Shown here one piece after another: positions 1 through 64,000 of a stretch of DNA of 64,000 bases. This stretch comes from Candidatus Latescibacterota bacterium. Its GTDB lineage: Bacteria; Latescibacterota; UBA2968; UBA8231. Position 1 is the stretch's first letter. Each line of letters begins with the position of its first letter. The translations under genes and the position numbers were made by a program. The stretch lies in assembly GCA_963422735.1 (NCBI GenBank), contig OY730476.1, forward strand, positions 160,001 to 224,000, given 5' to 3'. The notes below the pieces were generated by a model. It was not told where the DNA came from. It saw nothing but the letters and a program-made list of their open reading frames with translations, and did not search any database.

Positions 1-1
1 T

Positions 2-652
2 GACAAGGCCTATTCGTGGGAAGAGGGGGTTACGATCCTCAAGGGATTCCCAGCGTACAATCACGATCCGACCATTGAGCTTTCTTGCAACCTAGGGATC
101 GATGGCCGACAGGCCGACCAAGCACTGCGCGGCACGGTGATGTTACCCCACGGCACCGGGAAGGAACTCCGGGTCTTAGTCATTACCCAAGGACCGCTAG
201 TGAAGGAAGCCCAAGACGCCGGGGCCGATTTCATCGGCGGAGCCGATATGGCCGAGAAAATCCAGGCCGGTTGGCTCGATTTCGACCTAGTCATTGCCTC
301 TCCAGATATGATGGGGCAGGTAGGTAAGTTGGGGAGGATCTTGGGGCCGCGGGGCCTGATGCCCAATCCCAAGATCGGCACAGTAACGCGCGAAGTGGCC
401 CAAGCAGTCCGCGAGGCCAAGGCCGGCCGCATTGAATACCGCGCCGATAGCAAGTCCGGTAACAACGCCCAAGGTCCTATCGGCAAGCTGTCCTTTACCG
501 ATCAGGCACTGATCGAAAACGCCCAAGCGTTTACTGACGCCCTTTTGCGCGCCAAGCCGGCCGCGGCAAAAGGGCAGTACATCCGCAAGTTAGTCCTCTC
601 ATCGGCACTCGGGCCGGGCATCAAGATCGACCGAGCCCAGTTCGCTGCATAA
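2..652 (+). CDS. rplA: 50S ribosomal protein L1 (5' end truncated by window edge)
   Basis: Frame is open from base 2 (DKAYSWEEG...ALRGTVMLPHGTG); L1 motifs LGPRGLMPNPKIGTVT and KPAAAKGQY. Confidence 0.97.
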   Translation, partial: DKAYSWEEGVTILKGFPAYNHDPTIELSCNLGIDGRQADQALRGTVMLPHGTGKELRVLVITQGPLVKEAQDAGADFIGGADMAEKIQAGWLDFDLVIASPDMMGQVGKLGRILGPRGLMPNPKIGTVTREVAQAVREAKAGRIEYRADSKSGNNAQGPIGKLSFTDQALIENAQAFTDALLRAKPAAAKGQYIRKLVLSSALGPGIKIDRAQFAA

Positions 653-667
653 AGGAGGCTCTGTACT

Positions 668-1201
668 ATGGCGACGGCAGAGAAAGAAGCGAAAGTAGAA
701 GAATTGAAGGCCATTATGGCTGAGGCCAAGGGCTTCTATTTGGCCGATTTTACGGGTATTGACGTAGCCGCAGTGACCGAGCTGCGCAACAAGCTGCGCG
801 ATGCCGACGTCCAATACCAAGTGATCAAAAATCGCTTGGCCATCCGTGCGGCCGAGGAAGTGGGCATCGCCAGCCTCAAAGAGTATTTCGCCGGGCCTAC
901 GGCCATAGCCTACTCAAAAGAAGATCCCATCGCACCGGCCAAAATTCTGCAAGACTTCGTCACCGACGGTGGGAAAATTCAGATCAAGACCGGCCTTATG
1001 GAAGGCGAAGTCCTCACTGCCGATAGAGTCGAGATGTTGGCCAAGCTGCCCTCTAAGGAAGAATTGCTAGGCAAAGTAGTCGCCAGCGTCCAGAGCCCGC
1101 TCTACGGGCTAAGCGGTGTCTTGAATGGGTTGCTCAGGGGCTTGGTCGGCGCGTTGTCGGCCATCGAAAAGCAACGGGCAGAAGGCGGGGAAAACGCCTG
1201 A
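668..1201 (+). CDS. rplJ: 50S ribosomal protein L10
   Basis: AGGAGG RBS; VIKNRL, FAGPTAIAY and LAKLPSKEEL motifs; follows rplA. Confidence 0.96.
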   Translation: MATAEKEAKVEELKAIMAEAKGFYLADFTGIDVAAVTELRNKLRDADVQYQVIKNRLAIRAAEEVGIASLKEYFAGPTAIAYSKEDPIAPAKILQDFVTDGGKIQIKTGLMEGEVLTADRVEMLAKLPSKEELLGKVVASVQSPLYGLSGVLNGLLRGLVGALSAIEKQRAEGGENA

Positions 1202-1258
1202 TTCCCATTCGTTCCTCATTAACAAACTCAAATACGGATATACAGGAGGCTGTATCCC

Positions 1259-1666
1259 ATGACTGAAGAAACCACTGCCACCACCGCCAACAGCAAGGTA
1301 GGCGAAATCATTGACACCATCGGCGGCCTGACCGTCCTAGAGTTGGCCGAGTTGGTCAAAGCTCTCGAAGACAGGTTCGGCGTGTCGGCCGCAGCACCTG
1401 TGATTATGGCTGGCGCAATGCCCAGCGATGGCGGCGAAGAGGCCGCCGAGGAGAAGGATTCCTTTGACGTCGTGCTCACTAGTGTCGGTGAGAAGAAGAT
1501 TCAAGTCATCAAGGTCGTCCGCGAGATTACCAGCTTGGGACTGAAAGAGGCCAAAGCCCTCGTCGACGAGGCACCCAAGCCCGTCAAGGAAGGAGCGACC
1601 AAGGAAGAAGCCGAAGAAATCCAGAACCGGTTGCAGGACGCCGGGGCCACAGTAGAACTCCAATAG
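1259..1666 (+). CDS. rplL: 50S ribosomal protein L7/L12
   Basis: [43 protein letters not shown]. Confidence 0.98.
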
Positions 1667-1724
1667 GGAACTGCTGCGGATACAGTAGTTCATCTGTTCA
1701 TACCTGCTTTTCTGCAGCGCGCAT

Positions 1725-1754
1725 TCATGGAGCTATTGGCCGATAGCTCCATGA
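1725..1754 (+). promoter_or_regulatory. 12-bp perfect hairpin between rplL and rpoB (possible attenuator or processing site)
   Basis: TCATGGAGCTAT-TGGCCG-ATAGCTCCATGA; no long U tail. Confidence 0.5.
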
Positions 1755-1790
1755 GCATTTGCCTTAAACCACCAATTGAGGAGTTGGACT

Positions 1791-5570
<3,780 letters not shown>

Positions 5571-5608
5571 ATCGCAGAGCATTCGCATAAAGTGCAAAGG
5601 GGGTACCA

Positions 5609-8600
5609 GTGTTACAGACTGCCAATGCATCGCGCAAACCGACTGATTTCGATTCCATCCGCATTCAGCTAGCTTCTCCCGAGACCATTCGCGCTTGGTC
5701 GCAAGGCGAGGTCACTAAGCCCGAGACGATCAACTACCGCTCCTTCAAACCGGAGCGCGACGGGTTGTTCTGCGAACGCATCTTCGGTCCGGTCAAGGAC
5801 TGGAACTGCCACTGCGGCAAGTACAAGGGCATCCGTTATCGCGGCGTAGTATGTGACCGTTGCGGTGTCGAGGTCACACAGGTCAAGGTTCGCCGCGAGC
5901 GCCTTGGCCATATCGAACTGGCCGTACAGGTTTCCCACATCTGGTATTTCAAGTCGCTGCCTTCGCGCATCGGTGCTCTACTCGACATCTCGATGCGCAA
6001 CCTCGAGCGCATCCTCTACTACGAGTCCTATGTCGTTATTGACCCGCGAGGTGCCCCTGTGGAGGAGTTACAGCTTTTGACTGAGGAGGATCTCGGCGAG
6101 GTGCAGGACGCAGGCGGCGATCCCGAAGTCGATATGGGAGCACCAGCGGTCAAGCGACTCTTAGAGCAGATCGATATCGAAGAGCTCTCGGCCGAGTTGC
6201 GAACCTTGGTCAGGATGGAGAGCTCGATCCAGCGCAAGCAAGAGGCGCTCAAGCGGCTCAAGGTCGTCGAGGCCTTCCGCCAGTCCGAGAACCGGCCCGA
6301 GTGGATGATCCTCGACAATATCCCGGTCATTCCGCCGGATCTGCGTCCCTTGGTCCCCCTAGAGGGCGGTCGCTTCGCTACTTCCGACCTCAACGATCTC
6401 TACCGCCGAGTCATCAATCGCAACAATCGCTTGAAGAAGCTGATCAACATCAAGGCCCCCGAGGTTATTCTGCGCAACGAGAAGAGGATGCTTCAGGAAG
6501 CCGTTGACGCCCTCTTCGACAACGGACGTCGCTCGCGGGCTGTGCGCGGCGACGGCAATCGTTCGCTCAAGTCGCTCAGCGACCTGCTCAAGGGCAAGCA
6601 GGGCCGTTTTCGCCAAAACTTGCTGGGCAAGCGCGTTGACTATTCGGGCCGTTCGGTCATCGTCGTCGGTCCAGAGCTCAAACTGTACCAGTGCGGCCTA
6701 CCCAAGGGCATGGCACTAGAACTGTTTAAGCCCTTTGTGATCAAAAAGTTAGAAGAAAAAGGGCTGGTGCAAACCGTCAAGAGTGCCAAGAAATTGGTCG
6801 AGCGCGAACGCCCAGAGGTCTGGGACATTCTCGAGGAGATCATTCGCGACCACTGCGTATTGCTCAATCGGGCACCGACTTTGCACAAGTTGGGCATTCA
6901 GGCTTTTCAGCCCATTCTCGTCGAGGGTAAGGCCATTCGCCTGCACCCGTTGGTCTGCGCCGCCTTTAATGCCGACTTCGATGGCGACCAGATGGCCGTA
7001 CATGTCCCGCTCTCGTTTGAGTCCCAGATCGAGGCGAGGCTCCTAATGCTTTCTACCAACAACATCCTCAAGCCGGCCGATGGCGAGCCGGTGATTATGG
7101 ACAATCCTCAGGATATTGTACTCGGCAGTTATTACCTGACCAAGGTACGCTTTAGTGAATCCCGTGGAGCCGAGCGCAGCTTTACCAATAAGATCGAGGC
7201 GGTTGCGGCTTTTGAATCGGGCCGCATTACCTTGCACCAGCCGATCGTGGTGTGCATTGATGGCGAGATGGTAAATACGACCGTCGGTCGCTTGCTCTTC
7301 AACGAGGTGCTACCGGAGGAAATCGGCTTCATCAACCGCACGGTTGACAAGGGCGATATCAAGAAGATCACCTCTAAGGTACATCGCCTACTGGGCAACA
7401 GACGCACGGCCGAGTTTGTCGATCAGCTCAAAAGCGTGGGCTACCACTACGCGACGCTGTCTGGTGTATCCATCGCCGTTGACGATGTAGTTGTACCCGA
7501 TACTAAAGCCAAGCTCATTGACGGGGCGCTCAAGGAAGTGGAGAAAGTCCGCGATCAGTACGCCAACGGCATCATCACTGACGGTGAGCGCTATAACAAG
7601 ATTATCGACATCTGGATGCATTCCACATCTGCGGTCTCGCGCGCTGTGCAGAGTGCGCTTGAGGAAGCCGAAGAGGGCTTTAACTCAGTTTACATTATGA
7701 AGGATTCCGGCGCACGCGGCAGTGAGGATCAGATCAAACAGCTAGGCGGCATGCGCGGCTTGATGAACAAGCCGCAGAAAAAGCTGACCGGTGCCGTCGG
7801 CGAAATTATCGAAACACCGATTATCGCCTCTTTCAAAGAGGGACTGTCGGTACTCGAGTACTTTATCTCGACCCACGGGGCGCGCAAGGGCTTGGCTGAT
7901 ACGGCCCTGAAGACGGCGGAAGCCGGGTATCTGACTCGTCGGATGGTCGATGTGGCCCAAGATGTGGTGATCAGTGAAGATGACTGCATGACTAGCCAAG
8001 GGCTGAAAACCGGGGCTCTCAAGGACGGCGAGGAGGTAATCGAGCCGCTAGCCGACCGCATCGTCGGCCGCGTGTTGCAGGAGGATGCCCTCGACGCCGA
8101 CGGCAATGTGGTGGCCCAAGCGGGCGTCCTGTTGGAAGAGGAAGATGCCAATCGCATTGCCCAAGCTGGCATTGAAGAAGTGATCATCCGCTCGGTGCTC
8201 ACATGCGAGTCCGAGCGCGGCGTGTGCATCAAGTGCTATGGGCGCAACATGGCTACTGGCCGCGAGATCAATGTGGGCGAGGCAGTTGGGGTCGTGGCCG
8301 CGCAGAGTATTGGTGAGCCTGGTACTCAGCTAACGTTGCGAACTTTTCACATCGGCGGTACGGCCAGCCGCATTGCCGAACAGTCTCAGATCACCGCTCG
8401 CCGGGCCGGCCGCATCCAATTTTCCAATGTCGATGCGGTGCAAAACCCGACCGCTGGCGTCACGGTCGTCGGGCGCAACGGCGAAATCGGGTTGCTCGAC
8501 GAACAGAATCGAGTGAGAGCGCGGATCAACGCCCCTTATGGCGCAGTGCTCAAGGTCGAAGATGGCGAGCAAGTCGAAATGGGGCAGGTGCTGTACGAAT

Positions 8601-9712
8601 GGGATCCATACAACAATGTGATCCTCACCGACCGCCCGGGCCGGATCAAGTTCAACGATATCATTGCCGGAGTAACTATGCGCGAGGAATTCGACGAAAG
8701 CACGGGCATGAGCGTCCGCGGCATCGTCGAACAGCGCGACCGCTCCCTGAGTCCGCAGATTGAGATCGAGAGTGAGGAACATCTCGATCTCGCGCGGCGA
8801 ACCGGATCCCGTTCCTATATCATTCCGGTCGGTGCTCGTCTTCTAGTCGAAGATGGCGATCAAGTCGAGCCGGGGCAGGTGTTGGTCAAGATCCCGCGCG
8901 AGCGTTCCAAGACGCGCGACATCACCGGTGGTTTGCCGCGCGTTGCTGAGCTCTTTGAGGCACGCCGACCCAAGGAACCTGCGGTAATATCGGAAATCGA
9001 CGGCACTGTGAGCTTCGGTGGCCTAGTTCGCGGCAACCGCGAACTGTTCGTCACCCCGCTGGACGGCGAGAAAAAGAAATACTCGGTGCCCTACGGCAAG
9101 CACCTGCGCGTACACGAAGGCGATCGGGTCGAAGCAGGCGAGCGCCTCTCCGAGGGTTCGGTCAATCCGCACGATATTTTGCGAGTCCAAGGCGTGAATA
9201 AGGTACAGGAGTATTTGGTCAACGAAATTCAGGATGTCTACCGCTTACAGGCCGTGGAGATCAACGACAAGCACATTGAGGTGATCGTTAAACAGATGCT
9301 GCAAAAGGTGCGCATCATCGACCCGGGCGACACGAATTTTCTCGAAGGAGAGGAAGTGGATAAGATCCGCTTCAACAGGGAAAATGACAAAGTCCTCTAC
9401 GAGGGCGGTGACCCGGCTACCTGCCAGCCGATCCTTCTAGGCATTACCCGCGCCTCTTTGCGCACGGATAGCTTTATCTCTGCCGCCTCCTTCCAAGAGA
9501 CGACGCGCGTGTTGACCGAGGCGGCCGTGCAAGGCAAGATAGACCATCTGCGCGGCCTTAAAGAAAACGTCATTATCGGCCGCTTGATCCCAGCCGGCAC
9601 GGGTGATAAGTCCAACCAGGATATCACCTATGAGAGCTTGGAGCCCGAGGGCAATGGCAAAGCCGAGTTGCCCGAAGTTGCGGCTACGGAAACGGGTGTT
9701 TTGGGCGAGTAG
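5609..9712 (+). CDS. rpoC: DNA-directed RNA polymerase subunit beta'
   Basis: NADFDGD catalytic motif, Zn-binding CxCGKY...[16 protein letters not shown]. Confidence 0.99.
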
Positions 9713-9714
9713 TA

Positions 9715-9743
9715 TTGACAGTTATACAATTTGTATCTAAGTT
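9715..9743 (+). promoter_or_regulatory. sigma70-type promoter of the str operon
   Basis: TTGACA-N17-TAAGTT in the AT-rich rpoC-rpsL gap. Confidence 0.7.
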
Positions 9744-9786
9744 ATAAGTTTGCTATTTATTACGGAATGACAAGGAGAAACAGCGT

Positions 9787-10158
9787 TTGCCAACGGTTAG
9801 CCAACTGGTCCGCAAAAGCCGGCAAAAATCACTGAAAAAGACGGACTCTCCAGCGTTGAGAGGTTGTCCTCAGCGCCGCGGCGTTTGTACGCGCGTTTAC
9901 ACTCAGACGCCTAAGAAGCCCAATTCGGCCCTGCGCAAGATGGCTCGTGTGCGTTTGACTACGGGGATTGAAGTCACGGCTTATGTTCCAGGCGAGGGCC
10001 ACACGCTTCAGGAGCACTCCATCGTTTTGGTACGCGGGGGCCGGATCAAGGATTGCCCCGGTGTGCGCTACCATATCGTGCGCGGAGTCCTCGATGCGAC
10101 GGGTGTGGCCGACCGCCGCCAAGGTCGCTCCAAGTATGGCACCCGGCGGCCAACCTAA
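9787..10158 (+). CDS. rpsL: 30S ribosomal protein S12
   Basis: [17 protein letters not shown]; TTG start after AAGGAG. Confidence 0.99.
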
Positions 10159-10169
10159 GAGTACAAGCA

Positions 10170-10640
10170 ATGTCGCGGCGTAAAAAAGCAATCAAACGCA
10201 AGCTGCTGCCGGACCCGAAGTTCCACAATGTCTTGGCGGCGAGGTTTGTAAATTCGCTGATGAAGCAAGGCAAGAAGAGCGTGGCCGAGCGCATATTCTA
10301 CGACTCTATTGATTTGGTCGCCGAGCGCAGTGGCCAAGATGGGATAGATGTCTTCCAGAAGGCGCTAGAAAACGCGAAGCCCATCGTCATGGTTAAATCG
10401 CGTCGAGTTGGTGGCCAGACCTATCAGGTACCGGTCGAAATGCGGCCGGATGAACGCACGGCGCGTTCGATTCGCTGGTTGATTCGCTTTGCCCGCGAGC
10501 GCTCTGAGCGCACCATGGCCGAGCGGTTGGCCAATGAGTTTATCGCTGCGTCAAGAGGGGAAGGTGGGGCTGTGCGGATGAAGGAAGACATCCACCGCAT
10601 GGCCGAGGCGAACAAGGCCTTCGCCCACTACAGATTTTAG
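10170..10640 (+). CDS. rpsG: 30S ribosomal protein S7
   Basis: MSRRKK start at 10170; [27 protein letters not shown]. Confidence 0.98.
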
Positions 10641-10656
10641 GGAGTTCTCAGGGGAA

Positions 10657-12735
10657 ATGGCACGACAATTTTCACAACAAGACACGCGCAATATCGGGAT
10701 TGCGGCTCACATTGACGCCGGCAAGACCACTACTACTGAGCGGATCCTCTATTACACTGGCCGCGTTCACCGCATGGGAGAGGTCCACGAGGGCACGGCG
10801 ACGATGGACTGGATGGAGCAAGAGCGCGAGCGCGGCATTACCATCACCTCTGCGGCTACCGCTTGCGAGTGGAAAGATCACCGCATCAATATCATCGATA
10901 CGCCCGGCCACGTGGATTTTACCGCCGAGGTTGAGCGTTCGTTGCGCGTCCTCGACGGTGCCATAGGCGTCTTCTGTGCGGTCGGCGGGGTAGAACCCCA
11001 GTCCGAGACCGTCTGGCGCCAAGCTGACAAGTACGGGGTTCCGCGCATTGCTTTTGTCAACAAGATGGATCGTAATGGGGCTGATTTTTTTCAGGTCCTG
11101 AGCATGCTCAAAGAGCGATTAAACAGCAATTTCGTGCCCGTCCAGTTGCCCATCGGAGTTGGTGAGACATTCAACGGCTTGATAGACTTGATCGGGATGA
11201 AGGCCATTACCTATGAAGAGGCCAGCCAAGGCGTCAAGTTTTTCGAGGACGAGATCCCCGCGGATTTGCTGGAGAATGCCTTGCAATATCGCGAAAACCT
11301 GCTCGAGGCAGTGGCTGAATTCGACGACGGGCTGCTCGAAAAATTCCTCGAAGGGGAGGAAATTCACCCCGACGAGATTCGATCTGCACTGCGCCAAGCC
11401 ACCATCGCTCTAAAGGCCGTGCCCGTAACGTGCGGTAGTGCTTATAAATACAAAGGCGTCCAGCGCTTGCTCGACGCGGTACTGCACTATCTTCCGTCCC
11501 CGGCCGACATCGGCGAAATCAAGGGCATGCTACCCCATTCCAGCGCAGAGGCGGTGCGTCCGGCCCGCGATGATGCGTCTTTTGCCGGGTTGGCCTTTAA
11601 GGTTATGACGGACCCCTTTGTCGGGCGTCTTACCTTTGTTCGCGTCTATTCAGGTGTGCTAAGCTCGGGCACTTATCTCTACAATGTGACTACTGAGCGT
11701 CGCGAGCGGACCGCGCGCCTGCTGGAGATGCACGCCAACGATCGCACCGAGCTGCCTCATGCTTATGCCGGTGATATAGTCGCTGTGGTCGGTCTCAAAA
11801 ACACAACTACTGGCGATACGCTTTGCGATGAGCAGCACCCCATTGTCCTGGAAAAGATCGAATTTGCCGAGCCGGTGGTCCATGTGGCAATTGAGCCAAA
11901 GACGCGAGCGGATCAAGAGCAGCTATACATTGCCCTGTCCAAGCTCAGCGAGGAAGATCCGACCTTTCAGATCAAGCTCGACGACGAGACAGGCCAGACG
12001 ATCATGTCGGGCATGGGCGAACTGCACCTAGAGATACTCATTGACCGCCTCTTCCGCGAGTTCAAGGTCGAGGCCAATGTCGGTAAGCCCCAAGTGGCCT
12101 ACAAAGAAGGTCTGCGCAAGGCCGTCGAGAGCACCGGTCGGTTCGTGCGGCAGACAGGAGGCCGCGGCCAGTACGGACACGTCGAGTTGGAGATCGAGCC
12201 AGGCGAGCCGGGCAGTGGGCTGGTCTTCGAGTCGAAAATTATCGGTGGCAACATCCCGAGGGAATACATCAATCCAGTGCGCGAGGGTATCCTTGAGGCG
12301 ATGACCACCGGCCCTGTTGCCGGTTATCCGATCGAGGATGTTAAGGTCGTGCTGGTAGATGGATCGCATCACGAGGTTGACTCATCGGAAGTCGCCTTTA
12401 AGGTCGCCGGGACCATGGGCTTCAAAGACGGTGCTCTGAAGGCGACTCCCTATCTCATGGAGCCGATCATGGAGTTGGAGGTCGTTGTCCCCGAGCAATA
12501 TCTGGGCGACGTAATGGGCGATCTCAATTCGCACCGGGGTGAGATACAAGGCATCAATCCCCGTTCCGATGCCCAGGTCGTCAAGGCCTTCGTGCCGCTG
12601 AGCGAGACTTTTGGTTACGCTACTCGTCTGCGCTCGCTGACCCAAGGACGGGCGCTTTTTACCATGCAGTTTTCCAAGCACCAAGCCGTCCCAAAGCACA
12701 TCACTGAAGAAATCGTCGACAACACTCAAAGTTAA
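10657..12735 (+). CDS. fusA: Elongation factor G
   Basis: [26 protein letters not shown]; 692 aa. Confidence 0.99.
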
Positions 12736-12783
12736 AGCTGTAATCGCCTTCCTAGGAACTAAGGAAAGGAGAGGATTAAGGAA

Positions 12784-13974
<1,191 letters not shown>

Positions 13975-14003
13975 GGACAGCCGCGTTAGGGAGATACGAT
14001 CCA

Positions 14004-14312
14004 GTGGCAGTTGACAGAATACGCATTCGCCTCAAAGCCTACGACCACATGGCGTTGGATAAATCTGTGGACGAGATAGTCCAGACGGTCAAGCGAAGCG
14101 GGGCCCGTATCGCCGGCCCGGTACCGCTGCCGACGGCTCGTACTGTGTACACCGTGCTGCGGTCCCCACACGTGGACAAGAAATCGCGCGAACAGTTTGA
14201 GACGCGCATCCACAAGCGGCTCATCGACATTTACGATTCGACGCCGCAGACCGTGGACGCACTGATGAAGCTCGATCTGCCCGCGGGCATCGGCATCGAC
14301 ATAAAGGTTTGA
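14004..14312 (+). CDS. rpsJ: 30S ribosomal protein S10
   Basis: [31 protein letters not shown]. Confidence 0.98.
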
Positions 14313-14319
14313 TTGGACA

Positions 14320-14958
14320 ATGGGTGTGCAGGTAGAAGTGCTAAATAGCGAAGGGCAAGCAAACGGCTCAGTGGAATTGCCCGAGGATTTGTTCGGCATT
14401 GCGGTTTCGGAATACGCCCTCTACCGAGCCATCGTCGCTAATCAAGCAAATCAGCGGCAGGGGACGGCCTCGGCTAAGACCCGGTCCGAAATAGCCCGCA
14501 CGAGCAAGAAGCACCATCGCCAGAAAGGTACGGGTTGGGCGCGTCGGGGTTCGCTGCGTTCGCCGTTGGTGCGCGGTGGCGGCGTGGCTTTCGGTCCCCG
14601 TCCCCGCTCTTATTCTTCCAAGCTGCCCAAGTCCCTCAAGCGTTTGGCATTCCGCTCGGCACTCACGCTCAAAGGCACAGAGGAGCAGATTAAGGTCGTC
14701 ACCGACTTCGACTTTCCCGCTCCTAGTACCCGTTCCTTTCAGAAGGTTATTGAAGCGTGCGGTCTCAAAGGCCAGAAGGTCCTGCTTGTCACTGTGGAAA
14801 GCTCTCCGGTGTTGATCAAATCGAGCCGCAATTTGCCCAAGGTGAAAATTGCCCATCTCGGTTCGCTATCTACCTATGACTTGCTGGCAACGGATGTGGT
14901 CTTATTTACTCGCCAAGCCCTTGACCGGCTCGTAGAAAACTGTGGCCAAAGGGGCTGA
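14320..14958 (+). CDS. rplD: 50S ribosomal protein L4
   Basis: RQGTASAKTRSE, RQKGTGWARRGSLRSP, GGGVAFGPRPR. Confidence 0.97.
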   Translation: MGVQVEVLNSEGQANGSVELPEDLFGIAVSEYALYRAIVANQANQRQGTASAKTRSEIARTSKKHHRQKGTGWARRGSLRSPLVRGGGVAFGPRPRSYSSKLPKSLKRLAFRSALTLKGTEEQIKVVTDFDFPAPSTRSFQKVIEACGLKGQKVLLVTVESSPVLIKSSRNLPKVKIAHLGSLSTYDLLATDVVLFTRQALDRLVENCGQRG

Positions 14959-14962
14959 GAAA

Positions 14963-15247
14963 ATGAACCCGCGAGCGATTATTCAGAAGCCGGTGATCAC
15001 CGAAAAAGCCTCCATGTTGCGCGAGGGCAACAAATACGCCTTTCGCGTCCATCCCAAGGCCAACAAGATCCAGATCCGCCAGGCAGTAGAATCCGTTTTT
15101 TCGGTCAAGGTAGAATCCGTCCGCACCATCAAGGTCCCCAGCAAGCCCAAGCGACAAGGGATGTACCAGGGGCAGCGTGCCGGTTGGAAAAAAGCCTACG
15201 TGACGCTCCGGGCCGGCGACTCTATTGAATTTGCAGAAAATATCTAG
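14963..15247 (+). CDS. rplW: 50S ribosomal protein L23
   Basis: PVITEKA, ANKIQIRQAVE, WKKAYVTL. Confidence 0.97.
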   Translation: MNPRAIIQKPVITEKASMLREGNKYAFRVHPKANKIQIRQAVESVFSVKVESVRTIKVPSKPKRQGMYQGQRAGWKKAYVTLRAGDSIEFAENI

Positions 15248-15263
15248 CTAAGTTGGTCTCGAT

Positions 15264-16097
15264 ATGGCAGTCAAGAAATTCCGCCCCACAACCCCGACGC
15301 TGCGCTACAAGACGGTCAGCTCCTTCGAGGAGCTAACGCGCAGCAAGCCTGAGAAGTCCTTGCTCGCAGCTACCGTTGGCAAGTCGGGAGGGCGCAACAA
15401 TCAGGGACGCCGGACCATGCGTCGGCGTGGAGGGGGACACAAGAGGCGTTATCGCGTCATTGACTTCAAGCGGACCAAGCTCGGTGTACCGGGTCAGATC
15501 ACTGCGATCGAATACGATCCCAACCGCTCGGCATTTATTGCTCTTGTCGTCTATGCCGACGGAGACAAGCGCTATATTCTCGCGCCTTTGGGCCTGAAGG
15601 TCGGGGCCGAGGTCATCGCCGGTCCTAATGTCCCCATTCAAGTCGGCAATGCCTTGCCGTTGGCCAATATTCCCTTGGGAGCGACGGTTCACAATGTCGA
15701 GCTCAATCCCGGTCGCGGCGGTCAGCTAGCGCGTAGCGCGGGTGCTGAAGTACAGCTTCTCGGCCGCGATGGCGGGCGGGCGCAACTGCGCCTACCTTCC
15801 GGGGAAAATCGCGAAGTACCCGTCCAGTGCATGGCGACCTTGGGTCAGGTGGGCAATGTAGAACACACGAATATTGTCATTGGCAAGGCTGGTCGCTCGC
15901 GTTGGTTGGGGCGCAGACCCAAGGTGCGGGGCGTAGTTATGAATCCGGTTGACCACCCGCATGGGGGTGGTGAAGGCCGATCTTCGGGCGGACGGCACCC
16001 GGTCACTCCTTGGGGAAAGCCCACCAAGGGGTACAAGACGCGCAAGCGCAAAAGCCAAAGCAATCAGTGGATCATACGCCGGCGCAACGCGAAGTAG
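15264..16097 (+). CDS. rplB: 50S ribosomal protein L2
   Basis: [25 protein letters not shown]. Confidence 0.99.
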
Positions 16098-16106
16098 CGA
16101 GGGATT

Positions 16107-16394
16107 ATGGCAAGATCGATCAAAAAAGGCCCTTTTATCGATGGGCATTTAGCAAAAAAGGTCGAGCACCTCAATCGCACAGGCGACAAGCAGGTCGTAC
16201 GGACTTGGTCGCGGCGCTCGACCATTACGCCCGACTTCGTCGGTCATACGCTAGCCGTTTATAACGGCAACAAATTCATTCCGGTGTATATCACAGAGAA
16301 CATGGTCGGGCACAAGCTCGGCGAGTTCGCTCCGACCCGCACCTTCCGCGGCCACGGGGGGCGGTTGACCGAGCGCGGCACGAGAGTGCACTAA
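16107..16394 (+). CDS. rpsS: 30S ribosomal protein S19
   Basis: [25 protein letters not shown]. Confidence 0.99.
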
Positions 16395-16396
16395 GC

Positions 16397-16744
16397 ATGG
16401 AAGCCAAGGCCATACTCAAACAAATTGGCGTACCGACCGCTAAGGTGCGCCAGCTTATTGACCTGATTCGCGGCAAGCCAGTCGCTGAGGCCCTTACCAT
16501 TCTTCGGTTTTCGCCTCGCCCAGTGGCCAAGCTGGTCGAAAAGACACTGCGTTCGGCCATATCCAATGGGATAAATCAGGACGAAGAAAATCCGGTCGAC
16601 GCCGATGATCTCTACGTAACTCGCGTCTTCGCCGACGAAGGACGCGATCTCAAGCGCATTCGTCCGCGGGCCCGCGGTTCGGCTGATCGCATTCGCAAGC
16701 GCCACTGCAATCTCACAGTCGTCGTCAGCGACGAGGTCAACTAA
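16397..16744 (+). CDS. rplV: 50S ribosomal protein L22
   Basis: KVRQLIDLIRG, LKRIRPRARG; conserved gene order. Confidence 0.97.
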   Translation: MEAKAILKQIGVPTAKVRQLIDLIRGKPVAEALTILRFSPRPVAKLVEKTLRSAISNGINQDEENPVDADDLYVTRVFADEGRDLKRIRPRARGSADRIRKRHCNLTVVVSDEVN

Positions 16745-16754
16745 GGGGGACACC

Positions 16755-17411
16755 TTGGGCCAGAAAACACATCCATACGGCTTCCGTCTCGGGGTCATCA
16801 AACCTTGGTGTTCAAATTGGTTCGCCGAAAAGGATTTTTCCGAGTTGCTCAAGGAAGACCTCATGCTTCGGCGCTACGTGCGCCAGCGCCTACAGCGAGC
16901 CGGCGTGTCCCAGATCAACATTGAGCGCCAGCCCAAGCGGGTTACCGTTGAAGTGCATACGGCTCGTCCTGGTATTGCCATTGGGCGCCGTGGGGCCGAA
17001 GTTGATAAGATCCGCGACGAACTCAAGGCTCTGACCAGCAAGGATGTCTCACTCAATATCCAAGAGATCAAAAAGCCTGAACTAGATGCTCAGCTAGTGG
17101 CCGACAATCTCGCCCGCCAGCTAGAGCAGCGCGTTTCTTTCCGCCGGGCCATGAAGAAATCCGTCGCCTCATCGATGCGCATGGGGGCCGAAGGCATCCG
17201 CATCGTCTGTTCCGGGCGCATCGGCGGTTTGGAGATGGGGCGGCGCGAGCGTTCCGAGCCAGCCGGTCGGGTCCCCTTGCACACGCTGCGCGCCGATATC
17301 GACTACGCCATGGCGACGGCATATACCGTATCGGGGACTGTAGGCGTAAAAGTTTGGATTTGTCACGGCGAAGTCGTGGCCGAAGAAGAAGGGGCCGCTC
17401 GGGCGGTCTGA
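16755..17411 (+). CDS. rpsC: 30S ribosomal protein S3
   Basis: MGQKTHPYGFRLG, GRVPLHTLRADIDY. Confidence 0.99.
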   Translation: MGQKTHPYGFRLGVIKPWCSNWFAEKDFSELLKEDLMLRRYVRQRLQRAGVSQINIERQPKRVTVEVHTARPGIAIGRRGAEVDKIRDELKALTSKDVSLNIQEIKKPELDAQLVADNLARQLEQRVSFRRAMKKSVASSMRMGAEGIRIVCSGRIGGLEMGRRERSEPAGRVPLHTLRADIDYAMATAYTVSGTVGVKVWICHGEVVAEEEGAARAV

Positions 17412-17429
17412 TTATAGCGAGGCTCTCTC

Positions 17430-17840
17430 ATGTTGATGCCCAAGAAGTCCAAGTGGAGGAAGCAGGCGCGGGGGCGTATGCGCGGACAGACCAAAGGGGG
17501 GGACATGGTTTCCTTCGGCGAATATGGTCTCAAAGCCCTCGAGCCTTGTTGGGTTACCAGTCGCCAGATCGAGGCTATGCGCGTGACGATTAGTCGGGCG
17601 ATGAGCCGCACGGGCAAGATGTGGATCCGCATTTTTCCCGATAAACCGATCACCAAGAAACCGGCCGAAACCCGCATGGGCAAAGGCAAGGGGTCGCCCG
17701 AAGGATGGGTTGCGGTCGTCAAACCCGGACGGGTAATGTTCGAGCTTTCCGGGGTGCCCGAAGCCATGGCCAGCGAGGCATTCCGCCGTGCTGGCCACAA
17801 ACTGCCCATCAAGACCAAGGTCGTCAAACGAGTTACATGA
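17430..17840 (+). CDS. rplP: 50S ribosomal protein L16
   Basis: [24 protein letters not shown]. Confidence 0.99.
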
Positions 17841-17844
17841 GGCT

Positions 17845-18060
17845 ATGAAGGTCAGCGAATTGCGCGAGATGAGTTTAGAGGAAGTGCGAAACAGGTTGGA
17901 AGAACTGCACGAGGAATTCTTCAACCTGCGTTTTCAGCACGTAGCCGGCCAGTTGACTAGCCCCATTCGGTTGCGGCAGGTGCGGCGCGATATTGCCAAG
18001 GCGCACACAGTGCTCAAAGAGCACGCCCTCGGGCTTCGCCCCTTGGCCGGTGGGAAATAG
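17845..18060 (+). CDS. rpmC: 50S ribosomal protein L29
   Basis: MKVSELRE...FNLRFQH...RRDIAK. Confidence 0.95.
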   Translation: MKVSELREMSLEEVRNRLEELHEEFFNLRFQHVAGQLTSPIRLRQVRRDIAKAHTVLKEHALGLRPLAGGK

Positions 18061-18067
18061 GTGGGAA

Positions 18068-18325
18068 ATGGCTAAACAAAAGAGAGGCCGGCGTCAGGCT
18101 GAAGGCCGAGTACTCAAGGCCAACAACATCAAGACGCGGATCGTGGCGGTTGAACAGCGCATTCCGCATGCCCTGTACGGCCGGATCATCCGCCGCACCG
18201 CCAAGTTCGTCGCCCACGACGAGCGGGGAGAGTCGCAGGTTGGCGATCTCGTGCGCATTGAGGAGTGTCGGCCTATGAGCAAGACCAAACGTTGGCGGCT
18301 CGTCGATGTATTAGAGCGGCAGTAA
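18068..18325 (+). CDS. rpsQ: 30S ribosomal protein S17
   Basis: [22 protein letters not shown]. Confidence 0.96.
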
Positions 18326-18353
18326 ATCAAGATTTAGGCTTGTTAGGAACAAA

Positions 18354-18722
18354 ATGATTCGGGAATACAGCGTAGTCAAAATGGCGGATAACGCCGGGGC
18401 CCGTACAGGCCGCTGCATTCGCGTACTCGGCGGCTCCCGCAAGCGCTATGCCAGCATTGGCGACATGATCGTAGTCGCCGTCCACGGCGTAGCCCCGAAC
18501 GGGCCCTTAGAGGAAGGGCAAGTCGTCAAGGCCGTAGTCGTGCGGACCAAGAAGGAATATCGCCGTCCCGATGGCTCTTATATCCGCTTTGACGACAATG
18601 CCGCCGTATTGGTCAACGACGACAAGGAGCCAACAGGTACTCGCATATTCGGGCCTGTGGCTCGCGAACTGCGCGAAAAGCAATACATGCGCATTGTCTC
18701 ACTGGCACCTGAGGTAGTCTGA
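18354..18722 (+). CDS. rplN: 50S ribosomal protein L14
   Basis: [25 protein letters not shown]. Confidence 0.98.
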
Positions 18723-18733
18723 GGAAAAGCACA

Positions 18734-19051
18734 ATGGACATTCGCAAAGGCGATACAATACAGGTCATAAGTGGCAACGACAAAGGGCGGCGCTCGACTG
18801 TACTCAGTGTGCTTAAAGATCGGGGGCGCGTCATCGTCGAAGGCGTGAATATGCGCAAGCGTCACACTCGTCCCACATCGCGCGATCCCCAAGGGGGTAT
18901 TGTTGAGCGCGAGGCTCCCATTCACATTTCCAATGTCCTGATCGTTTGCCCCAAGACCGACCAACCGACGCGCATCGGGCACAAGAAGCTGGACAGCGGT
19001 AAATACGTGCGCGTCTCTAGGCGCAGCGGCGAAATGATCGACCCAGAATAA
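18734..19051 (+). CDS. rplX: 50S ribosomal protein L24
   Basis: KGDTIQVISGNDKG, EAPIHISNV. Confidence 0.97.
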   Translation: MDIRKGDTIQVISGNDKGRRSTVLSVLKDRGRVIVEGVNMRKRHTRPTSRDPQGGIVEREAPIHISNVLIVCPKTDQPTRIGHKKLDSGKYVRVSRRSGEMIDPE

Positions 19052-19054
19052 ACC

Positions 19055-19600
19055 ATGTACGAAGCCAGATTAAAAAAACAGTACAGAGAAGAGGCGCTGC
19101 CTCAGCTCAAGGACCGCTTCGCCTTTAAGAACGACATGCAGGTGCCGCGCTTGCAGAAGGTCGTCGTCAACATGGGCGTTGGAGAGGCGGTGCAGGAGCC
19201 TAGGGTGCTCGAAGGCGCGGTATCCGAATTGACGGCGATTACCGGCCAAAAGCCCGCCATCCGCCACGCCAAGAAGGCAATCTCAAACTTCAAGTTGCGC
19301 GTCGGCATTCCCATCGGCTGCATGGTCACCTTGCGAGGCATCCGCATGTACGAGTTTCTCGACCGCTTGATCTGTTTTGCCTTGCCACAGGTGCGAGATT
19401 TCCGCGGGGTTTCTCCCAAGAGCTTCGACGGACGCGGCAACTACAATCTGGGCGTCAAGGAACAACTCATATTTCCCGAGGTCAACTACGATATGATTGA
19501 CCAAGTCCGGGGCATGAATATCACCATCGTCACCTCGGCTAAAAGCGACGAAGAAGGACAAGAGTTGCTCAGGTTGCTGGGCATGCCCTTCAGTCAATAG
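19055..19600 (+). CDS. rplE: 50S ribosomal protein L5
   Basis: [22 protein letters not shown]. Confidence 0.98.
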
Positions 19601-19619
19601 AGCCGGAAAGAACCTGCTA

Positions 19620-19805
19620 ATGCCAAAGAAATGCCTAATAGCCAAAGCGCAGCGCAAACCCAAGTTTTCCTCGCGGGCTTATACCCGCTGCCACCGCTGT
19701 GGACGCCCGCGTGCCGTATATCGCAAGTTCGGCCTGTGCCGCATCTGTTTTCGCGAGTTGGCCCTCAAGGGCGAGATTCCAGGCGTTAGTAAGGCGAGTT
19801 GGTAG
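19620..19805 (+). CDS. rpsN: 30S ribosomal protein S14, short zinc-binding type
   Basis: 61 aa, RCHRCGR...LCRICFRE. Confidence 0.97.
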
Positions 19806-19823
19806 CAGGTTGGAGAAATCAAT

Positions 19824-20222
19824 ATGAGTATGACTGATCCCATAGCGGACATGTTGACCCGCATTCGCAACGCCTGCAGTGCCAAGCATTCGAAGGTTGA
19901 TGTGCCCGCCTCTAAGCTGAAGCGAGAAGTAGCTCGCGTATTGGCCGAGTCCCGTTTTATCGACAACTTCGCTTTTATTGAAGATAGCAAGCAGGGCATT
20001 TTGCGGCTCTATCTGCGCTACGATCAGAATGACAATAGTATCATCCGCGGGATAGAGCGCGTCAGCAAGCCCGGGTTGCGCCGATATTCGGGCAAAGCCA
20101 ATATTCCGCGCGTACTCCGCGGGCTGGGCATCGCCATCATCTCCACCTCTAAGGGAGTGATGACAGATAAAGAAGCGAGGATGAACGGCGTAGGCGGCGA
20201 AATCCTCTGTAGCGTCTGGTAA
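19824..20222 (+). CDS. rpsH: 30S ribosomal protein S8
   Basis: [31 protein letters not shown]. Confidence 0.98.
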
Positions 20223-20247
20223 ATGAAGCCACTGGGAGAATGTTAAA

Positions 20248-20805
20248 TTGTCGCGCATAGGCAGCAAACCCCTTTTCTTACCGCAGGGCGTTGAAGTCGC
20301 GTTGGCTCCTGCCGAGGTCTTCGTAAAAGGGCCAAAGGGCCAGTTACAGGTGCCGTTTGTCACCGAGCACCTCGCGGTGGCTCAGCAGGACAGTGCTTTA
20401 ACTGTGACGCGCAAAAGCGAGAGCAAACAGGCTCGCTCCCTACACGGATTGACCCGCACCTTGATCGCCAATGCGGTTGAGGGGGTTTCCGGGGGGTTTT
20501 TCAAGAACTTGGATCTATTCGGCGTAGGGTACCGAGCCGAGATCCAGGGCAGACAACTCGTGCTCCACGTAGGTTATTCGCATCCGGTGCTCTACGAGGT
20601 GCCCAAGGATATCCAAGTCGAAGTGTCCGCGGGTGCTGGAGGCGCACAAGCCCGCATCGTCGTCAGGGGTATCGACAAGCAACTCGTGGGTCAGGTGGCC
20701 GCCGATATTCGCTTTAAGCGCCGCCCGGAGCCCTACAAGGGCAAGGGGATCCGCTATGAGAACGAGACTATTCACTGGAAACAGGGCAAGACGGCAGTAG
20801 GCTAA
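20248..20805 (+). CDS. rplF: 50S ribosomal protein L6
   Basis: MSRIG, GVGYRA, PEPYKGKGIRY. Confidence 0.98.
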   Translation: MSRIGSKPLFLPQGVEVALAPAEVFVKGPKGQLQVPFVTEHLAVAQQDSALTVTRKSESKQARSLHGLTRTLIANAVEGVSGGFFKNLDLFGVGYRAEIQGRQLVLHVGYSHPVLYEVPKDIQVEVSAGAGGAQARIVVRGIDKQLVGQVAADIRFKRRPEPYKGKGIRYENETIHWKQGKTAVG

Positions 20806-21179
20806 TGAAAGACAAAAAACACTTGGTCGAGAATCGCCGGCGGCGGCACCGGCGGCGGCACCGGCTGCGCAAGATGGTCTCCGGTACACCCGTGCGTCCG
20901 CGCATGGTGGTACATCGTTCCCTGCGCCATATCGAGGTGCAGCTAGTCGACGATGTGGCGGGTCATTCCCTTATAGGGCTTTCTACTCAGTCTCGGGAGC
21001 TAAGGGAACGGCAGTTTGACAGTCGAGTGGTTCAAGGGCACGAGGTTGGCAAAATGGTCGCTGCTAAGGCGCGCGAAAAAGGCATTGAGCAGGTCGTTTT
21101 TGACCGCGGCGGATTTCTCTATCACGGGGTGATAAAAGCCGTGGCCGATGGGGCGCGGGAAGCTGGTTTGAATTTCTAA
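20805..21179 (+). CDS. rplR: 50S ribosomal protein L18
   Basis: [29 protein letters not shown]. Confidence 0.97.
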
Positions 21180-21190
21180 GGGAGAACGGC

Positions 21191-21724
21191 GTGGCGAAAG
21201 CAAATACTAGCAGAGCGAAATCCGATCCCAGCGGTACAGAGCTGAGCGAAGTTGTCGTCCAAAACAGCATCAAGCGAGTTTCGCACGTGCGCAAGGGCGG
21301 TCGGCGCTTTAGCTTCAGCGCGATGGTCGTAGTTGGCGACCGCAATGGCCGCGTGGGATTTGGTGCTGGCAAGGCCGGCGAGATCGCTGAGGCCATTCGC
21401 AAGGGTGCCGAGGCGGCAAAAAAGAACGTCGTCGAGGTTCCGGTGACTGACGGGACCATACCGCATGAGGTCGTCGGGGTCTTCGGCGCGGCCAAGGTTC
21501 TTTTTAAGCCTGCTACCCCGGGGACTGGAATTATCGCCAGCGGCGGCACCCGCATCGTACTGGAGCTGGCCGGCGTCCACGATATTCTGACCAAATCCCT
21601 CGGATCCAACAACGTGCAGAATTCAGTGAAGGCGACCGTCAAAGCACTGACGCAACTACGCAGTGCCGAGATGATCGCTCGGGAGCGCGGGGTGCCGGTG
21701 GAATCGCTCCGCGCTTGGGACTAA
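21191..21724 (+). CDS. rpsE: 30S ribosomal protein S5
   Basis: [29 protein letters not shown]. Confidence 0.97.
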
Positions 21725-21730
21725 CAGCCA

Positions 21731-21913
21731 ATGAAACTGGTCATTACACAGCGGCGCAGTGCTATCGGCCGCGCCAAAGGTCAAAAAGCGACGATCGCGG
21801 CTTTGGGAATCAAGCGCCTATATCAACAGGTTGTACACAACGACACGCCCCAGATCCGGGGTATGATCGCCAAAGTCAAGCATCTGGTCGCAGTTGAGGA
21901 AGTAGAAGAATAA
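21731..21913 (+). CDS. rpmD: 50S ribosomal protein L30
   Basis: RSAIGR...ALGI...IRGMIAKVKHLV. Confidence 0.96.
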   Translation: MKLVITQRRSAIGRAKGQKATIAALGIKRLYQQVVHNDTPQIRGMIAKVKHLVAVEEVEE

Positions 21914-21926
21914 GCGAAAGCGTGCC

Positions 21927-22376
21927 ATGCGTCTAAAAAATATAAAATGCCCTCCGGGGTCTAAGCGGAGCCGCAAGCGATTGGGACAAGGGCCGGGTTC
22001 GGGGACGGGCAAGACCGCGGGCAAAGGCCACAAAGGTCAGCGGGCTAGATCCGGTGCTAGGCGCGGTAACCGCATTGGGTTCACCGGCGGCACACTACCG
22101 CTGTTCCGCCACATTCCCAAAGTGGGTTTTTCCAACCGCAAATTCAAAACGATCTATCAGGTCATCAATCTGCGGGATCTCGAAGAAAAGGGACTCAGCG
22201 GGGAAATAGGGCCAGAGGAAATGGCTGCTGCCGGTTTGATCGCCAAGCCATCAGGACTGCTGAAGGTCCTAGGCGAAGGGGAACTGAGTCAACCCCTGAC
22301 GATCAAGGCGCACAAATTCTCCACTGCGGCAGCAGAGAAAATTGCCAAAGCGGGCGGCCAGGCCGAGGTGATTTGA
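21927..22376 (+). CDS. rplO: 50S ribosomal protein L15
   Basis: GSGTGKTAGKGHKGQRARSG, KVLGEGEL. Confidence 0.97.
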   Translation: MRLKNIKCPPGSKRSRKRLGQGPGSGTGKTAGKGHKGQRARSGARRGNRIGFTGGTLPLFRHIPKVGFSNRKFKTIYQVINLRDLEEKGLSGEIGPEEMAAAGLIAKPSGLLKVLGEGELSQPLTIKAHKFSTAAAEKIAKAGGQAEVI

Positions 22377-23719
22377 TGCGATTGGTGCAGAGTTTTCAAA
22401 ACTGCTTCAAAATCCCCGACTTGCGGCGTCGCATACTCTTCACTGTGGGGATCTTGGTCGTCTATCGCATCGGTGGTCAGATCACGGTCCCCGGCGTCGA
22501 GTTGGTCGTGCTCAAAGAGTACTTTGAAAGCGCTGGCAATACCCTTTTTGGGCTATACGACATGTTTGTGGGTGGTGCTTTTACCCGTGGGACGATCTTC
22601 GCTTTGGGCATCATGCCCTATATCAGTGCCTCGATCATTTTGCAGTTGCTGGGCGCGGTTATTCCCCACTTCCAGAAATTGCAGCGCGAAGGCGAAGAGG
22701 GACGCAAGAAAATCACCCAATACACGCGCTATGGCACGGTCTTTCTCGCGGCAGCTCAATCCTATGGCGTCAGTTTTTTCATTACCAGCATCAAGGCCCC
22801 GTACTCGGGTCAGCCGGCAGTTGCCGACCCGGGCATTGGCTTTACGCTGGCGACCATGCTGACGATCACCACTGGCACGATCTTTATCATGTGGTTGGGC
22901 GAGCAGATCACGGAGCGCGGCATTGGCAACGGCATTTCTCTGATCATTTTCATTGGCATCATCGCCGAGTTGCCTTACGCGATCAATCAGGAGTACAAGC
23001 TCTTTATCATTAATCGCGGTTTCAGCAAGAACATCATTGAAGAGATCGTCCTCGTCGGGATCATGTTCGCCGTGGTGGCCTTTGTGATCTTGCTGACCCA
23101 AGGGCTGCGCAAAATTCCCGTGCAGTACGCCAAGCGCGTCGTCGGGCGGCGGGTTTACGGCGGTCAGACCACGCACATTCCGCTGCGGATTAACACGGCG
23201 GGAGTGATTCCAATCATATTTGCCCAGTCGATCATGTTTCTGCCCGGCACGATCACGCAGATGTTCCCAGGCCATGAGTTCATGCTGGCGATTGGTTCGT
23301 TTTTCTCGACCGAATCCATGTTTTATTGGTTCATCTATGCGCTAATGATCATCTTTTTTGCCTATTTTTATACGGCCATTGTCATGGACCCCAACCAACT
23401 GGCCGACAACATGAAAAAGCACGGGGGATTCATCCCAGGCGTCCGCCCCGGTCCTCGGACGGCCCAGTACATTGATGGGATTATGACGCGCATTACCCTG
23501 CCGGGTTCTATTGCCCTCGCTGCGGTGGCGATTTTTCCCTTCTTCGTCACGCGGCAATTCAACGTGGCCCCTTCTTTTGCCCAATTTTTTGGCGGTACTG
23601 GGCTTTTGATCGTCGTTGGCGTGGCGTTAGACACTTTGCAGCAGATCGAGTCTCAGCTCATGACTCGCCATTACGAGGGCTTTATGAAGCGGGGCAAAAT
23701 TCAGGGACGCCGCGGCTAA
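22376..23719 (+). CDS. secY: Preprotein translocase subunit SecY
   Basis: IFALGIMPYISASII, GIGNGISLIIF, GGTGLLIVVGV; multiple TM segments. Confidence 0.99.
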   Translation: MRLVQSFQNCFKIPDLRRRILFTVGILVVYRIGGQITVPGVELVVLKEYFESAGNTLFGLYDMFVGGAFTRGTIFALGIMPYISASIILQLLGAVIPHFQKLQREGEEGRKKITQYTRYGTVFLAAAQSYGVSFFITSIKAPYSGQPAVADPGIGFTLATMLTITTGTIFIMWLGEQITERGIGNGISLIIFIGIIAELPYAINQEYKLFIINRGFSKNIIEEIVLVGIMFAVVAFVILLTQGLRKIPVQYAKRVVGRRVYGGQTTHIPLRINTAGVIPIIFAQSIMFLPGTITQMFPGHEFMLAIGSFFSTESMFYWFIYALMIIFFAYFYTAIVMDPNQLADNMKKHGGFIPGVRPGPRTAQYIDGIMTRITLPGSIALAAVAIFPFFVTRQFNVAPSFAQFFGGTGLLIVVGVALDTLQQIESQLMTRHYEGFMKRGKIQGRRG

Positions 23720-23769
23720 GAGCGGTCGGCCCTGTTTGATGCGACTAAACCTCATTTGGAGCGAGTATA

Positions 23770-23886
23770 GTGAAAGTTAGAGCATCCGTCAGCAAGCGCT
23801 GTACCGAGTGCAAAATCGTCCGTCGAAATGGGGTCGTGCGCGTGATATGCAAGCGCAATCCCCGCCATAAGCAAAAACAAGGCTGA
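23770..23886 (+). CDS. rpmJ: 50S ribosomal protein L36 (not in ORF track)
   Basis: Manual translation from GTG: [38 protein letters not shown]. Confidence 0.97.
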
Positions 23887-23897
23887 GGAATAACACT

Positions 23898-24278
23898 ATG
23901 GCGCGCATAGCAGGTGTAGATTTACCCCGCGACAAGCGGGTCGCCATCGCATTGACCTATATCTTTGGCATTGGGCACACGATGGCCAGCCGCATCGCCT
24001 CCGAGGCGAGGATTGACCCCCAAACTCGCATCAACGAGCTGAGCGAAGACCAGGTCAACAGTTTGCGCTCGATCATCGAGGTCAGCCACAAGGTCGAAGG
24101 TAGTCTGCGCGGCGAAACCACGATGAATGTCAAGCGGCTGATGGACATTGGCTGCTATCGGGGCTTGCGGCATCGTCGCGGGCTTCCGGCCAATGGGCAG
24201 CGCACGAAGACCAACGCCCGCACGCGCAAGGGGCCGCGGCGAGCCATTGCTGGCAAGAAAAAGGCCCCCGTCAAGTAA
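23898..24278 (+). CDS. rpsM: 30S ribosomal protein S13
   Basis: [35 protein letters not shown]. Confidence 0.99.
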
Positions 24279-24305
24279 ATCAACCCAAACGGAGAGGATG
24301 GACCT

Positions 24306-24695
24306 TTGCCGCCCGAAAGACGCAAGAGACGCAAGAAAGCAAAACAGGTAGAGGCTGTGGGCGTGGCGCACATTCTGGCCACGTTTAACAACACGATTAT
24401 CACCCTTACCGATACTAAGGGTAATGTGATTTCTTGGGCGACCCCGGGGAAAATGAGCATCAAGGGCAGTCGCAAATCTACGCCCTTTGCCGGCCAGCTC
24501 GCCGCTGAAAAGGCCGCCCAAGAAGCCATGAATATGGGGTTGCGCCGCGTGGAGGTCTGGATCAAGGGGCCGGGAGTAGGGCGCGAGTCTGCAATCCGCG
24601 CGTTACAAAATGCCGGGCTCGAGATTTCTGCAATCCGCGACGTGACGCCCATGCCGCACAACGGTTGTCGGCCGCCCAAGCGTCGCCGTGTATAG
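24306..24695 (+). CDS. rpsK: 30S ribosomal protein S11
   Basis: [33 protein letters not shown]. Confidence 0.99.
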
Positions 24696-24711
24696 AGGAG
24701 CTAACTAAGTT

Positions 24712-25338
24712 ATGAGCAGGCATACAGGTCCCAACTGTCGCTTCTGCCGCCGGGAAGGGGCCAAACTTTTCCTGAAGGGCGAGCGTTGCAACCTCGAAAA
24801 ATGCTCCTTCGAGCGGCGCAGCTATGCCCCGGGTCAACACGGTCAGAGCCTGCGGCGCAAGCAGTCCGACTACAGCGTACAGCTGCGGGCCAAGCAGAAG
24901 TTAGCTCGGCTCTACGGAATCCGCGAAGGCCAGTTTAGGGGCTACTATAAGGAGGCCTCGCGAGTGCCGGGCGTCAGTGGTGAAAACCTGCTGCGCTTGT
25001 TAGAGTGCCGCCTCGATAACATCGTCTATAGGCTCGGTTTCGCGCCATCGCGCAAGGCCGCGCGCCAGTTAGTGCGCCACAACCACATCGCGGTAAACGG
25101 CAAACGGGTCAATATCCCTTCGTACCTGACCCGGATGGGCGATGCGGTGCAGGTCGCCGAGCGCAGTCGCCAGCTAGAGGCCATTCACGAATCGCTGCGG
25201 CGCTCGCGGGAGATCGTGCCTTGGCTGGCCATAGACAAGGTCAACTTGACTGGGACCGTAGCAGAGATCCCCGGACGCGAAGACATTCCCACAGTCGCCG
25301 AAGAACAACTGGTTATCGAGTTCTATTCTCGCGTCTAA
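24712..25338 (+). CDS. rpsD: 30S ribosomal protein S4
   Basis: CRREGAKLFLKG, LECRLDNIVYRLGF, IEFYSR. Confidence 0.98.
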   Translation: MSRHTGPNCRFCRREGAKLFLKGERCNLEKCSFERRSYAPGQHGQSLRRKQSDYSVQLRAKQKLARLYGIREGQFRGYYKEASRVPGVSGENLLRLLECRLDNIVYRLGFAPSRKAARQLVRHNHIAVNGKRVNIPSYLTRMGDAVQVAERSRQLEAIHESLRRSREIVPWLAIDKVNLTGTVAEIPGREDIPTVAEEQLVIEFYSRV

Positions 25339-25381
25339 AGTTTTACTCCGCCCAATCCATCAAGGGGCAAGAGGCTAAAGT

Positions 25382-26398
25382 ATGAAATTAGAAGGTCTCC
25401 AGATGCCGAGGCTAGCCGAGGTCGAAAAAGAAAGCCTCAGCGAGACGTATGGCATGTTTATTGTCCAGCCGCTCGAGCGTGGTTTTGGCGTCTCTATAGG
25501 GCACGCCCTGCGCCGGATATTGCTGTCCTTTATCCAAGGGGCCGCGATCAAGCAAGTCAATATCGAAGGCGTGCATCACGAGTTTTCCACGATTGCCGGG
25601 GTGCGCGAGGATGTGCCGGAGATCGTGCGCAACTTCAAGGAAGTGGCGATCCGCTATAGTGGCGAGGAGGATCGCGTCTTGCGCATCGAACGCACGACAG
25701 AAGGAACCTTGGTGGCCAAGGACCTAGAAGTGGACCCCAGCATCGAGGTGATGAATCCCGCCCTACACATTGCCACCTTGGATAAAGGGGCTTCCTTGAA
25801 AATGGAACTGACGGTCGGCTGCGGCCGCGGCTACCAGTTTGCCGAGGAGAACAAAATCCCCGATCAGCCTATAGACGCTATTCCGCTCGATACGAACTAT
25901 TCGCCGATCCTCAAGGTCCACTACGAGATCGAGAGCGCACGCGTCGGGCGGCGCACTGACTACGACAAGCTGATTATGGAAGTCTGGACCGATGGCTCAG
26001 TGCATCCCGAGGACGCCATGTCCCAGGCCGCCCGGATCCTGACCGAACACCTGAGCCTTTTTATTAATTTTAGAGAAGAGCCTGAAGGCGAGGAGGAAAA
26101 GGAAGTTGACGAGGAGGCCAAGAGAATCGCCCAGCTCTTGCAAATGTCCGTCGAAGAGATTGAGTTGACGGTGCGCTCGGCCAACTGTCTCAAAGCCGCA
26201 GGGATCACCCATCTCAGGGACTTGGTATCGCGCACGGAGGCCGAGATGCTCCAGTATCGCAACTTTGGCCGCAAATCGCTCAACGAGTTGCAGAAAATAC
26301 TCGAGGAAAATAATCTTAGCTGGGGCATGGACCTGAGTCCATACATCGGCATTGAGATTGGCCAAAAAGCAGACGACCCGCTGGCGGAAGAATTCTAG
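25382..26398 (+). CDS. rpoA: DNA-directed RNA polymerase subunit alpha
   Basis: [38 protein letters not shown]. Confidence 0.99.
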
Positions 26399-26400
26399 CC

Positions 26401-26811
26401 ATGAGACACGGCAAAAAAATAGCCAAGCTGGGACGCACGGTCCCGCACCGCAAGGCCATGTTGTCCAACATGATGACTTCGCTTTTTATCAACGAGCGCG
26501 TCACCACCACCCAGACGCGTGCCAAAGAGCTCAAGCGCACGGCCGAGCGAGTGCTGACCTGCGCCAAGAAAGGCGACTTACACGCCCGGCGCCAAGTGTT
26601 GCGCGTCATAGCTGACAAACAGGTGGTCGCCAAGCTCTTTGACGAACTGGCCCCGCGCTACAAAAGCCGCAACGGAGGCTATACGCGCCTGATCAAGTTG
26701 GGGCCACGTCGCGGCGACGGGGCATTTATGAGCATCGTCGAGCTCGTGGATCGTGCAGAAGAGACTCAGGAGGACGCGGCCGCAGGAGAGGCTCAGCAGG
26801 CCGCAGAATAA
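26401..26811 (+). CDS. rplQ: 50S ribosomal protein L17
   Basis: MRHGK..KLGR..HRKA, RNGGYTR, RRGDGA. Confidence 0.98.
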
Positions 26812-26983
26812 AGAGGGCGTCCAAGGTAGTAGCGACGGGGCAAGATGGTCATCATCTTGCCCCGTTTGCATTTTAGAAGCTTCACCCTGCCTTTAGGCAG
26901 GACAGGCGCTGTGAAGTGTGCGGCTGCAAACGCGGCGGTCGGGGCACACTGGGAATTTCCAGACAGCTTCTTAGATAGGGCAC

Positions 26984-28342
26984 GTGAAACGAGGAGATCG
27001 CATCGAGGTCGAGGTTGCCGCGCTCACCGCCAAGGGCGACGGGCTGGCTTATGTCGGGCACCGCGAGGTCGTCGTGCGCCAGTCTGTTCCCGGGGATTGG
27101 GTCGCCGCCCGGGTCGTAAAGAAGCGCAAAGGGCGCTTCGAGGCCGAGGTGGAGGAATTCCTCGCAGAGGGCTACAAACGTGAGGAGCCTCGCTGCGCCC
27201 ATTTTGGACGCTGCGGCGGCTGTCGGTGGCAGGAGTTGCCCTATGCGGCCCAGCTCGCCGTCAAGGAGCAGATGGTTGCCAGCGCATTGGCGACTAGTGG
27301 CCTGCCGCTGCCGGCCGCAGTGCCGATTCTGCCCAGCCCGACCCCCTTTTTCTACCGCAACAAAATGGAATTTTCCTTTGGCAAAGATCGCGAGGGCTTG
27401 TTGCAATTGGGCTTGCACGTGCGCGGGCGTTTCAATTGGATCTTCGATGTCGAAGAGTGCCACCTACAGTCGCGTACTTCCAATCACATCGTCGGAGCGG
27501 TCCGCCGCATCAGCCAAGCGTTGGGCCTGAGCGCGTACGACCTGTATCGGCACCAAGGGCTGTTGCGCTTCTTGGTCGTCCGCGAGGGCAAGCGGAGCGG
27601 AGAAATAATGGTCAACCTCGTCGTGGCCTCGTATCCCGACCTAGGCGTCCAACAGCTCGCCGAGCAACTGTTGGACGCCGTACCTGAAATTGACGTTTTG
27701 CTCGTTACCTTACACACCGGCAAGGCTCAAGTAGCGGCCGGGGAGCGCGAGTTTGTGCTCAAGGGGAGTGGGCGCATTACCGAAGTATGCAGTGGCCTCG
27801 AATTCGACATTTCTCCCCAGTCCTTTTTTCAGACGAATTCGCTGCAAGCCGAGCGGCTCTACGAGGTCATAGCCCGCGTGGCCGGGCCGCAAAAGGCCGT
27901 GCTAGATTTGTACTGCGGCACGGGCAGCATCAGCCTGCTTTTGGCGCGCCAGTCCCAGTTCGTGTTGGGCATCGAAGTGGTTGCTGAAGCGGTGGAGGAC
28001 GCCAGACGCAATGCCGTGCGCAATCGGATAGAACACTGCGAGTTCGTGGTCGGCGCAGCCGAGGGCATACTCGGGGAATTGGCAGCGCAAGGTCAGCGTT
28101 TTGACTTGGCTGTCGTCGATCCACCGCGACCGGGGATCCACAAAAAGGCGCTGGCCGGTCTGTGCGCGTTGGCACCACCGCGCATCATTTACGTCTCCTG
28201 TAATGTCCACGCGCTAGCGGGCGACTTGTGCGCCTTGGGTCAGGCTGGCTACGGCGTCTGCAGCGTGCAACCCGTAGATATGTTCCCCCAAACGCCGCAC
28301 TGCGAGGTCGTCGTCGAGTTGTGCAAGCAGGTCGCTCCGTGA
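26984..28342 (+). CDS. rlmD: 23S rRNA m5U methyltransferase (RlmD/TrmA family)
   Basis: N-terminal TRAM domain, C-x5-CGGC Fe-S motif, SFFQTN, LDLYCGTG, DPPR, YVSC, DMFPQTPH. Confidence 0.9.
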   Translation: MKRGDRIEVEVAALTAKGDGLAYVGHREVVVRQSVPGDWVAARVVKKRKGRFEAEVEEFLAEGYKREEPRCAHFGRCGGCRWQELPYAAQLAVKEQMVASALATSGLPLPAAVPILPSPTPFFYRNKMEFSFGKDREGLLQLGLHVRGRFNWIFDVEECHLQSRTSNHIVGAVRRISQALGLSAYDLYRHQGLLRFLVVREGKRSGEIMVNLVVASYPDLGVQQLAEQLLDAVPEIDVLLVTLHTGKAQVAAGEREFVLKGSGRITEVCSGLEFDISPQSFFQTNSLQAERLYEVIARVAGPQKAVLDLYCGTGSISLLLARQSQFVLGIEVVAEAVEDARRNAVRNRIEHCEFVVGAAEGILGELAAQGQRFDLAVVDPPRPGIHKKALAGLCALAPPRIIYVSCNVHALAGDLCALGQAGYGVCSVQPVDMFPQTPHCEVVVELCKQVAP

Positions 28343-28690
28343 TTTTCTAACGCCACAGCCAGCGCATGGCTGTCGGCTATATCCGCTATATACAATCTCG
28401 GCGTAGGTCGGGCCGTGCGCTTGTGGCCCTCTCTCACAGCGGAGGCATCCACATCGCGCTCGGTGTAGGCGGGAAAGAGCAAAGCAGTGAGGAGAACTGC
28501 GGCGGCAAGGCGAGTAATCATGCGGCAATTGGAAGATAAGAGGGGCAGATTGTGATGAAATTAGCGCACCAAGGTGACGATCTCTCAGCAGGGCCGTTGC
28601 AAATTCTCCACATCGAATCGCTCCCTCCGCCCTCCCTTCGCCTACCTTCCCATTCCAACGCCGCCATAGACAGGGAGTGCCTAGGCCCCG

Positions 28691-28719
28691 TTGCTCCCCT
28701 AAGAGGGCCGCTCTATACT
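28691..28719 (+). promoter_or_regulatory. sigma70-type promoter upstream of the PHP hydrolase
   Basis: TTGCTC-N17-TATACT. Confidence 0.5.
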
Positions 28720-28774
28720 ATGCCATTCAACGTTGGCAGTCCCGCTAGACTCCGCACCTAGAGAAAGGACCAAA

Positions 28775-29743
28775 ATGTCGGATAGCGCACCTAAAGGCGT
28801 ACTAACCAACCCGTTTTCCCTCAGCACGGACGACGGCTACACTTGGCTCAAGGGCAATCTCCACTCGCACACCACCAATTCCGACGGCAAGGCCGCGCCC
28901 CAAGAGCGAATCGACGGCTATGTCGGCCAAGGCTACGACTTCCTCTGCCTGTCCGACCACCACAAAATCACCTTTACCGATACCGTGCAGGCCCCAAGCG
29001 ACTTCGTGCTCATCCAAGGGGCTGAACTGCACCCGGATAACCCCTTCGGCGGTCAGCGGCACCACTTCGTCTGCCTCCATATTCGCGAAGACATGGACGC
29101 GGAGACGATGCCTCCCCAGCATGTCATTGACGAGGTCCGACGCCAGGGCGGTGCTGTCTGGCTGGCCCACCCACACTGGAGTTCGATTAATATCCTGCGC
29201 GACGCGCTGCCGCTTGCCGGGTTCGCTGGCATCGAGGTCTTCAACGCCACCTGCCGCTGTGCCGGACGCGGTGAGTCGAGCGTGCATTGGGACGACTGGA
29301 TGGAACTGGAGAATCGTCTCTACCCCGCGCTGGCCAACGACGATTCGCACGCCCTCGAAGCCGATCAGCGCGACACTTACCAGGGCTGGACTTGGGTTCG
29401 CGTCAAAGAGCGCACCGCCGACGCAGTCGTTGCCGCCCTAGTCGCGGGCGCATCGTACGGCAGCACCGGCCCCACAATCCACGACATCCAACTCCGCCGC
29501 ACCGACCGCGAGGGCGACGAGCGCACACAGGTCGAAGCTACGGTGTCCTGCTCGCCGGCGCAGCGCATCGCGGCGGTGTCCGATCTTTTTGGTGCCGAGT
29601 ACCATCAGCACGGGGCCCTCTTCGAGACCGCTACCTTCGCGCTCAGGGCCAATGTCCGCTGGGTGCGCTTCGAGATCATCGACAGCCGTGGCCACAAGGC
29701 GTGGTCCAACCCGTTTGATCTGACCGCACTCGAACCGGCCTGA
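28775..29743 (+). CDS. PHP-domain metallohydrolase (CehA/McbA-like)
   Basis: KGNLHSHTTNSDG, SDH, LAHPHW, IEVFN, DDSH; AAAGGA RBS before ATG 28775. Confidence 0.8.
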   Translation: MSDSAPKGVLTNPFSLSTDDGYTWLKGNLHSHTTNSDGKAAPQERIDGYVGQGYDFLCLSDHHKITFTDTVQAPSDFVLIQGAELHPDNPFGGQRHHFVCLHIREDMDAETMPPQHVIDEVRRQGGAVWLAHPHWSSINILRDALPLAGFAGIEVFNATCRCAGRGESSVHWDDWMELENRLYPALANDDSHALEADQRDTYQGWTWVRVKERTADAVVAALVAGASYGSTGPTIHDIQLRRTDREGDERTQVEATVSCSPAQRIAAVSDLFGAEYHQHGALFETATFALRANVRWVRFEIIDSRGHKAWSNPFDLTALEPA

Positions 29744-30080
29744 TAGCCTCTATTTCTGTGTTGGGACGCGGCGCGTCAACCCAGCGTTGCTGTTCAAAGG
29801 CCATTTGCTGGGCCTTGTCGCAGTAGTGGGGGTTGTTCGACAAGGGATGGTTAGCGCGGATCGCCCCCTCGGGAAAGAGATACCAGTCCTTGCGGCTTAC
29901 TACATAGCCGCGCTTCACCGCGTCTTTAGGCGTGCGCGTCGTCGGCGATGTAATTGACTACGTAGAGTGTCCCGTCGGGTAGTTGCACCCAGCCCGAATA
30001 ACCGCTGTCGGCCGACAGGGCGCGGTCGTTGTCCAGAAAGGCGAAGCGGGCTCTGGGGCATCCGCCCGGGTGGGTGAGCC
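29676..30080 (-). pseudogene. Frameshifted C-terminal fragment of a sialidase/BNR-repeat-like protein
   Basis: DSGYSGWVQLPDGTLYVVNY continues after a frameshift into RGYVVSRKDW...; no N-terminus; boundaries approximate. Confidence 0.45.
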
Positions 30081-30284
30081 ACGCGGGGCCTCTGTCGCGG
30101 TCTCCACGTAGATCCCCAAGGAAACGGTGATCGTCTGCATGGTTGCCTCTCGGTTTTGGATGGGTGCATGGCAATATACAATACGACCGGGTTGCCGCCG
30201 GATGGTGGCTTGCCCCCCCAACTCCCTTCTCCTACCTTCCCTCTCCAAATCCGCTAATTCTGCCCCTGTCGAGGGACTAACATC

Positions 30285-31478
30285 ATGGCCGACCGCCCCC
30301 AAATCGCCGCTATCGTCACCGAGTACCGCAAGTACTCCCACGCCCAGCACATCTGCGACCGCTTCTTAGAAGGCTACGGCTGGAACGGCCGGCACCACCG
30401 CCCGCCCATGGATCTGGTTTCGCTGTACGTGGACCAGCGCCCCGAAGGTGATCTGAGCCAAGAGCGGGCGACCCGCTTCCCCCACATGGCGATCTACCCC
30501 ACCGTGGCCGACGCCCTCACCTTGGGCGGCGCAAATCTGGCCGTCGATGGCGTCCTGCTCATCGGCGAGCACGGCAGCTACGGCCACAATGAAAAGGGCC
30601 AGCACCTCTACCCGCGCTACGAGCTTTTCAAACAGATCGTCTCGGTCTATCGCACTACCGGCAAGAGCGCACCCGTGTTCAACGACAAGCATCTTTCCTA
30701 TAACTGGGACTGGTGCCAAGAGATGTGCCGTGTCTCGCACGAGCTCGGCTTCGCCTTTATGGCCGGTTCTTCGTTGCCCGTCACTTGGCGCACTCCCTCG
30801 CTTGACATGCCCCTTGGTGCAGAGGTCGAAGAAGCGGTCTGCGTCTGCTATGGCGGCGTCGATAGCTACGACTTTCACGGTTTGGAGACCTTGCAATGCA
30901 TGGTTGAGCGCAGAAAGGGTGGCGAGCCGGGCGTCAAATGGCTCCGGGCCTACCGCGACGATGCCTTCTGGCAAGCCCACGCTGAGGGCGCGTGGTCACG
31001 CGAGCTTTTTGAAGCCTGCCTCTGCCGCAGCCACACGCTCACTCCGGCACGACCGGGGTTCAACAACCTCTTCCCCACCATCGACGAACTCAAGCACCTA
31101 GCCGAGAGCCCCATCGCCTACCAGTACGAGCACGCCGACGGCCTCCGCTCGACCCTGATCCTGATGAACGGGCTAGTCCAAGATTTCAACTTCGCCGCCC
31201 GGCTCAAAGGGCGGGACGAGCCGCTCTCGACCCAGATGTACCTGCCCATGCCCCCGGCCCGCACCACGCTGGCCAACTTCTTCAGCCCGTTGGTCAACAA
31301 CATCGAGCAGATGTTCCTGACCGGCAAAGCTACCTACCCGGTTGAACGCACCTTGCTCACCTCGGGCTTGGTCATCGCCGGCGTCGATAGCCTCCACCAA
31401 GGCCAAACCCAAGTCGAGACGCCCCATCTAAACAGCGCCTACCAAGCCACCGAAGAATCCACTTTCTGGAGGACGTAA
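30285..31478 (+). CDS. Conserved hypothetical protein, distant Gfo/Idh/MocA-like oxidoreductase (paralog A)
   Basis: VDGVLLIGEHG, PVFNDKHLS, AGSSLP, YDFHGLE; TTGCCC-N17-TACCTT promoter-like sequence at 30210-30238. Confidence 0.6.
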   Translation: MADRPQIAAIVTEYRKYSHAQHICDRFLEGYGWNGRHHRPPMDLVSLYVDQRPEGDLSQERATRFPHMAIYPTVADALTLGGANLAVDGVLLIGEHGSYGHNEKGQHLYPRYELFKQIVSVYRTTGKSAPVFNDKHLSYNWDWCQEMCRVSHELGFAFMAGSSLPVTWRTPSLDMPLGAEVEEAVCVCYGGVDSYDFHGLETLQCMVERRKGGEPGVKWLRAYRDDAFWQAHAEGAWSRELFEACLCRSHTLTPARPGFNNLFPTIDELKHLAESPIAYQYEHADGLRSTLILMNGLVQDFNFAARLKGRDEPLSTQMYLPMPPARTTLANFFSPLVNNIEQMFLTGKATYPVERTLLTSGLVIAGVDSLHQGQTQVETPHLNSAYQATEESTFWRT

Positions 31479-31479
31479 A

Positions 31480-32832
31480 ATGGCCCGTCGCGGAAAACAG
31501 CGGTCCCACCCTCAGATGGGAGCGACCACCGTGGAAATCCTCGAACCCGCACGCCAGACGCAGAGCCAGCCGGTCCGCGTCCAAGACCCGCCGCAGCCGC
31601 CGGTCACCACCGAGGTCGACAGCGATGACCTAACAAGCCCGGTCGCAGCCACCCGGCCCAAGCGCATCGCCGTCATCGCCACTATCTATCGCTACTTGTC
31701 GCACGCCCAGCACTTTGCCGATCGCTTCTTAGTCGGCTATCCCTACGGCGGCCGCTGGCAGCGACCCAACTGCAAAATCGTCTCGCTCTACGTCGATCAG
31801 CAACCCGAAGGTGACCAAAGCCAAGACCGGGCGCGCGAATTCGGCTTTGCGGTGTACCCCACCATCGCCGAAGCCCTGCGCTGTGGCGGCGACCGACTCG
31901 CTTGCGACGCGGTGCTAATCATCGGCGAGCACGGCGAATACCCCAGAAACGACAAAGGACAGGTTCTGTACCCACGCTACGAGTTTTTCAAAGAATGCGT
32001 CAAGATCTTTGAAGAAGACGGCCGCACAGCGCCCATCTACAACGACAAGCACCTCTCCTACAGCTTCGACAAGGCTCGAGAAATGGTCGCCGACGGCCAT
32101 CGGCTCGGTTTCCCAATCCTAGCGGGTTCCTCGCTGCCAGTCACTTGGCGTCTGCCCGACATCGAGCTACCCTTGGGCTGCCAGATCGAAGAGGCGCTGA
32201 TGGTCGGCTGCGGCGGCTCCGACCCGATGGACTACCACGCGCTAGAGGCCATGCAGTGCATGATCGAGCGTCGCTCAGGCGGCGAGACCGGGGTCAAATC
32301 CGTGCAATTGATCGAAGGAGACGCCGTGTGGAAAGCGGGTGAAGAAGGGTGCTATTCGCTGGAACTGCTCGAATCCGCCCTCTCGCGCAGCGATACCCCT
32401 TGCGGCAAAACCGACGAGGACGGCCGCACCCAAGATCTGCTGGGCAACGGCGAGCTGCCCCAGCTCGTCAAAGAGCCGGCCGCGTACTTCATCGAGCACA
32501 ACGACGGCCTCAAAACGACCCTCCTGATGCTCAACGGTGCCATCCGCGACTACTGCTTCGCCTGCAAGCTCGCTGGCGAAGACGGGCCCATCTCGACCCA
32601 ATTTTTCTTGCCGCCGACACCCAACGTCACCTACTCGGCCTGTCTAGTGGCCAAGATCTGGGAAATGATCGAGACCGGCCAAGCGCCCTTTCCCGCCGAG
32701 CGCACCCTAATCGTCAGTGGTGCGCTCGAAAGCTGCCTGACCTCCAAAGTGGAGGGCCACAAGCGGCTCGAAACGCCGCACCTCAAGGTGGAGTACCAGG
32801 CACCAGCCGAGTCGCATCACGGCCGCTTTTAG
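31480..32832 (+). CDS. Conserved hypothetical protein, distant Gfo/Idh/MocA-like oxidoreductase (paralog B)
   Basis: CDAVLIIGEHG, PIYNDKHLS, AGSSLPVTWR, MDYHALE; clearly homologous to the upstream gene. Confidence 0.6.
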   Translation: MARRGKQRSHPQMGATTVEILEPARQTQSQPVRVQDPPQPPVTTEVDSDDLTSPVAATRPKRIAVIATIYRYLSHAQHFADRFLVGYPYGGRWQRPNCKIVSLYVDQQPEGDQSQDRAREFGFAVYPTIAEALRCGGDRLACDAVLIIGEHGEYPRNDKGQVLYPRYEFFKECVKIFEEDGRTAPIYNDKHLSYSFDKAREMVADGHRLGFPILAGSSLPVTWRLPDIELPLGCQIEEALMVGCGGSDPMDYHALEAMQCMIERRSGGETGVKSVQLIEGDAVWKAGEEGCYSLELLESALSRSDTPCGKTDEDGRTQDLLGNGELPQLVKEPAAYFIEHNDGLKTTLLMLNGAIRDYCFACKLAGEDGPISTQFFLPPTPNVTYSACLVAKIWEMIETGQAPFPAERTLIVSGALESCLTSKVEGHKRLETPHLKVEYQAPAESHHGRF

Positions 32833-32861
32833 TCAGCGAAGCCATATAGCTCGGGTGGCAC

Positions 32862-33117
32862 ATGTTCATCAGCAGATTGGATTGGGGCGACTATCGCATT
32901 GAACATATCGCTCGACGCGATGTGGAACCGTTTGCGAAGACCCCTTTCACTTAGCTCGCCTCAAGGACACAACCGTTATCTTCTTTATGGGCAGACAGCA
33001 GACGGGCGGTACTTGTTTGTCGTATTGGAGCATATCAAAGACACTGTCTATGAGCCTATCACTGCCCGCAGTATGACTGACCGTGAAAAACGAAATTTTA
33101 AGAGGCTGGGAAAATGA
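32862..33117 (+). pseudogene. BrnT-family toxin, frameshifted
   Basis: MFISRLDWGDYRIEHIARRDVEP in one frame; RYLLYGQTADGRYLFVV...ITARSMTDREKR in another. Confidence 0.7.
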
Positions 33118-33374
33118 AAGAATTACAAGTCCCAGAATTCAAGAACCGTGAAGAGGAAGCTGCATTTTGGGACCTAGATACCGCTGATTTCATGGAAGAC
33201 GATGGGGAATAGTTTCGCTTTGATACGCAGTACAAGCGAACAATTCGCGCTGCGATTCTCCCTGAAATAGCGGAAGAACTCATGCAGAGTGCCCATGCAC
33301 AAGGCGTGTTGGTTGAAACCTTAGTAAATGTCCTTTTAATCGAGCGCATACGAGAGGCCGTTACGACAAGCTAA
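33114..33374 (+). pseudogene. CopG/BrnA-type antitoxin with internal TAG
   Basis: MKELQVPEFKNREEEAAFWD...DGE*FRFD...LVNVLLIERI; ATGA overlap with the toxin; TAG at 33210. Confidence 0.7.
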
Positions 33375-33534
33375 TCTGGTACGGAATTTCCTAGTGTACG
33401 GTTGGGCATTCAGGTTTCATGTAGGCGGTTTCACTCGGCTGGCCCGTAGATCTCGTCCGGGCCAGCGCGGTCCCCCGCGTCGATGTTCCGAGGCCCGTCG
33501 CCGGGTACCCGTCGCCAAGGGGGCGGATGGGACG

Positions 33535-33688
33535 GACCACAGACCACAGACCACAGACCACAGACCACAGACCACAGACCACAGACCACAGACCACAGAC
33601 CACAGACCACAGACCACAGACCACAGACCACAGACCACAGACCACAGACCACAGACCACAGACCACAGACCACAGACCACAGACCACA
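33535..33688. repeat. Perfect heptanucleotide tandem repeat (GACCACA)22
   Basis: 154 bp counted directly. Confidence 0.97.
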
Positions 33689-33819
33689 GGTTAAACAGTC
33701 CTCTAGGAAAGTCCGATCTGGTATATCGTCTGGCTAGCCTTTGCAATGCTTTATCCGTCAACTGAAACGCTTCTCCCTCCGACCGCATGGTAGCAACCTG
33801 CAAAAGAAAGGAAAATCCT

Positions 33820-34839
33820 ATGTCCACCATCCCCACGCGCTCTTTGCGCACCGGCGTCGAGCTAAGCACGCTCGGCTTTGGCGGCGCCCCCTTGGGCGAG
33901 CTTTTCGATCCGGTCAGCGAAACCCAAGCCCAAGACACCCTGCAAGCGGCTTGGGACGCTGGCATCCGCTACTACGACACCGCCCCGTTCTACGGCTACG
34001 GCAAAAGCGAGCACCGCCTCGGCCATTTTCTCCGCCAGCAGGAACGCGGCGACTTCGCACTCTCGACCAAGGTCGGCCGGGTGCTCACAGCCACCCGCAA
34101 TCTCGATTCTTTCGAGAAGGGCTTCTGGATTGGCGGCCTGCCCTTCGACTTCCGTTTCGACTACGGGTACGACGGCATTATGCGCTCGTGGGAAGACAGC
34201 TTGCAGCGGCTGAGCCTCAACTCTATTGACCTGCTGTTGATCCACGACCTCGACAGCTTCTTCCACGACAGTGAGCAGCGCTTCTCCGCCCACCTCAACC
34301 GCCTAATCACCAGTGGCTGGCGCGCCCTCGACGAGCTGCGCTCGCAGGGGCTGGTCAAGGCCATTGGCGCGGGCCTCAACCGCATGGGGGCCATGCCGCG
34401 CCTGCTCGATGCAGTTGACCTCGACTGCTGCATCGTTGCCATGCCCTATACGCTTTTGGACCAAGACTCCCTCGACGAGGAATTCCCGCTTTGCGAGGAG
34501 CGCAATGTGCGCATCGTCATCGGCTCGGTTTTCGCCTCCGGCATCCTCGCCTCCGGCCCGGTCGAAGGTGCCCGCTACGCCTATGACACAGCCTCACCCG
34601 AAATCCTCGAAAAGACGCGCCGCATCCAAGCCGTCTGCCAGCGGCACGACGTGCCCTTGCCTGCCGCCGCCATGCAGTTCCCGCTCGGGCACCCGCTCGT
34701 CGCGGCGATTATCCCGGGCGCGCAAACACCGGCCCACATCGAGACTAACGCCCAGTGGTTTCAGCGCGAAATACCAACGGATATGTGGGCCGAGCTAAAG
34801 GCGGAAAGATTGTTGCGGGAAGACACGCCGACGCCGTGA
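33820..34839 (+). CDS. Aldo/keto reductase (D-threo-aldose 1-dehydrogenase-like)
   Basis: LGFGGAPLG, YDTAPFYGYGKSE, LSTKVGR, IDLLLIHD. Confidence 0.88.
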   Translation: MSTIPTRSLRTGVELSTLGFGGAPLGELFDPVSETQAQDTLQAAWDAGIRYYDTAPFYGYGKSEHRLGHFLRQQERGDFALSTKVGRVLTATRNLDSFEKGFWIGGLPFDFRFDYGYDGIMRSWEDSLQRLSLNSIDLLLIHDLDSFFHDSEQRFSAHLNRLITSGWRALDELRSQGLVKAIGAGLNRMGAMPRLLDAVDLDCCIVAMPYTLLDQDSLDEEFPLCEERNVRIVIGSVFASGILASGPVEGARYAYDTASPEILEKTRRIQAVCQRHDVPLPAAAMQFPLGHPLVAAIIPGAQTPAHIETNAQWFQREIPTDMWAELKAERLLREDTPTP

Positions 34840-34879
34840 GGGCATTGGGAAAACAACCTAGAGAAAGGATATGTAAGTT

Positions 34880-35257
34880 ATGAGCCTGCTTGCGAGAATA
34901 TTGGGCAACGCCGGCGTCGTAGATGTAGAAACGTTGCAAGCGGACTATGGGCAGTTGCTCGTCGACGGCGAGGACATTGAGGTCGGGTTCAAGGTCATTC
35001 GCGATACGTTTGTATTCACAAACAGGCGATTGACTCTCGTCAATATCCAAGGCATGACCGGGAAAAAGGTGGAATACCTATCCATACCGTACGGCAGAAT
35101 CGCGAAGTTTAGCATTGAGACAGCCGGGAGTTTTGATCTCGACGCCGAACTAAAATTGTGGATCGGTAGCGACCCCATGCCGCTGGAGAAAAAATTCAAC
35201 ACAAAGGTAAACATCTACGATCTGCACAAGGTGCTATCGACCCATGTCCTCGGTTAG
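34880..35257 (+). CDS. Bacterial PH-domain protein (YvbH/bPH_1-like)
   Basis: IRDTFVFTNRRL...QGMTGKKVEYLSIPY...FSIETAGSFDLDAELK. Confidence 0.85.
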   Translation: MSLLARILGNAGVVDVETLQADYGQLLVDGEDIEVGFKVIRDTFVFTNRRLTLVNIQGMTGKKVEYLSIPYGRIAKFSIETAGSFDLDAELKLWIGSDPMPLEKKFNTKVNIYDLHKVLSTHVLG

Positions 35258-35272
35258 CGTCCGCTCCGTCGT

Positions 35273-35389
35273 CTAATACACATGCGGGCAAAATAGTTCC
35301 CGAACTTGGGCGTGGTGCCTGCGCGAACGATCTGTGGCCGACAGGAACACGCTGGTGTCGGCGAACAGGATCTCACCTGCCGTCGTCAT
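35273..35389 (-). pseudogene. Truncated PIN-domain (VapC/FitB-like) toxin, 38 aa stub
   Basis: MTTAGEILFADTSVFLSATDRSRRHH then early stop; overlaps the antitoxin 3' end. Confidence 0.65.
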
Positions 35390-35603
35390 CGTAGATCTCG
35401 TTTCGAGACCATGTTGGTGTGGCTCGTCCGGTCTCTACCGCGATCCATGACATCGCCTCTAGCTGTTCGGGTGGGGCGGTGCGAGCGGCCCGCTCCAGTA
35501 TTGCATGCAGATCTCCTTGGAGCGAGCGACGGTGGCTCTTGACCAGCCGTTTCAGGGCAGCCAGAATGTTGGGATTCACATCTCTGATATGTAGTGATTT
35601 CAT
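35373..35603 (-). CDS. FitA/VapB-like ribbon-helix-helix antitoxin
   Basis: MKSLHIRDV...LKRL..SHRRSLQGDLHAILE; C-terminal WSRNEIYDD. Confidence 0.75.
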   Translation of the reverse strand: MKSLHIRDVNPNILAALKRLVKSHRRSLQGDLHAILERAARTAPPEQLEAMSWIAVETGRATPTWSRNEIYDDDGR

Positions 35604-35605
35604 GC

Positions 35606-35638
35606 TGCTATCAAAAGGATACCATCACTCTCTGTCAA
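35606..35638 (-). promoter_or_regulatory. Promoter/operator of the antitoxin gene
   Basis: Minus-strand TTGACA at 35633-35638; imperfect palindrome TGCTATC-N5-GATACCA next to the ATG, resembling the FitA operator half-site TGCTATCA. Confidence 0.5.
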
Positions 35639-35795
35639 AGGCCGCGTAGGTTGCGAGTTTGAACAGAAAAATCCCGTTTCCTTATGTTTGAATAGCAGGG
35701 CCCCAAACGACCGTTGTTGCCATGTTTGTCCATCCTACTCACGTATCGTCTCCGGGAAGAGCCGTCTCAAAACCCTTTCTAAAGGTGTTTGCCTT

Positions 35796-38700
35796 ATGAA
35801 GTCTTTGATCGGCAGTCTCATCGGATTGATGTTGAGCGTCTGCGTCTGTACCTCGAGCGAAACCGAGCAACACTACTCGCCCCAAGAGCTGGAAGCGGCG
35901 AAAGCGGAACTGCGTGCGCACAATCGGTTGTGGACGTTCGAGGCGGGAGCCGTACTCGGCCAAGAATGGACGAGCCGTGCGCCGGAGGACGCCGAGCTGC
36001 GGGCACTCTACGCGCGTCAGCTACACGGGCAGTTGTACGGGCACCGAGAGATCCAGGAGCAAGCCGACGCGATCTTGGAATGGGAGCCGGACAACCCGTG
36101 GGGACTCTATGTGCAAGCACTCGCGTTTCTGGCAAACAGGGAGTACTCAGAGGCGGCCGAGTCCAGCCTACGCGCCTGGATGCGGCAGCCTCGGCCGGAG
36201 TTTGCCGCGACGTACCTTCAGGCGCTTAGGTTCAACGCGGAAGCGGGGATGGCATTTCTGGACTCAGTAGATGCGGCGACCCGCCAGCATCCTGAGGTTC
36301 TCCATGCCCGCGCGGAACTCGAGTACATGGCACGGTACACGCTGGAGGATCCCGCCTATGCGGATACGAGCCGGGCTACCTTGGCCCTGCTCCGAGCGCG
36401 TTGGCCCGACCACGTCAGCGGCTACTTTCGCGCCGCGGAACAGCTCTACCAAGCCAATAAGCCGAAGGAGGCACTCCCGCTGATCGAAGAGGCCGTTCGC
36501 CTCGCCCCGGGCTCTGCGGATGTGCGCTATTGGCATTGGCAGATTCTCAACGAGACGGATCAGCGCCCCGCCGAGCAGCGACGCACCGCCATTGAGGCCA
36601 GCATCACCGCGTATCGGAAGGCCGTGCCGGAGACCGTACGCGGCCTCGCCCTGCTCACCACGACTTATAGGTACGTACTCGAGGACGAAGAGAAGGCAGA
36701 GGAGTTTGAAGCGAAGCTGCTGGCGCAGGCTCCCGCGAGCCGACATGCGTCGCGGATCCACCAACAGAAGTTCCAACGGGAGTACCAACGATTACAGTCC
36801 AAGTTGGACCACCGCGAGGACGCGCCGGAGTACCAAGATCAGCTTCGCCTCGTCCGCGACGCGGCCTATCGGTTCCTCGAAAAACCCCTCTACGACGATA
36901 GCTTCCGCGAGAGGGCGTACCAAGCACTCTTCAGTGCCCTAAGCGACATGAACCCGGTTCCGGCCGAGGAACTCGCCGAGGCGGTGCGCGGCTTGGTCCG
37001 GTACGAGCGGCTCAACCCGCACCTAACGCACAGTGCCCTTATCTTGATGGCCGACCACACGCCGTACGCCGAGGAGGTCGCAGCAATCGCTCAGGGCGTC
37101 ATACAAGCCATGCTCGATAGGGCCGAAGAGGAAGCATGGGGGGAGGGTCGGCTGGACTACTACTTGGGCCTCGTCCACGATGCCCTCGGGTGGGCTCGCT
37201 ACAAAGCGGGTCGTATCGAGGAAGGCCGCAACGAGCTTGAGCGGGCACTGGAGTTTTCGAAGAGAAACACCCGTGCCCACTATCACTTAGGCCAAGTGTT
37301 CGAGCACATGGCGACCGAGGCCGAGGCTCGGGACGCCGTCGAGGCAGCCCGCACTTGGCTCGACAAGGCGGCGGACGCCTACATCGCCGGCCTCGAGGTC
37401 CGAACTTGGGGGACCAGGTCCAACCCCTGCCAGGCGGCCCTAGCCGCGCTGTACGAGCGCCGGAACGGCTCGCGCGAAGGGCTCGACGAGTATCTCGCCA
37501 CGCTCCACGCCGAGATCCGCTTAACGCCCAAAATCGACCTCCACCTCGAACCAACCCCTATTGAGGGGCTCCCCGATCGCACTCTCAATCTCCCGCCCGG
37601 CTTTAAGGTCAAACTTTTTTCTGACCAAGTAGATAAAGCCCGCTTCATGGCCTGGGACGACCAAGGCGTTCTGCATGTGGCGAACATGAAGACTCGCGGA
37701 AGGAGTCCATGGAGCCCAGCTTCCGGCCGCCAAGGCACGGTACTAGCCTTGCCCGACCAAGACGGCGACGGCCGCGCCGACACTGTGTACAAAGCGGCCG
37801 ACGACCTTAACTGGCCCCACAGCATCGCCTTCTATCAGGGAGCGCTCTTCGTCGCCGACGACGATGCCATCTATCGCCTCGAAGACCGCGACGCGGACGG
37901 CTTCTACGAGGAGCGCACCGTCTTCGCCGAAGTGCCCGGCTTTATGGGTCTTGCCTATGAGCACGTAACCCATACGCTGGTTTTCGACGAGTCCAACGAC
38001 AAGCTCTACTTCCACATTGGCGCGGGTTGCGACATCTGCCGCGAAGACGATCCAGAACGCTCCGCGGTCATACAGATGAACACCGATGGCACGGGTCGGC
38101 GGATCTTTGCTTCTGGACTGCGCAATGCCATCGGCCTCGATTTGCACCCGGTCACAGGCGAGCTGTGGGGTGCTAACACTGGGCACGACCGCGAGGGCCG
38201 GGACTTGCCGCCGGAGTGGATCACCCCCCTCCGCGACGGCGGCTTCTATGGCTGGCCGTTTGCTTACGCGGACAAAGTCTGGACGGATTTCTCCATTCGC
38301 GCCTACCAAAGGTCGATCTTTCCGCTGACTCGCTCCGATTCGCTGTTGGTTGCCAACATGGAGTCTCCAGCCGTCCTCGTACCCGCCCACTTGGCACCTA
38401 TGGCGTTGCATTTCTACAAGCACGACCAGTTTCCCCCTCAGTACAAACACGCTGCATTTGTCGCCTTTCGCGCGGGTGCATTGGGCAACGATCCGGGCTA
38501 TAAGGTCACGGCACTCTTTGCCGAACCGGATGGCTCCAACGCCCGCATCGCCGATTTTCTCACCGGCTTCCGGCTCGATTCCAACGAGGGCTGGGGTGCG
38601 ATCTCCGGTTTTTCCTTTTTTAATACCGGCAACGTGTGGGGTAAGCCGGTCGGGCTGACTACTGACGAGGCCGGACACCTCTATTTGACCAGTGACGAAA

Positions 38701-39047
38701 ACACCCAAGCCATCTTCCGCATTGAGGCTAGCCCCCTCCAGGGCACGTGGGAAAATCCCCCGCCCGACACCCTGCTCGCCGGCGCGGTGCTACCTTTGCG
38801 TTCGACGATTCGCCTCCGGCGGCAGGTAGCAGGCGCAGAGCCAGCTCAGCTAACGGCCAATCTGGCTGCGCTGGACGGCCCAGAGGCATTGCCTTTGCAG
38901 CGAATAGACGACCAGACCTATCGCTTGGAAGCCGACCTCTCGGCCGGCGAGCGCAACGGCCGCAAGAAACTGGTGGTGCATCTCGTCCAAGGCGACGAGG
39001 CGACCAAGTTGGTGCATTCTATCGTCGTGCTGCCCAGACAAGACTAG
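35796..39047 (+). CDS. Exported TPR-repeat protein fused to a PQQ-dependent glucose/sorbosone dehydrogenase-type beta-propeller
   Basis: Signal peptide; TPR helices (HDALGWARYKAG, AHYHLGQVF); C-terminal LPPGFKV, DQDGDGRAD, FASGLRNAIG, GGFYGWP, GKPVGL. Confidence 0.75.
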   Translation: MKSLIGSLIGLMLSVCVCTSSETEQHYSPQELEAAKAELRAHNRLWTFEAGAVLGQEWTSRAPEDAELRALYARQLHGQLYGHREIQEQADAILEWEPDNPWGLYVQALAFLANREYSEAAESSLRAWMRQPRPEFAATYLQALRFNAEAGMAFLDSVDAATRQHPEVLHARAELEYMARYTLEDPAYADTSRATLALLRARWPDHVSGYFRAAEQLYQANKPKEALPLIEEAVRLAPGSADVRYWHWQILNETDQRPAEQRRTAIEASITAYRKAVPETVRGLALLTTTYRYVLEDEEKAEEFEAKLLAQAPASRHASRIHQQKFQREYQRLQSKLDHREDAPEYQDQLRLVRDAAYRFLEKPLYDDSFRERAYQALFSALSDMNPVPAEELAEAVRGLVRYERLNPHLTHSALILMADHTPYAEEVAAIAQGVIQAMLDRAEEEAWGEGRLDYYLGLVHDALGWARYKAGRIEEGRNELERALEFSKRNTRAHYHLGQVFEHMATEAEARDAVEAARTWLDKAADAYIAGLEVRTWGTRSNPCQAALAALYERRNGSREGLDEYLATLHAEIRLTPKIDLHLEPTPIEGLPDRTLNLPPGFKVKLFSDQVDKARFMAWDDQGVLHVANMKTRGRSPWSPASGRQGTVLALPDQDGDGRADTVYKAADDLNWPHSIAFYQGALFVADDDAIYRLEDRDADGFYEERTVFAEVPGFMGLAYEHVTHTLVFDESNDKLYFHIGAGCDICREDDPERSAVIQMNTDGTGRRIFASGLRNAIGLDLHPVTGELWGANTGHDREGRDLPPEWITPLRDGGFYGWPFAYADKVWTDFSIRAYQRSIFPLTRSDSLLVANMESPAVLVPAHLAPMALHFYKHDQFPPQYKHAAFVAFRAGALGNDPGYKVTALFAEPDGSNARIADFLTGFRLDSNEGWGAISGFSFFNTGNVWGKPVGLTTDEAGHLYLTSDENTQAIFRIEASPLQGTWENPPPDTLLAGAVLPLRSTIRLRRQVAGAEPAQLTANLAALDGPEALPLQRIDDQTYRLEADLSAGERNGRKKLVVHLVQGDEATKLVHSIVVLPRQD

Positions 39048-39058
39048 ACCCTGAACCA

Positions 39059-40279
39059 ATGAAACGCCTCCCGCTCATCGTCCTCTGCTGTGTGTCGCTG
39101 TACTCCTGCGTCAAAAGCCTCGTTGACCCGGACATTCAGCCTTTGTCTGCGGCAAGTCCTAAAATAATGGTCCACTATATGCCTTGGTACGCCTCCAAGC
39201 CCGTCAGCGGCGCGTGGGGCTGGCACTGGACGATGAATCACTTTAATCCCGACACTATCGCCGACGATGGCCGCCGCGCAATAGCCTCTCATTACTACCC
39301 ATTGATCGGGCCGTACGATTCAAACGATCCACACGCCTTGGAATGTCATGTATTGCTTATGAAGCTCGCGGGCATCGACGGCGCGATCATCGACTGGTAC
39401 GGCATCAAAGATCACCGCGATTACGCCGCGATCCACCGCAACACAAATCACCTAATTGCGTACATCAAAAAGGCTGGATTGAGCTTCGCAATATGTTACG
39501 AAGATCAATCGGTGAAGCACCTCGTCAACGATGGGGTTCTCCGCGAAAATCAAGCCCTTAGCCACGGCAAGGAGGTCTTGCGCTGGATGCAGGATCACTG
39601 GTTTGTCGCCGACGAATACGCCAAGATCGCTGGCCGGCCTCTGCTCTTCGTATTCGGTCCGCAGTACTTCAAAGGGGCGGCGTGGAAGAAGCTATTTTCG
39701 GGCTTGCCGCAACCTCCGTACTTCTACACCCTGAACTCACCGCAGGAAGGAGCCGAAGGGGTATTCGGGTGGCCTCCAGTACACGAAGGCCGCGTCGTGC
39801 CTCCTGTTGCTTGGCGCGCCTACCTAAGCCAGCTCTACACAGAGAAGGCCGGCATCGGCACGGCGTTTCCCAAGTTCCACGACATCTGCGAGGAAGCCGG
39901 TGTGCGCGAAAGCTACGGCTACCTAGACGACCAAGAAGGCGCGGTTTTTGTAGAGACGCTAGAACGCGCTGGGGAGCGCGCGTCGCTGATCCAGATTGTC
40001 ACTTGGAACGATTATGGCGAGGGCACCATAATCGAGCCGACGGCGGAATTCGGTTATCGCTATCTCGAAGCACTACAGAACTACCGCAAAAAGTACGCCG
40101 GCAAGAAGTTTCCTTACAGCGCAGAAGATCTGCGGCTACCCATCGCGCTATACAAGCTTCGCAAACAAGTAGCGGCGGACGGGCGGGCAACCACACGCCT
40201 CGACAGCGCAGCGGCCCTTCTATTCGCGTCTGAGAGTGAGGCCGCGAGAAAAATACTGCTCCGGGACGCCATTGACTAG
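39059..40279 (+). CDS. Glycoside hydrolase family 99/71-like lipoprotein
   Basis: Lipobox-like LYSC; MVHYMPWY, YYPLIGPYDS, AGIDG, TWNDYGEGTIIEP. Confidence 0.8.
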   Translation: MKRLPLIVLCCVSLYSCVKSLVDPDIQPLSAASPKIMVHYMPWYASKPVSGAWGWHWTMNHFNPDTIADDGRRAIASHYYPLIGPYDSNDPHALECHVLLMKLAGIDGAIIDWYGIKDHRDYAAIHRNTNHLIAYIKKAGLSFAICYEDQSVKHLVNDGVLRENQALSHGKEVLRWMQDHWFVADEYAKIAGRPLLFVFGPQYFKGAAWKKLFSGLPQPPYFYTLNSPQEGAEGVFGWPPVHEGRVVPPVAWRAYLSQLYTEKAGIGTAFPKFHDICEEAGVRESYGYLDDQEGAVFVETLERAGERASLIQIVTWNDYGEGTIIEPTAEFGYRYLEALQNYRKKYAGKKFPYSAEDLRLPIALYKLRKQVAADGRATTRLDSAAALLFASESEAARKILLRDAID

Positions 40280-40300
40280 AGCGCACAGAGGGGATACCCT

Positions 40301-41302
40301 GTGACGACCTTTCACCCGGAGCGCGTTATGGACCTGACCACTGCCGAATGCCAACACTTCCACGACCTCGGCTACGCAATCAAAGAAGACATCTACTCTC
40401 AAGCCGATCTCCAACCCCTCAAGGACAGCCTCACTGCCGTCATTGACCAGACGTGTGCCGCCTTGCAAAAGGAAGGGCTGCTCGGCGCGGAAACCTTTGC
40501 CGCCGAACCCTTTGAAACCCGGCTCGGTTCCCTCTTCAAAGCCAATGTCGCAGTCGGCGAGCGCGTGACCCAAGCGATCATGGGGCGCGGTGGCGGCGGC
40601 TTCAAGGAACAGGCCATTCTCGACTTTTTGCGCCATCCGCCGCTCGTCTCCTGCATCGAAAGCCTCGTCGGCCCCGACATCATTGGCTCGTCCGTGTACC
40701 GCATCCGCCCCAAGGCCCCCGGCTACTCGCGCGGGGCTGTGCCTTGGCACCAAGACTCGGGTTATTTTATGCCTCACTGCGATCAGAGCCTGATCGTGAC
40801 CTGCTGGATTCCCCTCGTCGATGCCACCATTGAAAATGGCTGCCTACACGTCATCCCCAAATCGCACCACAGCGGCGTCTATCGCCACTACACCGGCGGG
40901 CAAGGCGGGTATCTCGAAATCGCCCGCGAAGACCTGCCGGCCCCCGAGCCTGTGGCCTGCCCAATGTGCGCCGGCTCGGTGCTCTTTATGACCAATCTCA
41001 CTCCGCACGCCTCCTTTGAGAACAACACCGACATCGTCCGCTGGAGCGTCGATCTCCGCTACCAAGACGCCGAAGTCCCAAACAACATTGACGAAGCCCC
41101 CAGAGACTTCAGCCCGGAACGCGACCCAATCACCATGGCCTGTCTGCCTACGGAAGGCGACTTTGTCATCAAAGACGCACAAAAACCAGAGCGCGAAGTC
41201 ACCGACATTGCCGAATTCAAGGAAATCCGCACCCGCTACGAACGGACCCCTGTACACAAGCCCGGCCGCGGCTGGACTCCTTTTGCCGAGCGCCAAGTCT
41301 AA
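40301..41302 (+). CDS. Phytanoyl-CoA dioxygenase (PhyH) family Fe(II)/2OG enzyme
   Basis: PWHQDSGY (HxD), WIPLVDATIENGCL, distal H in TPHAS, RWSVDLRY. Confidence 0.88.
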   Translation: MTTFHPERVMDLTTAECQHFHDLGYAIKEDIYSQADLQPLKDSLTAVIDQTCAALQKEGLLGAETFAAEPFETRLGSLFKANVAVGERVTQAIMGRGGGGFKEQAILDFLRHPPLVSCIESLVGPDIIGSSVYRIRPKAPGYSRGAVPWHQDSGYFMPHCDQSLIVTCWIPLVDATIENGCLHVIPKSHHSGVYRHYTGGQGGYLEIAREDLPAPEPVACPMCAGSVLFMTNLTPHASFENNTDIVRWSVDLRYQDAEVPNNIDEAPRDFSPERDPITMACLPTEGDFVIKDAQKPEREVTDIAEFKEIRTRYERTPVHKPGRGWTPFAERQV

Positions 41303-41311
41303 CTTTTCGCT

Positions 41312-41956
41312 GTGGAAAAAAAGCTGACAGATAGCTGCCTAGAAAAAGAAAATTTGAAGAACGTGCTCGTGAACTTCGCCCACTGGATTTTCGACCTTGA
41401 TAACACACTAGCCGATAGTGCCATTGAATTCGATGCTATACGCCAGAAGTTGAGCCTGCCTTTGGGCAAGGGCATGCTCGAAGAAATTGACGCTCGCCCC
41501 GCTGCCGAAGCGGCTGTGCTCAGACGCCGCCTTGCCGCGCTCGAACGCGAGTACGCGCTCCGCGCCCAACCTCTACCCGGCGTCCACGCGCTGCTGACCT
41601 CGCTAGTCGAACGCGGTACCCAACTCGGCATCCTCACCCGCAACAACCACGCCAATGCGTTGCAGACGCTCGCCGTCTGCGACCTCGCCGAATTCTTCGA
41701 TCCCGCCCACGTCTTAGGCCGCGACGAGGCCGCCCCCAAGCCCGATCCCGATGGCATCCACAAACTGCTCGCCGCCTGGGGTGCCGCGCCGGAAACCGCC
41801 TTGATGGTCGGCGACTTCCGCTATGATCTCGAAGCCGGCCGCCGCGCCGAGGTCACCACCATCTACTACGACGCTGCTGATCAGGACCTATGGACGGCTG
41901 AAGCCGACTTCCGCGTCCAAAGCCACGCCGAGCTGCTCGCGCTGGTGTGCGGGTAG
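41312..41956 (+). CDS. HAD-family hydrolase
   Basis: IFDLDNTL, KPDPDGI, MVGDFRYD; true start may be near 41363-41369. Confidence 0.85.
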   Translation: MEKKLTDSCLEKENLKNVLVNFAHWIFDLDNTLADSAIEFDAIRQKLSLPLGKGMLEEIDARPAAEAAVLRRRLAALEREYALRAQPLPGVHALLTSLVERGTQLGILTRNNHANALQTLAVCDLAEFFDPAHVLGRDEAAPKPDPDGIHKLLAAWGAAPETALMVGDFRYDLEAGRRAEVTTIYYDAADQDLWTAEADFRVQSHAELLALVCG

Positions 41957-41961
41957 GTTCG

Positions 41962-43416
41962 CTAGGAACCCCGCCGTCCACTCCGCCGCATATTGCCCGC
42001 GTTGCGCTGGCCGCCGCGAGATGAGAAAAAACTACTACGCTGCTGGTCAAAGCTGTTGCCGCCCTTGCCCGACCCACGCCCGGCCTTATCCTTGCGTTCG
42101 TGCGCCTCGCTGAGGTGCAGCTTCTGCCCTTCAAATTCCTTGTCGTTGAGATGGGCAATGGCCTCTTCGCCCTCGTGCCGGGTAGCCATCTCCACGTAGC
42201 CGAAGCCACGCGAGGCACCGCTTTTTTTATCTCGGGCGATGGTGGCGGCTACCACCTTCCCGTACGGTTGGAAGAGCTGGGTCAGCGCCTCCTTCTTGGT
42301 CGTCTTCGCCAAATTGCCCACGTGTATATTCACAGTGTACTCCTTTCGCTGGCGCGGATTGTTTTCCTTTGAGCGTCTGTCTTGCATTTTTCCGATTTGG
42401 ATGCCGGTCAGTGCCCGTATATCCTCATCGAGTCTCGCAAGCCGTTTGATTTTCCGCAAATCGGGATAATCCACCCACACCATTGCCAAGTACTCCCGAT
42501 ACCAGTACGCGAAATCTTCGTATTGGCTATAGCGCTTGAGGACCTGCGGCTGCTTGAAATACCAAGGCTTGAATCCAGCGTAGTGGGTGCCGAAAAGTGC
42601 CTTTAGCCCTGGATAGCCCTTGAACCCGATAAAGCGCAAGTCGATGCTCTTCCAGCTTCCGGAATAACGCATCGTCATGTACTGCATGTCCGGGTAGTCG
42701 AATAGGTCCGCGACGTACTCGACTATCGGGGGCTTGGCGATTGTCTCGCAGATGTCGAGAAACTCCCGCATGGAAGGTTCCCACACGTACAGCGAACCGC
42801 TGATGCCGGTGTTGTTGCCGGGGTCGGCTGCAACTCGGTCCGTAATTTCTCGGGGAATGGCCCGGCCGTGGGGGCACGTCGCGTACAGGCGGTGCCATTT
42901 CCACTCGGTGCCGACGTGCAGATTTTGCGGGACGATATACCGGCCCTGTTCGTCTTCCTCAATGCAGTGCTCCTTGCGCTCGTTTAAGACCCCGGAAGGC
43001 GCGTCGAGCGTAAAAAGATGATCGAACCACTTCAGCGGTAGCACATCGGCGTCGAGGACCACGATCTTCTCGTAAGAGAGGCCCAAGTCTCCGTCGGCCC
43101 CGAGGCGGAAGGCGTTCTGCCGGGTGAACCAAAAGGGGCGGTCCCGTCGCTGGTGACTGCGCTTGTGCGGCACATGCACGGTCTCGACCTCAACCACGTG
43201 ATCGTAGAGCACTGCGAGCGCGTCGCGGGCGTCGGCTGTGATTTCGGGCGTGACCAAGCAGACCAGATCCGCCTCGGTCCACTGCCGACGCAGACCATAG
43301 GCCAGCAAGAGCGCACCCGGCACGTAGCTGTCGTTCATCATCACAAAAGTGACGTATGCAAAGCGCGCGCTGCCGTCTGCGCGCTTGACGGTGTCTGGCA
43401 TGTTAATGGAAATCAC
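41962..43416 (-). CDS. Glycogenin-like glycosyltransferase family 8 fused in frame to an RRM RNA-binding domain with a Gly/Arg-rich tail
   Basis: AYVTFVMMNDSYVPGALLLAYGL, YEKIVVLDAD (DxD); C-terminal IHVGNL (RNP2) and RGFGYVEM (RNP1); internal AAAGGAG RBS plus GTG at 42333. Confidence 0.8.
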   Translation of the reverse strand: MISINMPDTVKRADGSARFAYVTFVMMNDSYVPGALLLAYGLRRQWTEADLVCLVTPEITADARDALAVLYDHVVEVETVHVPHKRSHQRRDRPFWFTRQNAFRLGADGDLGLSYEKIVVLDADVLPLKWFDHLFTLDAPSGVLNERKEHCIEEDEQGRYIVPQNLHVGTEWKWHRLYATCPHGRAIPREITDRVAADPGNNTGISGSLYVWEPSMREFLDICETIAKPPIVEYVADLFDYPDMQYMTMRYSGSWKSIDLRFIGFKGYPGLKALFGTHYAGFKPWYFKQPQVLKRYSQYEDFAYWYREYLAMVWVDYPDLRKIKRLARLDEDIRALTGIQIGKMQDRRSKENNPRQRKEYTVNIHVGNLAKTTKKEALTQLFQPYGKVVAATIARDKKSGASRGFGYVEMATRHEGEEAIAHLNDKEFEGQKLHLSEAHERKDKAGRGSGKGGNSFDQQRSSFFSSRGGQRNAGNMRRSGRRGS

Positions 43417-43464
43417 GAACCTCGCGTCCTTTCTCTAGTCGTAGTCGGCGTCGATTTTCTTGGC

Positions 43465-43790
43465 TAGCGCTGCATCCGCGTCTTGCCGTACCAATCCATC
43501 ATCCACTCCACCATTACTCCCCGCGCTCTTGCATGCGCCTTGTACCGTTCGTCGAGGCCCCTTTCTATTCTAAATGATACAACTCCCCGTAGGGAAAACC
43601 AATTTCCACGCCTTGGTTCGCGCCGTGATGCGCGGGCCATACTCGGAAAACACGGTTGTCGTGCAATACGGCCTCTTTCCCGTGCAACAGCGGCCCCAAA
43701 GAAAACCCCGCCCCGGCCAACGACCCCAATTCCGCCATTTCCAACAGGGTCGGGCCTAGGTTAATCAGCTCTACTAGCGGATCGCGCATC
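43465..43790 (-). pseudogene. Degraded C-terminal fragment of a sulfatase
   Basis: LVELINLGPTLLEMA, then TTVFSEYGPR..RTKAWKLV, then YGELYHL across different frames; boundaries approximate. Confidence 0.55.
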
Positions 43791-43842
43791 CCCCGGGATC
43801 GGCAAAAACCAGCGGTACCCGTGCCACTGAGGTTAGAGCGCG

Positions 43843-44625
43843 CTAATCGTCGATACAAACAATGCGGCCCCAATACTGGGGCCGGACAGCTAGCGCTTCG
43901 AGCCAACCGACCGCGAAGTCCACGACGTCTCGTTGCGGCATGAGCTGGCAATCTGCAAGACCAACCCGGCCACGATGGACGACATGGCCCGCGTCTGATC
44001 GCAGGAAGTCCTCGCCGATGCGATCAAAATCTGAGCTGTCGATGTCAACATCTTCAAAAGTAGTCCATCTCCGCGAATCCGAGGTAGAGATCGGTGCGCC
44101 CTGTTGGATGACGCGTTTGGTGGGAAAAGTCGCCCGATATTCCGCCAGATGCCTAGACGTATTGTTTCCATGACTCACACCAAGACGCAGGACAAAACCG
44201 TGCAAATCGTAGATGCTTGGGGTCTAGATGCACAAAATGAGCAGTGCGGATGTGCGCTGCGGAGAACGTCTCCGCGATAACGCCCATAGCACGAGTGGGG
44301 GTAAGCCCCGGGTCGTAGGCCGGCATGTTCTCGCGGATTACCGGCCACCACGGCTCGGGGACGGGCGGACTTTCCCACTTGCTCGGTTCAGTCAAGTCGG
44401 GCGAGTGGGCGGGCTCACAAGCGTTCCAGTGGGCCCCCAAGACTTTCTGCAGGGCGACGATGACCGCCACAGATCCTCCGCACACCCATCCCAGCGCCCT
44501 CAAGGACGAATGCACCAACACGACCCTCTCCGGTTTGACGCCAAACGCACGGAAGTCCGCCTGTAGCGATTCGACCGTGGCGGGAACTTCTGTTTTTTGA
44601 ACGATCTTGTCGTCATTCTGCGGAT
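43843..44625 (-). pseudogene. Aminoglycoside N3-acetyltransferase (AAC(3)/YokD family), frameshifted, start codon lost
   Basis: IVQKTEVPATVESL...VLVHSSLRALGWVCGG, MPAYDP..TPTRAMG, SAHPHCSF, NNTSRHLAE, LMPQRDVVDFA split over three frames. Confidence 0.8.
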
Positions 44626-44792
44626 AAGAGCCTGTTTTGCCTATTGGCCATTTTCTCAGTGTCGGCCATTGTAGATAGCCGTCCTGATAGCGTCCTCAAG
44701 CTCGGATTTTATCCCTCCAACTGCTGCCTGTAGCCCATGGTACATCCTTTCGAGTGAAAATCGCGATTCAGCTTTCTCGAGCACCCGTACCC

Positions 44793-46262
44793 TCACTGCC
44801 CCAAAGAGTGCGGATAGCCCCGCTCCCACCCGGCCGCGCCGAATATCTTGTCGGCCCACAGGGAGACATTTTCGGAAGAGTAAACCAAGTTGTAGTCGTG
44901 CGAGGTCTGTACAGAGTGCATGACCTCGCGCCAGAGCGCAGCGTCCAAGTGCCGGTATGCGGCCGCGTGCGACGCGGACTCGGCGAGATTGTGCTGTTCT
45001 TGGGAATCTTCCTGCAAATCGAAAAGCCCGGCCGCGCCGTTGTTGTATTTCACTAGCTTGTGCCGCCCGTCGTAGGCCATCCAGCCGGATTGCAAGCCGC
45101 CGACTAGCATGTCGCGCCGCGCTCCGCCGGTCAAGCCCAAGCCAGGCAGGGGCTGGGCATCCATGTACTCCGGCACGCCGTGACCAGACGCCGCCAGCAG
45201 GGTGGCGGTGACGTCTGTGAGGCAAACCAAGTCGTCGCGCACCGCGCTGGCGGCACCGCCCGGCGGGCGCACCAGCATGGGCACGTGGCAGCTACCTTCG
45301 TAGAAGTTGCCCTTGGCATTCACGCCGTGATCCCCGACCAAATCGCCGTGGTCTGAGGAGAAGATGACGAGCGTATTGTCGAGACGGCCGCTTTCCTCCA
45401 AGGCCGCGAGGATGCGACCGACCTCGTGGTCTATCTGCAATATGAGGGCCGAATAGTGGGCGCGCACCTTGCGCTTTTGCTCCTCGGTGTAGGGGCCTTC
45501 GGTCTCTGGAGTCCATATCGGCACGCCTGGCCGACGCCGGGGATGGATGCCCTCGCGGACATCGCGGTGGATGGGACCGCCGGGTGCGGGAGTGGGAATT
45601 TTATCGACATCGACTTTGGCCAAAAACTCCGGCGTGGGGTCGTAGGGGTCGTGCGGGCCGGGAAAGCCCACCATGCAGGCGAAGGGCCGCTCGTCGTCGT
45701 ACTCGCGGATGAAGCGCACCGCCTCCTCGCCGACGAAGTAATCCCAGTAGCAATCCCAAGGCAGCAGCGACACACAAGCGCCGCGATGCTCGTCGTAGCC
45801 GGGGTGCTCCTTGCCCATGTACTTGCGGTGGCCGCGCCGCTGCAAATAGTGCCAATAGTCGTCTTGGATGTTGACCCACACCTTGTCCTCACAGGCGATG
45901 CGATGTTGGAAGCCAAAAGAGGCGTCCCAAGGATAGAAGTGCATCTTGCCGATAGCCGAGGTGAGGTAGCCATAGTCGGTCAACATCTCCGCCCAAGTGC
46001 GGATGCCGCACGCGGCGTGGTCCGGGCGCAGGTAATTGCCGTTGGTCAGCACGTGGGTGCGCCAAGCGTTGAGGCCGGTGAGCAGCGAACAACGCGCCGG
46101 TACGCAGACCGGGTGCAAGCTGTACGCGCGGTCGTAGCGGATGCCCTCGGCGGCAATGCGGTCGATGTGGGGCGTGGAAATGTGGGGGGCACCATAACAA
46201 CTGAGAAAGTCGTGGCGCATCTGGTCTGGCATGATGAACAACAAGTTGGGTCGGTCGCTCAT
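44793..46262 (-). CDS. Sulfatase (formylglycine-dependent)
   Basis: RPNLLFIMPDQ, CVPARCSLLTG (CxPxR), GKMH, PHDP, SDHG. Confidence 0.92.
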   Translation of the reverse strand: MSDRPNLLFIMPDQMRHDFLSCYGAPHISTPHIDRIAAEGIRYDRAYSLHPVCVPARCSLLTGLNAWRTHVLTNGNYLRPDHAACGIRTWAEMLTDYGYLTSAIGKMHFYPWDASFGFQHRIACEDKVWVNIQDDYWHYLQRRGHRKYMGKEHPGYDEHRGACVSLLPWDCYWDYFVGEEAVRFIREYDDERPFACMVGFPGPHDPYDPTPEFLAKVDVDKIPTPAPGGPIHRDVREGIHPRRRPGVPIWTPETEGPYTEEQKRKVRAHYSALILQIDHEVGRILAALEESGRLDNTLVIFSSDHGDLVGDHGVNAKGNFYEGSCHVPMLVRPPGGAASAVRDDLVCLTDVTATLLAASGHGVPEYMDAQPLPGLGLTGGARRDMLVGGLQSGWMAYDGRHKLVKYNNGAAGLFDLQEDSQEQHNLAESASHAAAYRHLDAALWREVMHSVQTSHDYNLVYSSENVSLWADKIFGAAGWERGYPHSLGQ

Positions 46263-46419
46263 AGTTGCATTCCCTTCTCTGCGGCTACCTATTCGTTGGG
46301 GCCTTAGTTGACGACGGCGCAACGCACGGATTCGTCGCTGGTGGGCAGGTGAGTGGATTTTCTGCTGGCAATCTACACAAAGTAAAGGAGATCGGGCCGT
46401 TCATTCAACGAGGGGGCGA

Positions 46420-47814
46420 CTAGGGTCCTAAACGGACGCGGACCAGCCGATTGAACAGGTCGCCCCGCTCGGCGTAACTGGCGAATTGATCAAAGCTGGC
46501 GCAGGCTGGCGAAAGCAGTACCACGTCGCCGCTTTGGCCGAGTCGACCGGCCGCGTCCAAGGCTGTTGCAAGATCGCCGCAATGGTGGATGAGCGCGCCA
46601 GCTCCCGCCCACTGTATGGCAGCGGCAATGCGCGGGGCCTCTTGGCCGATGAGTAGCACGGCGCGGACATGGCCAGCGGCAATAGCGGTGCCCAAGGCAC
46701 TGAAGTCGGCCCCTTTTGAAGCGCCGCCAGCGATCAGCAGCAGGGGTGCGTTGAAAGATCGGATGGCAGCACAGGTAGCATCGACCGTCGTGGCTAGCGA
46801 ATCGTTGTAATAGGCCACGCCGTCGCGCTCGGCCGCGTATTCGAGGCGGTGGGGCAGGCCCGCAAAGGCGCGTAGGGCCTCGGCGAAATGGGTCGCTGGC
46901 GCACCAAAAGCCAAAGCACCGGCTACCGCGGCGGCGGCGTTGCTCCAATTGTGTTGGCCCCGGAGGATCAGGTCGGCCACCGGACAAATGGCGGTCGGCT
47001 GCTCCTCGGGGCAGCAGGCCCACAACTGGCCGTCGGCAATCCACGCGCCCGGAATGCTCGGGGCGGTTGTGCTAAAGGACCAAAGGGCGGCTGGACTCTC
47101 TTCGGCAAAGGGCCGGGCAGTGGGGCAGTCCCGATTGACAATGAGGATATCGCCGGGAGTCTGGTGGCGGCAGATGGATTTTTTGGCGGCGATGTATTCG
47201 GCACGGTCGGCGTGGTAGTCGAGGTGATCCTCAGTGACGGAGAGGACCACGGCTATATGGGGGCTTTGGCCGAGGTCTTGCAATTGGAAGCTGGACAGCT
47301 CTAGGACCACGCGGTCAGTCGCTTGCAACTCGTCAATGAATTCGAGCGGCGGCCGGCCGATGTTGCCGCCGCTGAATACCCTCGCTGCGGGATCGGTCGC
47401 CAAGAGCGCGTGCAGCAGCGCGGTCGTGGTGCCTTTGCCCTTGGTGCCAGTGACGCCGAGTACCGGCGCGGGGCATAGCTGTAAAAAGAGGTGCGTCTGG
47501 CTCGATACTTCGACGCCGCAACGCTGCGCAGCGCACAGGCGCGAATGTAGTGTCGGCAGGCCCGGCGTGCGGAACAGCAGGTCGAAGTCGGTCAGATCGT
47601 CGAGGTAACGTTCGCCAATGCGCCACTGTTGCACACCCTCCACCGGAGTGGCCGGGGCGCGGGCGTCGCACGCGGAGAAGGGAATCTGGCGCGCGTGGAG
47701 AAAGCGGGCCAGCGCGCGGTTTTCCACGCCGAGGCCGAGGAGGGCAATGCGCCGCTGGTGCAGATATTGGATCGCGCTTGACTCTTTGGGGGTGAGGGAT
47801 TTCTTTAGCGCCAT
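46420..47814 (-). CDS. murD: UDP-N-acetylmuramoyl-L-alanine--D-glutamate ligase
   Basis: GVTGTKGKGTT, GGNIG, LELSSFQL, DHLDYH, HRLE, YNDSLAT, LLSPACASFDQF. Confidence 0.92.
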   Translation of the reverse strand: MALKKSLTPKESSAIQYLHQRRIALLGLGVENRALARFLHARQIPFSACDARAPATPVEGVQQWRIGERYLDDLTDFDLLFRTPGLPTLHSRLCAAQRCGVEVSSQTHLFLQLCPAPVLGVTGTKGKGTTTALLHALLATDPAARVFSGGNIGRPPLEFIDELQATDRVVLELSSFQLQDLGQSPHIAVVLSVTEDHLDYHADRAEYIAAKKSICRHQTPGDILIVNRDCPTARPFAEESPAALWSFSTTAPSIPGAWIADGQLWACCPEEQPTAICPVADLILRGQHNWSNAAAAVAGALAFGAPATHFAEALRAFAGLPHRLEYAAERDGVAYYNDSLATTVDATCAAIRSFNAPLLLIAGGASKGADFSALGTAIAAGHVRAVLLIGQEAPRIAAAIQWAGAGALIHHCGDLATALDAAGRLGQSGDVVLLSPACASFDQFASYAERGDLFNRLVRVRLGP

Positions 47815-47862
47815 TGAAATAGCAGTACGCGCTCTAACTAAATTGGATAGCGAGAAGATGCT

Positions 47863-48240
47863 GTGGCTGTAACAATTATGCGTACGGTGCGGCCTAGTCC
47901 GCAATGGCAAGACAGCTTAATCCGGCTAGAGAGCGGCCAGCGGGTCGTGGTGGATGCCGAGGAAACTTGGTCGCCGGACATGCGCAACCAAATCGCTTGG
48001 TGCGGTGCCGACGGCTTGTACAACCTGCCCGCAGACTCGGAGTACTTACTGCCGGGGGCCAATGTCGGTGCGCTCGTGGCGCGCATTGGCGACGACGGGC
48101 CGATCTTTGCCATGGGCAGCCGCTACGACTTTATCGCCGACCGCGCGGGCATTCTGCATTTGGCCATGAACGAAAACCCGAGCTTCAACAACCAAGCTGG
48201 CAAAATCGTCGCCCAAATCATCGTCTTTAGCCAACCATGA
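47863..48240 (+). CDS. LecA/PA-IL-like lectin-fold protein
   Basis: ~120 aa; GALVARIG and LHLAMNE..FNNQAG resemble PA-IL GALVMKIG and ITLIYND..YGNNSG. Confidence 0.6.
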   Translation: MAVTIMRTVRPSPQWQDSLIRLESGQRVVVDAEETWSPDMRNQIAWCGADGLYNLPADSEYLLPGANVGALVARIGDDGPIFAMGSRYDFIADRAGILHLAMNENPSFNNQAGKIVAQIIVFSQP

Positions 48241-49277
48241 GCCTCGCTATAAGCGCGGCGACCGCAGCCTATTTGCGCGCTGGGCATCCGCCTGTCCGTG
48301 CGATCACGCCGCTCGCCGAGGGGGTCTGGCGCGTCGAAGACGCAGACGGTCGCAAGGTTGTGGTCAAGCATCAGCTCTTCGGGTGGCTGACGCAGGGTAC
48401 GGCTTACGACCTGTTGGAGGTCGAGCGCGATGTGCTCGGCCTCTTGCACAGAGCGGGTTGTCCGGTGCCGGCCGTGCTGGGTATCGATCAGGAGGCGCAT
48501 TGCATTTTTTTACAATGGGTCGGTGATCGCACCCTTGACGACGCGATCCAAGCCGGGGAGCGGGCGGCGACGCGACAGGCGATTGTAGGGCTATGCGCGA
48601 TTGAAAGGGTGTGCGCCCAGCACTTGGATCAGCTAGCATCGCGGGTCGTGCCAGCGGCCGGCCGCGCCGCGCTGATAGCGGTGTGGGACGAGGTAGGGAC
48701 GCGGGGCCGCGAAGGGCTAGAGCAGTTGTTCGGTCGCCTCGGGCAACCCTCTGACGCGACGGAGGCACTGCGGCTGCTAGAAGAAATGCACCGCTGGCTG
48801 GCCGGGCGTCCGCCTGTGCTGGGAAGCACCGACTACAACGCCCGCAACGCCGTCGTTGACCCAGAGGGGAAGAGAGTGCGCTTCCTCGAATTTGCCAAGA
48901 TCGGCTGGGACTGGACGGAACGGCGCTTGACTCAGTATACTACTAGTATGGGCAGTGGCCGACAGAACGGGCGCATGCGCTCGCTGCTGGACGCGCCCGC
49001 AGCGCGTTTGTATGCCGAGGTGTCCGAGTGCAGCGACGGGGCTCGTGCGCTCGACTATCACCGAATCTTTTTTCTTTTAAACAGCGCGGCCCTGTTGTGC
49101 GCGGCCCTCGACGGCGAGCCGTACGCGCTGGCCCTGCGCCAACGCTGGAAAAGACCCTATGCGCGGCTGCGACAATGCGCGGCTATGCTGGCCGAGGACC
49201 TGAGCGCAGACCTAAGTGCGGCCGAGTTTAGGGGCCGGTTGCAGTTTTGTTTGTCACCACGAGGAGGAACCCTATGA
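48237..49277 (+). CDS. APH/choline-kinase-like phosphotransferase with atypical motifs
   Basis: VVVK, E..VL..L..AGCPVP, STDYNARN (Brenner-like), FLEFAKIGW. Confidence 0.6.
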   Translation: MSLAISAATAAYLRAGHPPVRAITPLAEGVWRVEDADGRKVVVKHQLFGWLTQGTAYDLLEVERDVLGLLHRAGCPVPAVLGIDQEAHCIFLQWVGDRTLDDAIQAGERAATRQAIVGLCAIERVCAQHLDQLASRVVPAAGRAALIAVWDEVGTRGREGLEQLFGRLGQPSDATEALRLLEEMHRWLAGRPPVLGSTDYNARNAVVDPEGKRVRFLEFAKIGWDWTERRLTQYTTSMGSGRQNGRMRSLLDAPAARLYAEVSECSDGARALDYHRIFFLLNSAALLCAALDGEPYALALRQRWKRPYARLRQCAAMLAEDLSADLSAAEFRGRLQFCLSPRGGTL

Positions 49278-49540
49278 GCGAGTGGAACACTCTCGACTTC
49301 AAGCCCCGGGCCCGGGGTATGATCATCGGCGATATTCCCTGGCTGGCGCGCATAGCCGACAAAGCGCGGGCGCACCAGCAGCAACGCATCGGCGACTACG
49401 TATTTCCCTGACCGGCCGACAAGCACTTCCTGGAGGAAGTGGAGCTAACAGCCGCAGCATTCGAGGAGATGGTGGCCGCGTCCGAAGACGACGATGCACT
49501 GATCGAAAAAATGAAAGCGCACTTGGCCAGAAAGCACTAG
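49274..49540 (+). CDS. DUF5069-like 88-aa protein with in-frame TGA at codon 46; putative selenoprotein (not in ORF track)
   Basis: GAGGAGG RBS; MSEWNTLDFKPRARGMIIGDIPWLARIADKARAHQQQRIGDYVFP-TGA-PADKHFLEEVELTAAAFEEMVAASEDDDALIEKMKAHLARKH; fills the gap between the flanking genes exactly. Confidence 0.75.
49424..49441 (+). promoter_or_regulatory. Candidate bacterial SECIS hairpin
   Basis: CACTTCC-TGGA-GGAAGTG; stem starts after a 12-nt spacer and apical loop after 19 nt from the TGA at 49409-49411; G at loop position 2. Confidence 0.6.
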
Positions 49541-49541
49541 C

Positions 49542-50428
49542 ATGAGCACCTCAGAGCAAACAGTACGCACGCCAAAGCGGAGGGTCCGGGAGTTAGAGGT
49601 GGAGGTCGTCCAAGTGCGCCGCGACACTCCAGACACTACCACGCTCTTTATGTCCGCTGGCGACGAACCGGTCGAATACCAAGCCGGCCACTTCTGCACC
49701 ATTGATCCGCATCAGTTCGGCGAGTTGGAGCACTTCACCGCCTATTTAGAAGATCAAAAGGGGCAGCGCGAAAAGCCGCGGGCCTATTCCATGGCCTCTG
49801 CTCCGCACGAGCAGCACCTCGCCATCACGATCAAAGAGGAGCGCTACGAGAGCGGCCAGACGCCGTACCCGCCGCTGCTATCGCCGCTGCTGACTTATTA
49901 TATCCAAGGGGGCCGGCGGCTGGTCATCAGTGGTTTTACCGGGGCGTACACCTTTCCCGCCAATGTCTGCGAGCGCACCGATCACATTATTCACGTGTGC
50001 GCTGGCAGCGGCATAGTGCCCAACAGGAGCCTGATCAAAGAGAGCCTGCATCGCGGCGACCCGCTCCGGCATACCTTGCTGTTTAGCAACAAGACGCGCC
50101 GCGACATTATTTTCTACGAGGAATTTGAGGTACTGCGGGCGCAGTATCCCGACCAACTCGACGTGATCCACTGCATCACCCGCGAAGACCCGGTCGGCAT
50201 TCGCGGTGCCCGCAACGAGCGCATCTCTGAGAGCTTTTGCGCGAAGTTGCGCCCCATCCCTCCAAGGTGATGGCCTATAGCTGTGGCCCGGGCATCACGC
50301 CCTACGAGCGCCGGGCGGCCCGGGCCAAGGGCGAAGACCCGGAGCCGCGTTTCGTCGAAAACATGGTCGCGCTCTTGCGTGCACACGGGTTGGACAAAAA
50401 TCAGATCCGGCAGGAAAGCTGGGGCTGA
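49542..50428 (+). CDS. FAD/NAD(P)-binding ferredoxin-reductase (FNR)-type oxidoreductase, with a 1-nt frameshift near 50230
   Basis: RAYSMAS, CAGSGIVP, LLFSNKT in 49542-50270; YSCGP...ESWG in 50237-50428; adding one G restores ISEELLRE. Confidence 0.8.
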
Positions 50429-50432
50429 GCGA

Positions 50433-51389
50433 ATGAAGTTAATCGTGCAGATTCCCTGCTTTGACGAAGAGCAGACCCTGCCCGCTGTAATTCGCGACAT
50501 CCCGCGCCAAGTGCCTGGTATCGACCAAGTCGAAATTTTGGTCATCGACGACGGCTCCAGCGACCTCACCAGCGCAGTGGCCCACGAGTGCGGCGCGGAT
50601 CACATAATCCGCTTCCCGCACAACCGAGGGCTGGGCCAAGCCTTTAAGGCCGGTATTGACGCTTGTCTCCGGCTGGGGGCCGACATCATCGTCAATACCG
50701 ACGGCGACAACCAGTACTACGGCGGCGACATTGGCAAGTTAGTCGCGCCCATCCTCTGCGGCCGGGCCGACATGGTCATTGGCGACCGGCAGACGCAGGC
50801 CATTGCCCACTTTTCCGCCCTCAAGCGCTACCTACAGGGCTTGGGCAGCCGGGTGATTAGCCGCCTCGCCGGCTTACAGGTGCCGGACGTGGCCAGCGGC
50901 TTCCGCGCCTTTAGCCGCGAGTGCGCGCTCCAGCTTTCGACCTTTACCAATTTCGACCACACGGCCGAGCACGTGATCGAAGCCGGATACAGAAACTTGG
51001 CCGTGACCTCTGTCGCGGTCCGCACCAACCCCAAGACGCGCGAATCGCGCCTCTTTTCCAACATCGGCACGTTTGTCTTCAAATCCGGGGAGATCAGTTT
51101 GCGCACCTATGCGCGCTACGCCGCGCTTAAGATATTTGCCATCTGCGGCATTTTGACCTTTGTCGCGGGCTTTTGCCTCGGCGTGCGCTTTCTCTACTTC
51201 TTCTTTTTTACTGACGAAGGGGGGCTGCACGTGCAGTCGCTTATTTTGGCAGCGGTTCTGCTGTTGGCCGGGTTTCAGATGGTTCTCACCGGCATCATAG
51301 CCGATTTGATCGCCACCAATAGGGATTTGCTCGAAGATGCGTTGCAGCGGGTCAAAAAGTTGGAATTGCGCGGTACGAACAAAAAATAA
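50433..51389 (+). CDS. Glycosyltransferase family 2 (DPM1-like) with C-terminal TM helices
   Basis: IPCFDEE, VIDDGSSD, TDGDNQY, DVASGFRAF. Confidence 0.9.
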   Translation: MKLIVQIPCFDEEQTLPAVIRDIPRQVPGIDQVEILVIDDGSSDLTSAVAHECGADHIIRFPHNRGLGQAFKAGIDACLRLGADIIVNTDGDNQYYGGDIGKLVAPILCGRADMVIGDRQTQAIAHFSALKRYLQGLGSRVISRLAGLQVPDVASGFRAFSRECALQLSTFTNFDHTAEHVIEAGYRNLAVTSVAVRTNPKTRESRLFSNIGTFVFKSGEISLRTYARYAALKIFAICGILTFVAGFCLGVRFLYFFFFTDEGGLHVQSLILAAVLLLAGFQMVLTGIIADLIATNRDLLEDALQRVKKLELRGTNKK

Positions 51390-51396
51390 TTCTCCG

Positions 51397-52344
51397 ATGA
51401 AAAAACCTGCGATCTACATAGACGGCCAAGAGGGAACGACCGGGCTGCGCATTCGCCAAATGCTAGCTGGGCGCGAGGATGTGGAGGTGTTGCTCATTCC
51501 ACCGGAGCATCGCCGAGATCGCCGCGCGCGGGCCGAGTTTCTCAACCGAGCGGATTTGTGCGTGCTCTGCCTGCCCGACGACGCAGCAGCCGAGGCCCTC
51601 ACCTTGCTCGAAAACCCGCAGACCAAGGTCATCGACACGAGCACGACGCGCCGGGTCCACTCCGAGTGGGTCTATGGACTGCCCGAGATTTCCCCTGCGC
51701 ACAAAGAGTGGATTCGCCGCGCGCAGAGAGTCGCCAATTGCGGTTGTTATCCCGTCGGCTTCATCCTCGCCGTGCGGCCTCTCATTTCGCAGGGACTGCT
51801 CCTGCCAACCGCGCCGCTGACGATCAACGCGGTGTCCGGCTATTCCGGAGGGGGACGCAAGATGATCGCCGAATACGAGGGGGAGGGCGGCCACAAGCCT
51901 TTCTGCCTGTACGGCCTCGACGGTGCGCACAAGCACTTGCCCGAGATCTGGAAATTCAGCGGGTGCGAAAAGCAGCCGCTTTTGGTGCCGGCCGTCGATC
52001 ATTCGTTCTGCGGCATGGTCGTCAGTACGCCGCTGCCCACGGAATTTTTCGCCCGTCCCCACGTCCATCGCGAAGCCGTGTACGAGGTCTGGCGCGAGTA
52101 CTACGCGGCCTGTCCCTTTGTGAAATTGGTCGCGCCCCATGCCGCCATACTGCGCGACGACAAGTTCCTCGATCTAACGGGGTTGAGCCACACTAACTTC
52201 GTCGAGCTATCGGTCTGGGGCGACCCAGAGCGGGGATTGGTTTTGGTCGGGCGGCTCGACAACCTCGGCAAAGGGGCGTCGGGCAATGCCGTGCAGTGTC
52301 TCAACTTGATGCTCGGCTGCGACGAGACCGCAGGGCTGGGCTAG
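51397..52344 (+). CDS. argC: N-acetyl-gamma-glutamyl-phosphate reductase (type 2)
   Basis: IYIDGQEGTTGL, VANCGCY, SGYSGGG, LDNLGKGASGNAVQ. Confidence 0.92.
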   Translation: MKKPAIYIDGQEGTTGLRIRQMLAGREDVEVLLIPPEHRRDRRARAEFLNRADLCVLCLPDDAAAEALTLLENPQTKVIDTSTTRRVHSEWVYGLPEISPAHKEWIRRAQRVANCGCYPVGFILAVRPLISQGLLLPTAPLTINAVSGYSGGGRKMIAEYEGEGGHKPFCLYGLDGAHKHLPEIWKFSGCEKQPLLVPAVDHSFCGMVVSTPLPTEFFARPHVHREAVYEVWREYYAACPFVKLVAPHAAILRDDKFLDLTGLSHTNFVELSVWGDPERGLVLVGRLDNLGKGASGNAVQCLNLMLGCDETAGLG

Positions 52345-53094
52345 ATGCTCGTCGATAGCCACTGTCATCTCGACCAATTCACCGATGCCGACGCCGTGCT
52401 CGCGGCAGCCACCCAAGCCGGGGTGGGGCAGGTCGTTGCCGTCAGCGAGAGTGCCAGCTCCATGCGCGCCGTGCTCGCGCTCAAGCGGCGGCACCCAGAC
52501 CAGGTGCTGGCTGGGCTTGGTTTGCATCCAGCATGGGTCACCCAAGCCACAGACGCAGAGCGTACGGACGCGCTCGCCTATCTGGTGGCGCACCTGCCCG
52601 AGGCCGATGTCCTCGGCGAAGTCGGCCTCGACTACAAATGGGCGGCCAGCCCAGCGCAGCAGGCCCAGCAGCAGGACATCCTCGCGCAGCAACTCGACCT
52701 AGCGGCACAGTGCGGCAAGCCGATCAACCTGCATTCGCGCCGCGCTCAGCGGCAGACCTTGGAGCGGGCCGTAGAATTTCGCCGCCACACCAAGCTCAAC
52801 GCCCAGCTACACTGGTTCACCCAATCCAAAAAACTCGTGCGGGTCTGCCGTGCGGAGCGGATCTACGTGTCCGTCTCTCCGTCCGTCCTATGCGACCCGC
52901 AGACCCAAGCCGTGGCCGCGGAGATCGACCGCGAGTTGCTGCTGCTGGAGACGGACGCGCCCGTGCCCATCGGCGGGGCCGCGGGCCATCCAGCACGGGT
53001 GGCAGAAGTCGCCGCAAAACTAGCCGAGCTCATCGGGTTCACCGAGGAGGAAGCCGCCGCCAATTGGGCGCGCTATTTGGGCAAGCTGCCATGA
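52345..53094 (+). CDS. TatD-family hydrolase
   Basis: DSHCHL, GLHP, GEVGLDY, LHSR, ETDAP. Confidence 0.9.
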   Translation: MLVDSHCHLDQFTDADAVLAAATQAGVGQVVAVSESASSMRAVLALKRRHPDQVLAGLGLHPAWVTQATDAERTDALAYLVAHLPEADVLGEVGLDYKWAASPAQQAQQQDILAQQLDLAAQCGKPINLHSRRAQRQTLERAVEFRRHTKLNAQLHWFTQSKKLVRVCRAERIYVSVSPSVLCDPQTQAVAAEIDRELLLLETDAPVPIGGAAGHPARVAEVAAKLAELIGFTEEEAAANWARYLGKLP

Positions 53095-53165
53095 AAACAC
53101 TGCTGGGCACCGAGGGCTGCGGTTTTATCGGCATTACGAGAAAGATTATCAGCGCAATTAGGTAA
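53091..53165 (+). pseudogene. 24-aa N-terminal stub of an NAD-dependent sugar epimerase/dehydratase
   Basis: MKTLLGTEGCGFIG resembles a decayed MKTLLVTGGCGFIG; ATGA overlap with the TatD gene. Confidence 0.55.
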
Positions 53166-53177
53166 ACAGGAGGAACT

Positions 53178-54952
53178 ATGCCAACGAGCATTTTTGTCCT
53201 TGCTTTCGCCCTCGTCTTCTGCGGGTTAGCAGGGCCAGCCAGCGCCCAACAAGGCCTAGGAAGCTTGGAAAATCTGATTGATCTGGGCGGAGGAGGTGCC
53301 AAACTACAGGCCTTTTCCGCGGCCGACCTACCGGCCCTAGATCGGGGTTCAATCTCCGGTAAGGCTCGCCTGCCCGGCAGCTTAAACGCGGACAAGACGC
53401 GCATCGGTCAGGATCGCGATATAGACCCAGACGCGTACATCGTCGGTCCCAACGACGTACTGCAACTCTACATCTGGGGCGAATTCGACCAGCCCTACGC
53501 GTTGCAGATCGACCCAGAGGGCAATGTCCTCATCCCCACTGTCGGCTCGTTCCACATTTCGGCCTGTCGCTGACCGCGGCCAAAGAGCGCCTTTTGACCG
53601 CAATCCAAAACAAGTATCCTAACGTGGAAATCAGCATCTCCCTCGTGAGTATGCGCTTCTTTACCGCGTACGTCACCGGCGCGGTGGTGAACGAGGGCAG
53701 CTTCACCATCCATCCGACCACGCGAGTTGCAGATATAATCAATCAGGCCGGCGGCTTTAGGGACCGGTTGCAAAGAATCGCGTTGCAGGGCCAGAGTGCC
53801 GGTGAGCAGATCCTGCGCGCGAATCAAGGCACTAACCGCGATACTGGCCGGCGTTCCATCAAGCTAATCCACCGCGACGGCACCATCGAGCGCGTGGATC
53901 TCGACATGTTCCTTGCCACCGGAGACCTCGCGTACAATCCCTACGTGCGCATGGGCGACGTGGTTCACGTCTCGTTCCGCAACTATTCGGTGTACATTTT
54001 CGGCGCGGTCAACGAAGAGGGCGAATACGAGTTCCTACCCGGGGACACCCTCGGCGACCTAGTGACCTTGGCCAAGGGCTTGCGCCGCTCCAAGCCGCTG
54101 ATCAGCGCCGAACTCTGGCGCTTTCAGGAGGGAGCCGAGCAGGCCAAATTCATTGAACTGAGCGGCGACAAAGAGACGCTGGAGGAGCTGGACTTCGAGA
54201 AAATTCGCCACATTGAGTTGCGCCCCAACGACGCGGTCTTCATCCGTGCGCGGTCGCTGTGGCGGTCCACGCACACGGTCGTCGTCTCTGGTGAGGTCAG
54301 GTTCCAAGGCCGCTACCGCATCGAACCTGGAGTCTCCCGCATCAAGGACGTAGTAGCAGCAGCCGGCGGCCTAACCGACGAGGCGTCTCTGATTGGTGCT
54401 CGAGTGATCCGCACTAGGGTACGGACCGAGAGAGACCCGCAGCTAGAGCAGCTAAAGAGACAGAGTGAGATGGCGGGCCTCACCTATATGAACATCGAGG
54501 ATCGGGCTTATCTCAAGACTAAAACCCGCGAGGAAAAGGGGCGGGTCGCGGTCGATTTCGAGCGGTTGTTTGTGGATGGCGACGAGCAGCAGAATATCTT
54601 ACTCGCCAGCGGTGATGTGATCTTTTTCCCCTTGCAGCGGCACACTATCAGCGTCAGTGGTCAAGTGCAGCGAGCCGGGCTGATCGACTACGGGCCAGGC
54701 CGCAAAGTGCGCTACTACATAACCAAGGCCGGCGGGTACTTGTACGACGCCGACAAACGCAACGCCCGCCTAGTCCGGGCGCGCACTGGCGTCCGCGAGA
54801 AACTCAAAGACAACCTGATAGTCGAAGTCGGCGACGAAATATGGGTACCCCAAAAGGAGCGCATCAACTACTTGGTATTCTTCCAAGAGACTGTGCGCAC
54901 CGCCGCTAGTGTCCTCGCCCTCGTACTCGCGGTGCAGACGGTGTCGCGGTAG
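53178..54952 (+). CDS. Polysaccharide export protein (Wza/KpsD-like, multiple SLBB domains) with a 1-nt frameshift near 53560
   Basis: Signal peptide, YIVGPNDVLQLYIWG, IDPEGNVLIPTVG; repeated V.G.V...G.Y SLBB motifs; adding one C restores HISGLSLTAAKE. Confidence 0.82.
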
Positions 54953-54997
54953 TAATGGACCAAGCCCGACGCATCCTCGCCCTCGTACTCGCGGTGC
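54912..54997 (+). repeat. 24-bp direct repeat TCCTCGCCCTCGTACTCGCGGTGC (two copies)
   Basis: Copies at 54912-54935 and 54974-54997. Confidence 0.9.
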
Positions 54998-55035
54998 GGT
55001 CTCTTTAGACAAAGAATCCCAAGGAGCACTATTGA

Positions 55036-56238
55036 ATGAATATCCAAAAAAAAGATATCGACATCATCGATCTACTAACGGCACTACACGCGGGCCGATG
55101 GCTGATCATCGGTGGCACCTTGGCCATCTGCGTCTTGGCCGGTGGCCTCAGCTTCCTCTTACCAAAGGAATACGAGGCTACCGTGCAAATTCTGCCCCCC
55201 CGAGAGGAGAAGCAGAGTTTCGGTTTTTCCAGCCTGCTTTCGTCCTTACCCATACCCACTTTGCGACTCGGGGAAAGGGGTACGCCGGCTGACATTTCGC
55301 TCGCGACCATCAGGAGCCTGACAGCGCGGCGGCGGATGGTCGAGAAATTTGACTTGATGCAGCGCTACGAGGCGCGCATCCTGACCGACGCGCTCGAGAC
55401 TCTCGCCGATAAAACCACGGCCGACATGACCGAAGAGGGCATGCTTGCGGTATCAGTACTCGACCAAGATCCGCAGATGGCCGCCGACATGGCCAATTAT
55501 TACATCGTCCTGCTCGACAGCACCAACAAGCAATTCTCGCATAAGACCGCCTCCGAGCGCTTGAATTTTATCCGCGGGCTTTTGCAAGAAGAGGATAAAA
55601 AGCTAGAGGACAAGATGAAGCGGCTGGAGAAGTTCCAGTCCGAGCACAACGCCATCTCGATCGCGGACCAAGCCCGCGCTGCGATTCTGACTGCCACCTC
55701 TATGCAGACCGCCGCGATAGAACTCGCAATTGAACGCCAACGGCTTATTCTATCTGGGCTAGGTCCCGGCCACGACAAAGTCAAAAAGCTCGAGCGCGAA
55801 ATTCTACTGCGGGAGGGGGTTTTGGCTTTCTTGAGCGACGGCCTCAAACCCGCCGACAACGACGTACTGAAAAACAAATCGCTGCAACTAGAGTTGGACG
55901 AAAACCTCTTCCTGCCGCTGAAGCAGATCCCGGGCGTGGCCCAAGAGTACGCGACCCTCGAAAAGGACGTACTCGTGCAGACGTCTCTTTTGCTGGTCCT
56001 GCTGCAACAGGAGGCCCAAGCCCTGATTGAGGCCAAGGACGCCACTTCAACCGTGCAGGTACTCGATCCGGCCACTCCCCCCGAAATCAAGGCGCGGCCC
56101 CAGCGCGTGCTGATCGTATTTATCGCCGGCCTACTCAGCCTTTTTGCCTCGATTTCCTATGTGCTGGGGGCGGTGTACGTGCGAGATCTCAAACAGCGCT
56201 GGGGCGAGCGGCGCGAGACGACGCCTGAAGTTCTATGA
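55036..56238 (+). CDS. Polysaccharide chain-length determinant (Wzz/GumC-like)
   Basis: IDIIDLL + TM1, PKEYEAT, coiled coil, VQVLDPATPP..KARP + TM2. Confidence 0.85.
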   Translation: MNIQKKDIDIIDLLTALHAGRWLIIGGTLAICVLAGGLSFLLPKEYEATVQILPPREEKQSFGFSSLLSSLPIPTLRLGERGTPADISLATIRSLTARRRMVEKFDLMQRYEARILTDALETLADKTTADMTEEGMLAVSVLDQDPQMAADMANYYIVLLDSTNKQFSHKTASERLNFIRGLLQEEDKKLEDKMKRLEKFQSEHNAISIADQARAAILTATSMQTAAIELAIERQRLILSGLGPGHDKVKKLEREILLREGVLAFLSDGLKPADNDVLKNKSLQLELDENLFLPLKQIPGVAQEYATLEKDVLVQTSLLLVLLQQEAQALIEAKDATSTVQVLDPATPPEIKARPQRVLIVFIAGLLSLFASISYVLGAVYVRDLKQRWGERRETTPEVL

Positions 56239-56672
56239 CTATTCAAGTGAAGGTGATCAACAAGGGAGGTCAACCGCTGCCCACCTATGAGACGGCGCAC
56301 AGCGCGGGTCTCGACTTGCGCGCCGCGTTGTCAGCAGCAGTAGTCTTAGCACCCGGCGAGCGCGGCCTCATTCCCACGGGTCTGTTCCTCGAAATCCCCT
56401 CGGGCTACGAGGCACAGGTTAGGCCGCGCAGTGGCTTGGCCCTCAAGCGTGGCCTGACGCTGCTCAACGCCCCGGGCACGATTGATGCCGATTACCGAGG
56501 CGAAGTCGGCATCATCATGGTCAACCTTTCGGCCGAGGAGCAGCGCATCGGCCCAGGCGACCGCATCGCCCAGCTCATTTTCGCGCCGGTGACGCACGGC
56601 GAGTGGATCGAGGTGGATACGCTCGCTGAAACGGAGCGCGGCAGCGGTGGCTTTGGCTCGACGGGGGCGTAG
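56235..56672 (+). CDS. dut: dUTP diphosphatase
   Basis: AGLDL, RPRSGLA, GTIDADYRGE, GDRIAQ, RGSGGFGSTG. Confidence 0.97.
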   Translation: MTIQVKVINKGGQPLPTYETAHSAGLDLRAALSAAVVLAPGERGLIPTGLFLEIPSGYEAQVRPRSGLALKRGLTLLNAPGTIDADYRGEVGIIMVNLSAEEQRIGPGDRIAQLIFAPVTHGEWIEVDTLAETERGSGGFGSTGA

Positions 56673-56702
56673 CTTGCCGGAAAGCATCTGTACCAACGAA
56701 TT

Positions 56703-56735
56703 GGCCGCTGGGTTCCACAGCCCGGCGGCCTTTTT
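56703..56735 (+). terminator. Rho-independent terminator after dut
   Basis: GGCCGCTGGG...CCCGGCGGCC followed by TTTTT. Confidence 0.8.
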
Positions 56736-56798
56736 CGGTCCTTTTACCACGAACATTCGGGTTTTCATTCCGAATGTTCATGGTTATATTATCGCATT

Positions 56799-57956
56799 AT
56801 GCTTTCAAGGCCCAATTATCTTCAGCGTATAAACACGGCCCTCAGGCGCTCGCCCATCACCGCGCTCCTTGGGCCTCGACAGTGTGGCAAGACGACTTTG
56901 GCCCGGATGGTCGCCCGAGATAGCGATGCCACGTACTTCGATCTCGAGTCTCCCCAAGATACGGCGCGGCTCCAAAATCCGGAACTGGCGCTCTCGGCCG
57001 CATCGAACCTGACGATCATCGACGAAATCCAACGGATGCCCCCCTTGTTCAATGTGCTCCGCGTCTTGGTCGATCGGATGCCCGACCACAGACGCTTCCT
57101 AATTTTGGGCAGTGCCTCGCCGGATGTGGTGAAAAACGTGTCCGAATCGCTGGCTGGTCGCGTCGAATTCATCGATCTGGCCGGCTTCAACCTCCTTGAG
57201 GTCAGCGCAAAATCTGCCCTCCGGCTATGGGTGCGCGGCGGTTTTCCGCGATCCTTTCTGGCCGCCACAGACGAGGATAGCTCGGCGTGGAGGGAGGGCT
57301 TTGTGCGGACATTCCTCGAAAGAGATATACCCCAGCTCGGGCTCTCGATTCCGGCACCGGCCATAAGACGCTTCTGGACGATGCTCGCACACTATCACGG
57401 CCACATCTGGAATGCGTCCGAACTGGCCCGGTCCATGGGACTGAGCGACAAAACCGTCCGCAGGTACTTGGATCTGCTCACGGATACGTATATGGTTCGC
57501 CAACTGCAACCGTGGCACGAGAATATCGGCAAACGCCAAGTGAAAGCGCCGAAAATCTACCTGCGCGACAGCGGACTTGTACACAGCCTCCTAGCCCTTC
57601 CGAACCACCGCGCCTTGAGCGCCCACCCCGTGGTCGGTGTCTCTTGGGAGGGCTTTGTGCTCGAGCAGCTAATGCTGACCATGCGCCCGGAAGCCGCTTA
57701 CTTTTGGGCAACCTATCAGGGTGCTGAGATCGCTCTCTTTTTCTTTTACAAGGGGAAACGGTTCGGCATTGAGATCAAACACAGCGAGCGTCCCAAAATC
57801 ACTCGCTCCGCTCGAACAGCCCTCGCCGACTTAGGCCTTCAACACTTGTGGATCGTCTATCCGGGAGACCATAGCTATCCGGTTGACGACCGCATCAACG
57901 TCGTACCTCTGACCGCCATCGAACAACTCAGCGTACAGATTGATCAATTCGCGTGA
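56799..57956 (+). CDS. AAA+ ATPase (AAA_14 plus DUF4143 type)
   Basis: GPRQCGKTT, IIDEIQ, LGSAS, ESLAGR, GGFP, KAPKIYLRDSG, IEIK. Confidence 0.88.
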   Translation: MLSRPNYLQRINTALRRSPITALLGPRQCGKTTLARMVARDSDATYFDLESPQDTARLQNPELALSAASNLTIIDEIQRMPPLFNVLRVLVDRMPDHRRFLILGSASPDVVKNVSESLAGRVEFIDLAGFNLLEVSAKSALRLWVRGGFPRSFLAATDEDSSAWREGFVRTFLERDIPQLGLSIPAPAIRRFWTMLAHYHGHIWNASELARSMGLSDKTVRRYLDLLTDTYMVRQLQPWHENIGKRQVKAPKIYLRDSGLVHSLLALPNHRALSAHPVVGVSWEGFVLEQLMLTMRPEAAYFWATYQGAEIALFFFYKGKRFGIEIKHSERPKITRSARTALADLGLQHLWIVYPGDHSYPVDDRINVVPLTAIEQLSVQIDQFA

Positions 57957-58012
57957 GCAGTAGCTTGGGGGTCATAGCACCGCGTCGTCCAACTACAGAG
58001 GAGAAAACAAAC

Positions 58013-58526
58013 ATGGAACACGTTTATTTTATGCCTTGGATCGGCGATAACTACCGGAGTGGGCGTCCTTGGCGAATCTCATTATCAATGGGACGAAGAG
58101 ATCCCTGTACTACCCGGATTGACGATTGAGTGTATCGAGGCGCAGATATCCGGTAAAGAAACTCGGGCGTTCTGGACGAACATTGCGATTGCGTTCCTGA
58201 ACAAGCGTCCTTCTGCCGAGGACAAGAGAGAGTTTTGGCATTCCGTTGCTTTTTACAACTACATTTAGGAGTGCGTTGGGTTTGGACCAGGCGTTCCTAC
58301 CAAGGAGATGTGGGAAAAAGCCCGTGAACCGTTCAAAGAAGTGCTTTTTGAACTTCGTCCTCAATTTATCGCCGTGCTTGGCTATGGGTTGTGGCACAAC
58401 CTTCCAGACAATGGCTCACAAGGATCGACAGAAAGCGATTGGTGCTATCCACACGCGTGGGCGTTTCGGATGAAGGCTCCAGTAAAGGGTTTGATACGGG
58501 CACTCGGTCGTACGCCGAGTATCTGA
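58013..58526 (+). pseudogene. Degraded hypothetical protein, possibly uracil-DNA glycosylase-like fold
   Basis: GAGGAG RBS; FMPWIGDNY / VLGESHY / FWHSVAFYNYI* / F..VLFELRPQFIAVLG; frameshift and in-frame TAG. Confidence 0.55.
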
Positions 58527-58581
58527 GGGTGCTTGTCCTAGGCTGCACAGGAATGCGCTAAGCCGCAGGCTCTTGACGACA

Positions 58582-58620
58582 AAAGAGGCCGGCACTCCAA
58601 AAAGGAGTACCGGCCTCTTT
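58582..58620. terminator. Bidirectional Rho-independent terminator
   Basis: AAAGAGGCCGG-CACTCC-AAAAA-GGAGTA-CCGGCCTCTTT between convergent genes. Confidence 0.85.
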
Positions 58621-58642
58621 GCGTTGTATCCATTACGGCTGG

Positions 58643-58912
58643 CTAACTCGCGCCTCCAGACAGTGCCGGCAGGAAATGCACCTCGCTGTGCGGCCCCACC
58701 TTAGCCCGCAGCCCAGCCGCGACCACTTCGCCATCAACGGCAACGGCAATCTCGGTCTTGATGCGGTCGCCATCGAGAATCCGCTCTTTGAACTTAGGGT
58801 AGCGGGCGTCGAGCGCGGCAACGACCTCGCGCACGGTCGCGCCCTCTACCTCTACTTGCTGCTGGCCGGCGGTCAGCTTCTGCATCAGCGAGGGAATCCA
58901 AACGACGGGCAT
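58643..58912 (-). CDS. MoaD/ThiS-family ubiquitin-like protein
   Basis: VEVEGATVREVVAALDARYP, AVAVDG, EVHFLPALSGG(AS). Confidence 0.85.
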   Translation of the reverse strand: MPVVWIPSLMQKLTAGQQQVEVEGATVREVVAALDARYPKFKERILDGDRIKTEIAVAVDGEVVAAGLRAKVGPHSEVHFLPALSGGAS

Positions 58913-58917
58913 AGCTT

Positions 58918-61173
58918 TTAGCTACTCCCGGCCAGCGCGGCGACAATGCGGTCGGGCTTCATGGGCAATTCCTGCGGACGCACACCGAGCGCGTCCCCAA
59001 TGGCCGCCGCAATGGCCGCTGGCGGTGGGGCGATGTTGGCCTCGCCGACCCCGCGCACGCCATAGGGGTGGCCAGGGTTGGGGACCTCGACGATGATGGT
59101 CTCAATCATCGGCAGATCGAGGCTGGTTGGGATCCGGTAGTCGAGATAGCTGGAATTGTCGAGGTGGCCGTCGCGGCTGTAGAAGTACTCCTCGTTGAGT
59201 GCCCAACCAATGCCTTGGGCCGATCCGCCCTGCATCTGGCCCTCTACGTACGCCGGGTGAATTGCCCGGCCGGCGTCTTGGACGACCGTAAAGCGCAAAA
59301 TCTCGACCTTGCCGGTCTCGGGATCCACCTCGACATCGGCGATATTGGCCGCAAAGGAACCGCCGACGCCCGAGTCTGGATTCACGGTGGCGCGACCAAT
59401 GACCGGGCCGCCGGTCTCTTCGAGTCGGCCAGCCAGTTCCTTAAAGGTCAGCGCGTTATCGCCGAAACGGAAGACGCCGTCGGCAAACTCGACTTGGCTT
59501 ACTTCGACCTCCCAGAGCTGGGCCGCACGCTCGCAGAGCTGGTCCCGCACGTCGAGGGCGGCCTTGTACGCGGCCCAGCCGGTGGCGTATGTCACGCGGC
59601 TGCCACCGGTTACGTCCGTGTGGCCGATTGAGTCCGTGTCGGCCACCTGCGGTTTGACGTCTTCGGCCCGCAGGCCCAAGGTCTCGGCAAACTGCATGGC
59701 GACCGACGTGCGCGTACCGCCGATGTCGGTCGAACCCTCGACTAAGCAGACCGTGCCGTCTGCGTTGACGCTTGCCGTGCAGGAGGACTTGAGCCCGACG
59801 TTGAACCAATAGCCGACCGAGATGCCGCGCCCTCCGTTGGGGCCAGCGGGTGCTGGACTCTGGTAGTGCTCCGAGTTGGCGATGGCCTCCAACACCTCCT
59901 TGCAGCCCATCTTAGGATACACCACGCCGTCAATGCGGCGGGTGCCGGTGGTCGCGCTGTTTTTGAGCCGGATCGCTAGCGGATCCATCCCCAATTCGGC
60001 GGCCAGCAGATCGACCACGTGCTCGGTGGCGAAGGCCACCTGAGTCGAACCCGGGGCGCGATACGCGAAACTCCGCGGCTTGTTGACCACTACGTCATAG
60101 CAGTCAATCCGGCCATCGGGTATGTCGTAGCACGAAAACACGCACATAGCGGCTGCGCCGACCAAGCCGCCGGGATAAGCCCCGGATTCAAAGGCGATAT
60201 AGGCGTCGGCGGCTACGATCTTGCCGCTTTTGTCAGCACCCATCTTGATCTTGATGTACGACCCAGGGGTCGGGCCGGTACTCTCGAAGACGGCTGGCCG
60301 GGTCATAACCATCTTGACGGGTTGGCCGCTCGCCTTGGAGAGCAGGGCGGCGACCGGCTCCAAGTAAATCGGGATTTTGCCGCCAAAGCCGCCGCCGATC
60401 TCTTGGGGCACGACCTTGATCTTGGAAATGGGTATGTCCAAGACCGCGCCGACTTGGGCGCGCGCGGTGAATGAACCTTGAGTGCTGGTCCAGATCGTCA
60501 ACTGGCCATCGGCGTTCCAGCTCGCCGTGGCGTTGTGTGGCTCAATGTACCCTTGATGTACGGTAGCAGTCTGAAACTCGCGCTCCACGACTACGTCGGC
60601 CTCGGCAAAGGCCCTGTCTGGATCGCCGAGCTTGTGCTCAAAGTGGGTGGCGAGGTTGCTCTTGTGGCCGGTGTCTTCCCCAAACTCTTGGGTGGTCATG
60701 TCGTCGTGGAGTTGGGGCGCACCCTCCTGCATGGCCTCGCGCACATCGAGCACGGGATCTAGGACCTCGTACTCGACTTCGATCAGGTCGAGGGCCTCTT
60801 CGGCAATGTGGACGTTGGTAGCGGCGATGGCGGTGACTGGATGCCCGCTGTACAGGACCTTATCCGTAGCCAGCACGTTGTCGCGCAGGTATTTGAGCCG
60901 AGCCGGGCCTTCGCCGAGATCGACCATTTGGTCTCCGGCATTGGGCAGATCGAAGCCTGTGAGAATAGCCTTGACCCCAGGCAGGGCAGCGGCTTTAGCA
61001 GTGTCTATGGACTTAATGCGCGCATGGGCGTGGGGCGAGCGCAGGACCTGTCCGTAGAGCAAGCCGGCCAACCGGGTGTCGCCGCCGTAAATGGCGCGCC
61101 CAGTGACTTTATCAACGCCATCGTGGCGGATGGGACGGGTGCCGATGACTTTGTAGCCGTTTGTGGCAGACAT
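58918..61173 (-). CDS. Xanthine dehydrogenase-family molybdopterin-binding large subunit
   Basis: DKVTGRAIY, RSPHAHARI, GGGFGGK, AYRAPG, VEGQMQGG, RGVGE; GAGGAGG RBS before ATG 61173. Confidence 0.93.
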   Translation of the reverse strand: MSATNGYKVIGTRPIRHDGVDKVTGRAIYGGDTRLAGLLYGQVLRSPHAHARIKSIDTAKAAALPGVKAILTGFDLPNAGDQMVDLGEGPARLKYLRDNVLATDKVLYSGHPVTAIAATNVHIAEEALDLIEVEYEVLDPVLDVREAMQEGAPQLHDDMTTQEFGEDTGHKSNLATHFEHKLGDPDRAFAEADVVVEREFQTATVHQGYIEPHNATASWNADGQLTIWTSTQGSFTARAQVGAVLDIPISKIKVVPQEIGGGFGGKIPIYLEPVAALLSKASGQPVKMVMTRPAVFESTGPTPGSYIKIKMGADKSGKIVAADAYIAFESGAYPGGLVGAAAMCVFSCYDIPDGRIDCYDVVVNKPRSFAYRAPGSTQVAFATEHVVDLLAAELGMDPLAIRLKNSATTGTRRIDGVVYPKMGCKEVLEAIANSEHYQSPAPAGPNGGRGISVGYWFNVGLKSSCTASVNADGTVCLVEGSTDIGGTRTSVAMQFAETLGLRAEDVKPQVADTDSIGHTDVTGGSRVTYATGWAAYKAALDVRDQLCERAAQLWEVEVSQVEFADGVFRFGDNALTFKELAGRLEETGGPVIGRATVNPDSGVGGSFAANIADVEVDPETGKVEILRFTVVQDAGRAIHPAYVEGQMQGGSAQGIGWALNEEYFYSRDGHLDNSSYLDYRIPTSLDLPMIETIIVEVPNPGHPYGVRGVGEANIAPPPAAIAAAIGDALGVRPQELPMKPDRIVAALAGSS

Positions 61174-61193
61174 GGCGTTCCTCCTCGTTGGGG

Positions 61194-61388
61194 TTACACC
61201 TGTTTGAGGTTGGTGGGGGGCTCCCGCTTGATAGCCCACGCCAGCGCAACAACCCATCCTACGAGCGTCCAGCCGAGGAATAGGTTGACTACAAAGATTA
61301 AGGCGCGGCTTTTTTCTTTGTCCCTTATCACGAGCAGGGTTGGCAGGAAATACACAAGAGAGCCGACTATAGATAGCATCCACTCCAT
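61194..61388 (-). CDS. Superinfection immunity (T4 Imm-like) small membrane protein
   Basis: YFLPTL...IFVVNLFLGWTLVGWVVALAWA signature; GGAGGAG RBS. Confidence 0.8.
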   Translation of the reverse strand: MEWMLSIVGSLVYFLPTLLVIRDKEKSRALIFVVNLFLGWTLVGWVVALAWAIKREPPTNLKQV

Positions 61389-61402
61389 AGTGCTCCTCCA
61401 GC

Positions 61403-61882
61403 TCAGGCGCTTTGGCGGACTTCCTCAGCAGCGTCGAGGACTGCGCGGACGATCTTGTCGTAGCCCGTGCAACGGCACAAGTTGCCGGCCAGCCAGTGCC
61501 GCACTTCGTGCTCGGAAGGGTGGGGGTTGTGGTCGAGCAGGGCCTTGGAGGCCACCAAAAAGCCCGGAGTGCAGATACCGCATTGAAGCGCGGCGTGTTC
61601 GAGAAACTTCTGCTGCACCGGGTGCAAGCTATCCGGGCTGGCAAGGCCCTCGACCGTTTCGATTTCCTTGCCCTCGGCCTCGACGGCCAGCATTAGACAA
61701 GAATCGACGAGGATGCCGTCAACGGCGATGGAGCACGCACCGCAGTTGCCGTCGTTGCAGCCCTCTTTGGTGCCGGTGAAGCCGAGCGTCTCGCGCAATA
61801 CCTCGAGCAGGCTGTGGCGCGGCTCGCAGAGAAATTCGGTCGGCTCTCCGTTGATCGTGGTTTGGACGTGTGTTTTGCTCAT
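61403..61882 (-). CDS. 2Fe-2S small subunit (CoxS/XdhC-like)
   Basis: GTKEGCNDGNCGAC, QCGICTPG, GNLCRCTGY. Confidence 0.95.
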   Translation of the reverse strand: MSKTHVQTTINGEPTEFLCEPRHSLLEVLRETLGFTGTKEGCNDGNCGACSIAVDGILVDSCLMLAVEAEGKEIETVEGLASPDSLHPVQQKFLEHAALQCGICTPGFLVASKALLDHNPHPSEHEVRHWLAGNLCRCTGYDKIVRAVLDAAEEVRQSA

Positions 61883-61970
61883 GTACCTTAACTCCGAATT
61901 TGGGCCGCTTGCTGCGGCTAGTGAAGAGTGTTTCCCGCCGACCGGATGGTCGGTGCAAGTATCTAACCCT

Positions 61971-62879
61971 CTAGCCAGCCGCTTCCTGCACGGCGTTGGC
62001 GACGAACTGGCCGCGAGCCCGCGCGACAGCCCCCGCGAGGGTGCGCTTGACCAGTACCCCGACGAGGTGGGTGCGGAACTCAGCCGGGCCGCGCATATCG
62101 GAAATCGGGCGAGCCACGCTCTGGGTCATTGCAGCAGCCGTTGCGATGGCCTCGTCTGAGACGGCTTGGCCCGCTAGGCTGTCGCCGGCCTCGCTGGCGA
62201 AAATCGGCGTGGGGCCGACCGCGGCGAGCGCGATGCGTGCGGACTTAAACTCCTTGCCGCGCTTGGCCAAGACGACGTGGGAGGACACTCCGACGACGGC
62301 GATGTCCATCTCGTTGCGCGGAATGAAGCGCTGGTAGTGAGAGCCTGTGTTCTTCTTGGCAACCGGGATCTGGAGAGAAACCAAGATCTCGCCGGGCGCG
62401 AGCACGTTGCGGCCCGGGGCGGTGCAAAAATCCTCTACGGCGACTTGGCGCTTGTCGTCCGGCCCGGCGATGTGGCACACGGCCGAGTGGGTAATCAGGC
62501 TGGGGATCGCGTCCGCGCTGGGAGAGGCGTTACACAAATTGCCGCCAAAGGTGGCGCGGCCCTGTATTTGGATGCCGCCAATAATGGCGGCCGAATCGAC
62601 GAGCCCAGGGTATCGCTCGACGATTCCGGGGTCATTGTAGATGCGCCAGCAGGGCACAGCCGCGCCGATGATCAAACCCCGGCGGGGGCCGTAGGAAAGC
62701 TCGTTGGCCTCGGGGACGTTTTTGACGTCGAGGATGCAGTCGGGCGCAAAACGCTTCCCGCGCAACTGGACGATCAAGTCGGTGCCACCAGCGAGGATGC
62801 GGGCGGCCTCGCCCTTTTCGGCCTTGAGGGCCACGGCCTCGCGCAACGTGCTAGGGGCGCAGTATGCAAAATTTTTCAA
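61971..62879 (-). CDS. FAD-binding medium subunit (CoxM/XdhB-like)
   Basis: LAGGTDL, RATFGGNLCNASPSAD, PISDMRG. Confidence 0.93.
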   Translation of the reverse strand: MKNFAYCAPSTLREAVALKAEKGEAARILAGGTDLIVQLRGKRFAPDCILDVKNVPEANELSYGPRRGLIIGAAVPCWRIYNDPGIVERYPGLVDSAAIIGGIQIQGRATFGGNLCNASPSADAIPSLITHSAVCHIAGPDDKRQVAVEDFCTAPGRNVLAPGEILVSLQIPVAKKNTGSHYQRFIPRNEMDIAVVGVSSHVVLAKRGKEFKSARIALAAVGPTPIFASEAGDSLAGQAVSDEAIATAAAMTQSVARPISDMRGPAEFRTHLVGVLVKRTLAGAVARARGQFVANAVQEAAG

Positions 62880-62926
62880 GGAAAAGCCTCCTCATTTCTA
62901 AGTAATGGTCGCTACGTTCGCGCCTA

Positions 62927-62955
62927 ATTATGGACTGAGCCATTCCCGCTGTCAA
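62927..62955 (-). promoter_or_regulatory. sigma70-type promoter of the molybdoenzyme operon
   Basis: TTGACA-N17-CATAAT on the minus strand. Confidence 0.75.
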
Positions 62956-63119
62956 GAGCGGAGAAAGGCCCCTCATCGCAGTTGGAATGAGCACCTGAGC
63001 GAGCCTGCTCGGGGCAGGTGCAACCCCGAAAAAAACGTCCTCGCGCCGCCATTGAGGGCCATGGCCCAGCCCCAAGGATGCCTCTAACCGGAGGGGGCTC
63101 ACCCTCATAAGGGGCAAAC

Positions 63120-63185
63120 CGAGGAGAGAAAAGGTCTAGGTCGCCATCGCCATCTAAGTCGGTCAAGACGCCGCTCCCCTACATG
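63120..63185 (-). pseudogene. Fragment of an FG-GAP/VCBS-type repeat
   Basis: GSGVLTDLDGDGDLDLF with no surrounding intact gene. Confidence 0.4.
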
Positions 63186-63261
63186 CCCTAACCCCGGTGT
63201 AATCGGATAAAAGACCGGATACTATATATGGCCAACGACAGGCCGCATCAACAATTTCTCG

Positions 63262-64000
63262 TCAATCGCTTTCTATCTCCGCCTCCAAACTCCAATAGAC
63301 CGTTTCGATCCAGCGCTGCGTTGGCACGAAAGACCACTCCCACGACGCCCATTGAGAGCCGAGTCCTTCTGCGCGGATCTGGTCGAGGGACCTGCCCGCG
63401 CTCCGGCGCGTGCGTACGCTGGCCGTAGTTTCCACCAACATGCGATGATAGGTCTTCAGGTCGTCGAGGGTAGCGACCGGGCCGTGGCCGGGGATGATTT
63501 TCGCGTCCGCAGAAAGCTGATCGATGAGCGTGGCGATGTGTTGCGTCAGGGTCTCGACGTCGCCGCCGTACTCTAGATCGACAAAGGGGAAGAGGCCGTT
63601 GAAGAAGAGGTCGCCGAGATGGGCGATTTGAGCGTTGACAAAGAATACGGCGATGTCTCCGTCTGTGTGGCCGTGGGGAAAGTGAACGGCCCGGATTTCC
63701 TCGCCGTTGAAGAACAGGGACGCCGACTGCTCAAACACAACCACTGGCAAGGCAACCGCCGGCGCAGGCTCAACGAACCGCTTGCCAAATTCACCGCCCG
63801 TCGCCAAGCGTTTGCGGGTGTTGACGTGGGCCAAAATCGTCACGTGCTGGCCAAAAGCGCGGTTGCCGCCGGTGTGGTCGGCGTGGAAATGCGTATTGAA
63901 GATGTACTGAGGCTGACCGGCAAAACGAACTAACACAGTGCGCACTGCATCGGCCTGCGACGCCAACTTGTCATCCACCAAAAGAATGCCATCGTCTCCG
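63262..64000 (-). CDS. MBL-fold metallo-hydrolase (cyclase-like), 5' end beyond window
   Basis: NTHFHADHTGGN, GHTDGD, HLGDLFF, IPGHG. Confidence 0.9.
   Translation of the reverse strand, partial: GDDGILLVDDKLASQADAVRTVLVRFAGQPQYIFNTHFHADHTGGNRAFGQHVTILAHVNTRKRLATGGEFGKRFVEPAPAVALPVVVFEQSASLFFNGEEIRAVHFPHGHTDGDIAVFFVNAQIAHLGDLFFNGLFPFVDLEYGGDVETLTQHIATLIDQLSADAKIIPGHGPVATLDDLKTYHRMLVETTASVRTRRSAGRSLDQIRAEGLGSQWASWEWSFVPTQRWIETVYWSLEAEIESD

What the first reader, a model, noticed from the sequence alone, without database searches (positions are those of the whole stretch)
49274..49540. Hidden DUF5069-like gene with in-frame UGA at a Cys position plus a SECIS-like hairpin: candidate unrecognised selenoprotein
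Seen: the ORF track misses this gene because a TGA at codon 46 splits it. It has a strong GAGGAGG RBS, overlaps the upstream gene by ATGA, and after read-through ends 1 nt before the next ATG. The 42 codons after the TGA read as normal helical protein. A 7-bp hairpin (CACTTCC-TGGA-GGAAGTG) has its loop 19 nt after the TGA, with G at loop position 2. Knowledge: the bacterial SECIS consensus puts a small G-containing apical loop roughly 16-37 nt after UGA. From memory, DUF5069 proteins read PR...G..WL.R..DKARA...G..G.Y.Y.CP.D..FL, so the TGA falls on the Cys of the CPxD motif. Inference: Sec replaces a redox-active or metal-binding Cys. I do not know this family as an established selenoprotein family. 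Caveat: the region holds many pseudogenes, so a nonsense mutation is possible.
Basis: partly seen in the sequence, partly recalled or inferred. Interest (0 to 1): 0.9.

Follow-up and report, generated by a model that had tools for sequence, protein, structure and literature searches.

The report
Unlisted DUF5069 selenoprotein gene with SECIS
A small gene that looks broken by a stop codon most likely encodes a selenocysteine-containing protein of an uncharacterised family, conserved with its RNA hairpin signal across two phyla of uncultured bacteria and missed by public annotation.

Summary
The 88-codon ORF at 49274-49540 is a DUF5069 protein (Pfam 48.9 bits, cut-off 27). Its in-frame TGA (49409-49411) aligns with the family's conserved Cys in Y-x-[YF]-P-C-P-x-D.

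It is not a pseudogene.
- The TGA sits at the same codon in 51 of 54 orthologues from 61 related genomes.
- It is present in 66 of 80 loci from a wider genome scan, including Candidatus Poribacteria.
- None of 85 distinct TGA genes has a further stop before the normal end.

The hairpin 19 nt downstream is kept in all 85 TGA forms and in none of 16 Cys forms. It shows compensatory pair changes, and synonymous sites in its FLEE codons are frozen only in TGA forms. It meets the published bacterial SECIS model.

The genome has SelA, SelB, tRNA-Sec and a Sec-containing SelD.

Neither DUF5069 nor PF16798 appears in a 2026 inventory of 119 prokaryotic selenoprotein families, in NCBIfam 20.0, or in any searched paper.

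Verdict: a real, apparently unlisted selenoprotein family. Its function is unknown; a redox role is an inference.

The parts
49261..49267 (+). Shine-Dalgarno-like GAGGAGG, 6 nt before the start codon
   Evidence: Read directly from the sequence.
49274..49540 (+). DUF5069-family selenoprotein gene: 88 codons plus a TAG stop. The start ATG overlaps the upstream gene's TGA (ATGA).
   Evidence: Translation with TGA=U. Pfam PF16798, 48.9 bits against a cut-off of 27. 51 homologues at 49-72% identity.
49409..49411 (+). In-frame TGA, codon 46, read as selenocysteine
   Evidence: Aligns with the Cys of YPCPAD. Sits at the same codon in 51 of 54 orthologues and 66 of 80 loci.
49424..49441 (+). bSECIS-like hairpin: 5' arm 49424-49430, loop UGGA 49431-49434, 3' arm 49435-49441. 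It lies inside codons 51-56 (H-F-L-E-E-V).
   Evidence: MFE -9.8 kcal/mol in a 24-nt window. 94.5% of cells paired, with covariation, over 73 distinct sequences. RNAalifold finds the same helix. Synonymous sites are frozen only in Sec forms.
49538..49540 (+). True stop codon (TAG), 1 nt before the next gene's ATG
   Evidence: In 85 distinct Sec-form genes the true stop falls at codon 85-94.
48237..49277 (+). Upstream 346-aa gene of unknown family (weak Bud32-kinase-like hit). It ends in an ordinary TGA stop that overlaps the selenoprotein start.
   Evidence: No Pfam hit. NCBIfam Bud32 E 0.0023, far below its cut-off. Directly upstream in 43 of 81 Sec loci and 13 of 16 Cys loci with enough flank.
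47863..48240 (+). Conserved 125-aa ORF of unknown family, first gene of the locally conserved trio
   Evidence: 63-95% identical in related loci. No Pfam or PDB sequence match.
49542..50270 (+). Downstream 242-aa flavoprotein of the ferredoxin-NADP+ reductase family. A possible electron donor (inference).
   Evidence: Pfam NAD_binding_1. 42 PDB sequence matches, the best being ferredoxin-NADP+ reductases and NqrF. Directly downstream in 31 of 84 Sec loci and 10 of 16 Cys loci.

Best explanation
The ORF at 49274-49540 is an intact gene for an 88-residue selenoprotein of the DUF5069 family.

How decoding most likely works: when the ribosome reaches UGA at codon 46, the 7-bp hairpin with the UGGA tetraloop, 19 nt downstream and inside codons 51-56, recruits SelB-GTP carrying Sec-tRNA(Sec). 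Selenocysteine is inserted instead of terminating, and translation continues for 42 more codons to TAG.

Sec replaces the family's conserved Cys in Y-x-[YF]-P-C-P-x-D. In the predicted fold this residue sits directly before helix 47-55, the usual place of a reactive thiol or selenol.

What is shown: the conserved UGA/Cys pairing, the conserved and covarying hairpin, coding constraint after the UGA, and the Sec machinery.

What is inferred: that selenium is actually inserted, and that residue 46 is the active site of a redox or chalcogen/metal-handling reaction. The idea that in this lineage it is fed with electrons by the FNR-type flavoprotein encoded 1 nt downstream has low confidence, about 0.25.
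For: (1) UGA/Cys pairing. The TGA is at codon 46 in 51 of 54 orthologues fetched from 61 related genomes of 4 families; the other 3 have TGC. It is TGA in 66 of 80 loci from the genome-contig scan and TGC/TGT in 14. Metagenome homologues have Cys there (47 of 48 rows of A2, counting the query's stand-in C). So does the solved relative 3omd_A.

(2) The gene stays coding after the TGA. None of 85 distinct Sec-form genes has another stop in codons 47-85. Mean pairwise differences at codon positions 1/2/3 are 0.36/0.34/0.58 downstream, against 0.23/0.17/0.55 upstream.

(3) The hairpin.
- Over 73 distinct rows, 94.5% of cells are paired against 77.8% in shuffles (0 of 500 reach it), and against 29-69% when the partner is slid.
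- Pair 26:39 is CG in 39 rows and GC in 34, never unpaired.
- Pair 25:40 is AU 25, GU 23, UA 19, GC 6, never unpaired.
- RNAalifold predicts the same helix.
- Counting contiguous pairs from the loop, 84 of 85 Sec forms have 6 or 7, while the 16 Cys forms have at most 4.
- Median MFE is -8.0 kcal/mol in Sec forms and -4.1 in Cys forms.

(4) Synonymous sites of codons 52-55 are frozen in Sec forms: TTC 83 of 85, CTG 85 of 85, GAG 84 of 84, GAA 83 of 83 (0.16/0/0/0 bits). In Cys forms they vary (1.0/1.0/0.7/0.9 bits). Other F, L and E codons of the same Sec genes also vary (0.7-2.2 bits).

(5) The window's hairpin meets all four constraints of the published bSECIS model: loop of 3-9 nt, stem of 4-16 bp, G in the first two loop positions, spacing of 16-37 nt, MFE <= -7.5 (PMC13188914 Fig. 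2 legend). Its values are UGGA, 7 bp, 19 nt and -9.8.

(6) Machinery in the same genome: SelA 479 bits, SelB 354.5 bits, tRNA-Sec(UCA) 70 bits, and SelD 373.6 bits with its own in-frame TGA in a UxxK motif. SelB is over its cut-off in 50 of the 51 related genomes with the TGA form, and in 5 of 5 Poribacteria genomes tested.

(7) TGA is otherwise a stop here. The upstream gene ends in TGA at 49275-49277, and 7 of 85 Sec-form orthologues also terminate in TGA.

(8) On the gene tree the Sec and Cys forms interleave, needing at least 5 changes, or 3 if only starred branches count.

(9) An independent DNA run keeps the TGA: the X8 contig differs at 3 places, none at the codon.
Against: - No direct evidence of selenium incorporation or of read-through exists; all evidence is comparative.
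- The hairpin alone is not more stable than shuffles.
- 30 of 85 Sec forms have only 6 pairs, and 30 of 85 miss the -7.5 kcal/mol mark in the narrow 24-nt window.
- The sequences are kin. The C-G/G-C swap maps to about one split of the tree, so independent compensatory events are few. The measure 'pairs with a change on both sides' does not exceed shuffles (3 against 3.0).
- The tested structure was derived from one of the sequences, which favours it in the slide control.
- Cys-form genomes also have SelB (5 of 5 tested, plus G037 and G053). So the Sec machinery does not predict which form a genome carries.
- Function is not supported by context. No neighbour is shared by all lineages, and the only structural relative is of unknown function.
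Confidence: 0.9

Rival explanations
1. Pseudogene, or an assembly or sequencing error: a nonsense mutation or miscalled base broke an ordinary Cys-type DUF5069 gene.
For: One close relative's contig gives a frame-shifted version of this gene (P0051). Many related genomes are single-contig MAGs that may carry indel errors.
Against: The same TGA is at the same codon in 85 distinct genes from many independent assemblies of two phyla, at 44-97% protein identity. There are no further stops or frameshifts after it in any of the 85. It stands in an independent run (X8).
Confidence: 0.01
2. The TGA is a genuine stop. The product would be a 41-45-residue peptide, as public annotation has it, and the downstream part would be a separate small ORF or a conserved RNA.
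For: Public records call the Poribacteria orthologues 41-aa hypothetical proteins. The window has a GTG at 49439 that could start a 33-aa ORF.
Against: Cys-form homologues are single 88-91-aa proteins spanning both halves. Codon-position periodicity continues after the TGA. The GTG at 49439 lies in the hairpin arm and is CTC, CTT, CAC or GCG in other lineages, so no start codon is conserved. The fold model joins both halves into one domain (pLDDT 82.3).
Confidence: 0.03
3. Read-through without selenium: the hairpin stimulates insertion of a standard amino acid (Trp, Cys, Gly or Arg) at UGA by a near-cognate or suppressor tRNA.
For: Downstream structures can promote stop-codon read-through in general (established knowledge, not tested here). 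No selenium evidence exists. A few short ENA contigs were translated with W at this codon (P0050).
Against: UGA paired with a conserved Cys is the signature of Sec, not of Trp or Gly read-through. The hairpin fits the SelB-type bSECIS model in loop, G position and spacing. The full Sec machinery and a canonical Sec-containing SelD are present. aragorn found 48 tRNA genes, and tRNA-Sec was the only row my filter for a UCA anticodon picked out.
Confidence: 0.05

Closest known systems
Bacterial selenoprotein genes decoded through an in-ORF bSECIS hairpin (for example fdhF/FdhA and SelD)
   Same: In-frame UGA aligned with Cys in homologues. A stem-loop immediately downstream with a small G-containing apical loop, 16-37 nt from the UGA. 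Dependence on SelA, SelB, SelD and tRNA-Sec, all of which are present.
   Different: The protein family is not among the 119 families and subfamilies in Table 1 of PMC13188914, and it has no NCBIfam model. The hairpin core UUCC-UGGA-GGAA is nearly invariant across two phyla. It differs from the structure predicted after this genome's own SelD UGA.
Pfam DUF5069 (PF16798), including the solved structure 3omd (uncharacterised protein, Leptospirillum rubarum)
   Same: Sequence match over the Pfam cut-off. Profile match to 3omd_A at E 1.4e-11, with the same Y-x-C-P-x-D motif. The predicted fold matches 3omd_A (TM 0.67 normalised to the query).
   Different: Sec replaces the conserved Cys. This is a short form of 88 residues covering profile positions 4-79 of 133. 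3omd is 145 residues.
Small single-Sec selenoproteins of unknown function listed in recent inventories (for example DUF523, DUF1858 and DUF3179 selenoproteins, and hypothetical proteins DG, DW and DF)
   Same: Predicted purely by Sec/Cys pairs plus a SECIS, with function unknown, as described in PMC12013277 (passages) and PMC13188914 (Table 1).
   Different: Different Pfam family. Here the support rests on 85 distinct Sec genes, whereas deep-Sep's Table 3 lists three of its nine new families as having no TGA-containing homologues in other Sec-utilising bacteria (passages). No CxxU or UxxC motif is present: the Sec motif is P-U-[PGA]-A-D with no nearby second Cys.

Membership tests
Bacterial selenoprotein gene (Sec-UGA plus bSECIS) | In-frame UGA that aligns with a conserved Cys in homologues (Sec/Cys pair) | tested here: met
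   Alignments. 16 distinct genome Cys forms and 46 metagenome Cys forms have C at that column.
Bacterial selenoprotein gene (Sec-UGA plus bSECIS) | UGA-containing orthologues in other Sec-using organisms, with the reading frame conserved beyond the UGA | tested here: met
   51 of 54 orthologues and 66 of 80 loci carry the TGA. None of 85 has extra stops, and third-position excess persists downstream.
Bacterial selenoprotein gene (Sec-UGA plus bSECIS) | bSECIS model: apical loop of 3-9 nt, upper stem of 4-16 bp, G in the first two loop positions, 16-37 nt from the UGA, MFE <= -7.5 kcal/mol (PMC13188914 Fig. 2 legend) | tested here: met
   The window has loop UGGA, 7 bp, 19 nt and -9.8 kcal/mol. 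Among 85 Sec forms, 55 reach -7.5 in a 24-nt window and the rest score -6.3 to -7.4. The bSECISearch program itself was not available.
Bacterial selenoprotein gene (Sec-UGA plus bSECIS) | The hairpin is under RNA-level selection (covariation, suppressed synonymous change) and is absent from Cys forms | tested here: met
   Caveat: the sequences are related, and independent compensatory events are few.
Bacterial selenoprotein gene (Sec-UGA plus bSECIS) | The genome encodes SelA, SelB, SelD and tRNA-Sec | tested here: met
   SelA 479.4 bits, SelB 354.5 bits, SelD 373.6 bits and tRNA-Sec 70 bits with a UCA anticodon.
Bacterial selenoprotein gene (Sec-UGA plus bSECIS) | Selenium is actually incorporated at the UGA (75Se labelling or mass spectrometry) | not testable with these tools
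   No proteomic or labelling data could be reached. RNA-library contigs of roughly 90%-identical relatives cover the gene, but that does not show translation.
Pfam DUF5069 (PF16798) | Score over Pfam's gathering cut-off | tested here: met
   48.9 bits against a cut-off of 27, residues 11-86 on profile positions 4-79 of 133. The match is partial: the C-terminal third of the profile is absent.
Pfam DUF5069 (PF16798) | Shared fold with the solved member 3omd | tested here: met
   The AlphaFold model has pLDDT 82.3. The Foldseek top hit is 3omd_A with probability 1.00 and TM 0.67 (query-normalised), though E is only 0.05.
Thioredoxin-fold or CxxC-type redox selenoproteins | CxxU or UxxC motif, or a thioredoxin-like fold | tested here: not met
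   The motif is P-U-P-A-D with no Cys within 3 residues. The model is all-helical after a short N-terminal strand pair. There are no thioredoxin-fold hits in PDB.

The most novel reading that the evidence does not exclude
DUF5069 is a selenoprotein family missing from current inventories. Its Sec/Cys at the N-cap of helix 2 would then be the first identified active-site residue of this domain of unknown function.

The Sec form carries a minimal, almost invariant UUCC-UGGA-GGAA SECIS that dictates the protein sequence F-L-E-E and forces the flanking residues to co-vary. It is shared by Latescibacterota and Poribacteria. That is compatible with either an old origin or gene transfer between these phyla. 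(I recall both as sponge-associated; no call tested that habitat.)

In the window's lineage it would work as a selenol redox module with the adjacent FNR-type flavoprotein.
Probability: 0.5. Interest if true: 0.62.

Novelty: new member of a known kind. Interest (0 to 1): 0.58.

Why it matters
If true, it adds a family to the roughly 119 known prokaryotic selenoprotein families. It also marks the conserved Cys/Sec as the likely active site of DUF5069, a domain with a solved structure (3omd) but no known function, because Sec/Cys pairs are typically found at redox-active or catalytic positions (as stated in PMC13188914).

It also shows that public annotation truncates these genes. Poribacteria orthologues are recorded as 41-aa hypothetical proteins on 180 contigs for one sequence alone. 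The selenoproteomes of Latescibacterota and Poribacteria are therefore under-counted.

The hairpin is a clean natural example of an RNA signal constraining codon choice and amino-acid sequence.

Tried and rejected
- Single-sequence folding: the 71-nt stretch is no more stable than shuffles (z 0.38), so it cannot stand as evidence by itself.
- Rfam scan of 49200-49600: only a chance SNORD71 match at E 6.8. I saw no bacterial SECIS family among the matches.
- NCBIfam: no family for the protein.
- PDB by sequence and by fold: only 3omd, of unknown function. This gave no functional lead.
- ESM Atlas with the natural Cys homologue P0002, skipping PF16798: no usable hit.
- PDB sequence searches of the two upstream genes: nothing. 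Pfam gave nothing for orf125.
- Search for a universal gene neighbour: none found.
  - The orf125 / kinase-like / DUF5069 (+FNR-like) arrangement holds only in part of the Latescibacterota.
  - Families f2 and f4 instead have what I read as an RsmD-like methyltransferase gene upstream. That name is my reading of the translated N-terminus and was not tested.
  - The one Poribacteria locus examined lies between a large membrane protein and what I read as a PheA-like gene. That too is an untested reading.
- Test of whether Cys forms are confined to genomes without Sec machinery: rejected. 5 of 5 Cys-form genomes tested, plus G037 and G053, have SelB. Only G036 (93% complete) lacks it.
- RNA evidence:
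  - RNA-library contigs of roughly 90%-identical relatives (X15 record 1; X19 records) overlap the gene.
  - The tool warns that DNA may be present in such libraries.
  - 20 differences were not shown, so I cannot say whether those contigs keep the TGA.
  - I therefore make no claim of expression.
  - X3 is near-identical and may be the source of this DNA, so it is not independent.
- Complex prediction and the search of protein representatives were not used, because the report claims no binding.
- Literature:
  - 'DUF5069' and 'PF16798' each gave 0 papers.
  - 'selenoprotein' + 'Poribacteria' gave 1 unrelated paper, seen as a listing only.
  - PMC13188914: I read passages and section 7 parts 1-2, including the whole of Table 1.
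  - PMC12013277 and PMC13326102: passages only.
Candidate lists there (BSepDB Table S2, deep-Sep Table S2) and the groundwater-MAG study by Deng et al., which I know only from its mention in a passage of PMC13188914 and did not see, may already contain this family.
This call repeats it with that field added.
Full report
**The observation**

- A GAGGAGG motif lies at 49261-49267, 6 nt before ATG 49274.
- The ATG overlaps the TGA stop (49275-49277) of the upstream ORF 48237..49277.
- An in-frame TGA at 49409-49411 is codon 46.
- The frame then runs for 42 more sense codons to TAG 49538-49540, 1 nt before ATG 49542 of the next ORF.
- The hairpin CACTTCC-TGGA-GGAAGTG occupies 49424-49441. Its loop starts 19 nt after the TGA.
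- Read through, the 88-residue product matches Pfam DUF5069 (PF16798) at 48.9 bits against a cut-off of 27.

Taken alone the hairpin is unremarkable: a 71-nt stretch folds no better than shuffles (z 0.38).

**The TGA stands at a conserved Cys**

A search of the 5.8-billion-protein collection gave 51 hits, mostly 88-91 residues long and 58-72% identical. In the alignment the TGA column is the Cys of an almost invariant Y-x-Y-P-C-P-A-D motif. The one solved relative, 3omd_A (uncharacterised protein of Leptospirillum rubarum), has Y-T-Y-N-C-P-L-D at the same place.

Two hits were odd:
- P0050 has W at that column.
- P0052 stops right before it.

Both turned out to be Poribacteria genes with TGA there.

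**The TGA is conserved**

I searched 61 related genomes (15 genera, 4 families of one class).
- 54 have an orthologue. Of these, 51 carry one TGA, always at codon 46, and 3 carry TGC.
- The other 7 genomes gave only weak paralogue hits.

A scan of one genome per species (GTDB) found 170 relatives, and the best 80 were examined: 66 have TGA and 14 have TGC or TGT.

By their record titles the TGA forms lie in two groups:
- Candidatus Latescibacterota MAGs. Some bins are labelled Gemmatimonadota or Planctomycetota, and one is labelled Alphaproteobacteria.
- Candidatus Poribacteria: 19 distinct TGA genes and 1 Cys gene.

Its nearest relatives, at 97% protein identity, are titled Latescibacterota.

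After removing duplicates, the 134 loci give 85 distinct complete TGA genes and 16 distinct Cys genes.
- None of the 85 has another stop in codons 47-85. The true stop falls at codon 85-94.
- Differences between genes are concentrated at third codon positions after the TGA (0.36/0.34/0.58), as they are before it (0.23/0.17/0.55).

An independent DNA run (X8) carries the TGA. Its contig differs from the window at three places, none of them in the codon. Pseudogene and sequencing-error readings are therefore excluded.

**The hairpin is a selected RNA element tied to the TGA**

In the 60-nt alignment of the 85 TGA forms, the core TTCC-TGGA-GGAA is nearly invariant. For the 7-pair helix:
- 94.5% of cells are paired, against 77.8% in shuffles (0 of 500 reach it) and 29-69% with slid partners.
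- Pair 26:39 is C-G in 39 distinct rows and G-C in 34, never unpaired.
- Pair 25:40 is A-U 25, G-U 23, U-A 19 and G-C 6, never unpaired.

RNAalifold independently returns the inner six pairs.

The covarying nucleotides lie in the codons flanking F-L-E-E. The amino acids there therefore change together (H/R…V, K…L, M/L…H, R…A), as the pairing dictates.

Synonymous variation is abolished at codons 52-55 in the TGA forms: TTC 83 of 85, CTG 85 of 85, GAG 84 of 84, GAA 83 of 83. It is normal at the same codons in the Cys forms (TTT 8, TTC 8, and so on). It is also normal at other F, L and E codons of the TGA forms.

Comparing the two forms:

| Measure | 85 TGA forms | 16 Cys forms |
|---|---|---|
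| Contiguous pairs from the loop | 6 or 7 in 84 of 85; the exception, L134, folds with a bulge | at most 4 |
| Median MFE, 24-nt window (kcal/mol) | -8.0 | -4.1 |

The window's hairpin is -9.8 kcal/mol.

Caveats:
- The rows are related.
- The C-G/G-C swap corresponds to roughly one split of the tree.
- One of the five measures does not beat the shuffles.
- The structure was taken from one of the sequences.

**Fit to the known signal**

The published bacterial SECIS model asks for four things (PMC13188914, Fig. 2 legend, read):

| Constraint | Model | Window |
|---|---|---|
| Apical loop | 3-9 nt | UGGA (4 nt) |
| Upper stem | 4-16 bp | 7 bp |
| G in the loop | among the first two positions, mostly G followed by G or U | G at position 2, followed by G |
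| Spacing from the UGA | 16-37 nt | 19 nt |
| MFE | <= -7.5 kcal/mol | -9.8 kcal/mol |

The window meets all of them.

**The machinery is present, and TGA is otherwise a stop**

The genome has the full set:
- SelA, 479 bits.
- SelB, 354.5 bits.
- tRNA-Sec with a UCA anticodon, 70 bits.
- SelD, 373.6 bits. Its own in-frame TGA lies in G-G-U-A-S-K, the known UxxK Sec site of SelD (Table 1 of PMC13188914).

SelB is over its cut-off in 58 of the 61 relatives. Among the 51 with the TGA form, only G024 (75% complete) lacks a hit. All 5 Poribacteria genomes tested have it.

TGA still ends the upstream gene in the same operon. It also ends 7 of the 85 TGA-form orthologues themselves. So this is local recoding, not a changed genetic code.

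Cys-form genomes mostly keep SelB too. On the gene tree the two forms interleave, needing at least 5 changes, or 3 if only starred branches count. Interleaved Sec and Cys forms are, as far as I recall, common in selenoprotein families.

**What the protein may do**

The AlphaFold model (mean pLDDT 82.3) has helices at 23-35, 47-55, 60-69 and 73-87. Residue 46 therefore caps the N-terminus of the second helix. The only structural or sequence relative in the PDB is 3omd, of unknown function.

No second Cys lies near the Sec. A Cys at position 70 is frequent in the Cys forms and rare in the Sec forms:

| Set | Cys at position 70 |
|---|---|
| Alignment A2 (48 rows, including the query and the W-form P0050) | 27 of 48 |
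| Genome Cys forms | 6 of 16 |
| Sec forms | 4 of 85 |

This hints at a resolving Cys that the Sec forms do without. The pattern is not phylogenetically independent.

Gene context differs by lineage:
- In the window's genus, a conserved 125-aa ORF and a 346-aa gene with a weak kinase-like hit precede the gene. A ferredoxin-NADP+-reductase-family flavoprotein follows 1 nt after it.
- This arrangement holds for only part of the phylum. The kinase-like gene is upstream in 43 of 81 Sec loci and 13 of 16 Cys loci. The FNR-like gene is downstream in 31 of 84 Sec loci and 10 of 16 Cys loci.
- Families f2 and f4 have an RsmD-like gene upstream instead (my reading).
- The Poribacteria locus examined has unrelated neighbours.

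I therefore commit only to a reactive selenol at residue 46 in a redox or chalcogen/metal-handling role. The FNR-like protein as electron donor in this lineage is a low-confidence inference.

**Comparison with what is known, and novelty**

The mechanism is the ordinary bacterial Sec-insertion mechanism. What appears to be new is the family.
- PF16798/DUF5069 is not among the 119 families and subfamilies of the 2026 inventory. I read Table 1 in full, and searched for 'PF16798' in that text.
- The protein matches no NCBIfam 20.0 model. That library holds many selenoprotein models.
- The words DUF5069 and PF16798 occur in none of about 8.4 million searched papers and preprints.
- The deep-Sep and BSepDB papers do not mention the family in the passages I read.
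- Public protein records truncate the Poribacteria orthologues to 41 residues, labelled 'hypothetical protein'.

I rate it a new member of a known kind. It is real with about 0.9 confidence and of moderate interest.

Noticed in passing
L136-L156 (Poribacteria loci); proteins P0050, P0052, P0053-P0068: Public collections hold the Poribacteria orthologues as 41-aa 'hypothetical proteins' cut at the TGA. One such sequence is on 180 contigs. A few 81-aa versions from short ENA contigs carry W at the Sec codon, apparently called under a TGA=Trp code.
   Followed up: partly
G000:C1:3576379-3577302 (-), locus L020: The genome's own SelD has an in-frame TGA in G-G-U-A-S-K (UxxK), so it is itself a selenoprotein. 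The structure predicted after that UGA does not resemble the UUCC-UGGA-GGAA hairpin.
   Followed up: partly
P0051 (76 aa, ENA, contig of 10318 nt): A close relative's copy of this gene is 96% identical over the first third and then shifts frame near the KARA codons. This is either a real frameshift or an indel error of that assembly.
   Followed up: no
G000:C1:4080018-4081088 (+), and similar places in most relatives: Open frames of roughly 430-480 aa, without stops, carry two or three weak DUF5069-like stretches. They appear to be multi-repeat paralogues of the domain.
   Followed up: no
L058, L060 (G038, G040) and five other Sec-form genes: Seven of 85 Sec-form genes use TGA twice, once as Sec at codon 46 and once as the real terminator. 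Only the first is followed by the hairpin.
   Followed up: partly
codon 70 of the gene (window 49481-49483) across homologues: A second Cys at position 70 (x-C-x-D-D-D) is common in Cys forms: 27 of 48 rows of A2 and 6 of 16 genome Cys forms. It is rare in Sec forms (4 of 85). It may be a resolving Cys. The pattern is not corrected for relatedness.
   Followed up: partly
L157 5062-5640 (-), L158 4032-4613 (+), L160 5180-5782 (-): In families f2 and f4 the DUF5069 selenoprotein gene directly follows a 192-200-aa gene. I read its N-terminus as RsmD-like (16S rRNA methyltransferase), but no family search was run on it.
   Followed up: no
gene tree: The Poribacteria genes form one starred clade. 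It groups (support 90) with those of Latescibacterota families f2-f4 rather than lying outside all Latescibacterota, and it shares the same hairpin core. This is compatible with transfer between the two phyla, but the 73-column tree is weak.
   Followed up: no
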